From NCBI GenBank assembly GCA_907165135.1, contig OU015567.1:7378001-7442000 (forward strand): a stretch of 64,000 nucleotides of DNA. Direction: 5' to 3'. A program made the translations under genes and the position numbers. Below, in pieces: positions 1 to 64,000 of this stretch (its first letter is position 1; each line of letters begins with the position of its first letter). The notes under the pieces were generated by a model that was not told where the DNA came from, made no database searches, and saw nothing but the letters and a program-made list of their open reading frames with translations. The DNA comes from Oikopleura dioica (Eukaryota; Animalia; Chordata).

Positions 1-24
1 GCTTACTTTTAACGCAAGATAATT

Positions 25-1490
25 AAGCCCGGTTTCTCGGATTCAGTAAGGAACAGGGCAAAGCCTATTTTAAGGGGAGAATAACCTCATCTGTTGAATT
101 GAGTAAAGTAAGGCGCAAAACGACCCGAAGGGGAGGCCAGCCCCCTTTCTTGGATTCAGTTAGGTAGGGGGCCAAGTCGACTCGAAGGGGAGGCAAGCCT
201 TATCTCTTGAATTAAGTCAGGTAAGGGCGAAGCCGACCCGAGAGATAAGCCAGCTCGTCTTAAATTCAGTCAGGTAAGGGACCAAGCCGACCTGTACCTA
301 ACTGAATCCAAGAAACTGGGCTCGCCTCCCCTCCCGGTCGGCTTAGCCCCTTACCTAACTGAATCCAAGAAATGGGGCCAATAATCCGAAGTTATTAGCG
401 CGCGCTTTGCGGGAATCGTGGGCAAACAAGCCAAAAAAAAATGTCTCAAAAGCGCAAACGCCCGCTGCGGAACTGATCCTAACGCCCAGTTGCGATAGTA
501 CGGACTCCGGAGGCTTACTTACGGAGGCCAGCACCGTTTCTTGGATTCAATAAGGTTCGAGGCCAAGCCGACTCGAAGGAAAGGCCAGCCTTATCTCTTG
601 AGTTCGGTTAAGCAAGGCGCAATAACGACCGGAAGGAGAGGCAAGCCCCGTCTCTTGAATTCAGTCGAGTAAGGGGCGGAGCCGACCCGAAGGATAAGGA
701 AGCCCCGTCTCTTACATTCAGTCAGGTAAGGGGCGAAGCCGACCCGAAGGGGAGGCCAGCCCCGTCGTTCAAATTCAGTCAGGTAAGGGACAAACAACCC
801 GTACCTAAATAAGTCCAAGAAACGGGGCTGGCCTCCCATTCGGGTCGGCTTGGCCCCTTACCTAACTGAATCCAAGAAAAGGCTGGCCTTCCCTCCGGGT
901 CGGCTTGGCCCCTTACCTTACTGAATCCAAGGAACGGGGCTGGCCTTCCCTCCGGGTCGGCTTGGCCCCTTACCTAACTGAATCCAAGAAACGGGGCTGG
1001 CCTTCCCTCCGGGTCGGCTTGGCCCCTTACCTTACTGAATCCAAGAAACGGGGCTGGCCTTCCCTCCGGGTCGGCTTGGCCCCGTACCTAACTGAATCCA
1101 AGAAACGGGGCTGGCCTTCCCTCCGGGTCGGCTTGGCCCCGTACCTAACTGAATCCAAGAAACGGGGCTGGCCTCCCTTCGGGTCGGCTTGGCCTCTTAC
1201 CTAACTGAATCCAAGGAACGGGGCTGGCCTCCCCTTCGGGTCGCCTTGGCGCCTTACCTAACTGAATCCAAGAAAAGGGGCTGGCCTTCCCTCCGGGTCG
1301 GCTTGGCCCCTTACCTAACTGAATCCAAGAAACGGGGCTGGCCTCCCCTTCGGGTCGGCTTAGCCCCTTACCTAACTGAATCCAAGAAACAGGGCTGGCC
1401 TCCCCTCCGGGTCGGCTTGGCCCCTTACCTGACTTAAATCAAGAGACGGGGCTTGCCTCCCCGTCGGGTCGTTTTGCGCCTAAAATTTAG
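25..1490. repeat. 57-bp tandem satellite (consensus GGCTTGGCCCCTTACCTAACTGAATCCAAGAAACGGGGCTGGCCTTCCCTCCGGGTC) in alternating orientations
   Basis: About 12 near-identical units on + from ~803 to ~1480 (period 57 = the 19-aa repeat in the ORF track). Degenerate reverse-orientation units at ~25-290 and ~526-790, a short forward block at ~293-378. Confidence 0.95.
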
Positions 1491-2024
1491 GAACGGTTCC
1501 TAAGAAAAAGTTTTCTCCGAGCCCCCAAGTAAGGCTATTTATATATTTTTTTTTAATATTAGTCTTCAATCAGTTGGTCTTCTAGTAAGGGGGTCCTCCG
1601 GGGGGTCCTCCGGCAGGGAGTGGCCGAAATTGGTCGAATGTGGCAGTATGTGGCCATCCAAAGCTATTTATGTTTTTTTCTATTATTGGTCCTCCAGCAG
1701 TTTGTCTTCCAGTAAGGGGTCCTCCGGAAGGTCCTCCGGCAATAAGTGGCCAAACTTGACCGAAGTCGGCAATCACTTGCCAATGAAGGCTTGATATTTT
1801 GCGTAGCCAAAATTTCGATATTTAGAAACGTCCACGATTCAAGTTTTTGGTGACAAAATCGCGATTTTCAAAAAATTCTAAAAAAATTTCCCCAACTCGC
1901 ACAGACAAATGGTTGAAACCATTCGAATCGTCTCGTTCTCCTCTTTCTAATGAGGTATAATTCGTAATTGAAACACGAGATCAATTTTTTTTTTGGCCGA
2001 CCCTAATGTAAAAGTCGACATTAC

Positions 2025-3105
2025 CTTGACAGTTCTGAGGGTAACCGAATGAATTCCATATTTAATCAAGTCCGCATGGTTTCCCGAGCCGTATCCCGAT
2101 CCAGTTTGAAAGAGTTGTTTGAAAAAGAGCTTGGAGAAGTCCTGAATTCGATAAATTTCTGCCGAAGCGGTGTCGTTCATGATCCTCATCGACATTCCTT
2201 CCGAATGACCGCATCGTATCACAGCATTTACTGTAAGAAAATCATTTGAAATTGCATTCAAGAGGAACATACCGATGTCCTGATTGGTCATTTGGCCGTT
2301 ATCGCCTTCCATTTCCACATTGACGAAGGAAAAAGTCGGCGCGTCTCCCTTCAAAACAACGCCCGTTTGAGGCGAAGCAGCGGACAACTCCAACTCTGGA
2401 CCCTCGCATTCTTTGTTTTTATTCTCGAAATTGTTCTCCAGCCAGCACTGAATGCCCCGACGCCCATGGGTGGAAAAGATAAAGAAGATATCCTTGCCCC
2501 AGTGGGTTTGGTCGGAAATCATCGACATTAGCGCCATCCCGGTGCCGAACGCTGAATTGGTTACTTTCTCGTCCCAGCTGGCGATTGGGACGTTGATGAT
2601 GATACTTTCAGCGGCTGAACTGCCGATTGGGCAAACTCGAACGATGATGTTTGAAGAGGAAAGATCCGAGTAACTCCAGGATTGTTCTTCATATTTCAGC
2701 CTAAAAATAAGATTTTTGAAAACTTGAATCTTGCAATCGTCAATTCCATCATCATTTCTTTCCCCGAAATGGAGGCAAAGAAGGTTGCTAGAAAATCCTA
2801 CTGTACCTTAAAGTAGTAGCAGCCTTTTTAATCAAATTCTTCCTACAATCAGCAGTCACACAGTCTTCCATCCTCCTATTCATCACTCCCGCCAAACCCT
2901 TCACCGTCTGCGAATACTTTGGCGAAGCCATGCGCGGCTGTAACGCATTCTCATCAATATAAGTTCTAGCGTTGAATTGAGCTGAGCTCTGCATGGCCAG
3001 CCAACCAATGCCGCATAAAAAGCCGAGAGTTGAGAGCTTACTTCCGAATTTATTGATTTTAGCGCCGATATCTTTTGTTGAACTCGGGTCTGTTAGAAGC
3101 CCCAT
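2025..3105 (-). CDS. GPAA1: GPI-anchor transamidase subunit GAA1, N-terminal/lumenal half only visible
   Basis: MGLLTDP...RTYIDENAL at the N-terminus, WGKDIFF, EGDNGQMTNQD and GNHADLIKYGIHSVTLRT match remembered GAA1 motifs (MGLLSDP, RTYMSENA, WAKDI, EGLNGQLPNLD). The C-terminal TM bundle was not found in the window. Confidence 0.85.
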
Positions 3106-3282
3106 TTTTAAATCTGAAATCAAGGAAGAGTAACAACGAGTCGGTAAATTAGAAAAATAGATATATATTTTATGAGATTATAAGAAAATAAAATCAAAGT
3201 GAATGAAGCAAAAGGCCGAGAATGGGGAAGAAGGAACAAGATAGTACAGTAGCTTTTTTGAGCCGTGGAGTGGGAAGGGCAA

Positions 3283-5585
3283 TTATTTTCCTTTTTTGCC
3301 TTTGCCCTTTCCACCCTTCTTCTTCTTGCCTTTCATGAGCTTGCGGACCTTGTAGGAGCGGAAGAAGGCTTGAATTACAGTCGCGTTGAATGTCTTGTCT
3401 TCGAATTCTTTGCGTTCGCGCTCTTCTTGCTCTCTCTTTAGGCGGCGTTCTTCCATAATTGCGTCGTAGTCAACCTGAAACCGCAGTAAAGAAAAAAAGA
3501 CAGATAAACCCTTCACTTACTTTTAAAATAGCAAAGCGTTCCTTGAGTTCATCGAGCTGTTCCTTTTCCTCGTCATAAGCGTCCTGGACCTCTTCGAGTT
3601 GCTGCTGCTTCTCGATCATAAAGTCGTCATATTTGGCGATCCAGTTTTCGACCTCGTTCTCGATTCGGAATTTTTTACTTCGCAAGTTGAGTTCCACTTC
3701 GCGGTGCTCCACCACTAGCTTTTTCAGGTCCACTTCGAGCGGTTTTATCGCCTCGATTAAAGTTTTTTTGCGCTGCTCAGCATTTCGATTTTCATTAGCT
3801 CGTTCCTAAACAAAATGGGTCAGTCCTAAATTGAGGTAGATAGCATTTTTGATAAAGTCCTTTTAACACAAACTGTCAGCTTATATAAATACCGATCCAC
3901 GAGAAATAGATCATAATTAACTGACATGCAAAAGCCTTCCTAAATCTTGTACTACCACCATTTGGAATGAATAACAAACAACCAGAAATCATACTCGACT
4001 CAAATGAATATGCGACAAAAAGAATTTTTTACTTTCTTTAAAATGAATTCACTTTTATCTAGAATATTGAAAACATTTTTGAGATATTACAAATAAATAA
4101 AAAATTATATATTTCTCCATGTCCTTCTATATTTTATTTACAACCCTGCAAAAATGGGTTGTTCCAAGATATTAATCAGGGTTGTGCAAATATAAAAATG
4201 GTCACAGTTGGTTTTTTAACCCCTTTTCGCCGTACAAAAACCCGCAGAGAGTGAAAAATACTGTAGCATTCTTTTGAGAGAAACAAGGGTTCATGTCCAT
4301 AATATTTTTTATAAAATGACTTTTCAATTTATGCGGTTTCATGGGAGATGATCGTTGATTCTACATATTTATGAAAAAACACAATGAATCATTGACAATG
4401 ATCATTGACACGAAAAAACTTCGATTGTGGACAAAAATTTTGTACTAAAATGAATCTCAATCTATGTAAGAATACTCTGAAGGAAGCGTGAAAAAAATCA
4501 TCCGTATTTTGTGCTCAAATACTTTTCAATCGAAAACCACGATAAAAACTGCTAAATAAAAAAACCAATATAATTGTGTTACTTACTTGATCAGCATCAG
4601 AATTAGTTTTTTGCGCCATCGCTTCGGCATTTTTCTCAATATTCGCCAGCTGCGTTTTGAGCTCGCGAATGACTGTGGCTCGTTTTTCTGTTTCTTCTTT
4701 TTGATTCCTTCCGCGACGGAGAGTTCCTTCTCGACCTTCTGCGTCTGAGTGACGATCTCCTTGAGTCGCTGGTTCGACTTTCGAATGTACATTTCGCGGT
4801 TTTCTTCTTCCTTTTGCGTCATCGTCAGTCGGTCCACCATTCCAGAGCGCAGCTCGTCGATCAGAGAAGCCAGCGATTCCAGTCGAGCGTCCGATTTCGA
4901 GCTGCGGATTAAAGAACACAAGTTCGCGTCTTTTGAAACATCTCGCAGCGCGTTTCGGGTGAGAATTTTTAGCTCAGCCGCTGAAAAATGAGTTTATATG
5001 AGGACGAACAATTCATAATAGAAAAAAGCCGTTTGCGGCTTTCGAAACATCGAAAAACCTCGAAAAAAAATTTTAGCCGCATGCGGCTTTTTATTCAACG
5101 GAGAAAATTTCATTAACAAACTTGCTCAAAATAAGCCGCTAGCGGCTTTTCTTCTTTGAAATCTTCTTCGGTAAATGAATTTTTCGCCTTTGAAAAACCG
5201 CAAATTCGGCTTTTTGATTGAATCTCAAAGCGAAATTTCACGGGAAGAATTGAAAAGTACCTGGAGTAGATTTCTCCTGGGCCGCTTTTCTGAGAATGTG
5301 GCAGGACTCTGGAAATTGTTTGAACTGTTCAGCTGGGACCGACGCGAAGCCGGCGAGGAGAAGAAGCCGCCTGTGCAGTTCGTTGAAGACATACATGATT
5401 CGTTCCGCCTCGACGCAGGAAATCTTCTTTCGGACTTCGCGATACGACGCCGCCAGCTGCGCCGGATCCTGAATTATTTCATAACGATTTTCTATAGTAA
5501 CGATTCTTTCGTAAAATCCGTATTTTGACCATTACTGTACCTTTTTGGCGGCGTCTGGAGGCGGCCCAGAAACAGTGACCGTCAT
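3283..5585 (-). CDS. IQCD: IQ-motif dynein regulatory complex subunit DRC10
   Basis: Exons give KKISCVEAERIM..., coiled coil, RSKKFRIENEVENWIAKYD, IQ motif (VIQAFFRSYKVRK) and a Lys/Gly tail KGKKKKGGKGKGKKGK. Apparent 1-bp frameshift at ~4710. Confidence 0.85.
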
Positions 5586-6204
5586 TATTCTGAACTGGTG
5601 CAAATTTCAAACTGAGCAGAAATTCCAAAAAGGAGGGAAAATAAACGAGCGTTCTAGAAATCGCACTTTTTTCTAGACGGATATTTACAAGGCGATTAAG
5701 CCTCATTCTCGGACAGTAATTATTTGGCTTGAAATTTGAGTTTTTTTAGCAATTTCGTCAGACACGAAGTTTTTAAAGCAAAGGTAATAAAACACAATAA
5801 TTTTTAACAAATAATTTATTTTAAAAAATCATTAAGAAAACACCGAGAAAGCCGCTTGCGGCTCTAAAATTGATGAAGAACTCTTCATATTTGACACGAA
5901 TCGTGTTTCGACTCGAAAATTTCGGATTTTTTTTTGCATTTTTTTTCGCGATAATTTAAAATTGATAATTCTCTTTGAAAAATTGACTCTGACGACAGAA
6001 TATTTTTTTATCCAGGAAACATTCGGTAGTAGCGCCTGGGGTCAGGGAAAGGACAATAAACGCAATTTTTTGGTTTCTTTCTTTTTTAGCGCGAAATGAG
6101 TCAAAATGAGTTGCTTTGGCGGGGAAGGGCGCGCCAACGCGGGCCCAGCGCGCGCAAATTCGGACGAAAAAAAGATCTTCTCTTGTGGTTTGACATCTGT
6201 TGAA

Positions 6205-6742
6205 TCATTTTTGTTTTGGTTTATTCATAGTAAAGCTTTCGGATCTGATAGATCCATCTTCAGTACTAAAATAGTTGTAAAATTGTTGATCAGAAAACTC
6301 TTTTCACCTTTTTGAGAGGCTTGTAAGGGCACACTAAAGAACTTGAATGAGAAAATAAGAACAGATAAAATTTGGTCTAGAGAAGAATTTGATAAGACCT
6401 CGGTCTTGCAGACAGAATGTTTTTTGAAAATGTGTAGAAATAGACGGGCTTCGGAACATTTTCAAATTTAGACGGGCATTTTTGAAAATGTTCCGAAGCC
6501 CGTCTATTTCTACACATTTTCAAAAAACATTCTGTCTGCAAGACCGAGGTCTTATCAAATTCTTCTCTAGACCAAATTTTATCTGTTCTTATTTTCTCAT
6601 TCAAGTTCTTTAGTGTGCCCTTACAAGCCTCTCAAAAAGGTGAAAAGAGTTTTCTGATCAACAATTTTACAACTATTTTAGTACTGAAGATGGATCTATC
6701 AGATCCGAAAGCTTTACTATGAATAAACCAAAACAAAAATGA
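6205..6742. repeat. Perfect long inverted repeat: two 262-bp arms, 14-bp spacer
   Basis: 6205-6466 is the reverse complement of 6481-6742. Spacer is TTTAGACGGGCATT. Confidence 0.95.
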
Positions 6743-6916
6743 AAAAAAGATCCTTACTTTTTGAAAAACCATTTTTCGCCGCTTTTTTCGCTCTCATTCC
6801 GGTTTTCCCGAGTTGGTCTGAAGAAGAGATGAGTCGCACGTGATGCGAGCAAGAAGATCAGGGACTGGGAAAAAGGCTAAAGAAGAATTTAGAGACGAAA
6901 AAAGAAGGAAGAAAAA

Positions 6917-9098
6917 ATGGGAGCTCCGATTCACGAAGAACCTTTTACCAATAAATTTACAAAGAAAAAGGTTGGAAATTCATTCATTCCATTATTCACC
7001 CAAATCAGGAAAAGCCGCGTGCGGCTTTCGAGTCAAAAAGACAGTTCGTTTTCGATCAATTTTTGAGTCGAGAAATCTTTGAAAAAGACGCTTTTTTGAC
7101 TCGAAAGTCGTGTGCGGCTTTTTCCCTTTTCTCTTCATCTTTATCCATTTTTTCTTATTTCTAATCATCTTTTTGATTAGGAAAGCTTATCAAAAGATTC
7201 CTTGAAATAACTGAAGACTATCAAAGCATAAAATTCTCGAAGAATTTTTCCGAGGTGATAAAATTTCATTTTGACCGTTTTTTCCTCTTTGAAAAATGCT
7301 CTTCGGGAATTTAAACGGGTCCGATAACTTATCGCGTTTTTCATTGTTCGAGCTGGATAAATTCAAATTTCCATCACGTGACCTGATTAAAATTCCTCTA
7401 GAAATGAAGATGTTTTTGAACAGAACTTCTTATTCCCTTTTCTTTATGGTTTTTAGGAGATCGCCCGAGCAGGGTTCAAAATGTAGCAGTGTAGTAATGT
7501 AGCAATGTAGCAATTGCTACATTTTTGCTACATGTTGATGTAGCAGGTGTAGCATGTAGCAGCGTTCAAAAAGCGTGTAGCAAAGTGTAGCTTGCTACAT
7601 TGCTACATTTTTCTGGAGGTGAGGATTTTTATTATCAAAAGAGACGATTTATTCATAGCAAATATATTTTAATGTCTCTTTTGATTAATATTATTGATAT
7701 TTAGCTTAATTTCTATCTAGTTTGTCTTTAAGAAATTAAAAACCATAAAAAAATTCATATATAATTGAGATCTTATCGAAAATGGTAGCAGACCGGCATA
7801 ATTTTATGTAGCAAGTGTAGCATGTAGCAGCGGTTTTTTAAGGGGAATGTAGCACATGTAGCATGTAGCAGGGACTTTTCTTGAGGGATGTAGCACGTGT
7901 AGCATGTAGCAGCAATATATTGCTACATTTCGAACCCTGCGCCCGAGGGCTACGAGGAGTGATCAGGTGCGTCGAAGATGCAGCTGGAGCCCAGTTCGCG
8001 GCTAAAACGATCAGAAAAACGCAAAAAGGGCAGAATATCGTGGACGAGATCGAAATGGAAATGGCCGCCCTGAATCTTTGTGAAGATGTTGCTACTGTAG
8101 TGAACTTGCACGCCGTCTACAAGACCAAAAGGGACTACACTTTCATTCTTGACTATCTGCCTAAGGATCTCCACTCGGAAGTCGAGGTAAGCGGAAATTA
8201 AGGAGGATAGGGTTGCTAATTTAGGGCTCTTAGAAAGACGAGCCGATGAATGAAGCGGAAGTTATTCAAATCATTAGGGATCTGTTGAAGACGCTGAACT
8301 ATTTGCATGAGAGACAGATTATTCACCTAGGTAAGGAGAAATTTGTTGATAATGGAAAATATTGAAGAAACTGTTTGCTGACCGTTTTCTTTCAGATCTG
8401 AAGCCAGAAAACATCCTGATCGACGAGGAAAAGAAAATCTATCTTTGCGACTTTGGCATGTCGAAAATGCTGGAAAATTCAAAAGAAACCTGCCGAGTTG
8501 CTGGAACGACCGAATACTGCTCTCCAGAACAGATTCAGTTCGAGCCGCTTTCTGCTGCTTCCGATATGTGGGCAGTTGGAGTCATCGCTTTCGTCTTGCT
8601 TTCCAAGACAAGTCCTTTCGAAAACGGCGAAAAGCACGAGACGCAAAATGCGGTGATCAACTGCATTTACGACTTTGAAGGGGAAGCCTGGTCTGACAGA
8701 AGTGCTCTCGCCAAAAGCTTTATTCAAACATTGCTGATTCGCGAACCAAAGGTAAATTTGCTTCAAAGATACAAAAAAAAGTGGCACAAAGGCGGGAAAA
8801 AAGGACAAGCGAAATTTTCAATTCGGTCAAATATTTGTTAGAAAAAATGCTTTTTCTAACAAAAATTTCGTAGAAACGAGCGAGCGCTTCTGAAGCTCTA
8901 CTTCATCCTTGGCTCGAGTCTCCGGATAAAAACGGCGCAGAAATGGCTGCCCCACCGAAAATAGCTAGAAGATTGAGCAAACGATCATCTTCTGTTGCTC
9001 TTTTCGGGTTGAACGATATCAATCTGAATCGGTCACTCGATTCGGCCGTCCAAGAAGTGATCGAGCTCCCACCGAAAAAGATCAAAAGCGATAGGTAG
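6917..9098 (+). CDS. DAPK-family (DRAK/STK17-like) Ser/Thr kinase, exon 2 interrupted by a MITE
   Basis: Spliced MGAPIHEEPFTNKFTKKK|EIAR[MITE][58 protein letters not shown]. Confidence 0.85.
7013..7119. repeat. Short inverted-repeat element (~110 bp) with AGCCGC-NN-GCGGCT ends
   Basis: AAAGCCGCGTGCGGCTTTCGAGTCAAAAA ... TTTTTGACTCGAAAGTCGTGTGCGGCTTT in kinase intron 1. Confidence 0.6.
7470..7939. mobile_element. hAT-like MITE, 470 bp
   Basis: 19-bp TIR CAGGGTTC(A/G)AAATGTAGCA, 8-bp TSD CGCCCGAG (7462-7469 and 7940-7947), about 20 subterminal TGTAGCA/TGCTACA motifs. Confidence 0.93.
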
Positions 9099-9439
9099 CT
9101 AGCAATCCCCATTTGATGAATTTTCTTACAGCTTTTTTCAGCCAAGAGTGATCTGAATCGTCTTCAATAATCTACCTCCGTTTGTTTGTTCTTACTGTAT
9201 CCATATCAGACATACAGTACTTCTAGTATCTACTCATACAGTTCAAAGTTCCGTTCGCTCTAGAATCTCCAACAACTGAAATCATCACCGACCGTACTTT
9301 CAAAAAGAAAATCTTCCAAATTCGTACTCAGAGACAACTTTAAAACGTACCCTGCCCGAATCAGTTTCCAAAAAATGACAAAATGACAACAACAAGGACT
9401 AACGCTTACTGATTTCAAGCAAAGACTCTTCAGAATGAG

Positions 9440-11654
9440 ATGATAATTCAAAACCTAGTTGAAGATTTTTACCGTCAGCTAGATTTAACGAAACCAGTTC
9501 TCATATTATGCGGAATCGATGTGGATGCCATGGCGGCCACGCGCATCCTGATGGCCATGTTTCAAGCAGACCTTATTCAATATAGACTCAAGGTAATAAA
9601 CACTCATTTCATTCCGTTTCTCAACCTCCTTTTAGCCAGTAAACACGAGACAAGCCCTGTGCCAAGCAATTTACGATGAGAAGGCGAAGATCGAGCAATT
9701 TGTGCTTCTCAACGTAGGCTCCACTGTAGAATTTTTCAATGTCGACCCAGATGGATTCGAATTCACCTCAGAAGATCAGAAACCGCTCTTTGGGGACGAT
9801 GACAACCTCACTTTGTATATTATAGACTCACACAGACCTATCAATCTTCTTAAAAACGGATCTCAAAGAACTTATTTTTCCCCTAAATTTTTACTCTATT
9901 TTTCCAATTTCAAAGTTCATTTTGCGATCCTTAATCAGTGTTTTTTCCGACCTCTCGATGTCCAGTAGAATTTTTGTACATGTAGCTGAAGACGAAATCG
10001 AAAATATTCCCCTCCACGAAGACGTTTTCTCGTCCGACTCTGAAGATGAAAGTGGAGACGAAGGTTTGTCTCTTACTCTGCTACGTTTCTTCTTACTGTG
10101 TTTTCAAGATAATCTGATGGAACGCATGGCTCGCAGGACGGAGAAAGCCCAGCGTAGTGAAGCCAGACACGCACGAGTTGCGGAATACGAAGAGTACACA
10201 TTTTGCGGCCCAAGTACGGCAATAACAGTATTCGGTAAGGATCGTCTTCAACTTTCATACTTGAATGTTGTGTTTCTTAGATCTTGCACAAAAACTTTCA
10301 AAAGACACAATCGCTTCCTTGTGGTGGGGAATCGTCGGAATCACGGATCAGTATGTCTCTGGCCGTGTTCGACCTGAACAGTATAAAACTAATGTATATA
10401 AATATATGCTTCATCAGCATACACAAAGGTAATCTGACAATCATCGCTTCTCTGACGAGCTTCGATTTTCTCAGACTTCAATCAAAAGCTGACGCAAATA
10501 ATCGCGCTCAACTCCTGTTAGAACCACTGGAAGATCTTCAACTTCCTCTTTACAGACATTGGAACGTCAGCGAGGCCCTTACTCATTCACTCCCAGTTGC
10601 GTCAGGTACTCTTCCTTGCTTCCAACTCCCGCTCATTTCTTCCATAGCCATTAAAGTTTGGACCGGTTCCGGAACCCGCAAAATAAAAGAACTCGTTGCT
10701 CAAATTGGCCTTCCACTCACCCAAGCGGGAGAAAAGTATCACTACATGGAGGAGCGCTTCAAAACCGACTTTCCAAAGCAACTAGAGCAGAAAGCGCCGA
10801 ATTTTGGAATCAAGAATCTCAAAGTGACAGCGTTCACGGCTCAGCGAGGATTTGGTTATAAATATACTGCTGCTGATACGGCCATTGCGATAAATGCTCT
10901 ATTAGAATTGGTAAGAAAGACTGCGCTAGACTCATGATTATTTTCGGGCTTCTCTTAGACAAGTGGAGACGATTTAGTCAAAAACTTCGAAGAAGCTTTG
11001 GAAGCGCTTAGAACAGAGCAACCGACAATGTGCCGCATGCAAGACGGAATCGAACTCGCCAAGGGCCAGCTGCGCGCTATTCTAAACACGATAAACTCAC
11101 AGATAGAAACGAATAATATAATCAACGCTGGACCGTTTTTGTACATGAACATGAAAGAAAGCCCAGACAATCACATGTTCGCCCATCCTGTCAGTATACG
11201 ACTTCTCTGTAAGTTACAGTCAAAGACTCTTGTACTTACTCTTTCCAGCTGCGTATCTTCTCCACTCATTCTGCCGATCCCAGCCAAAACAGCGTCGTGA
11301 GAAAATCCGAGCTCTTCCCCTGGTTCTTGCGGCTCCTCGTGGAGAAACAGCGTAAGTGTTCAAATACAAATACTTGATGATCAAAATGAATTCAATTTTA
11401 GTCCTGGGAAAAAGCTTGTTTGCGGCTGCCCACCACTTGGCTCTACCTCAAATAAAAACCCCTTCGGAAAGGCATTCAAAGAAGCTGGCGCTCGCTCACA
11501 GGCACGAATCGACTACCAGTTTATGGGTAATTTTCAGCCACTTTTTAATAAGCATTTCATCTTGTTTTTAGACGATAGCTTACTCCAAATCGACACGGAC
11601 GATTTTCTCAAGTTCATGGAAGCCCTCGTTGTAGAACTCTCGATGAACGACTAA
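9440..11654 (+). CDS. CDC45: Cell division control protein 45
   Basis: DVDAMAATRILMAMFQADLIQY, IIDSHRP, acidic loop, LPLYRHWNVSEAL, GLPLTQA, C-terminal DFLKFMEALV. Confidence 0.93.
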
Positions 11655-11893
11655 AATGAAGAAGATCTAACTTATAGAAACGTCCTATCTTTCAACACAT
11701 CCTCATATACATTCCACTCATCATCTTCGGTAGCATACTTTTACTAAATATTTTCCGAGCACTCTTTTTTTAATTTTTCGAAAAACGCAACTTTTGGAAC
11801 ACGGAGAATCTTTTCAATTGAAAAATTCATTTGAATTTACTTGTTGAAAACATTCTTTCTGATGACCATCCTGACCAGAGTTTGAAATTTTCG

Positions 11894-12100
11894 TGACTCG
11901 CGAGCGGCTCACTTGAGAGCGAGCGAGCACGAGCATGATGCTCTTTGTGCTCCCGAGCGCATTTATTTCAGAGTTCGCGCTCTTTGCGCTCGCGAGCGCA
12001 TTTCATTTCGCGCTCTCGCTCTCTTGGCTCTCGAGCACTGGTCGAATTGTGCTCTCGCTCGATCGGCTCTCGAGCTGAAAAAACTGACTCGCGAGCAGCT
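11894..12100. repeat. Array of GCTC(G/T/C)CGAGC-type palindromic motifs, copy 1
   Basis: Repeated CTCGCGAGC / GCTCTCGAGC / CTCTCGCTC. Confidence 0.7.
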
Positions 12101-12339
12101 TCCAAGGGCCTCAAATGATTCGGCGGCCCCGTGACTAATTCCATATGAGTCCCTGTCACAGGACTTAGCACCTCGCGGTGGGCATGTTTTATCTGTTTAC
12201 TCTCGGCTTTTCGCATTCTGCTGCCGAGATTACGGACCTAATGAAGCTAACATAAAACTGAAAACACCAAAAATTGATCCTCAAAGAAATTTATTTATGA
12301 AAGTGAATAATTATGCGAAAAAATTATTCTTTTAATTTT

Positions 12340-12580
12340 GCTCGCGAGCCGCTCGTGAGTCAATTCCATGGCGAGCACGAGAGCAGCCGCTCCCGCTCGT
12401 CTAGCTCCCGAGCATTGTCGAGATATGCGCTCGTGCTCTCTGCGCTCGCGAGCGGGTTCAAATTTGGGCTCGTGCTCTTTTGGCTCTCGAGCCAACTCAT
12501 TTTCATGCTCCCGCTCCCCTGCTCTCAGAGCAATGATAAATTTTTGCTCTCGCTCTTTTCGCTCGCGAGCATTTGCGAGC
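12340..12580. repeat. Array of GCTC(G/T/C)CGAGC-type palindromic motifs, copy 2
   Basis: Same motif vocabulary as 11894-12100. Confidence 0.7.
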
Positions 12581-13126
12581 ATTTCAAACTCTGATCCTGA
12601 CTATCAAGCGTGAAAGGTAAAGTAAGTTATCTCTTCTTTGGACTCTTTTGTTCACTCAAGTCTTCCTTGATTTCACTTTATGAGTCCTTTTTTCTCGCTT
12701 TAGGCCTATGATTAGAATATTTAAATTACAGTCTTAATTAAATCTCATGCAATTAAAGTCTGTTCCCATCATTCCCAGATACCAAAATCATCTCAAAAAG
12801 AAAGGCCTCTCATACTGAATGCTCCCGGTCCGCCCAATCTTACAAATTGTTCTTCTCTTTTCCAAGAGATTTATCATTGTAAAGAAATACCAACCTTTTG
12901 CTGATCAAAAAAGCACCACTGCCACTTTTTACAAGTGAAACAATAAAATAAAGTTCCAAAGAAAATTTTGTCTTCATTTCCTTGCCTTCATTTTTTGAAG
13001 AAAAAAGAAAAGAAACGCGCTATATCTTTTCATTATCGATCATGAGCTTTTTGCCACTTGGAACTGTTTCTGCAGTGAACTAATCCCAATGTGCCATTCT
13101 CGCTCACGGACTCTTCCTTTCTCAGA

Positions 13127-14171
13127 ATGCCTGCGCAGTACGCGATTTTGCACAAAGAGGAGAGTGCACATGAAGAGGGGATCTGGTGCGTCGCGTGGGC
13201 CACCGATCCGGAAAGCGGCGGCTTCGAGAGAATCGTCACGGGTGGCGCAGACGGTGTTGTTAAGGTTTGAACTCACAGCTTTTCGCATTAAAAATGAACG
13301 GCAGAGCTGGAAATGGGAGAACAACATGGTCATTCAAGAACACGCAATGACGGGCCACAATCTCGGAATCGTGGGAATCACTGCGAATGGCAAAAAAGCT
13401 GCTTCGGTGGGAATGGACGCGACGATCAGACTTTGGGATTTGGAGAGCGCCCAGGAACTGTCAATTATAGAAGGGACGCCGTCGAGCATGTGGTCGATCT
13501 GCTTTTCTCCTGATGGCACAAAAATCGCCACTGGCGCCACTGGAGCTGATGTCAAGGTGAATTTTGAATGATTTTCCTATTGAAGTAGCTTGTCATCTTC
13601 AGATTTACGACTCAGAAACATGCGAGGAAATCCAAACCGTTTCCGCTGGAGGCAAGTGCCCTTTTGTTCTCTCCCTCGCCTATTCTCCCGATGGGACGCT
13701 TCTTGCAATTGGTGGCATGGATGGCATTATAACGATCTTTTCAACTGAGAATTACGATACTTTCAATGTCATCGAGGGACATGCCATGCCAATCAGATCT
13801 ATTGCGTTTTCATCAGATTCCCAATTCATGATGTCCGCTTCAGATGATGGTCATATCAAAGGTAAATATTCAAAAAGGTGGCAAAATCACAGCTCTTTTC
13901 AGTTTATGATGCAAGCCACAAGAATCTCGTCGGAACTCTTTCCGGCCATTCTGGCTGGGTGCTCTCCGTCGCCTTTGGCCCTGATAACACGGCAGTCTCC
14001 TGCAGCGCTGATAAGACAGTCAAAGTTTGGAATGTCGGAACTCGCCAGTGCCTGCACACTTTTCACGATCACACTGATATGGTTTGGTGCGCGAAATACG
14101 CATCTGACGGACAGACTGTCGCCACGGTCGGCGATGACTGCATCTTACATGTATTTGATTGCCCTGTATGA
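13127..14171 (+). CDS. WDR61: WD40 protein Ski8/WDR61
   Basis: MPAQYAILHKEESAHEEGIWCVAW, EGHAMPIRSIAFS, GTLSGHSGWVLSVAF, ending HVFDCPV; 3 small GT-AG introns. Confidence 0.95.
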
Positions 14172-14262
14172 AAAGAACAAACAACTGCCAAGAAACCCGA
14201 AAATCGAACTGCTGAAAGAACACTTTCTTTTTCAGATTTCGATGCGGACGGACTGAAAAGGG

Positions 14263-17200
14263 ATGAGTTCGGAAACGCAGTCTGGGACACTCGGGTTTTC
14301 AGGAGCCCAGTTGCTTTGTAAGAACAAGTGTGGTTTTTACGGCAACGAATCGTGGGAAGGATACTGTAGTCTTTGCTTCAAAAAGGCCAAGAAACAGGAA
14401 AGTGTTAAAATGAGCGATTCCACGGTGAGCCTCCTTTTGATTTTGGCTTATCACTCCTGATTCATAAAGAAAAAAAGGGAAAAAGATCGAATCAGTTCTT
14501 GAGAGTTTCGTTTTTCGAGTTTTTTCGGAAATCAAATGATTGTCTCTGACCGATCATAAGTCGTGAAAACTTGTGTCTTCGAAAACTTTTTTTTTTAATT
14601 TTCAAAATTGAAAAAATAACACCATGAAAAAGCAAGAAGAACAAAGAACGAAGCTCGACAGTCCCGAGAGTCCGAATTCGAAGTCGAGTTGGTTCGATTT
14701 CAGCGAAATCTCTTTATTTGGCGAGAAGAAAAAGACTCGTTTGTCCCTAACGAGCGCATTCAGGTATGAAACCGGTAGTGCCCTTTTGCACCTAATCTGC
14801 TAAAAATCCTAAAATCCGAGCAAAGAGAAAAAATGCTTGGAAGCGCCCGATCTTGCTCTTCTTTTGCCATTATTGATCAGAATGGCAGTTATATAACAAG
14901 CCATTTACCTTCTTGTAGCTCTGGCTCTGGCTCATCCCGTTCGCGATCGCCCGAGGCTGAGGCGACGGGCCCAAAAGCGGACCTCGTCTCACGCCAGTTG
15001 TTGACACTCGTGGACAAACAATCCGTCGAGTTTGTCGCCAAAACCAAAAAGAAAAACTTTGCTCCTGAAGAGTTCGGAGAGGTGATAACCTCCTTTTACG
15101 ATGCTCTTGCTGATGCAATCAGAACCAAAGAGGATGATGATGAAACTGTGGCGACTTGCATGGATCGTGCAGAGGGGAATATAACCAGCGAAATCTATCA
15201 TAAATTATTTGCACAGGAAGAAGATGAAGCGTTGGATATTGGTACTTTCTATTTTTATCATTTGAGGTCACTTGACCTTAATTTTTCAGATCTCCAGCGA
15301 AAGATACGGGCTCTTCACTGGGTCGGACCGGCCATGGTTGGCGCAAAACTAGACCGTGGTCTACCAGAAGTTCGACTTCTTATCGACGATGCAGTAACAA
15401 ACTTTCTTCAAACAAATTCCACTGAACTACCTCGGTAATTTCTAAATCCCCTAAAATGGCCTTTTGGAACAGCGTTTTTAGCGAAAAACTCGAGCATTTG
15501 TCGGCCGCTTGCGACTGTATTATGAAATCACTGTCAATATCTACTGGCTCATCTCCTTCAGCGGATGATCTTCTCCCAGCGCTCATATTCCTCTTGTTGC
15601 ATACTAATCCGCCACTGTTCAAGTCGAATTTGGCTCTTATCCGGCGCTTATCCCAACCTGAAAACCTTCGCAGGTAAGAAACTTTTCTTTCTATAGTCCA
15701 AAGTTCGACAAAGAGGATTCAAATCTTCATTATCATTTAGTGGAAAACTGGCCTATCATTACTGCTCTATTTGCTCAGCTGTGGGTTTTATTGAGCGAGG
15801 CATCAGCGAAACGGAACTCAATTTAACGAAGAGACAATTCGATCAGTTCCAGAAGAGCGAGGCAAGGCCGCCAGCTGCGTTGATGGATTTTGACTTCACG
15901 ACGATGCGAAAGTCGGACAGAATCGTTGACATTTTCGACGTTGACGAGGATGAGGTCACATCTCCAGCGCTGGAAAGACTTCGGTAAAAAGAGGCGAATT
16001 TTTGGCGTTTTTTCTAGCACAAGTACAGTTAATTATGGAATTTCTGGACATTTTTTGTCGCACACTTTTCACAAAAATGTCCAGAAATTTGATACATAAC
16101 CTTGAAAAAAATGTCCCACCACAATTGCTTAAAATTTTTCACGGAGGAAAAATAAACGTTTTTTTTTCAAAAAATTGATTAAGGGATCACCCCCCGATTT
16201 TTCAAAACTTTGGCACCAGTCATTATCGCCTATGATTAGATTCCTCGTGTTCTGAGGATCATTTTGATATATGATAGTACCCCTTTACATAAATGCATCC
16301 CCGAAATTTTGGCTCCGAAAGTTCGGGAAAATGCATGTAAATTGTACTTAGCGTGAAAATCGCAATTTTTTTCGATTTTTCATTGTAATCGTAATAAGAC
16401 AAACAAGGGCTCTTTCGAAAGCTTAGAATGTGAAGATTACGAATATAATAACCGCACTAGAATTTTCGGCCAATTGTTGGCGCTAGAGAGCATTTAAGCA
16501 CCCAAATAACGCCAAAAATGGTTTCAAAAGTTTTACAACTAGAATTATTTTATTCACTTATCCGATCATGCTGATTCTACCAAAAAATATAGATTAGCGT
16601 CTATACTTTTAGATAAACCAAAAAGATTTTGAATCCCAAAGCCCAAAAAAAAGTAGATACGATTTGAAAATGACCTAAAATGGCCATTTTTCAAAATGTT
16701 AATCACTTTGACGGCCTGTAATGCATAAGCGAATGTTTTGCTGGCAAGCTGATTCTACCAGAATTTGCTCCTTTCGAAGCGTACTTTCTAATGCGCCCAA
16801 AAACAGCTTCCTACGTAAGCTCAAAAAAATGTAGATGGAGGTCAAAGTTGGCGAAATCGGGGGGGGGATCCCTTAAAAACAATAATAAAGTGCGATGAAG
16901 CAGCGAATTTTGCTTAAAATACTAAGATTCTACAAGAAAAAGTCTTCTTCGTAAATAGAATAACCTTTCATAACTCAAATTTGACTATAAATTTCGGAGT
17001 CGAAAATCTTTTTTGAGAAAAAATGTCCAGAAATTTGATTCTTTTGCTTTTTAAAAGTGTCCCAATTAAACCCCTTAAAATTCGAAAAATGTCCAGAAAT
17101 TTGATGTCCAGAAATTCCATAAAAAACTGTATAGGGAGAAAGTCTAACGAGTATTTCTAGCCTCCTGAAGCTGAAAAACGAAGAGTTCTTCAACAAAGCA

Positions 17201-17323
17201 AAGAAGATGAAAGAAGAACTGACGAGTTTCTCGATGCATGTGCAGCGCGAAGTGACTGACATCTCCGAAAAGTACTCCCTCTCTCCCGATCCATCCGAGC
17301 AATCCGAAAAGAATCCCCCATGA
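14263..17323 (+). CDS. RABGEF1: Rab5 GEF Rabex-5 (A20 zinc finger + VPS9)
   Basis: N-terminal CKNKCGFYGNESWEGYCSLCF (A20 ZnF), VPS9 motif SADDLLPALIF...TNPP; last exon 17161-17323. Confidence 0.9.
16026..17129. mobile_element. Tc1/mariner-like non-autonomous element (TA TSD) in RABGEF1 intron
   Basis: TIR CAGT(TAA/TTT)TTATGGAATTTCTGGACAT flanked by TA at 16024-25 and 17130-31; internal TGTCCAGAAATT repeats. Confidence 0.8.
16183..16872. mobile_element. TTAA-TSD non-autonomous element (GGG...CCC ends, Kolobok-like) nested in the previous one
   Basis: TTAA at 16179-82 and 16873-76; TIR GGGATC(A/C)CCCCCC..GATTT; no ORF. Confidence 0.8.
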
Positions 17324-17509
17324 CCAGCTGCTACTTCCTTTCTTCTCTCTCTTTTACCTTCTTTTTAATATTATCTATTCAAGAAAAATATACATATTCT
17401 GTCATAATATTTCTTCACAAAAAGATTAAACGATGTTGTTTCAAATAAAAAAGAAAAACGGAAAATCAAAAAGCCAAAATTCTCAAAAGAAAAATTCCTC
17501 CAGAATAGA

Positions 17510-17985
17510 ATGACAGAAACGGCTCCAGAAAAAGTAGAAATCCTTCTCAGAGCAGTTGGCGATGCGCCAGTGTTGAAAAAGAACAAATTCAAATTGAATA
17601 GAACGCAGAAAATTGCATTCGTTTCCGATTTCTTGCGAAAAGCGACGAAATGCGAAGGAGATGAACGTATTTTTCTGGTGAGATTTTTCACTATCACGTT
17701 TTCTTAGAATTTTCAGTACATTCATCAAGCTTTCTCGCCAACAATGGACTCACCAATTGGAACGCTCTTTGATAACCACGCTAGGCCCGGTTCTATACTC
17801 GCAGAATCTCTAGAATAAGGCATTATTTACTTTCTAAAAAGGAGAATATCCTCAGTTATAAGAAATCTTCTGGTAAGAAAGGGCGTGATTTTCAAGAAAA
17901 TTTTCCATTATTTTTAACGAAATAGAACCGAAAAAGTGACAACAAACTTGTTGTCCATTACAGTAAGACTCCTGCTTGGGGATGA
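17510..17985 (+). CDS. ATG12: Autophagy ubiquitin-like protein ATG12
   Basis: KVEILLRAVGDAPVLKKNKF...FLYIHQAFSP...LFDNHASDNKLVVHYSKTPAWG*; second intron GC-AG. Confidence 0.95.
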
Positions 17986-18125
17986 TTATTCACATAGCCA
18001 CTGAAAAAGAATCTTTCCTACAAAGGCCCATCTGTACATTAATTCAATGGAAATAATCAAAATTCAAATTTCTTCATTCAAATTTCCGATTCATTTTGAT
18101 TGAATTTTCGCTTTTTTCAGACATC

Positions 18126-19307
18126 ATGGGGCGCGATGAGGGCGGAAAAAGCGACATGGAACGAGTCGGCCTCTTCTCTGAGGTCGGCTACACGACGCTC
18201 GGGGACAAGTACCCAAAAGTCCACCCCAGCTCGCGACCTATAAATCAGACGGCTCACAAAGGGAAACAAATGTTGCCCGGTGGGAGCAAGACAATGTAAG
18301 TCATTAGCGTCTATTTACGAGAAAATGATTAAAATTTTTTATGATCAGGTCCGCCAACCAGAGCGGCTACTTTGAGCCCAACTTCAAGCGAATAATGGAA
18401 AAGGAAGCTTACATTGATCCGGTGAAACTGAGGCGTCAGGAGCGACTGCAGAAGGGAAAGAAGAACATTGGAAAGTCCTTCCTCCCTTCCAACTATCCTA
18501 AGAGTACGTTTCTTCGCCCTTAATTCTAGCGCTCACGAATCTCTTCAGAACCTTCCGGAGCTGGAAATCATTACGGAACCTTGTCTGGTCCAATCGAGCA
18601 TTTCTCCGCGCAGACAAAGCCAAAAGCCGCGTACATCAAGGAGAAGAAAAATTTCCTCACCAATCCTAGCAAGCACGGAACTGGATATGGGTATTTGCTC
18701 TTCTTGAACTTTTCTTATAATTCTACCTTTTAGCTACGTCGGAGTGACGCTCGGAAAGTATCAAGACCACGCTGTGGATCCGTATAATCGAATGAAGGAG
18801 CTCAAAAGAAAGGAAATGGAAAAAAGCAAGGCGCTCATGAAGGGAGGCCATTTCAAAGTAAGAGTTTTCTTCTCTGTCTCTGATTGTTAAAACTATTTTA
18901 GCTCAACCTTCATCCAAAAACTTATTTCAATCCAAATATTTTCAAAGCTGACCGACCGCTACCTCCACCGAAACCAGCTTCAGTTAAGCCACCAGCAGTG
19001 AAGCCATTCAAGCACTCGTCGCCTGGAAAAGCACTTGGCGGATCCAAGGCAGGATGTTTCGACAATTATCCTTCCCACTCGAACGATCTTTACACCATCA
19101 AGGTAAATCCCCGTCAATTAATTCGATTTCGAAGCGTCGTAAAACTTTTATTTTTAGCAAAATAAAAAAGTCACAGTGAACTCGTCTGGAAAGCTCTTTC
19201 ACGCCATTCCTGGGCCAAAGTCACGCCCAACCCCGTCCATCATGGCAAAGAACGTCGCAGTGAGGGTGAATAGAAACAACTACAAAACAATCAAGAGCGT
19301 TATGTAA
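18126..19307 (+). CDS. CFAP96: Cilia- and flagella-associated protein 96 (C4orf47 family)
   Basis: GGKSDMERVGLFSEVGYTTLGDKY, KQMLPGGSK, GYFEPNFKRIMEKEAY, GTGYG. Confidence 0.88.
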
Positions 19308-19465
19308 CTGTTCATCCCTATCTGTTTGCGTCGGACACTGTAAAATCACCGAGATTCCGTATATATTTTTTTCTAATAAAACAAGTTTATTTTTTTATAA
19401 AAAAAAGAGAAAAATGTTCTTTACACTAGATTGAGTGGTTGTAAAGAAAAATATAAAAAGAGAAA

Positions 19466-21514
<2,049 letters not shown>

Positions 21515-22305
21515 AACCTATGATCAGAATTCCGGCATCAATATCAAACGATAATTGAGCATATAATTATAAATAGTAATATTTCTTTTTGTATTGTATG
21601 GGGCTATAATTATCTGGTTAAGTGCGCGCTAATTTATTTTGTATTTTAATAATCACAAATTTTTATTAAAACCTCCGCTATTTTTTTTCAATTTTTATTA
21701 TCTGGTGCGTCAGATCTCACCATTCGCAAGTGCTAGGGTTTTCGTAACGTAGTATTTCCTCTACACATTCCAAATAGAGTTCCCAATCATTTATCATTAT
21801 TTTCGTTATTTACTACTGATAACCTGAAAAGGCAATAGCAGATCAGTCAGCTACAGACCGGCTTGACGTGCCTTTGCCTTGCTGAAACTGTTGTTGTATC
21901 GCAAAATTATCCCGTTTTATAAAATTCAATTATGAGTTACTATTTTCATTTATGATTGACGAACAATATCGTACTGTATGTGAACTTGTGTATCTAATCA
22001 ATAATAATTATCTACTGTATTTTTATTCCGAAGGCATGTGAGTATGACTTCAAAGTTAGCTCTTTCTCCTTTACTACCGCTATTAGTCTGTTATGAAAAC
22101 TTTATATTTTTTGTTGGTATCTTGCTACTGGATATATTTTTGACCAAAAACCGCCATACTGTTCTATGAAAACAAATATTAATAGGCTTTACTAATTATG
22201 ATGCAACCCTCTGTCTGCAACTACAGAATACCAGTATCGTGAATTGAATTTGATAATTCTTCCGATCGAAAATCGTGTTGACTTTTCATTTTTCCAAGAT
22301 TAAAA

Positions 22306-24226
<1,921 letters not shown>

Positions 24227-24500
24227 TTTCAGCGGGCTTTTCATGATCACTTTCAGTTAAGCTAATTTAATATTCCTTATGCGCATTTATCCTCAATTAA
24301 CATCGAGCCTATCCGCGCTGCAAGCCGCCTCGATGGTCAACGGACTCTGTCTTCTGTTTGCTTGAAAGTTAACTTTAAATAATGTGAACGCTTTAGCCTG
24401 ATCTCCTTTCAACTTTAATTTGTTCGTATTTTTCTTGTCTGATAAACAGCTCAGAAAAAGAAACGCCCCTAAAATAATCTAATTTAAGAATTTGATCAAA

Positions 24501-25010
24501 ATGGCAAAATCTCTTCGCTCCAAGCGCATGAGAAGAAATCGGGCTTACAGAGCTCAGAAGACAGGCCCAAGGGTGCTGAAACGAATGGTCGACAGTCTCG
24601 AAAAGGCAAAGGTCTTTAATGTGAGTCTTCCTTCCTATCAGTCGGGATTTTATACAGTTCAGGAAGCACGAGAGGCGGAGAAACTGAAAGAAGGCGGAGT
24701 CGAGATGGAAGATGTCACAGAGCAACCAGAAAAGAGCGGAGACGCAGAAATGGTCGACCCAAACAAAAGCTCGATGTCGAAACAGGATTGAACAAAGATG
24801 GATCCAAGGTGAGTGCCAAATTTATCGATTTGTTTTTGAACGAAAGCTATTAAGCCCGTTTGGATGAACCAGCGACAGTTTAAAAAGCTCACGAAGGCGA
24901 AGAAATCAGCGGGAAAGAAGACGAACAAGTTTGGATTGGTTTTGGAAGGACTCGGCCCAAGGAAGAAGTTCTTGGCTGACAAGAAGAAAAGCTGGAAGGG
25001 AAAGAATTGA
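24501..25010 (+). CDS. LLPH: LLP homolog
   Basis: MAKSLRSKRMRR start and PVWMNQRQ motif. Confidence 0.88.
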
Positions 25011-25088
25011 TCTGCCTGAGAGACTCGACTGTACTCTTGAAATAAATGAAGCTCTGAATTTGTCCTATCTATTTTCTTTGTCACTAGA

Positions 25089-25397
25089 ATGTCTGGAAAA
25101 GTTCCCCGAAACGAGTTGAGCAGCTTATTAGACTATTTTACAGACGCAAAAACTACAAAATTCGGACATGGAGCGTCATATGATCAGCTCGATAAAATCA
25201 CAGAATTGCAGCTATCAATTCATAAACAGCACTACGGTAGAAAGAAATGAGAGTTTCTGATGGTACCAATCGCTTTAGAAATCGACAGCGATAATCCGAA
25301 GAAAGATAAACTGTGCTGCAGCACAGATGAGCTGGAAAAAGTCAACGAAATCTTCAACAAAATGAAAAACATCAGTGACAAAATTTCTTCTCTGTAA
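25089..25397 (+). CDS. CCDC28: Short CCDC28-family-like coiled-coil protein (~88 aa)
   Basis: NELSSLLDYFTDAKTTKFGHGASYDQLDKITELQ resembles the remembered CCDC28 core (LLSLLNDFHSGKLQAFG.ECS.EQ.EHVR); one intron. Missed by the ORF track. Confidence 0.55.
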
Positions 25398-25484
25398 AAC
25401 TAGTCGTCAATTCCTGTATCTGTACATAAAGAATATGCATTTATCGATTACTCTCAATTTTATTCCTCAAGAAAGATCTTATGA

Positions 25485-26784
25485 ATGCCTCCCCGATTGA
25501 AAATCCGGATTGTCAGTTGTAGACGTTTCAAAACGTATGATTCACTCGAAGAAAAATTCCGAAAAGACTTGCATGTCCGTTCAAGAAGGTAAAAAATAAG
25601 TCCCGAGCGGTCGATCAAGATCTTTAGCAAGATAAACAAGCTGTATGTTTTTGCCCTCGCTGCGCCAGCTTGCTTTATTTGGGACGCGTCGAACATTTAC
25701 AGAAGTTTGAATGACCAATTTCACGAAAAACTGGAGTACATTTTGGAGGACGCAAAGACGAAAACAGAGAGTCAATATAAAAAACTCCTCGTGATGTACT
25801 GGCACACTAGGTAAGCCCGAGAGATCCTTCATTTCATAAGTTTTTCCTCTTCATGCCAGTCTTGGCTAATCGGATTTTCCTTCAGCTTCGAGAATGGAAT
25901 TTCTCCTACAAATAACCACCCCTTCGATATTTATACGTTCTACCCCCTGACCACGCCGTGTGCAGCCCTGGTGTACGCCGGATTACGCGACATTTCCCTT
26001 CGTCTTGCTCTCGAAATCGCCATTCTCAGCCATGCGGCAAAACGGGGCGATTCCATCCCACTTGGTTCTTTCTGGAAATCGCGATTCATGTCCAGTATTG
26101 CCTGCAATACAGTAAAACGAAATCTAAATATGTCCTGGAGTCCCCCGAACGAGCATAGTGGCAAATATTTCTACCATAACATCGTTATCGCAAATTTAAA
26201 GAAGCTCCGAGCAAATTACCCTCGATATTCAATCCGCTTCTTTTCCCTCTTGGCTCTTTGCGGAACCTTCGTCGCATCAACTTGCTATCAGTTTATTCAA
26301 ATTGCCAAGAAACAACAGCTAGAATACCTAAACACCGTTTTCAAAGAAGATGCGTTCAAAGATTTCAAATTTGAAGAACTCGATAGTTACGCCATGCAAA
26401 ATATCATCATCAACATTCTCGACAACAACCCTGAAATCTTTCACAACAAGAAACAAGTGCTATCGTATTATGTTGGCCTCCTGACACAAAATAATACAGA
26501 CCCGCTTTATTCCAGAAGTTGGTTGCCTTTCTCGCCCCTCATATCGGTAAGATCATTTGAGTCCTCCGTTTCTCTAATTGTTCAATTTTCAGCTTCAATA
26601 TTTATTCAACGACCTGGAATTAAGAGTGGGACCATGTCCAAAAGTCAGTACTTTACTTGGTGACTTCTTATTCTACCAAGGGATCAAGTATCCTTCTTTT
26701 TCGCCTCTGTATCCTTACCTGAACAACGATGATGCCGTTCTCAGATCTGTTCTGTTACGACAGAAATACTCAATTAGCGAGTAA
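25485..26784 (+). CDS. Uncharacterised protein (~380 aa), Arg-rich N-terminus, hydrophobic segments
   Basis: Four exons join in frame with GT-AG introns (MPPRLKIRIVSCRRFK...; 230-aa ORF 25971-26663). No family recognised. Confidence 0.65.
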
Positions 26785-27089
26785 AGCTCCTCTTCACTGA
26801 TCTCTTTAAGAATTATCGAATCGGAAGGAAAAGCTCATCATGTGATGAAAATATATACTCATTTCTTACTTATCATCAAATGAAGAACAATATGATTTTT
26901 AGCAGTGTCAGACCCTATAAACTTATAGAGAACTGTTTAAAACAATGAATGCGCTACTTGTTGATCTATTTTTGCCGCCTCATCATTTTTCAAAATGCTC
27001 TGCTTTCTTTTCTGATCTCTAGATCTATTCTGAAAACAGCCTCAATTAAATATTTTCAATAGAACCGTGAGACTAAATTCGTTGCAACC

Positions 27090-28609
<1,520 letters not shown>

Positions 28610-28842
28610 ACGAATCCTCAATCTTTGGCACTCTTACATGTTCAATGACTTTTTCCCTTCTTCTGTCGCAGCTAGTTTGAATTCCGTTATTATTCTTGCT
28701 CTAGAATTAAAGATATCTCAATGAGTTTGGTTGTTTATATATTTGAAAGATGGGTTTTCTTTTGAAGTTTTTGAGTGGCGCAATTAGAGTTTTATCTTTT
28801 GTTTTTTCTAAGAATGAGCTCTTCAGAAGGAACCGATCGTTG

Positions 28843-29282
28843 ATGACCTCGAATCAAATCAACTTTCAGGGTATAGTGGATAAAACCAGCTCGGCGCAAG
28901 AAAACCCTCACCTCAATATCGTTAAAGAAAAGTAAGAAATTCATTTTTCCGCCTTTTTGGAACGCACATTTTAGAGCTCGGGCAGCAGTGAAGGATCATA
29001 TATCGCTTATTCAAGGAACTTTTCTCACTGGAAAATATCGCGAGGGACTAAGATCGTCATACAGAAACTTTGCCGATTGTGACAAGATATTTACGCGGCT
29101 GGAGAATCGGACGAATCGACTCCAGCGAAACTTAAAAGCTTCGGAAAAGCAGGAAAAGATCATCTGCTCAGGACTCTCTGCCGTACCCACCATTCAGGTG
29201 CTCGGTTTTCGCACTGTAACAATTTTTTTAATAATTTACCGTCTAGGCAAATATCGCCGCTGCCCAATCTCACTTCAAATAA
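28843..29282 (+). CDS. BORCS7: Small helical protein resembling BORC subunit 7
   Basis: Three exons, ~115 aa; VKEKARAAVKDHISL...EGLRSSYRNF...IFTRLE aligns loosely with remembered BORCS7 (LTEKV..DVIAL..ELLGQAARNM..ILHSE). Confidence 0.5.
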
Positions 29283-29307
29283 CTACCTGAACTACTCTGC
29301 CCCTATC

Positions 29308-30465
29308 ATGTCATCCGCGAATGAAAAGATTGCCTCTTCACTGGGCAAAGAAATCATAAAAATTATTCATCTCAACGGGAATTTCCTCATTTTTGATCCA
29401 CCATCCATCATAAGTTGTATGAAGATCAATATTCACGTTGATCTAATTGGCCCGTGTCCGCGACTGCTTGTTTCTGAAAAGGTACGGCATTAGCTCTTGC
29501 TAATAGCAGCCGCCTAATTAGCTGATTGTAATTAAGACGGGTCTCCCAGGCCTCCTAACGCCCTACCAGGCAAGCATTCTCCTCCCCTCTCCAAATGTGG
29601 AAGTTTTTGATGGCAAAGAGGAACTCGATTCTGTTTTGGGATTGACTGCGTTTTTTATTGCTTTCTCACTTAGGCACATTGAACGTGTCTTTGGGCGCTA
29701 GAATGAATACGTGACAATCCCTCTTACTGAGCAGCTAGTCGATTTCGAAGACAAGTTCTATCTGCAGCTAGAGCGCCATGTGAAGAAATCGCACTTGGAA
29801 ATTGCCGCCAGGAAATGATGATTAAAATATTATTTGTAAAAAATAAAGATAAAAGTGTTTGATATCAGAATCGAGTTATGGCCAAAAAGTGGATATTCCC
29901 GCGGCGCTAGAAATACTGACCGAGGTGAAACCCTCCGATCGCCGTTGGAGAGTCAACTTTCTCGATCATGGATCGCTGTTGAAAAATACTAACGACGGCA
30001 GTAAATGCTCTCGCTTGCCGGAGATCAAAGGGCTCGACGCAGTGAAAGACAAGTGTCACCGTTATTTATGGGAATGCGGTTATTATCTCACCAGTGGCAT
30101 GAAGTACGGCTGCGATTGGCTTGCGTACGAGCATCCGCCAGATCTCGTCCACGCCGAGTTCATCGTATCCGTCCTCGACGTCGACAATAAGGTAAAGTGA
30201 ATGACTCATTCCACGTTCTTGAGCACTTGTTAACAGCTTTTCTGAGCCGTGTTTATGAGCGCGAAGAGTAACAGTATTTAGCTGCGCTCCTCTGAGAAGG
30301 GTTGGACGAGCTTGAAAGGGATTAAGAAAAATTTATGAGACATCAGCGTCCAACTCTGGCGTTGACATAGCTGCCAGATCACGCATCGCCACGAAGAGCA
30401 AGAAGAAATGGCTGCTTCTTAGTGTTGTTAATGTCATGGCTTTCAGATTTGTTAATCTTTTATGA
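29308..30465 (+). CDS. TSEN34: tRNA-splicing endonuclease subunit Sen34
   Basis: IIHLNGNFLIFD, GLPGLLTPYQASILL, catalytic region LWECGYYLTSGMKYGCDWLAYEHPPDLVHAEFIV. Confidence 0.85.
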
Positions 30466-32117
30466 AACTTATCAATTTGGATCATAGTCATTTTTAATGT
30501 CAATTATTAATTGGTTAGCAATTGAAACCCATTCACAGATCGCGTAGAAGGCTCCGTGATTAGCTGGGACCACCGTCGATATTAGGAACTGGCGCTGCCC
30601 AGCCCTGAGGCATGTGCATCTTCATTACCGCCGCAGCAGTGCTACTATCGCTAAATGTATTTGCCGAGTGAATCACGGCCAGTCTCCCTCTCCCCATTTT
30701 TTTCGTTATATCACCCCTGTGCAGGCCACAATCACTCTTTTCAAAAATGCCTTTTTCATTCACAAAAAATATTTGAAACTAAAACAAAATAAAAGAACGA
30801 TTGAAAAATGCATACTGAAGATTACGAATAGAGAAATTTTATGTTCCGAGATGACCCTTGTTTAGTTTTTAAAACTTTAAATGAAGAGAAAATTGACGAA
30901 GATTGGGTTGAAAATTTATGGGGATAAGGTTGAAGATTTGTCATTTTGTAAAAATATTTTGAGTTATAAACCTTTGAAGAAAACACAATTGTAAAAAAAA
31001 CTTTAAAGATGGGCCATTTTGTGTTTATGACCAACAATCGAAAACTCGGCAGAAAGAGCCTGAGCCTCGATGGTCTGTGCCTCTTTGTGTGGGTCTCTCT
31101 CGCTCTCTCTCTCGTTCAGAGCGCGCAGAGATAAAGAAAACAACTCCGCAAAGAATACGTTTTGAATATGAATAGTGGCGATAGTTTTTATTCCTCTGAA
31201 TGAGGCCTAATTGATACGTTAATGATGAAATTTTATGCTCCGCGTTTCTTCTATTGACCCTAAAAACGGCAAGTTTCTTATTTTTTCCTCGCGAGAAAAT
31301 TACTGTTGAAAAATGGGCATTGATCTTGCTCCTTGACCTTTTTTCACAAGGTTTACTACCCTCGCTCCCCGGAGGCATGTGTACCCTAATCTTACGTGGA
31401 TACTTTTCCATAGATTTTCTTGAAAGAGAAGCTTGCAATTCTTTTTTTGACTCCCATGTATAGGTCAGCGAAAAATTTTGTTTGACTTGGGCACACACGC
31501 GTTCCGCTAAATTTGCAGATGTCAAGAGAGTGATTTTGCATGAGCTTTTTACGGTATAAAATTTTTTCTTCCTATCGACATGTTGTTTATGAAATACGCT
31601 CCTGGTTAGGAATATTTAGTAAAACCAGCGTTAGATGATAATATGACTCTAGCAATCAGTCAATCACTTTTGACTAAAGTTCATCTCCCATGCCGTTATC
31701 ACCCGATTAGTGCGCTGCGTGGCTCCCCTTACGCACAGCCCTATTTTTTTATATTTTTGACAAGGCAGCCGTTTATTACATTTTTGAACATGATATCATG
31801 TAGAATGTCAAGAGTGTCACAGCGTAAATATCGCTTTTACGAGCCGCTTTCTTTGACAACAAGGAAGACTCATCCTGAGGGTTTCTTAGAATTGGAATCG
31901 GGATTATCCAGCTTCGGGCGCAGCCTCAGGCGCTTTCTTTTTTCACACCGCCGCGGGGCGGAATTAAATCTCGCCTAGTTGCCAAAAGCGCCCTTCTGAA
32001 AAACTTTTTCTTATATGATTTTTTTTATTCTGAGAGAGAAAAATAGAGGCTAATTGGATTCTGCGTTCAGAGTGAAATGAAATAAAGGAATATGCGTTTG
32101 TCGAGAAAACAACCACG

Positions 32118-34947
32118 ATGAGTTTGACGATCGACCACTCAAGGCAAGAAAACGGTCGCGAAAAGCGTCAAGAGCAGCTTGCGAGATGGGACGAGAGCCA
32201 AACTGCTACTAGTAAGAATGATTTTTATAGAATTTTTATGAATAATTCTCAGTATCTGATGACCGAGCTGCTTATCGCGGAGGCCCGAGCAAGATCAAGT
32301 TCGGGTCAGGCGCAATTTTCCTCTCAGCCTGTCAGGCCGGCGACTACGAAGAAATCGAGGCCGTTCTGAGAGACAATGATGACATCACTATCAACTACGC
32401 TAATTCGGACGGTTTGACCGCGCTCCATTCTGCCACCATTGATGGAAATGTCAAAATGGTCAAGTACCTCATCTCAAAAGGCGCTGATATTAACGTGCAA
32501 GGTACCATTAATTTCATTCTGGTTTTTGGAAACAAGGAAGACGGAGAATCAGAAGTTGATCGTTCTTTTAGATCATGAAGGCTGGTCCTGTCTGCACGCG
32601 GCCGCGTCTTGCGGTTACGTAGAAATTGCCAAAATCCTGGTCGAAAACAAGATCGACCTTCTTCCGGTGACATCCGAAGGCGAGCTAGCGCAGGACGTTG
32701 CCGCCGAGGACAATCCGAAAATGAAAAAGTACCTCGACGAGCTGTATGCCTCAATCGACACCGAAGCCGAGCACAACAAGGAAGAGCAGCTTATGTTCCA
32801 CGATGCCTCGCAATTCTACCACTATTATAAAAAATTCAATAAGGTCTACGAGCCAGAGCCAATCGATCCCAGTACGAAGGCAGGACCTCTTCATGTCGCT
32901 GCTGCAAAAGGTACTAAAGATCCTTTCTGAACAACTGTAATCTGGCTTTCAGGCTATCTTACTGTAATAAAGCTACTCCTCGAAGCTGGTTTCTCCCCTC
33001 ACAAGCAAGACGCCGATGGATGGACCCCGCTCCACGCAGCGTGTCATTGGGAGCAACAAGAGGTAGCTACAGTCGTGATGTTTCAAGGAGTAAGACCTTT
33101 TTTAGGCGGCAGAATACCTGGCCGCGTATGGCGCTAATTTCAACATTCGAAACTCGCTCGGCCAGCGTCCTATCGACGTCCTGACTGCGCAGAAACTCAT
33201 TCCCAAGATTCGCGATTTGGGCAAAAACAGACCAAAGCGCGAATCACTCCCTGAACTTCCTGAGCTACCTCCTTTCAGTTTGCCTGAACCTCAACCGGAG
33301 GTAACTTTCCTCGATCAATGTCGATTTTAATTTATTCTAGCCTACCCCCGCGACTCCCGAGCCAGAACCAACGACCTCAAAGACCCTCCCAAGCCGCACT
33401 ATTGAGCAGCCGAAAAGGGAACCGGAGCAGAACTCCGCTAGCGATAGCCCGAAAAAGCCAAAAGTGGGCTTTGCCAATTTGGATAAAGAGCAGCGAGCTG
33501 ATAGCCCGTGGGATGTGAAGCTCAAACAGAACTCAAATGCGACCGCCTCGCCTTCGGTGAAAAAACGCGAAAAATATGGCGTCCAGGATGACAGTATCAG
33601 TGTCAAAGATAGCTTCAGACAATTTGAGACCTCTGGGTAAGCCATTCTAGTAGAAGACTCCGCTAACCTTTTTGTAGCAAAGAAATTCGTCGTACGAAAC
33701 GAGTCTCATCGACTGTTGAAAATCCCGATTCCGATCAGCGTCACACAGGCCAAACGCCCATTCCAGGTCTTCTCAATGAAGTTGAACGAAGCCACAAGGC
33801 CAAGAACAAGCGTAAAACACGCCAGGCTACAACCGGTGTTACTCTAGACGTGTACAAGCAAGCAAAGGAACTGGCGGAGAAGTCAATGAAGAAGAATCAA
33901 ACAGAGACTAAATCTTCGACGAGTTTTGACAGAAATACTGATCGTATGTTTTCATTATCAAGAACTGCCCCTTTTAACAAAAATTCTAGCTGTTTCTTTT
34001 CCGAGCGGATACATTCCAAGTGATCAGCGCACGGAGCAGCCGTCCATCAATGCCTTGCTGAATCCAAACATTGCGAAGCAAGAGATGCTCAGAAAAATGC
34101 TCGCCAAAAAGACAGATTCGAAGAAATCTCCGTCAGAGACAAAGAAATCCATAGTCCCTTCAGTCGATTCCAGTGAAAGTTCAAATACAACTTCTTTGCC
34201 TGCTGGAAGATCTTCAAGGTAAACAATCTTAGATATTTTCGTCTGATCTTAAAAATAATTCTAGTGATTCAACTCATTCCGCAGCGACTCGCAAGACCTC
34301 ATCGGAAACAACAAAGAACAACCTCGAAGCACCAGCTCCATCAGCCAGGACGAGAACGACATCCGAAACCCGCCGCAACTCGGACATGGAGTTCCCCCAG
34401 CATCTGAGTCGCATCCGCAGCCCTGTGCCGGACAAAAACGTGAGTACGGTAGAGATACTGGACAAGCCACGGAGGTGCAGCAAAATGGCCTCGCAGTTGA
34501 TAGAAAGGATACGCATGGAAAGTGCGAGTCTGAATACGAGTCTTCCCGGACAGGCAAGATCGATGTAAAAGTCGAAAAACCGCGCATGTTCGTATCGTAT
34601 TTTTTGTCCCTGTGTTTGAAAGTTTTGCTGGAATGGAGGATAACTTTGAACTCAGGAGGATGCCGAGGTTGATTACAAGTCAAAGTACGAGGATTTGAAA
34701 CGCAAGCTCGAAGAGCAAGCCCGACGAATCCAAACCCTAGAAGCAGAAAAAGCGGATCTGGCGAAAGACAAAGCCACTTTATCTGAAAAACTCAGCAATA
34801 TGCAGCTCAACGGTAAGCAAATATAGATTCGGCAACCTTTTATCGGTTTTAGGTTCGTACGACTCAGAAACCGAGCGGCTGGAGAATCTAAAGCTAAAGC
34901 AAGAAAACGCAGCATTGATAAGAATTATCGCCAAGGTGTCGAAGTAG
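32118..34947 (+). CDS. PPP1R12A: Myosin phosphatase targeting subunit (MYPT1-like)
   Basis: REKRQEQLARW, RVxF-type KIKF, ankyrin repeats (GLTALH, GWSCLHAAASCG, GWTPLHAA), RQATTGVTL inhibitory-site region, C-terminal KQENAALIRIIAKVSK*. Confidence 0.92.
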
Positions 34948-35410
34948 ACGCCAAAAATAGACCTTCACTTACTTTTTTTTCTTCTGTTCATGGTTTCAAT
35001 GCATCAAAAAGACTCTATCAAACTTTAATTTATGACAAGAAAAATTCAAAATTCTCTGTACAATACACCAATGAATAACGCCCCAGAAACATGTTGATCA
35101 GTATATTTAAAAGAGACGATATTAAAACAAAAGTTCACGCAAAAAGTAAAACTCGAGATTGTAATTAAAAATTATGACAAGCACGTATTTTTTCTGTAAT
35201 TTTCATTCTCCTTGTTGATTTCCAAGAAAACCGCACACGAAAATCACCATGAAATAAGGCACACTCACACGCTTTTTAGTATGTATAAAAATTCTCAACT
35301 CTTTTTCTGCATTTTACATATTTTTTATCTGCAAAACCACTTTATTAACACGAACCATCCAACTTTGGTCTAACAGAAAAGCATAAATCTCACGATTAAA
35401 AATTAATAGA

Positions 35411-35702
35411 ATGAACAAATTTGCAAAACTACTGCTTGTGATAGCAACTACTGTCGGCCTTCAACTCTCGCTTCTTGGTGCGCTTTCTACTCTTTCTTGG
35501 GGAGCTTCGAACTTTCTAGCGTTTTGGGTTTTTCTTGCTGTTCTTGCCCAAGTCATCAAGGTAATGAAGGAGCCAAGAAATGAGAACTCAACGATTTCTA
35601 CTGTAGCAAACCATCGGGTTCGAAAAATGCATAGAAGCAGTCAAATCCGTCTACCGAGAAGATAAAGCTGTTGAGAATTCAAAAACAAAGAAAGAAAACT
35701 GA
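35411..35702 (+). CDS. Small (~82 aa) membrane protein, unknown
   Basis: Two exons (intron ~35561-35606, GT-AG); two hydrophobic stretches then a charged tail. Confidence 0.55.
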
Positions 35703-36645
35703 AATGTATCAAAGTCAATCTTGCCATTTACCTTACCTATCGTATCTTCAATCTATTCCAAGTTGTAACACTGATTTCTATCAATAAACATATTTTTATA
35801 AAACCCAAAAAAGAGGGTTCAAAATGTGAATCTTTCTTTGAAACCGATTTCTTGTTGGCATGGCAGGTTTATGTCTATTTAAAAGTCTCGTAAAAGAGTC
35901 CTTGAAAAGGGTGGAGGAGCGTAAAATCTCGAGATCAAATTTTGATAGCCTCAATCTTGGATCGTTTTGATTGACTGCAGCGTGACATCTTTTCCCGCCG
36001 AGTGCTTTTCAGAGTGGCCCGAAGTAGGCCATAAGGTGAGTACCGTGGCGGGGGCATGAAACCGTAATTTTCGAGTCCACTGGGTTCTGACGCGTCTTTC
36101 ATCAATGTCATCTCATTTCTGGGAAGGGGATGGTTCGGATTCGTTTGAGGTGCTTCCGGTTTTGAATGGAAGATTCGTGCAAATGATGGGAACCGGGGAA
36201 GATCTGTCGTTGGTTCCCTTTTTATATGGATTTTTAAATTGAAATTGACCATAAAAGAGGGAAAAAAGATGAAGGGACCGCCCTTAATAATGACCGTAAC
36301 GTTAAATTGAGAAAATATTGAGATCCAGTCATGAGAAAAAGAACTGATAATTATCATTGATTAGGGAAATTAGGCCCTTTTAATCGATTTAGAAAGGCCT
36401 GCTAACGGTTGAAACTTGGTATTCTTATCTAGAAGAAATTATCTAATTATAATCCTCTTTTTATCGGATTCGGTTAGGTCCTCATCCGTCAACGTCTTTC
36501 GCCTGGTGGCGCGCCAGGCTCCTCCCCACTTCGCGCGGATATAAATAGCGAGTGGTGCGCGCTCTTTTTTCAAAAACAGTACAACAGATAAACGAATAAC
36601 AACGATAGAAAAGAGAACCGAGAGTAAAAACGACAAGATCACAAG

Positions 36646-37986
36646 ATGGTTTGGGGGACGGTTGAAAGCGTCATCACCAAAGCTCTCCACTACAGTACTC
36701 CTCTGAGTTACGCCTGGTTGTTTCTTCTCTTCACTTTCAGGTCCTTCATCGTTGCCGTCGTTGGTGGATCTGTCTACGGAGATGAAAGCGTAAGTTTAAC
36801 TAAGAAAATGAATAACAATAAGACTGAGTTTTTCAGGGCAATTTCAAATGCGATACAAATCAGCCCGGTTGTCAAAACGTTTGCTTCAACCGATTTTCCC
36901 CAATCTCGCACATGCGCTTCTGGGCCTTTCAGTTGCTCTTCGTTTGCCTGCCGACAATCATCTTCATGGGTTTCGCTCAATTCGAGCTGGCAAAAGTCAA
37001 CATGATCAAAAAACAAAAAGAAGAAGAACAAGTGAAGCAAACATCTAACGTAAGTCTTCCTTGATTTCAGCGATGAGATCTAACTTCCCATTTTCAGAGC
37101 GAATATTACAACAGCGCATCATACTGGTCAAACAAAAAGAAGCTGGATAAAAAGAGCGCGCGATATGGCGTCGATAAGCTGAAGAAAAAAACCACGGTCG
37201 CGAAAGAAGGAGTCGTTGATGTCGCTTGGACGCCACGAATCCGCACGATCTTCATTGTGCACTTGATCGCGCGGTTCGGCATGGAATGTCTCTTCATCTA
37301 CCTTTCCTATCTTCTCCAGCAGCAGCAGAGCAAGAAAACAGGCCTCTCCGCCATGTGGGTTCCCGAAAAGTACGAATGTACTCATGGAGAATTCGAGACA
37401 AACTCTGCTTGCTCTCAGAATACACTCATCCCCTGCTGGGTCAGCCGCCCCTGGGAGAAGACAATTTTCATGCTTTACATGACCATCGTAAGTTTCAATG
37501 TTTTCAAAAACACTGCTCTCAAGAACCGCAAGAGAGCTACAAAACTTGATAATAGCCAAGAACGCTGTTCAGACTGGTCTTTGCAACGATCATCGACCGA
37601 ACAATAAATTTTCAGTCTTTTCAAAAATTTAAATTATTTATTCGCGGTTCGAAAATGCTTATTGTGGTGTTTAGATTTCCGTCATTTCCGCCATCATCTG
37701 TGTCGTGGAATTCATCTACGTCCTGACTAGAACTACGCGAAAATCCCTTCAACGCCGAGCTCACCGAAACGTCGAAAAGAAACAGCTTATGCAAGGCAAT
37801 GGCAAAACTGGAAATGGCTCGATTGTCTCTGAATCGACTAACGGACCAGCTGGCTACCCGAAATTGCCAAAAGATGAGAAGGAGCTCGAAGCGATGGAAG
37901 GCGCGATTTCAGAAGAATGCGAGCTGGAAGCTGAGGATCCTCCAAGCTACAAGACTGACGAAGAACGAGAGGCGCTCACTGCCTAA
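36646..37986 (+). CDS. Connexin (gap junction protein)
   Basis: FKCDTNQPGCQNVCFNRFSPISHMRFWAFQ and CWVSRPWEKTIF; 3 coding introns. Confidence 0.95.
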
Positions 37987-38175
37987 ATAATCTGTATAAA
38001 TATCGACACACTCTTCGAATCATCCCTTTCCCAATCGTTCCAAACTGTACAAAGCCAAAATTACCCCCTCAACGATCACCATCCTTTCAAAATAAACGAC
38101 TACGAGAAATAACTCGATCATTATCAAATGAATAATATGTTATTAATTGCAGACGAATTCAAGGCAAAAATGTTT

Positions 38176-39535
38176 TCAAAGGAACATTCGGATGATTTTT
38201 TTCTCGTGGATCTCAAATCCGCAGTGGCAGTAGAATTTTCTCCTCCTCGCTTAAAAATTTTTAACCATGATGCAAGTCTCATTTCTTACCTTCTCGTTGA
38301 CGAGCGAATTCCATCTTCATGCAAGTCCAGCAACATCCGTGACCGCAGCTGTGCGAGTATCGCGCTCGTTTTCCGTCGTCGTAGTATCTGAAGTGTTTTT
38401 CGATGAATACAGTATTCAGAATACTGATAAAGAACTTACTCGAAGCAGATTTGACACGTCAAGAATCTATCCAGTTGTTCTTTCAGTGAGCAGTTCTCTT
38501 CTTTTTTGGGGTCATCGACCGGAGATGATGAAGGTGAAGATGAGCTCTCTCCCAGCTCACTTTCTTCGGATTCTTTCTCTGACAAACTTATTTCCTTTAA
38601 ATCTTCAACTAACGAAACGATTTCACTGGTGTTCGTTTCCCCATTCGATTTGTCTTGATTTCCTACTGTATTCCAGTCTGCTTCGTGGCCATCATCAAGT
38701 TCGAGCTAAATTATTATAAAAATTTGTAAAAATGATGTATTTACTTCTCCGGATACCATGTCGCTTTCGCCTCTGTTCCTTGAAGGGTCGTTCTGAACAT
38801 CGCCTTGCTTGGTTTTCGAAGTTGTTTTGTTCGAAAGTTTGCTGTTTTGTTTCTTCTCTTTCTTTGCTTTCTTTGGCTTATTGCTGCGAGTTTGTTTCTT
38901 CTCTCGCGCTTTTCTGTCTTCTTCGTCGACCCAGTCAGGCATTTCAAATCGGTCAGGGAGCTGCTCCATCCTGTCAAAGACAAACGGAGGGTCGAACCTA
39001 AACTTGCCATCCTTGTAAACCAATCGTCGCTTCCTATCTTTTCTAGGTTTTTCTTGCTCCCAAACCCAGCCACATTTCTTAGAATATCCAGAAGTATCCT
39101 CCTCTCCTGTATTTTTCTCAGTGATGGCGACTGTAAAAAGAAGCCAGTGTGCGACTTGCCGTTTGCTCCTTTTCGAAATGTCAATCGAAACTTCTATAAA
39201 AAAAATGCAGTTATACGGACTGCCCGACGAAATTTCTCTGCTGCTAGTTATTTACCTTCCTCGTCGTCAGCATGAGGAATCAAAAGCCTCTGGCGCTTGC
39301 CATCAGGACTAATGAGAAAAAACAATTTCGCATTTTGGCATCTATTTTCCAGAAACTGGTCGATTATCCCAGTTTGACAGTGTTTCTCTACGTGTGAGCA
39401 GCGTTCTGGTATCTTCAAGGAAATTGGATCGAACTGCTGAACAACGACCAGCTTCATTATAAACCGACTGGTGCTCAAGGTTATGTTGCTCTCTTGGAGA
39501 CATTCGTTCATCTTTTCTTCTCCGTAAAAAGTCAT
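38176..39535 (-). CDS. Uncharacterised protein with C-terminal RING finger
   Basis: Joined exons end in CQICFE..SCGHGCCWTC..FYCHCGFEIHEKKIIRMFL*; acidic/Ser-rich linker; start uncertain. Confidence 0.65.
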
Positions 39536-39707
39536 TTTCTCGAGAAAAAGGGAAATTAATAATGACTGTTTGAGTACCAACTTGGAACTGATGGTAGCGA
39601 TTACACTTGTAGGCGGCTTCTTTTAGGTGTCGTGTCCTAATTCAAGGTAACATTCGCGTGGTAATAGACAAAACTTGTCTTTATTACCATAATAAACCGA
39701 GTCTAAA

Positions 39708-40079
39708 ATGTGCAAAAGGGCTCATATTATTTTGAGTCAAAATGCTTCTAGATACCTCGGTAACTCGGCGTCTATGCAGCTCTTGAGAGCTTTTTTCTCT
39801 GAGGTCCAAAAAATGAACACAGAAAAAGCGACTTCCCGAAAACGCAAGAGCGAATCTTCCTCAGACTCCGGTCTTTTGAATTCGAAACGATGGTCGATCG
39901 AAAACGAAGACAAGGAGTCCGAGGAGAAGAGGGAAATTGAGTACATGGCCGATGACGAGTTCGAAAGCGAAGATGAGCTTCAATACGATTTCAGAAAGCT
40001 CCGCGAAGGGATGAAGAAGAAACAAGCACTCAAGGAATTCAAGGATTTGGTCAAACAAATCAAAACGACAAAAATCTGA
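39708..40079 (+). CDS. Hypothetical small charged protein
   Basis: Single 123-aa ORF with NLS-like RKRK and an acidic patch; no homology recognised. Confidence 0.35.
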   Translation: MCKRAHIILSQNASRYLGNSASMQLLRAFFSEVQKMNTEKATSRKRKSESSSDSGLLNSKRWSIENEDKESEEKREIEYMADDEFESEDELQYDFRKLREGMKKKQALKEFKDLVKQIKTTKI

Positions 40080-40794
40080 AATGAAGAAAAACACCCTCAA
40101 AAACAAGCCTTTTTCAAGGCTACTAATCAACTAAACTGTACTTTTCTCCATCGTTGATAGTGTCATTCACTGAATGAACGAATTGATACTGTAAGACTTA
40201 TTTTCATAATCGTTACTGTATCATTTCTACAATCGATTTTCTGAGCATTTTCAGTCGAAAACTGAAGATTTTGAGCAGTAAAATTGCTGTTATCGACGAA
40301 TATACGAGATAATACTGTAATTACTAATAAGCCTCGTTGGGATGGTATTATTGAGATTGCTACTGTAAGTTTTTCTTCTTTCAAATTGACTTTCCTTCGA
40401 TTTGACCTTGAGAAAACAGGTCAGAAACGACCTGACTTTCAATCTAGAAAAAACAACTTTTCCAGAGCCAAAGTTAGGTCTGGCAAATGAGTAATTGTGT
40501 TGTTTTGAGTTGTGCATCTTTCCGTAGGTTTCTGGGGTGTCCCCTTCTGCTGCTTTGATTAGTTCTTTGCGAGCTCGTCGATTCTGGTTGGAGCCAGTTG
40601 CCAGAGCAGAAATCGACACCGTCCATACACGTGCGTTCTCAAACGCGCCCGCGCTCGCTTTCAAACTCGAAAAAGCACACAACTCAACTCCCAACTCGCA
40701 AGAGAGACAGAAACACCTCCCCTGCTTCACTCTACCTTCAGTTCAAAAACACCCTTTTCTTTATTTTCGAAGAAAAAAAAGAAGGAACAAAAAG

Positions 40795-41786
40795 ATGACC
40801 CGAAACGGAGGCGCGCGAAAAGCGAAAGAGGTTATTAAAATTATCACTTTTTTATTGATAAAAAATTATAACTAAAATAACGAAAATTTTTTAAAACAAA
40901 ATTAATTAAAAAGTATAAAGAACCAGAAATAAGAGAAAAAAAACCTGAAATTTGAAAACCGGTTTTAACTAGTTTTTTCGATGAGAGCACGTGTTTTCGA
41001 GTCGAAATGGACAAAAGAAGAATTTCTCATTTTTCGACTCGAAAAGCTGAGTTGGATTCCGTTTTCCGCTTCTCAAATCGATTAGTTTTTTATCTATACC
41101 ATTTGGTATCTTCTTTAGTAAATTATTGATCCGTGAATTTATTTCCACTTTTTTAGACGAATTTCAATTGAACTTTTGCTTTTCAGGCTGCACCTGCCAA
41201 GCCTGCTGGAAAGCCAAAGCGACCACTTTCTGCTTTCTTCCTCTTCGCTGCCGACCACCGACCTCAGGTCCGAAAAGACCTCGAAAAGAACGCCAAGGAG
41301 GGCGTCAAGGTCCGAGTTGGCGACATCTCCAAGAAGATCGGAGTCATGTGGAAGGCCGTCGACGAAGAAACCAAGGCCAAGTACCAGGTGAGCCGCTAAT
41401 TCCGTCCTTATCCCCTACTTATGCCAAGTCTGTGACTTTTTTGAAAAGTTCTTTTTTAGAAAAAAGCCGACGAGGAGAAATCCAAGTACCAGGACGCCCT
41501 TGCCAAGTTCAACGTAAGTAAAAACACTCTGACGTACTAGATAGTTCTCAAAAGCCGGCTTTTCGGGTGATAACTTGATAAGCCGACGATTTCATAAAGA
41601 TAATTGGACATCTTGCCACTTATATTCGAAATAAAAACGATACGCCAGCAGTAAACGTTCAATTATCTTTATGAAATCGCCAGCTTATTATTCTGAAAAG
41701 CTCCCTTTCCAACATTTCCCAACATGAATATAATTTTCCATTTTCAGGCGAAACAGGACGAACCTGCTGCCGCCGCCGAGGAGTAA
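40795..41786 (+). CDS. Single HMG-box chromatin protein (HMG-D/NHP6-like)
   Basis: KPKRPLSAFFLF...ISKKIGVMWKAVDEETKAKYQKKADEEKSKY; 4 exons; first exon inferred. Confidence 0.9.
41578..41688. mobile_element. ~110-bp hairpin MITE in HMG-box intron
   Basis: 28-bp inverted repeat TAAGC(CGA/TGG)CGATTTCATAAAGATAATTG at 41579-41606 and 41660-41687, TA at both outer ends. Confidence 0.7.
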
Positions 41787-42485
41787 ACTTCTCGTCAACT
41801 TTTGCTCTTCTGTGCGCTCCCTGACCAACGAATTCGCGCTGCCCTCAAAAACATCGCGCAGAAAAAAACGCGCACGGTCTACTTCTCCTGCTGGTTCTGA
41901 TCATCGCTAGACCAGTCTTTTCTTATTCTACTGCCATTTTCAAAAGTGTGCCACAAAAAACGATCCCTTCATTTTTACAAATGATCATTTTCAATCCCAA
42001 CTATTCTGATTCGTCTTTCATGTTCACCAGCTTCATTCATTTGACGATGGCGATTTTGAAAGATGGATTAAGAACTTCGTACAATCTCGTCCTTCCCGGC
42101 CACTTTCACTGTTTTAGTACGATTCCCTCAAATTATTACTAGTATTTTATGACTGCACTCTGACAGTTCCGATTTTCTAAATTGTTCCAAATACAAATTA
42201 ACGCCTCAGGGACCTTTTTTCTCGTCGATTTTTGACATCAACAAGGACTAACCAGTGTCAAGGACCTCTAAAAGTTCATCAGCAGGCTGGAATAGCGCTA
42301 GAATGAATCAGAGGAAGCAGTAGACGTATATTTGAGAAAGGAATCATTTGAGTGGACTCAGATCATTTCTGCATGAAAAGCGGCAAATATTTGCAAAAGT
42401 TGCGTGGATGTGTGTTCTACAGAATCTACACCCAGTCTCGCGACTTGCTAACGACAGAGATAACTAACAAGAGAAACGGAAAAGA

Positions 42486-43029
42486 ATGGGCACGGTATGT
42501 TTTCAAAGGATATTTCGAAGCTCCTGTTCTGAAAAACGGTTGTATTCAGGAAAACGACATTCCAATCGCTGGAGCTGCTCCTCCACCAACTTACTCTGCT
42601 GCTACAGGTGCTCCAGCACCAGCTCAGCAGCCACAGATAATTTATGTCCAGCAGGGAGCACCACCACCTCCGCAGCAGGAAAGATTTCAACGAAAAAATA
42701 ACGACTTTTCGCAAAGTTTTGTTGAAACCAAAATAAGGTTCTCGTTGTCGACCCTTACGGAAATCCAGCTGGAGTACAGACGCGCCACTGTAATTCATGC
42801 CAGTCTTCGGTAACGAATCATAATTGATACTATATCCAAATGTATATTAATTTATTATTTTGATTTTTCCTAAAATTCTCTTCAGCAACAAGTAATTTAC
42901 CGCCCCGGTTACACTCCAGGAACGATCCTTTGTTGCATATTTTTCCCGATCTGCGGCTGGATCATGTGCTGCCAAAGTATGGCTGCAGAAGGTCATTACT
43001 GTGTCCGATGCGGAGCGAAAGTCTTCTAA
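42486..43029 (+). CDS. LITAF/BRI3-type Cys-rich membrane-associated protein
   Basis: Pro-rich PPTY N-terminus, CNSC...ILCCIFFPICGWIMCC...HYCVRCG; needs a GA-AG intron at 42679-42737. Confidence 0.8.
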
Positions 43030-45579
43030 GAAAATTCTCACATGATTCGTACTGTATCTTTTGTAACTGAAAATAAATGAAAGTCAAGAAACTGGAAGAT
43101 CGTCTGACAGTACGAACAGAAGTGACTGAATAAATTCCATTCTTCTGGGCGCCAAGACTGGATAAACCGCTGATACTTCCTTTTTAGACAAAGCCTGTAT
43201 TGTCCCGCCAGACTTTACAACTGGTCAATTTCCAACTAAACTAAAACCCAGAATGAGAAATTGATATCTTCCTCGCTCTTTCCGGGGTTTTTTCAAAACA
43301 GATGTTCCCACAAATTTTCACAGTTTTTCCAGCTTTTTTAAAATGCGATTAGCCGCACTAGCTGCCACAAGTTGAGCCTAAGCCGCGAGTTGCCGTAGTT
43401 ACTCGACTAGAGATAATCTTCAATTTCCAGGTTTTCTTTTTTGGAGGCAAGAAAAAAGGTATAAACAAAATTGAAAAATTGGCGGAAGGAAAGTTTCTGA
43501 CAGTGCCAAAAATTGAGATTCTGTTAGGAAGAGTTTACACTCGGCCTGTCAAAGATAAACCCGGCCATGTCATGTCAAATTGCGATGTCAGTCTCCTTCG
43601 ATTTGTGATGTTGCGAATGTTAAAATTTCAACAAATTTTGCGGAAAAATTTTGACCAAAGTTTTTTTTCATAAAAAAAAGAAAAAGAGAAAAATGCGAAA
43701 CGATTTTAAAAATTGAGCTGTTGAAATTTTGAGAAATTTCTATCGATCACGTGAGTGTCAAGTTCTAGCGCGGCTTTCTTTTAAGGTGCGTATTTGGCGC
43801 TAAATTCCTTGTCACTTGAAGTACCTTGCGGTTTTCCCCACTACAATAGCGGCTCTAATTCGTCATTTTTCTGTCACCAGATCTATCACACTGCACGGGC
43901 CATAAAAACAGAAACTCCGTTTTTTCGGTTTTCCTCTTTTTCCGGCGCCTTCTTTTATCTAGCACTTTATTACTTTTTAATCGACGAATAAATTCCTTTT
44001 CTTTAACCCAAAATCGTCCTGAACCATTTTTCTGGTCGCGCGCTTTTTGGGTGGTCGAGAACTTGATTCAGAAAGTAATAAATAAAGTTCAAAAAGAGAC
44101 ACTATTTATAGAAAAGCGCTAACGTTAAAAATGTATCGATTCATTTAGTTAATGATTCAAGTTCGGCTTGTTTTCAATTAATGATCATCACGTCCGAGAA
44201 TCAATCATTTTGTCAAGATCAATCTTTGTATTCGCGCATAATTGAGATTAATTTAACAATTTTTTTTTTGAAAAACTTTGGTGATTTTGAATCTTTCAGA
44301 GATTTTTCTGACCGTTTCAAAAAAAGTTTTTTTTTATAAAATTATTCTCGCTTTAGTAAACCCTAACCCTAACCCCAACTCTAACAACTGCAGTATTTTG
44401 AGATTTGTAGGAATTGAGACGTGTTCTCAATTTTGTCTGGCAATCAGTTGATTAGTCTAAGACAAAACTGATAAACTCAGCTAATTTCGCCTTGTTGCAT
44501 TTCCCCCAGGTCAGTTCTGAACAAATTCATTAAAATAAGCAGTATTTGAATTAATCAAAAAAGCCCGGCAACATAAATTCTCAGAGAAGAGGTGCAGTAA
44601 AAACCCAGTGTTGAGGAATGAGCATCAAACCCTGCCTTCGACCTTGAACCTCAGCTGGGCGGTGCTAGATTAATTACGCCGTGCGGCCGCTAGAAGTGCC
44701 ACACTCTCGTTTTCTTCATGTTTTTTTGGGAAGTAAAAAGGTTTTATTTTTAGAGAATTCCCGGAAATCCGATTTTTTCCAAAGAAAAACCCACTATTTC
44801 TAAAAAAACCTAAATGATAGAATTTTTTTTTCTTTTCTTTTATGTCATTTATCATATAAAAATAAGGGTATCAAAACCTAACCCTAAAATTGAAGTCTTG
44901 AATAAAAAATTGAGCGTTTTTTAATGATAATTTATTATTTAAATAAAATAAAACAAATTTCTTCAATAAAAAAGCTCAATAAAACGATCTCGTAATCATT
45001 TTTCCCTCAATTAAATTCGCTTAACAATTAACTTTGCCATGAACTCAGATCAATGTTTTGGATGCCTTTGCATTGTAAAAACATTATTGTCGTTAAATTT
45101 TAACCTTTAGACTCTGTCAGAGATTAGAACGGATTCGCGAGATTCATTTCTTTTTTCTGATTCTAATTTCTACCAAACGAGCTGCGAAAAAATGAAGGAA
45201 AGAAAGCAAATTAATTTTTTGGAAGATTTGTGGGAAGAGAGAAAATAGAGAGGGAAAGAACGACGGGATTATCCAGTGTTCAAGTTGCCAAAATAAATGA
45301 TTCGTTTCGGGCGGGAAAGGGACGGGCATCCGGAGCCGGAGTTTTTGGCCTTCGATTTTTTGAAGTTTTTGAATTTTTTTTTTAATTTTTTTGTTATAAA
45401 ATTTCACCCCATTTCTCTCCCCTGTTTCCTCAGGCTGCGTGCCAAGAAAAATGACAAGTTCCAAATGATGCGCCGCCAGATCAAAGAGAAAACAACTGAA
45501 GATGCATCAATTTTTTTTCGTTCAAATTTGAGATTTCGCCTTTTAGAATGAGAGAAAAAAATTGAGCAAAAACAAGAAA

Positions 45580-48082
45580 ATGTGGAGAAAAGGGACGATA
45601 CTTTGGCTGCTCTTTCTCCAGGTAAGATTTTTTTTGTTAAAAGTTAACATCATTAAAACAGCGAAAAAAATGACAATTCTGACAAGTGGTTGTTTAACTG
45701 GTCACGTGCCAAAAGTACACCCGTTTAATGTTTTTTGATCAAGCCGTAAATTAACTCTACGACGTGACTTGCTTTGATAAGCGGAAAACACGCTCCATAG
45801 AGGCTTAAAATAGTTAATAGTGAGAAAATATTGCCAGATCAAACAACTAAACAACAACATTAAACATTTCTGCTGAGACTTAATAATCAAGGCTGCTTCA
45901 AGTTGTCATATGAAAGTCAAGCCCCAAAATCAGCTTTCAAATCTGCCGGTAGCGACGCATTAAGGGTGTCAACATCGATATTGAAGTTTGATCAACACTT
46001 CTTCTTTCTTTTTTCACTTCAGAAAAAAAAGAAGAAAGTGTCTAAGCGGCAAAATAGTTAAGAGCTTCCGGCCATGAAGATCGGGTTCACACTTTGCCCG
46101 ACAAAAGGTGATTTAGCGCCAGTTAAAAAGCTTCCGTTCCCCCCTCCGTTTGACATAAAAATCGCGAATTCGCAAGAAGTTACTTCGGTACTCATTTTCA
46201 ATTAGCATTTCAGCTCGCTGCTGCGCGGAGAAGAGAGCCAAGTCCAACTCGCTGGGTCTCGAGCCACATTCGTCGACAGTTCAAAAAGCTGGAGAGGCGA
46301 CTCGACGAGTCTGACCTCAAGTTTGAGCAGCAAATGGCGCAGAAAGACAGCGAAATCAAATTGCTCAAGGATTCGCTTGACAAACTCGTTCAAAGCTCAA
46401 AAGTCCAGGTTCTCTCATCCTCTCTCTTTTCCCCTCTTCACTTCTTTTAGGACGAAACAATTAGTATATTCACAATTCGATTATCTGATGCTTCCGATAC
46501 AATCACAAACCAGGACTTGGAAATTCTATCCTTGAAGAACAGACTCGTCCAATTAGAAAACTATTACAACTTCGACCTGACAACTTTTGCCTCCAGTTCT
46601 GCTTCGAATTCAGCAGCTTCGGCAAATGATGTCGCTAGATTAGAAGAATTGATCGAGAACAAGGAGAAATCCTTTGTCAAAACTATCTTAGGAAAGAGAT
46701 TCAACGAGAACTTTGATGAGAAAATATCTTAATGCTTATTTATTACGTCTAAATCTTTTCTCAGAATTATACTCCGACCTGGGACGCCATTCTGACCAGC
46801 TTGCCTTCCCAGTTGACCGAAGCAGACTGCCGAGAATTGCCCTGAAGTCAAGGAGGAAATCGCTGATTTCAGAGACCGATGTCAGTAGCAGTTCCGATGC
46901 GAGAATTCTCCTCATCGGTGGCATTTCAAAGTACGAGGACGAAATTCACACACCTTTTGAAACCCGTCGAAAAAGCTCGTTCATCAGAAGAGATTATGTG
47001 TTTTCTATGGATCCGCTTATAAACTCGACGGTTATGACTCATTCCTTACCAGAAGCGAGGTAAAAATTTTGAAAAAAAGGGCTGATTTTAGGCGGTTTTC
47101 AGAGCTTATCATTGCAGCGTTCTACTAGAAAATCGAGTCTACGTCCTGGGCGGGGAAGGGATCGACAAAAAGATACTGAACTCAATGCTGGTCCTGACAG
47201 ACTGGGGATGGGACAGAGCCAAAGAAATGAATCTTGAGAGAAAGCGCCTTTCTTGCGCCGTGTTTCGCGAGCGCATTTGGGCTTGTGGCGGCACAATGAC
47301 GTACCACCGGAGGAAGGAAGCTACCTCCAGCCGCACATCTGCCATTACAATTCCTCATAAAACTTGCGAAAGCTATCACCCACAGGTTTTGCTTCTTGGC
47401 CCTCTTTCCAGACATCTTTTTAGAGTCAATAAATTTTTTTACTTCAGGACGGTTGGCGGGAAGAAGCTTCGATGCGGCAAGGGAGGCAGTGTGCTACTGC
47501 TTCTGTCACTTCTCATGGTTAGTTCAATATCTAATTGTCTTATCAATACTGTAAGGTCTGTACATAATTGGCGGAGGAGACGAGTTGCACAGTGAAGATC
47601 CTGAAAGTGTTGACATGATCGAGACTTTTTCGGACAATTTCGTCCGAGGACCCGAGCCCCTTCAAATGAGACAATCAGTTGGGTCTGCTTCTGTTTCCGT
47701 TTACGACAGTATATTTTTGCTCGGTGGTTGGTCTCAAATAACGAAACAGTATCTCTACGATGTTCTGGTTTTATATCCACATAATAAAGATCAATGGAAG
47801 AAGATTGGGGTGCTTCAGAGCAAACACTACGGCTTCGGGTATTTTTTCAGTGAAATCAAGGAAGAGAATCACTTTTTCAGTGCTGTTTTCCATGGAGGTC
47901 TGATCTACGTTCTTGGCGGACGGGACGAAGGAACATCTGATGAAGTGTTTCCCGTCTCGATCGAGCTTCTTTCCGCAGAAGAGCCACTGATAAAAACTTC
48001 TGCAATTGAAATTTCTCATCCGACAGGTTCAGACCGTTCCTTCCAAGTCAAATACCACTCTGTCACTGCATTCATCCCTTGA
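45580..48082 (+). CDS. Signal peptide + coiled coil + Kelch beta-propeller protein
   Basis: MWRKGTILWLLFLQ|LAAA signal peptide, heptad coiled coil, Kelch repeats LLIGG, VYVLGG, IWACGG, LYIIGG, IFLLGG, IYVLGG. Confidence 0.8.
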
Positions 48083-48383
48083 TAAACAACTCAAAAGTCA
48101 TCGGACTAAAACTACTTATAAATGCCAAAGAAAACTTCGTTACCTTTCCGGTAAGAATAGATTCAAAAGAAGAAATTCTTATTCATCATAAAATTTTCAG
48201 AAAAGCGAAAAACACAACTCTTCAAAGAAAACGAAACGACTAGAATTGAGTTTCACAAATATCAAAATTTGAACCGTCTTGCCTTTTGTCCACTGTACGT
48301 AATAAAATATGTTAATAAATATTTAAAGAGGACTACACAAAGAATATAAAAATATATTTATTCGAAATAATAAAATACAAAAA

Positions 48384-51300
48384 TTAATGATCTCCGGCAT
48401 GATCAGCAGCGTAGGAAGGATGTGGAAGGAGGTGGCCTCCTTTTCGAGTGAGGCGGATGATCTCGTCCTTGAGCAGGTTGATTTCGTTCTCTTGCTCTTG
48501 GATGATTTCGCGAGTTTCACGTCGGTAAGCTTCGTCCCTAATTCGCTGCTCGTCCAAATGTTGTGGTCGAGTATCTTAAAAAGGTTGGAGGGTGATTGGA
48601 AGAGGAAATTTACCGGAAGTAGCAATGTCCAGGTCAAATTTAAGCTTGTAATCTTCGCCTTTCATCATTGTTATTTGAGCAATTCGATCTGTGTTCTCCT
48701 TGACATGAACGGCGAGTTCTTCCCGGAGCGCTAGAATCTTCTTGTCCATTTCCAGTTCCTCTCGGGCCAGGTTGATTTCATTCTGTTGGTTCACTCGCTG
48801 GCCTGAAAAGGAAATAAAAATCAGAAACTCTCAATCATGTCACCTTCTTCAACTGCTCTGGGAACAGTAACCATGGCCAAGGAGTCGATATCGACAATTC
48901 GACCAAACTTGAGCATCATCGCTTGATTGCACTTTTCGTCCAGAGCTTTGACCTGATTGACGATGTCCTTGTTTCCCTTGACCAAATGGACGTGTTGTTG
49001 CTTCGCTTTTCGGTACTTGAGCTTTTCGTTTTCTTTCTCGCCCATAAGTTCTTCAATTCGGGTTGACAACCGGTTCATTTTTTCGGACGGAACCACGAGT
49101 CCTTGTTTCACAGGGAACTTTTCAAAGTCTTGTTCTATCAAAATCTGGGACATTTCCAGCGGCACTACGACCCACAATTCGTTGAGTTTTCCTTGCTTTT
49201 CCTGTTGGAAAGCGTCTAAATCTTCCATGGACGACTTTAGCTGGTTGTTGAAAAGCTTGATTTTCTTGGACAGGGCGTCGTGTTCTTTTCGCAAACTCTC
49301 TGAAGCTTTTTTCGCGTCTTGATGATCATCTTCAATCGCGCATCGATGTGCTCGGAGGAGAATCGTCTTGTCAAACTGCTCCTGATCGCAGTTTGCCGGG
49401 CAGACGGTGTCATCGAAAGGTTCCGCGTCAGAGTCCTCGTCGGAGTAGTCCTCGTCATCGTCGTCCGAATCAGAGTCCGAGTCGCTTCCAGAGCCGTCGT
49501 TGTTGCTCTGGGTCGCACGCTTGATTTTCTTTTTGTAAACTTTTGTCAAGTAGTTTTCGAACTTGTTGTTTTCGCCGATCAGTCGCTGGAAATCCGAAAG
49601 GCAGTCCTTTTCCTTCGCAGCGAGTTTTTCAACCTCTTTCCGCTTCGAATCAAGGCGAGCTTTGACTTGAGAAGCGCGGGCCGAGGCCTCGTCGATTTCT
49701 GCTTCTTTCTTTTCTACTCGCTCGAGGATGGCATTTTCTCGCTTTTCAAAGTCCTTGAGGAGGATCAGCTCTTGATGAAGAGTGTCTAATCGGAGCTCAG
49801 CCAGGACCAGATCCTCGTCAAGACGAGCTTTGAACACGTAGAGCGTTCGGACATCCTTGTCAAAGTTTGAAATTCGCTTTGCTGCTTTTTCTAGAGCCTG
49901 GTCGCGTTCAAATCGACTGATGACGATCTTTCTCGTGAGTTCTGCTTGTTCAAACTCCGTGAGAGCTTTTGCTTCGCCGGATCCTCGGCCGGAGCGATCA
50001 ATAAGCTGAGTTTTCGAAGAGACTCCGATTGATTGAGCTAGAGCTTGAGCTGAGCGCGCTCGCCCGAGACCAGTGTCGCTTGGGCTCGAAAATTTATTGG
50101 CAGAAGCACGATTTGGTAGCTGAAATTTGTGCTCGTTCGTTTCTTCCGGCCTTATTTCTGGAATCGCTGGTGGAATTTTGTGCTCTTCTTCTGGCAGAAT
50201 CGCTTCGAGTTCTTTCACTTTTTCGCACAATTTGAGCAGATCCTTTCGAATTGCGATTTTTTCATCTCGACCAGCGCGGACCTTTTTGTTGAATGTTTCT
50301 TTGCGTCTAAAGATTTCTTGGGAAAGGAGGGCGATCTGTCGCTTTTTCTGATTCGTATTGCTGCGCAAATGGTCGGGGACGATGTAGTCTTTCGACGTTT
50401 TCAGGTGGAAGTAGCCCAAAGTCTTCTTCGCGATACGAATCTCTTCCTCATCTTTGGGATTGATTCGATTATCGTCGGGTTTTTGCTTCATCAGCTCTTC
50501 CCACTCGCGCTTTCGCTTTTCTTTTCTTGCTTTCTTTTCTTCCGCTTTTCGCTGAGCACGAGACGCATCAGCTGGCAACTCGTCGATCGCCGTTTCCGAA
50601 ATTTTTGCAGAAGACATTGATTGAGTCTCTTCTATGTTTCCACGACCACCGCCCCTGGAATTGCCGCGAGAGCTGTTTTCCCGAACGTTTTTCTCTGCTG
50701 TTACTGATCGTTCTAGCGCTTCTTTCAATTCTTCAGGAAGAGATCGCAGCTCGTAGGATTTGACTGAATCTGACGATTGAATAGCATGAAGCGTGATTGG
50801 ATCTTCCATTATGTCTCCTCTGAATCGTTTGAAGACCTTTTCGTATCGCAATTTCGCCTTCGCCAAATCCCACTGATTCTGGCGTTGAATCAGGTCCAGC
50901 TTGTCTGCCAGAGCTTGTTCGGCTTCCGCAGTGAGCTTTTGATTGATTTCGAAGTCTTTCTTTAGCAGCTGACATGCTTCGGGCAATTGCGCATTTTTAT
51001 CCTTTAGCTTGTCGAATTTTTCAATTAGGCTTTCAATTTGCTTTCTCTTTTTGATCTTGAGCAGGTTTGCTTCTTTGACTCGACGGTCGTATTCTGATTT
51101 CTGTTTTGCTTCTTCTAGTGAGTAACTTCCTTTGACTTCATCTCCAACTGGAAGATCGTCGAGAGCGATTTCCACTGGAGGGCGCAGTTCAATTTCGTCA
51201 ACGGGAGTCACTCCGTAGGCAAAGACATTGCCGTCGAGTCCTGCTGAGATCATCCATTTCTGGTCAGAGGTGAGAATAATTTTTGAAAGACTTCCAAGCT

Positions 51301-54300
51301 GACAGTCGTGCATTGCGATTGTGTGATGGCTCTCGAAACCGTTTTCCAAATCGGCTTCAGAGTAGTGCTCCTTTTCTGTTTGATAAATTCGTACTTTGCC
51401 GTCCAAGGAACCGGCGTAGATGCGGTTTTTGCCTTCCGACCAAGATGTCACGTGGAAATCCTCATCGAGCATGAATGCGTCTTCGGGATCGACAGGCTCC
51501 GGCATTTCTTCAAATTCACTGAGTTTACATTTGTAAACTAAGCCATGATCGTAGCCGGCCATTTGGCACAGAACATAGCCTTCTTCATCCGCTGGTTTAG
51601 CCCAAATAACTTCTCCGACTGTTTCTGGGACGAAGAAATATTCTTCGAGCTCTTCAAATTCCATCGAATTTACCGGCTCGTAGATGTTCTTGATCTCATC
51701 ATCTTTCACCTGGTCGCCCATATCCGCAGCTTTCTTCTGCGCGGCCTTGAGTTTTTCGTCGCAGGATTTCTTGAGCTTGGCAAGTTTGTCGTCGAACTTT
51801 GCTTTTGCTCTTGCTCGCGCTCGCTTGCCCTTACAGCTCTGGAATTGATAGCCGACGATGTTGACGTTGGAAATGGAGAAGGAAACAGAAGTGTCGATCG
51901 AGCTGATTTCCGGCAAGGTCACTTGGAAAATCGCGCCAGTCTTGCTCCAGCAGAGAAGGACTGAGTCATTAACCCAGGTAAAATCCTTGATCATTGATCC
52001 GAGGGAAACGAAACCGACAGCTTCCATGGTGTTGTCCTTCAAACTGAAGATGAATACAGTTCCATCGTCAGAAGATGATCCAATAAGCTTGCCATTAGGG
52101 CTTGAGTGAATTGAATTCACGGTTTTTCCATGCGGTCGGATCGCCTGGCGCAGGAGCAGGGAGTGATTCGACTTCATTTTACCATAAGAGAGGTTTCGAA
52201 CTGTGCCATCTTCGAAGCCGACAACGATGGTGGTGTCATTTGGCCAGCAGACTGACGTACCCTTGACCGGGAATTTCATCGCGGCGAGAGCGGAAGAAGA
52301 GGGAATGTCGATGATCCGGACTTGTCGATCGCCAGTGGATACGTAAATGCAAGCTGTAGGGTGCGCGCACATGTCGACGACATTTCCACCGTGGAATTGA
52401 TCCAGAATCTTTGGCGGCTTAGTTGTGTGGCTGAAAGAAAGGTCGAGTTCCCAAATTGCGCCATTTTGATCTTGCGCGAACCAGACTGAATCGTCTTCGG
52501 AAGACATGATCATCGAGGAAAAGGCAGCGTCGGGCACTTTCAGGCAGTTCATCGGATCGAGCTCGAACGTCATTGATGTCTCGGTAGTGTCGGCTTGGTC
52601 GATCGTGTCAATGTCCCAGACGCAGATGGCGCCGTCGACTCCGATGGTGAGCAGTTCGCCTTCGAGGATGAACATTTGCTTGATCGAACCATCGTGGCAG
52701 CTCTTTCCGCCCTTTCTGGTGATTTCGACTTTGATTAATCCGCCGTCCCAGACGAGCAAGTTGCCCCACTCGCAGCCGGAAATAACTTTTCCGTCCGGGA
52801 GCTGGACGAAGGCGTCAATGTCCGAAACGGATGTTCGTCCGAATCGCCCCAAAGCGCCCTGAAGTTTCAAACCAGTAAAGGTCTCGGCCATGTTCCAGAA
52901 TCGAATGTGACCGATGCCGCACGACGTGAGTTGTCCATCGATGTCGGGGCTGAAGGAAGCTTGGAAGACGTCGAGAGAGTAGGCTTTTGAGCGAAGAACG
53001 ATACTCTGGGTCTTCCAGTTCCAAAGAGTGAGGAGATAGTCGGGCGTTGAACTGACGGAAGCAAGGAGAGAGCCATCATGGTTGAATTCAACGTGGGAGA
53101 AGCCTTTTTCAGCACCGCCACGGAGGACATAGACGACTTCCATTTCAGGGTAGGAGTAGATTAGGATTTCGGGCTTGTCTCCTTTGCCTCCCACAGCGAA
53201 GAATTTCTTTGATGGGTGGATGCAGACCGAACCTAAAAATTTAGTTCGTTTTCGTTTTATCAAATAATTTATCTCGAATAGCTGCACAGCTGATATTGTC
53301 AGCTGTTGATTTCTTTAAAAATCAGTTTCGCGTGCTCTAGTTCACGAAATTTAAAATGTCACGAGATATATTACGCCATTACAAGAAAATTGAGTATGGT
53401 CAAAATTTGTTTCTTACCTATTGATCCAGCCGGCGAACGAAGAACCGTCTTTTCGTCTGTCTGTACGTTGTGAAATAAGAGCAAGTTTCCGGCAGAATGA
53501 AGAAGAACCTGTCCACTGTGTGTCTCCTCATCGCTCGGGAATAAATGAAGATTGAGCCTATTTGAGTTATTGATCAATTTTAAAATATTCTTGCATACCG
53601 TTTAGCACTGTCGTAACCAAAGGAGTCGAAATAATTGAAGAGCCTTCCACTTAGGTTCTTTGACAGGACATCTTGGTCACTCATATCCGGCACTAGAATT
53701 TCTTATCAGAGAGAATTTAAAAGCGAAGCGCGTGAATAAAAATTGGGGTTAGTGAAAAACTCTAATTTTTGTTAAAAATCACCTTTCCGACTACCTTTGG
53801 CGACAAAACTAACGAAAACTAGCAAAACACCAAAAACAACTCATCCCTTCTAGAGACGTTCTAGAGAAAATCGAATTAATACCGAGAGTGGTTTTTGCCT
53901 CCTCGACCTTTTTTCTTGGCAGTTCAACTTTAACCGGTTCTGGTGGGGGAATTTCCGGCTCTGGAGAGTAAATTTCTTCATTTTCAGAAAAGGTTAAACT
54001 TTCGTCATCAGAAATGCCCTCTGGAAGGCCAGAAATCTTGTTCATTTTCTCGTTTTCAACAATTTCTCGTGCATTTTTGATCAAATGTTCAGTCAGATTT
54101 TCAGCGCTCTTTTGATAATCTTCAGCAAGAACGATTTCAGTAGCAGTGTCAATTATAAACTCCGTAAATTGCTTTGCAAATTCCGGGAATAATGCAGAAT
54201 CGGTGGAATCAACGAAATCACCGGACCCTTGAGAGTTCTCGCTGATAAAAGAGACTTTTGACTTGTGCTTCAAAAGACCCGGCGAGACTGATCGAAGATT

Positions 54301-55073
54301 TTTTGGATGGACGCTGAAATCAGAATCGCGTCTTAGTCTTGAAAACTTGCCGACAACTTCGATTTCTTCCTCCTCTTCTTCAGGCTCCGGGGTTGGTTCT
54401 TTCGGCTCTGGAGTCGGCTCTTTTGGTTCGGGAGCGATTTCTGCAAGATTGACAATCTCTGGTTCTTCCTCGGGAGCTTTTGTGTCTTCTGCGAATTGGA
54501 CAAAACGGTCCCCGTTGTCTTCCAAGTCGGGAAAGTGAGTGAGCTCCTCCATCTCTTCTTGAGGGCTCTTGACTTTTTGAAAATTAGCAAAAAGGCTTTC
54601 TTGTCAAAAAATGCTCATTTATGCTAACTCATTCCTTGATCTGACTCTTCCATGTCTTCAAAATCGTCTTCGAAAACGTCGTCTTCCTCGTCTTCTTCTA
54701 TTTCTTCTTCGATGATCTCTTCAAAAACTGCTTCAGAAACTTCTCCTTGCTTCTCTTTCTGTTTGCGATCAAATTCTTTTAGATCATCAGCTATAAAAAA
54801 GCCGTGTTATTGGAATATTCTATCAATAGCTTCTGTTTTGTAGCTCATAGCTTGCACAGTTTTTTCGCCATAGAAACGGCTGAACGAGGAGGTCCAAGTT
54901 CTATTTTTTCAACAATAGGGCCAGAATAATACATTCGATTATTTTCAGATTTTGGAGTGGGTGCGACATCGCTACCCTTTTTGATCATTTTCTTTTGCTT
55001 TTACCAAGACTGGCAATTCGACTTTTTCGCCGATCAGGGACCCAAGTTGGATCATTAAGGTGACGCCTCGCAT
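48384..55073 (-). CDS. CFAP44: Cilia- and flagella-associated protein 44 (WDR52)
   Basis: Acidic N-terminus, DSFGYDSAKR, HSAGNLL, WD repeats (SGCEWGNLLVWDGGLIKVEI), long coiled coils, end TRKGGHLLP. The 5' exons (>54650) and start are uncertain. Confidence 0.92.
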
Positions 55074-55469
55074 ATTGGCGCCTAGCCTCGCGCTTCAGGA
55101 GCAAGAAACAGTCCTTTAGCGACTTTGGCTTTTTATGAAATCCTTTTCAGAAGAAAATTTTTTATGTTGAGCTTTTAAAAGATCGTACCTTGATTATCTT
55201 CGCTCATAAATTTCTCGATACTGAACTAGAAACTCACAAGTCAAACATGAGCGCAGTATCCATTTTTGTAACCAAGTAACAAAGCAAACATGGTTCATTT
55301 TCATTGTTTTCATCAATATGCAATAAATCAAAAGTTCAATCGAGAGGCAATTATTTATTCTGTTTTTATTAAATCAGGATGTTTTAAAAAGAGGCTGTGG
55401 ATTTTGAGGTCACGTTGATAAAAATGAGTATTTGAACGAAAGGGTTTAGTTAGGCTTTTTATAATAATA

Positions 55470-58400
55470 CTACTGGCGAGTACAGTATTTCACATCTTTT
55501 GCTCCGCGCATTCCGAGAATTTGTTTTCCAAAGCGATCGAGATTTTTCGGACACCTACAAAATCAGTTAATTGACTTAAAATGAAGAAGCTCACCTCCTG
55601 CAACCATACGAGCCGGAATTCGGCTGATAGTAGCCAGCTGGACAGGTAACACACTGTGACGATTTTGCTCTCGGAGATCTGAAAGTTCCAGGATCGCATT
55701 TTTCGCACTGACCATCGCGAAACTCTTTTCCAGCTGGGCAGTTTTCATTTTGTTTTCTGATATTTGGGCAAGTCTGTTCCAGGGTATTCGGCTCCCAACG
55801 TCCAGTTGAAATTCGGCAGATATAAATTTTCATTGATTGTCCATCTGAAAAGGTGAATCCAATCGGACACATCACGTGGCAAAGTTTTCCAAAAGAAGCT
55901 CGGCGGCATGAAACTCGACCGTCAAGGGGCGTGGGTAGGTCGCGCTCGCAGGGAGAAGCAGCAGTTGTGGTAGTTGTGGTGGAAATTGCTGTAGTTGTTG
56001 TTCGGTGAAGATAAGGCTTGGGAGTTGTCATCCAATACTTGAGAGTAGATTCGCCTTCGACGAGGACGGCTACTTGGCAGAGACCGACGTTGTTGAACTT
56101 GTCAAAAGCCCTGTAAGTTATTAAATACTCCCCTGGATTCATTGGGACTCTTGGAAGTCCTTCCACATCTATTCGCATCACTCCTGTGTTGTCTTCAAAT
56201 TTCGGGTCAAAGAAGATCTGTCGATCGGGATTGTAATGATGCATAACTCCCTTCTGACAATTTTTCGACACTGGAGGACTATCATCCACGACATCGACAA
56301 AGAAAGAGCAAGAGGCGACATTTCCCGTGAATCGATTTTGCGTCGAGAAGGAAATCTCAGTCACACCAAGATCAAAGCCGTACTCGTATGCACGGCCGTT
56401 CATTCTCACTCGAGGATGAGCCGTCGTCGGTTGAGAAGAACTGGCGGATTTGATATCTAACTGGAGCCAGGCAATGGCGTCGTCGGGTGGGAGACTTTCG
56501 CGGACATCCGAGGGACATTTGATCGATACTTTTGTCGAGACGCATGCTTCTTGAGGTTGGTCCCATGAGCCGTCAGATTGACAGCGCACATTTTTCTCCT
56601 AAAAGATTTTGATCAATTTTACTTTGAAATCAAGGAAGACCAACCTTAGTTCCATCCTCAAAAATGTAGTTTTTGTGGCAGAGCATAATGCATTTGGCAC
56701 CCGGAAGTATTCCACCAGCAGTACAATGCAGAGGAGCGATTTCCTGGCCGACCTTTGGCGCCAATCCAGGGCACTTAATTTATTCCCTGTTACAAGCACT
56801 GCTGTGTTGTGACTTCTCTCACCTCAGCTTTGATGCATCTTGGAGTGCGCGCGGACCAGCCGCTCATTCCACAAGTTGCCTTGCTCGCGCCGATCAGTGA
56901 GAAATTTGGCGAACACATAAATCTGCAATTAACGCCGAGAAAAGCGCGTCCGTAGTCGGGCCGGACGCAGCTAGTCGGACCGATTACTCGACCATTATCG
57001 GGGATCGTGAGTGGATGACTGTATTTTGAGTTAAAAAAAACTTTTTTATGATTTAAGAATTCAATTTAGAGTTTCCTTTTTCACTAATAATAATGATAAA
57101 AGAATAAATAAAACAAAGTGTCTAAGAATTTTTTCAAGCTCTGACAATAACCGTCTGGATTAACATTTGTGGCCGAAGAGTAGGTATAAGGGCGGAAAGC
57201 TGGACGGTAGCGACTTCTAGGACTGAGAGCTGTTGGCTGAGGCTCACAATGACGGCGGTCTCTTTGAAGTTTAAGGCCACTCGGACAAGAACAAAAATAC
57301 CCGGAACTGGTATTCATACAGATGTGGGAGCAGCCACCGTTGTTCGTTTCGCATTCATTTTTATCTGAAATCGTCCGGCTCTAGAATTCGCAGGAAAGAG
57401 TACCTTCGCAAGGGATATAAGCTCCAGGATCACCAACAAATCCTCCGGAACATTTGCAATCTGCAACTGTTTTGGTCGAGCTGGTGAAATCGCGCTCGGA
57501 ATTCGCTTTAGCGCGGGTTGTCAAAACATTGTTCCCTTTTTCCTTATCACTTTGTCACTGAAAGTGTTTAATGAACCCGAACCTGGGCACTTCCGACAGA
57601 AATTTTCCGACGTGGCGTAGAACTTGTCCGGACACGAATACCGACATTGGTAACCAGTGGGAGTATCCATCAGCACTTGACCTTCAAAGCAGCGCCGCTT
57701 TGAAGAGGCTCGATTAGGCTCAACAATCGAACAGAGATTCAAAAATTTTCACAAAAAATATAAAACCATTTTTGCCCTTTTGAAAAAATGATCTCGCCTC
57801 TATTCCTGACAGCTGGTTTGGTCTTCTCGTAGAAAAAACCCTCTTCTACATTTGCACCAATAAAGGCCTTCGCATTTTTAAATGAATAAATTCAATCAAT
57901 CCAAAAAGCCCATTAGCGCTTGATTGAAGCAATAATTTCAGCTGTGTTTTTACAGCGAAACAGGATCGACCTTGAACCAGCGCTCCGGCTTTTTACTAGT
58001 CGCTGCGAAGGCCATTACCTGAATTTAATGGGAGCTGTGACATTTGTCCTACACAAGCCGAGAGGCGCCCCACCACACAACGCATGACCAAGCTACTAGC
58101 CTTGGGGTTAGGTTAGGGTTAGGGTTAGGTTAGGGTTAGGTTAGGTTAGGATTAGGTTAGGGTTAGGTTAGGGTGTAGTAGCTTGCTGCAGCGCGGTGTG
58201 GTAGCGCGCCCCTCGGATTGTGTAGGACAAATGTCACGCTACTCGAATTTAATTACCAATGGAACTCTTTGCAAGGGATCAATTTTTTGTTTACCTTGAA
58301 GTGTCCGTACAAATTTTCGCAAAGTTGTTCACATGGATTCGCACTGTTAGCACATTCGTTGATGTCCACACAAGTCCGTCCGTCACCTGCATTTAGGGCT

Positions 58401-59178
58401 ACTCGCTACTGTTTACAGAAGAAACTGGACTTCCGCTTTTTTATTAATTTCGGAGCCCGGAGCAAAAAGCCTGAATCCGTCCCTACAGTTGCACTTGTAT
58501 CCGCCGAATGTGTTCAAGCAAGTGTGATGACAAGGGTTTCCTGTTGCGCATTCATCAATGTCTTTTCAAAGTTTCAAAATAAGTAAGAATCCTTTCCGTT
58601 TTTGGAAATGATGGATGGGTCAATCTAGGACCCAGGTCATTATCAAAAGAGTAATCCCAGGTATCAAGTAAAAGTGGGCCATAAGGGGTCTTACTTTGAA
58701 CATGTTGATCGATGGATGCTTAGGACTTAGTAACTTAGTTAATTAAGGAAATTCAAAAGAGCGTCTCGATCATCGTTTTTGAAACTTGTCTTCGCAATCT
58801 CCTGTTCTGAAATTGAGTCTGGTACCAACCGAGCAAGCGCAAAAATAGCTCCCAAGAGTGTTTGTACAGGTCTGTCCTCTCATACAGTTGTGGCCGTATC
58901 TGCATTCGTCAATATCCACACATTCTCCTCTTGAATTTTACATACATTTATGAACCCCAAGCTCTCCAAACCTGATCATTTTAAACCCGCTCCCGCATCG
59001 GGTCAAAGAAGAAAGAATCAATTCTGTGTCATTATTGGTTTCATTCAGAGCTACTGCGATTGCGAAATGTATCGTAAACCTACAGTTTACATTTTCAGGC
59101 TGTTTGAATGGCAGATTTTTCAAACCTTTGTATTGAAAACAATTTCATCCTTTACAGCGAAAATTTTCTTCGAAGCAT
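55470..59178 (-). CDS. Secreted mosaic protein: Ca-binding EGF, sushi, HYR and ephrin-receptor-like Cys repeats (SVEP1/SCUBE-like)
   Basis: Signal-like [72 protein letters not shown]; no TM seen. Confidence 0.8.
58030..58244. mobile_element. 215-bp MITE with telomeric-repeat core and 9-bp TSD
   Basis: TSD GAATTTAAT (58021-29, 58245-53); TIR core GTGACATTTGTCCTACACAA; centre (TTAGG/TTAGGG)n at ~58103-58173. Confidence 0.9.
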
Positions 59179-59662
59179 GATTTAGGGCGTCTCTTCAGAT
59201 TTCTTCAGGGTCTCTACAATCGAGGCTGTTTAAACAAAAATTGGCCTTGTGAGTTGGCCCGTGGTGAGTTCTATAAGTAGGACAACACGAACAGAAAGAG
59301 AAGTAGTGGAAGAAGAACTCAGCGAGCTCGAAGAGAGAGGAGTACGCTCGGCTCGCCACAGGGGGGCGTCCCAGTTGGCGCAAGTTCAACAGCATCACAG
59401 CATTAATTAACACAAGCTCAGTCCCTTCTAATCCCCATTTCCGATGCAAATTAATATTTTCACAATACAAAATACTAGGATTAGACCGAGACAAAGGGCG
59501 TGTTTATTAGTTTATAACCGGAAGTGGGGTACTAGAAGTCAATTAATCAATTTAAGAAATATGAAAGAAAATATTAATTTTTGAATTATTGAAATTTTTA
59601 TTGAAAGAAAGATCGAAGCAGAAACTTTTATTTGTGAAATTCAATTTTGTCGCGCAAGTTCT

Positions 59663-61387
59663 TTAATTTCCTTCTAATCTAAAAGCGGGCTCTGATTTGC
59701 AAGGGAGAAAAAAATTCAGTAAATTCTGAGCCCTGAAATATGATGGAAAAATCGGGTCGCGGAAGGCGTAAACAAGAGGGTTAGCCACAGTTCGCCAGTA
59801 AGTCCAAGTTTTTAGCAACCATAAATAATCGTCAGCGTAACTCCATAGAGCAGGGACACAGACTGAGAAGCAAAGGAGAAGATAATAAGGGCTGAAAACG
59901 TTTAGGGCCTTATCCTACTGAAGAAACTTACCCATGAAATGAAAGAAAGCTAACGATGTTTATGATCATCGTTCTGATCATACTTCCAGTGCTCGTCAGT
60001 CCATTTTGCTTTTGAAAGCTTGTTCCAACAATTGCATTTGAAAATGATGTAACTCTGAAAATACATTTACTCCCTTCCACTTCTCAGAAATATCAACCGA
60101 GAACAAACACTCATCACAGAGCTTCTTCTCCACATAAATGAGTTCTCAGGATGCAAATAAGTGAAGTTCGGGATGTTCGAATTGTTATTTTCATTGCAAG
60201 TGATGCAATCGCGGGTTCTGTCGTTCCACTTTCCTGACATTCTTCGCGATTCTGACTCCGAAAGCAGCGAGTTTCTTAATTTTTGTTAGACGTCTTTGGT
60301 CATTTTCTACCTTCTGTTCAAAACCAATCTGCTTCTTTGACTATCTGCCGACTTTCTTTTTGCAAGAAAAAGCTTTGCGGCCCGAAGAGCTCTTGAAGAT
60401 TCTGGCGTTTCAAAAGTATGATATGAATGCCGTCGATCATGAATCAAATCAGGAATACGAGTTATCGAGTAATCGTTTTTCTCTTGCAGTCGGATATCCG
60501 GAAGGCTAAATGATTGAGATTACGGAGAAAAGAAAATCAAAAAGCACCTTCTGATCATTTCGCCTGAATCAGGGCCCCTGTTGCTTGATACAGAAAACCA
60601 GGAAGTGCGACTTGCTCTCCGATTTCTTCCTTGAAGCGATGAAATGTAAGAGTCGGAGGATTTTATGCTCAGAATAATTGAAGAGTAGCTCCAAATGATC
60701 ACCACCAGCGGTATGAAAAAGTAGACAAAAGAGGTACTACGCTGGATGAAAGAAAGAAGGCTAAGTTGAAATCAACGAGGAGAATTCAAATATTTCTTCA
60801 TCCTTTCCTGATTCGATTAAATTGAGACGAATGAAGTGCTTTCAAGCTGCAAATTTTTTCATCAGAACTAAGCTCGAGAATATATAATATGAGGCCACTG
60901 AGGACCGGCGCAAGAACCCATAAAATCGCCAAAAGCACTTTCACCAGCGTCGCAGTCCGATTAACACGATATCGAATCGGCGAGTAAATTGACAAGCCTC
61001 GGTCGACACTGATCAGCGTAAGACAAGCAGTAGAAATGAAATTCAAGGAACTGTCCGCAATCCCCCAAGTTAAGCAACACCACGAGTCCATTGGGAATGC
61101 CGATTCGAGGAAAAAATACGAAGAAATGGGCAGCAAAAGCGTTGAAATCAGTAAATCAGCAGCTGAAAAAAGGGATCTTAGGGGCTAAGCTGATTTTCTT
61201 ACCAGCTAGTGAGAGGATTATGAAGTTTCCGGGGTCATAACTCAGTTGATAACACTTTTTGCGGCTAGAAAAGATCATTGCCAGAGAAAAAATCGAATAA
61301 TTTCTAGCGCTGCCCATAGATATCCAAAGATAACCAGCGAGTTCTCTATGATGCTTGCAAGTGAGACCAAGCTATTGCCAACTGTTC
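59663..61387 (-). CDS. Class A GPCR, aminergic type, long third intracellular loop
   Basis: TM1 SIIENSLVI, TM2 NFIILSLA, TM3 CLTWGIAD...ISVDRG (D3.32 present), TM5 YFFIPLVVIIWSY, TM7 NPLVY; N-terminal exon unresolved. Confidence 0.85.
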
Positions 61388-61738
61388 CTATGTGAAAAAT
61401 CGCAGAGTCTGTTACGTTATTCATTCTTTTTTCCTTGTTTTACTGGAGACAAAGAAGAATCGACCGAGCGAAGACGGAGGCCGAGAAGAGGAAGGAGATA
61501 ATCGTCGTGGATCGGATTTAAACGGGGTGAGACTCGATATTTGCTTCCATTTACCAAAATATAATATATATCTTTAATTTCTCTACTGTATATCTACTAT
61601 ACGAGTTTAATACTCGTCTCAAGAAGATTTGGCACTTGGAAACAACGAATAGAAAATAAGAAAGATTTATTCTTAGAAAACATATTTTACAAAAAAATAA
61701 AAGAGCTTGTTTTGAGGTGAATGAAAAGTGGCAGCTTT

Positions 61739-64000
61739 TTAGATCTTTGGTGCAACACGGAACTCTTCTTCGAGACCTTTTCCTTTCTTTCGGCCGATCC
61801 AAGATCCGCAAGGGAATGTCCAGGAGCTAGAAATGAGTTGATTTGAGGCAATTTCAGCGTTTTCTTACTTTGAAGGAGTGGAAATAATGACATTTTTTGG
61901 CTTCCAATCAGCATTGCGCCCCTTGTCGTCATGTTCGAGTTTGATTCTAGAGCAGAATTATGAATGATTGAATTGAGAAAAGACCTTACTTTTCTAATTC
62001 ACCGAGGTCGAGGCAGTTGATCTCAAAGTTGTCAGTATTGCCCCTTTCAAAGAGATCTCTCCATCTTTGCTGCAGAGGCATTTTTCCAGAGTCGCCGAGG
62101 GAACCATAGACTGTCAGTTTGACATTTGCGTCCGTGCCTGCTTTCCTTTCATCACAGGTTGAGACTGCCACGCTGTAGGTGATATTCTGCCGATTTCTTT
62201 GTTTCGCTTAATATTTTTCAATCATTCATGTTCAATTATTCTAAATTACCGATTCCGTCTTCAAGTGAGACAGTAGCAGTGACGCCATTTCTGTCCACCC
62301 AGTTATCCACAATCGCCAAGTACTTATTGCCACCAAATACCGCCTCAACAGTTGAAATATATGTCTTCTCAGCTCTTGAGCCGTCTAAGCTGATCGCAAT
62401 TTCTTGTAATTCGCCGACGCCTTTACTCGTTTCGGGGTCGAAGCGACGGGATTCACCTTTTTTTAGACCAAGCGGATTTCGCAGACGCATTTCTGTCGAA
62501 CCAGTTGATCCCATCAATTTCAGCTAAAAATATGATCATTGTTGTTGAAATAAAACGGAGTGTACCTTGAGCGACTCAGATGTTCCGGCATTTTTGACAT
62601 CAGCGCAAGAAATGGTGAAATTGTATTCAGTCTTCTGATTGTCTCCAGCACCACCTGTCATATTTGTTGGAACCAGCTCACGGACAATTTGCCGATCTCC
62701 TTCGCTCTTTGCCAGCCACTGTCCGCATGGGAAGAACCACTCTTTCTCTCCTGCTTTCACTCGTACGTGTTCCAAGTGCCAGCCGGACTTGAATCCCTTG
62801 TTATCGTGCTGGATTCTGAGCGTGGCGAGCTCTCCAAGGTCAGGTTTATTGACGAATTTAAAGATATCGGTCTGGTTACGCTCAAATGGATCCTCGTTGT
62901 TGCCATTTTCTAGCGCCCAGACACCAGAGGTACCTGAAAACAATCAATAAAGGTGACATAAATTTGATTTACCGTTTTGGCCAGTAATTTCACAGATAAC
63001 ATTCGCATCAGTTCCACAACCAAAAAGATCAGAAGTCTTCACTTCGATTTCATAGTCAAGAAATTTCGCAGAACCGCGAGGCATGAGCTGAACAGTTTGT
63101 CCGCCCTCAGTTCTTTCGGTTCCATTGAAGACGTAGATTTTTCCCGAGTCTTTGTTTCTAACTTCAATCTTTTCACAGAACCAACTGACTTTTTTCTCTC
63201 TTCTTCCGAAAAGTCCACCGCCTTCAACAGCATCAGTCGATACCTTTGCTGTCACCATTTTTATCGGCTCGATGTCCTCAAGATCAATGTCGAAAATATC
63301 CCTTCCAGCTCGGGAGAATGATTCTTCTGATCGCTCAAGTTTGACATCAGCAAGCGTTTTGCTCTCGCCAGTAAATGTCAAGTAAACATCACCTTATTCT
63401 GTTCAGAAATATTTTTAATTGATAAGAAAAGAATGATTGATGTAATTAATTATTCATTATTTTACGTCATCTTATTTCTGAACTGAGCCTTCATCAAGAC
63501 CTGCCCCATCTTCATCAGCCGTCATAACTGTAACTTCATAGGCCGTTTTTGCAGTGCCTTCTTCGATTGGCAGCGCATCTTCAGCATTGAAAACTCTATT
63601 GAGAAGACCGTCTCCTTCCGTCTTGCAATACCAGTTGTTCACTTTGAAGAAGTACGTCTTTGCCTTGAGAGGAAGATGAACCTCTAGGAGTTCGACGAAC
63701 CAGCTCTCGTCTAAGTTCCTGACTCCAAGTTCAACTTTTGTAAGTTCTCCAACATCCATGTTTTCGAATGCCCAAGAGTCGACCGAGTCTTTTACGAATT
63801 TGTCCTGTCCGGTTGGGATTGGAAGATTGATTCGTTTCGTTGCCTTTTCATTGTCAACCGATGATGTTGTTGATGATCGACGACGATCACGTGTTGGCTC
63901 GTATTCCAGGACATCGTCAGATTTGCCATAGAAGCGAATGTATGCATCTGGCTCACTAGAATAGAATAATTTTATGTGGATAACTATCTTTACTCACGTT
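61739..64000 (-). CDS. LOXHD1: PLAT/LH2-repeat protein, 3' part (continues beyond window)
   Basis: Successive PLAT domains: GTDANVKLTVYG..GDSG, DPFERNQTDIF, LRIQHDNKGFKSGWHLEHV, FFPCGQWLAKSEGD. Confidence 0.88.

Follow-up and report, generated by a model that had tools for sequence, protein, structure and literature searches.

The locus analysed here raises the question of whether a transposable element lodged in a coding exon of a chordate kinase gene is an intron in the making or a broken allele. The window, by which we mean the whole 64-kb stretch of Oikopleura dioica DNA that was analysed (64,000 nucleotides, in whose coordinates all positions are given), carries a protein kinase gene which the first-pass annotation had described as interrupted by a hAT MITE within the exon for the glycine-rich loop; the element was taken to be either a candidate new intron or the cause of a null allele. 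The gene lies on the plus strand and begins with exon 1 (MGAPIHEEPFTNKFTKKK, 6917-6970), followed by a GT-AG intron of 486 nt (6971-7456); both are placed by a plankton metatranscriptome contig (X1) that joins 6970 to 7457, and the N-terminus of an orthologous ORF (P0022) is the same. The acceptor of intron 1 (...tttttag) is followed by the first 13 nt of exon 2 (GAGATCGCCCGAG, 7457-7469) and then directly by the MITE terminus CAGGGTTCAAAATGTAGCA, so that these 13 nt are severed from the remainder of the exon (7948-8186), which encodes the end of the Gly loop, the VAIK lysine region, and the N-lobe. Exons 3-6 (8234-8330, 8396-8751, 8874-9094, and 9142-9153) are all open and separated by GT-AG introns, in agreement with the earlier statement that the kinase is otherwise intact. 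The direct 6970-to-7457 join in X1 also led us to reject a further exon, at 7181-7254, from the gene model. When the MITE and one copy of its target-site duplication (TSD) are deleted, the sequence EIARGLRGVIRC is restored in frame, as the first-pass annotation had claimed for the removal of 470 bp plus one TSD, and the six exons encode a kinase of 329 aa. With the MITE in place and unspliced, the frame stops after 27 residues (EIARAGFKM-stop).

The surroundings of the gene hold further structures. Upstream, at 6205-6742, is a perfect palindrome of two 262-nt arms (100% complementary, 14-nt spacer), about 175 nt before the kinase start codon; either a foldback element or an artefact of long-read assembly could account for it. 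Between 7010 and 7122, intron 1 holds a hairpin element whose 30-nt arms are 87% complementary; the DNA run X30, which carries the same species label, has a replacement or shortening here (7037 joined to 7092 and 7108 to 7170, with other letters between), so that intron 1 is structurally polymorphic too. Downstream, about 290 nt after the kinase and on the same strand, lies CDC45 (9440-11654; 561 aa in the public annotation), and the arrangement of the two genes could be operon-like.

The element itself occupies 7470-7939 (plus strand, 470 bp) and has no long ORF of its own; within it we found no internal ORF of at least 40 aa, and an Rfam search gave only sub-threshold chance matches inside it. 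Its terminal inverted repeat (TIR), CAGGGTTCAAAATGTAGCA, pairs with the other end at 18 of 19 positions, and the two ends of the MITE are the only matches to this TIR in the 64-kb window, where 0.02 are expected by chance. The TIR has the form CAGGGTTC(A/G)AAATGTAGCA, that is, a short TIR starting with YARNG as in hAT elements. The MITE is flanked on both sides by a perfect 8-bp TSD, CGCCCGAG, again of hAT length: the left copy (7462-7469, plus strand) is coding, being part of Ala-Arg-Gly, and is the single copy present in every empty-site contig described below, and the right copy (7940-7947, plus strand) ends in an AG that is a candidate acceptor. At the right end the element reads ...TGCTACATTTCGAACCCTG, followed by the TSD CGCCCGAG and then by the exon sequence GGCTACGAGGAGTGATCAGGTGC. 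The motif TGTAGCA/TGCTACA occurs 21 times within the MITE, clustered in both subterminal regions, and four times in the other 63.5 kb of the window; such subterminal short repeats (putative transposase-binding sites) together with the lack of coding capacity are expected of a hAT MITE. Other copies of the MITE in X30 diverge from the window exactly at 7470 and 7939/7940, and read depth in that run reaches 2,600-7,200 over the MITE ends against ~100 on the flanks (25-70 times that of the unique flanks). The exact divergence and this depth indicate that these are real ends of a mobile element, present in multiple genomic copies with common termini. The 8-bp TSD, the CAGGG terminus, and the subterminal repeats together form the hAT pattern, and every feature of hAT MITEs that we looked for was found in this putative non-autonomous element, which bears out its earlier classification. 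The 64-kb window holds no autonomous partner element that encodes a hAT transposase and bears matching TIRs.

A second hAT-like MITE of 718 bp (CAGAGTTT) lies in the window at 11876-12593, with a perfect 8-bp TSD (ATCCTGAC) and a TIR (CAGAGTTTGAAAT, 13/14) similar to the CAGGGTTCAAAAT terminus. No ORF spans its reconstructed empty site, which appears to be non-coding, and a scan of the window for other TIR-plus-TSD elements in exons gave no second case.

The gene into which the MITE has inserted is, judged from protein comparison, a conserved Ser/Thr kinase of the STK17/DRAK-like type (DAPK family). Its best match among solved structures is 7que (STK17A/DRAK1, E 2.4e-55), and 3lm0 (STK17B, 1.5e-48) likewise ranks above DAPK1-3. 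The motif AAK..RK..KGQ...EI..E of STK17A/DRAK1 and STK17B/DRAK2 aligns with the Oikopleura kinase, whereas its first loop glycine is replaced by Ala (ARGLRG) and its C-terminal tail is Oikopleura-specific. The insertion point falls in codon 23; because EIARGLRGV lines up with ELGRGKFAV of the STK17A/DRAK1 structure, the interrupted codon is that of the second glycine of the G-x-G-x-x-G ATP-binding loop. A metatranscriptome contig of 1.3 kb from a diverged lineage encodes a full-length orthologue (P0022, 339 aa) that matches the window gene in architecture and has an uninterrupted N-terminus (MGAPILEEPFTNKFTKKKEIARGLRGVIRC) and a complete Pkinase domain (6.1e-60, profile positions 2-263). Across lineages, the exon of 80 aa retains 86% amino acid identity at 73-82% nucleotide identity, with an invariant loop sequence; given this high protein conservation, the gene is under purifying selection and strong constraint. 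Between the window and the marine metagenome contig L008, 16 of 693 coding nucleotides differ and only two amino acids; at both of these the window keeps the outgroup state. There are therefore no non-synonymous changes on the branch of the window allele, and any time during which it could have decayed must be short.

We then compared the site across public DNA assemblies, and the empty site was found in X30, in four same-lineage marine metagenome contigs (L001, L007, L008 (Tara Oceans), and L009), and in three contigs of diverged lineages (L002-L004). These contigs were reached through exon-sized ORFs from public assemblies. In X30, a contig joins 7461 to 7940, skipping 478 nt with 8 nt of ambiguity, and its flanks are ~3% diverged from the window; the exons of L001, L007, L008, and L009 are 96-98% identical to the window, and L002-L004 are at 73-82% nucleotide identity. 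At the empty sites, EIARGLRGVIRC is uninterrupted and the TSD is present as a single copy. The MITE is thus absent from six of six other same-lineage samples, all from a haplogroup that differs from the window by 2-8%, and from the three diverged lineages. The insertion is therefore derived and apparently young; a recent event fits the perfect TSD and the 18/19 match of the TIRs. Four DNA runs from a single study of 2020, and a 2025 run labelled as another species, contain 68-86% of the 31-mers of 7300-8100, and the allele may be common in the culture behind these runs. In a scan of JGI metagenomes, the exon pattern gave no matches and the TIR pattern gave two contigs, both only chance 19-mer matches.

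Transcript evidence for the gene consists of X1, the one transcript found. In this contig intron 1 is spliced and the MITE is absent: it reads ...AAAAAG/GAGATCGCCCGAG/GGCTACG..., which is the exact empty-site sequence. The gene is therefore expressed and its intron 1 is spliced in the wild. X1 also carries two variants, 8015 A>G and 8041 T>A, that belong to the empty-site haplogroup (X30, L001/L007/L008). Since it carries SNPs of the empty haplotype, X1 is no demonstration that the MITE was spliced out. Two bulk RNA runs of 2026 (X5 and X6) contained no reads of the window kinase. Eight and 12 of their reads, respectively, fell at 8392-8480, over the HRD/DLKPEN motif, at 90-95% likeness; these were assigned to another kinase, as their loose ends read ...GFAHR/DLKPEN and are unlike the window upstream of the motif. 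One DNA contig of X30 also matches 8392-8480 at 90-95% with a differing upstream end, and it likewise belongs to another kinase gene.

The insertion has left its mark on the published annotation. The public gene model OKI2018_I69.chr2.g6009 (8055-9151, plus strand; 271 aa) starts at Met59, and the product of its transcript Oidioi.mRNA.OKI2018_I69.chr2.g6009.t1 (P0021) equals residues 59-329 of the restored kinase exactly; its ATG, at 8055, lies on the 3' side of the MITE. Over 7,097 bases the window shows no difference from the corresponding NCBI locus (L010; GCA_907165135.1, OU015567.1), where the gene start is the same, and this places the window on chr2 of Okinawan O. dioica, at about 7.378-7.442 Mb. 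Exon 1 (6917-6970) and the stretch 7457-8054 are unannotated in the public model, and its product, without the Gly loop and the AAK lysine, matches the Pkinase profile only from position 48. This N-terminal truncation of g6009 is caused by the MITE. In the OKI2018_I69 annotation, which drew on intron hints from RNA-seq, 11% of introns are non-canonical (PMC8008620), and hence it could have bridged the MITE had junction reads existed; that the model starts past the MITE is weak evidence against splicing. In a protein search for transcripts derived from carriers, no OKI-lineage ORF from RNA assemblies was found, whether full-length or starting at Met59, and the NCBI model was the only hit.

Could the spliceosome remove the element? 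We computed donor options with the AG at 7946-7947 as acceptor, and the arithmetic of the first-pass annotation held. The donor ccc/GA (7467) gives a product 3 nt too short, in which the key Gly is lost (EIARLRG); cag/GG (7473) gives one 3 nt too long, in which one Ala is added (EIARAGLRG); and agg/GT (7474), the sole canonical donor in the MITE, leaves 4 extra nt, shifts the frame, and ends in a stop. Exact removal with this acceptor takes the donor gag/CA (7470) and hence a CA-AG intron. Scarless removal in general takes out 478 nt by nine equivalent cuts (CG..TG, GC..GC, CC..CG, CC..GC, CG..CC, GA..CC, AG..CG, GC..GA, and CA..AG), and none of the nine falls in the GT-AG or G*-AG classes, so that the in-register splice sites of a transposon-derived intron are not seen here. 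O. dioica splices ~11-12% G*-AG introns (PMC8008620, PMC7072748), and at its GA donors the exonic AG is highly conserved and an A follows the GA (PMC7072748). The candidate contexts here are ccc/GAGCAG, cag/GGTTCA, and agg/GTTCAA; the GA candidate has neither the exonic AG nor the following A, and the GG candidate has the AG only. Upstream of the candidate acceptor the context is AACCCTGCGCCCGAG, without a T tract, whereas all five real introns of the kinase have ...AG/GT donors and T-rich acceptors. Splicing of the MITE would leave a micro-exon of 10-16 nt after the intron 1 acceptor, and skipping that micro-exon, from the 6971 donor to 7948, reads GGC TAC GAG GAG TGA with an early stop. A long hairpin is predicted for the RNA of this region (-164.9 kcal/mol, z -7.4); its stem, in which the two TIRs are paired, covers the candidate donors and could hinder U1 binding or, conversely, draw the ends together. 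The splice geometry is unfavourable. A separate intron in the window with a non-GT donor is the GC...AG intron of the ATG12 gene (17785-17936), removal of which restores ...FDNHAS/DNKLVVHYSKTPAWG; it has short inverted repeats (GGTTCTAT / ATAGAACC) near its ends, and no target-site duplication was seen at it.

On balance, the locus probably represents a recent loss-of-function, at best leaky, insertion allele in the reference haplotype. A non-autonomous hAT-type MITE would have inserted lately into codon 23 of a conserved STK17/DRAK-like kinase, on the haplotype that became the OKI2018_I69 reference, and a laboratory culture of high heterozygosity would harbour the allele, perhaps in the heterozygous state, without its forming a functioning new intron. 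Loss of function is the most likely outcome since the unspliced message stops after 27 residues and the product of the GT at 7474 (+4) with the AG also stops; we infer that carriers make no in-frame message. The assembled individual was ~3.6% heterozygous and haplotigs were purged (PMC8008620), which makes a heterozygous null allele in the reference plausible. The null allele that the first-pass annotation had offered as its alternative fits better than its intron in the making, which stands unproven and disfavoured: the MITE is absent from the other samples, the transcript is of the empty haplotype, the annotation starts past the MITE, and the donors are poor. Loss of function has points against it, namely that the remainder of the gene is fully intact, that cag/GG...AG adds just one Ala before the loop glycine, that O. 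dioica does splice G*-AG introns, and that most 31-mers of the region recur in several DNA runs.

These same points lend some weight to a nascent intron, in which the spliceosome of carriers would remove the MITE in frame through the AG of the right TSD and a non-GT donor, giving a working or near-working kinase and a presence/absence intron polymorphism. G*-AG introns make up 11-12% of those of O. dioica (PMC7072748), the GG candidate is preceded by the conserved exonic AG, the acceptor AG comes from the TSD, in line with the introner model, the gene outside the insertion is intact and its branch carries no non-synonymous change, the predicted TIR stem would bring both ends together, and MITE introns of Fritillaria borealis are removed as the element plus its 3' TSD copy (PMC11282704), the same geometry as the CA..AG cut. 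We nevertheless judge a nascent intron rather unlikely. The sole transcript without the MITE carries SNPs of the empty allele, an annotation made with RNA hints left the MITE unbridged, and all six other same-lineage samples are without the insertion. A donor starting with G cannot give scarless removal, neither G-starting non-GT candidate has an A at +3, the GA candidate also has no exonic AG, a T tract is missing at the acceptor, the GT that starts one base further on would compete and shift the frame, and a micro-exon of 10-16 nt would need to be recognized beside an intron of 486 nt. That the MITE is spliced in frame specifically in Okinawan carriers, by GG-AG with an added Ala or by exact CA-AG aided by the TIR stem, is similarly doubtful. 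A tolerated truncation is still less probable: a protein started at Met59, for instance after SL trans-splicing to an AG past the MITE, would serve a role independent of kinase activity. O. dioica trans-splices many mRNAs, and the public model g6009.t1 is exactly the Met59 ORF; such a product, however, would have neither the Gly loop nor the AAK lysine and would match the Pkinase profile only from position 48, and the N-terminus it dispenses with is strongly conserved across lineages. An error of long-read assembly or polishing that put the MITE into the exon is hardly credible. The OKI2018_I69 assembly is Nanopore-based (PMC8008620), and the perfect palindrome with 262-nt arms, 175 nt before the gene, might point to irregularities of the assembly in this region. 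However, a perfect 8-bp TSD exactly flanking complete TIRs is the signature of transposition and not of misassembly, and the 2020 and 2025 DNA runs contain 68-86% of the 31-mers, which exceeds what the flanks (~41%) or the element (~59%) could supply by themselves.

The kind of event is ordinary, being a polymorphic MITE insertion in a coding exon. Here, in a reference genome that is widely used, an inserted transposon disrupts a conserved kinase gene, and the truncated N-terminus of g6009 is explained, which is relevant to users of the annotation. The locus also offers a clean natural test, with filled and empty alleles in one cryptic species that has rapid intron turnover and relaxed 5' splice sites. 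If splicing in frame were true, a chordate would be polymorphic for the presence or absence of an intron that a transposon has only just created, with the empty ancestral allele still segregating, and hAT insertions at AG/G targets would suggest themselves as the source of the G*-AG class of O. dioica.

Among known systems, Ds/Ds1 elements in maize exons, studied by Wessler and colleagues from the late 1980s to 1991, were reportedly spliced imprecisely to give leaky alleles. They resemble the present element in being non-autonomous and of hAT type, with an 8-bp TSD, in a coding exon, with several cryptic donors in or beside the terminus, and in that products in frame or off by a few nucleotides are possible. 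Unlike maize, where splicing was observed, the MITE here is known from DNA, sits 13 nt past an acceptor, and has a chordate host with a relaxed G*-AG 5' splice rule. In another larvacean, F. borealis, many AG-AC/AG-AT MITE introns with a 3-nt TAC duplication are described, for which splicing by a modified U2 spliceosome was demonstrated (Henriet et al. 2019, as relayed in PMC11282704). The likeness lies in a MITE with TIRs and TSD in coding sequence whose removal with the 3' TSD is scarless; the differences are that the TSD here is 8 bp, the copy in the gene is single, polymorphic, and known from DNA alone, and scarless removal would be CA-AG, which is not among the intron classes reported for O. 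dioica. With introners (Huff, Zilberman and Roy 2016; Gozashti et al. 2022), the element shares the arrangement in which the TSD makes one splice site and the element the other. Introners, however, carry a good splice site and are removed scarlessly or in frame at hundreds of sites, whereas the MITE in the kinase gene has no good in-register donor and is the sole copy, and the only exon insertion, seen in the window.
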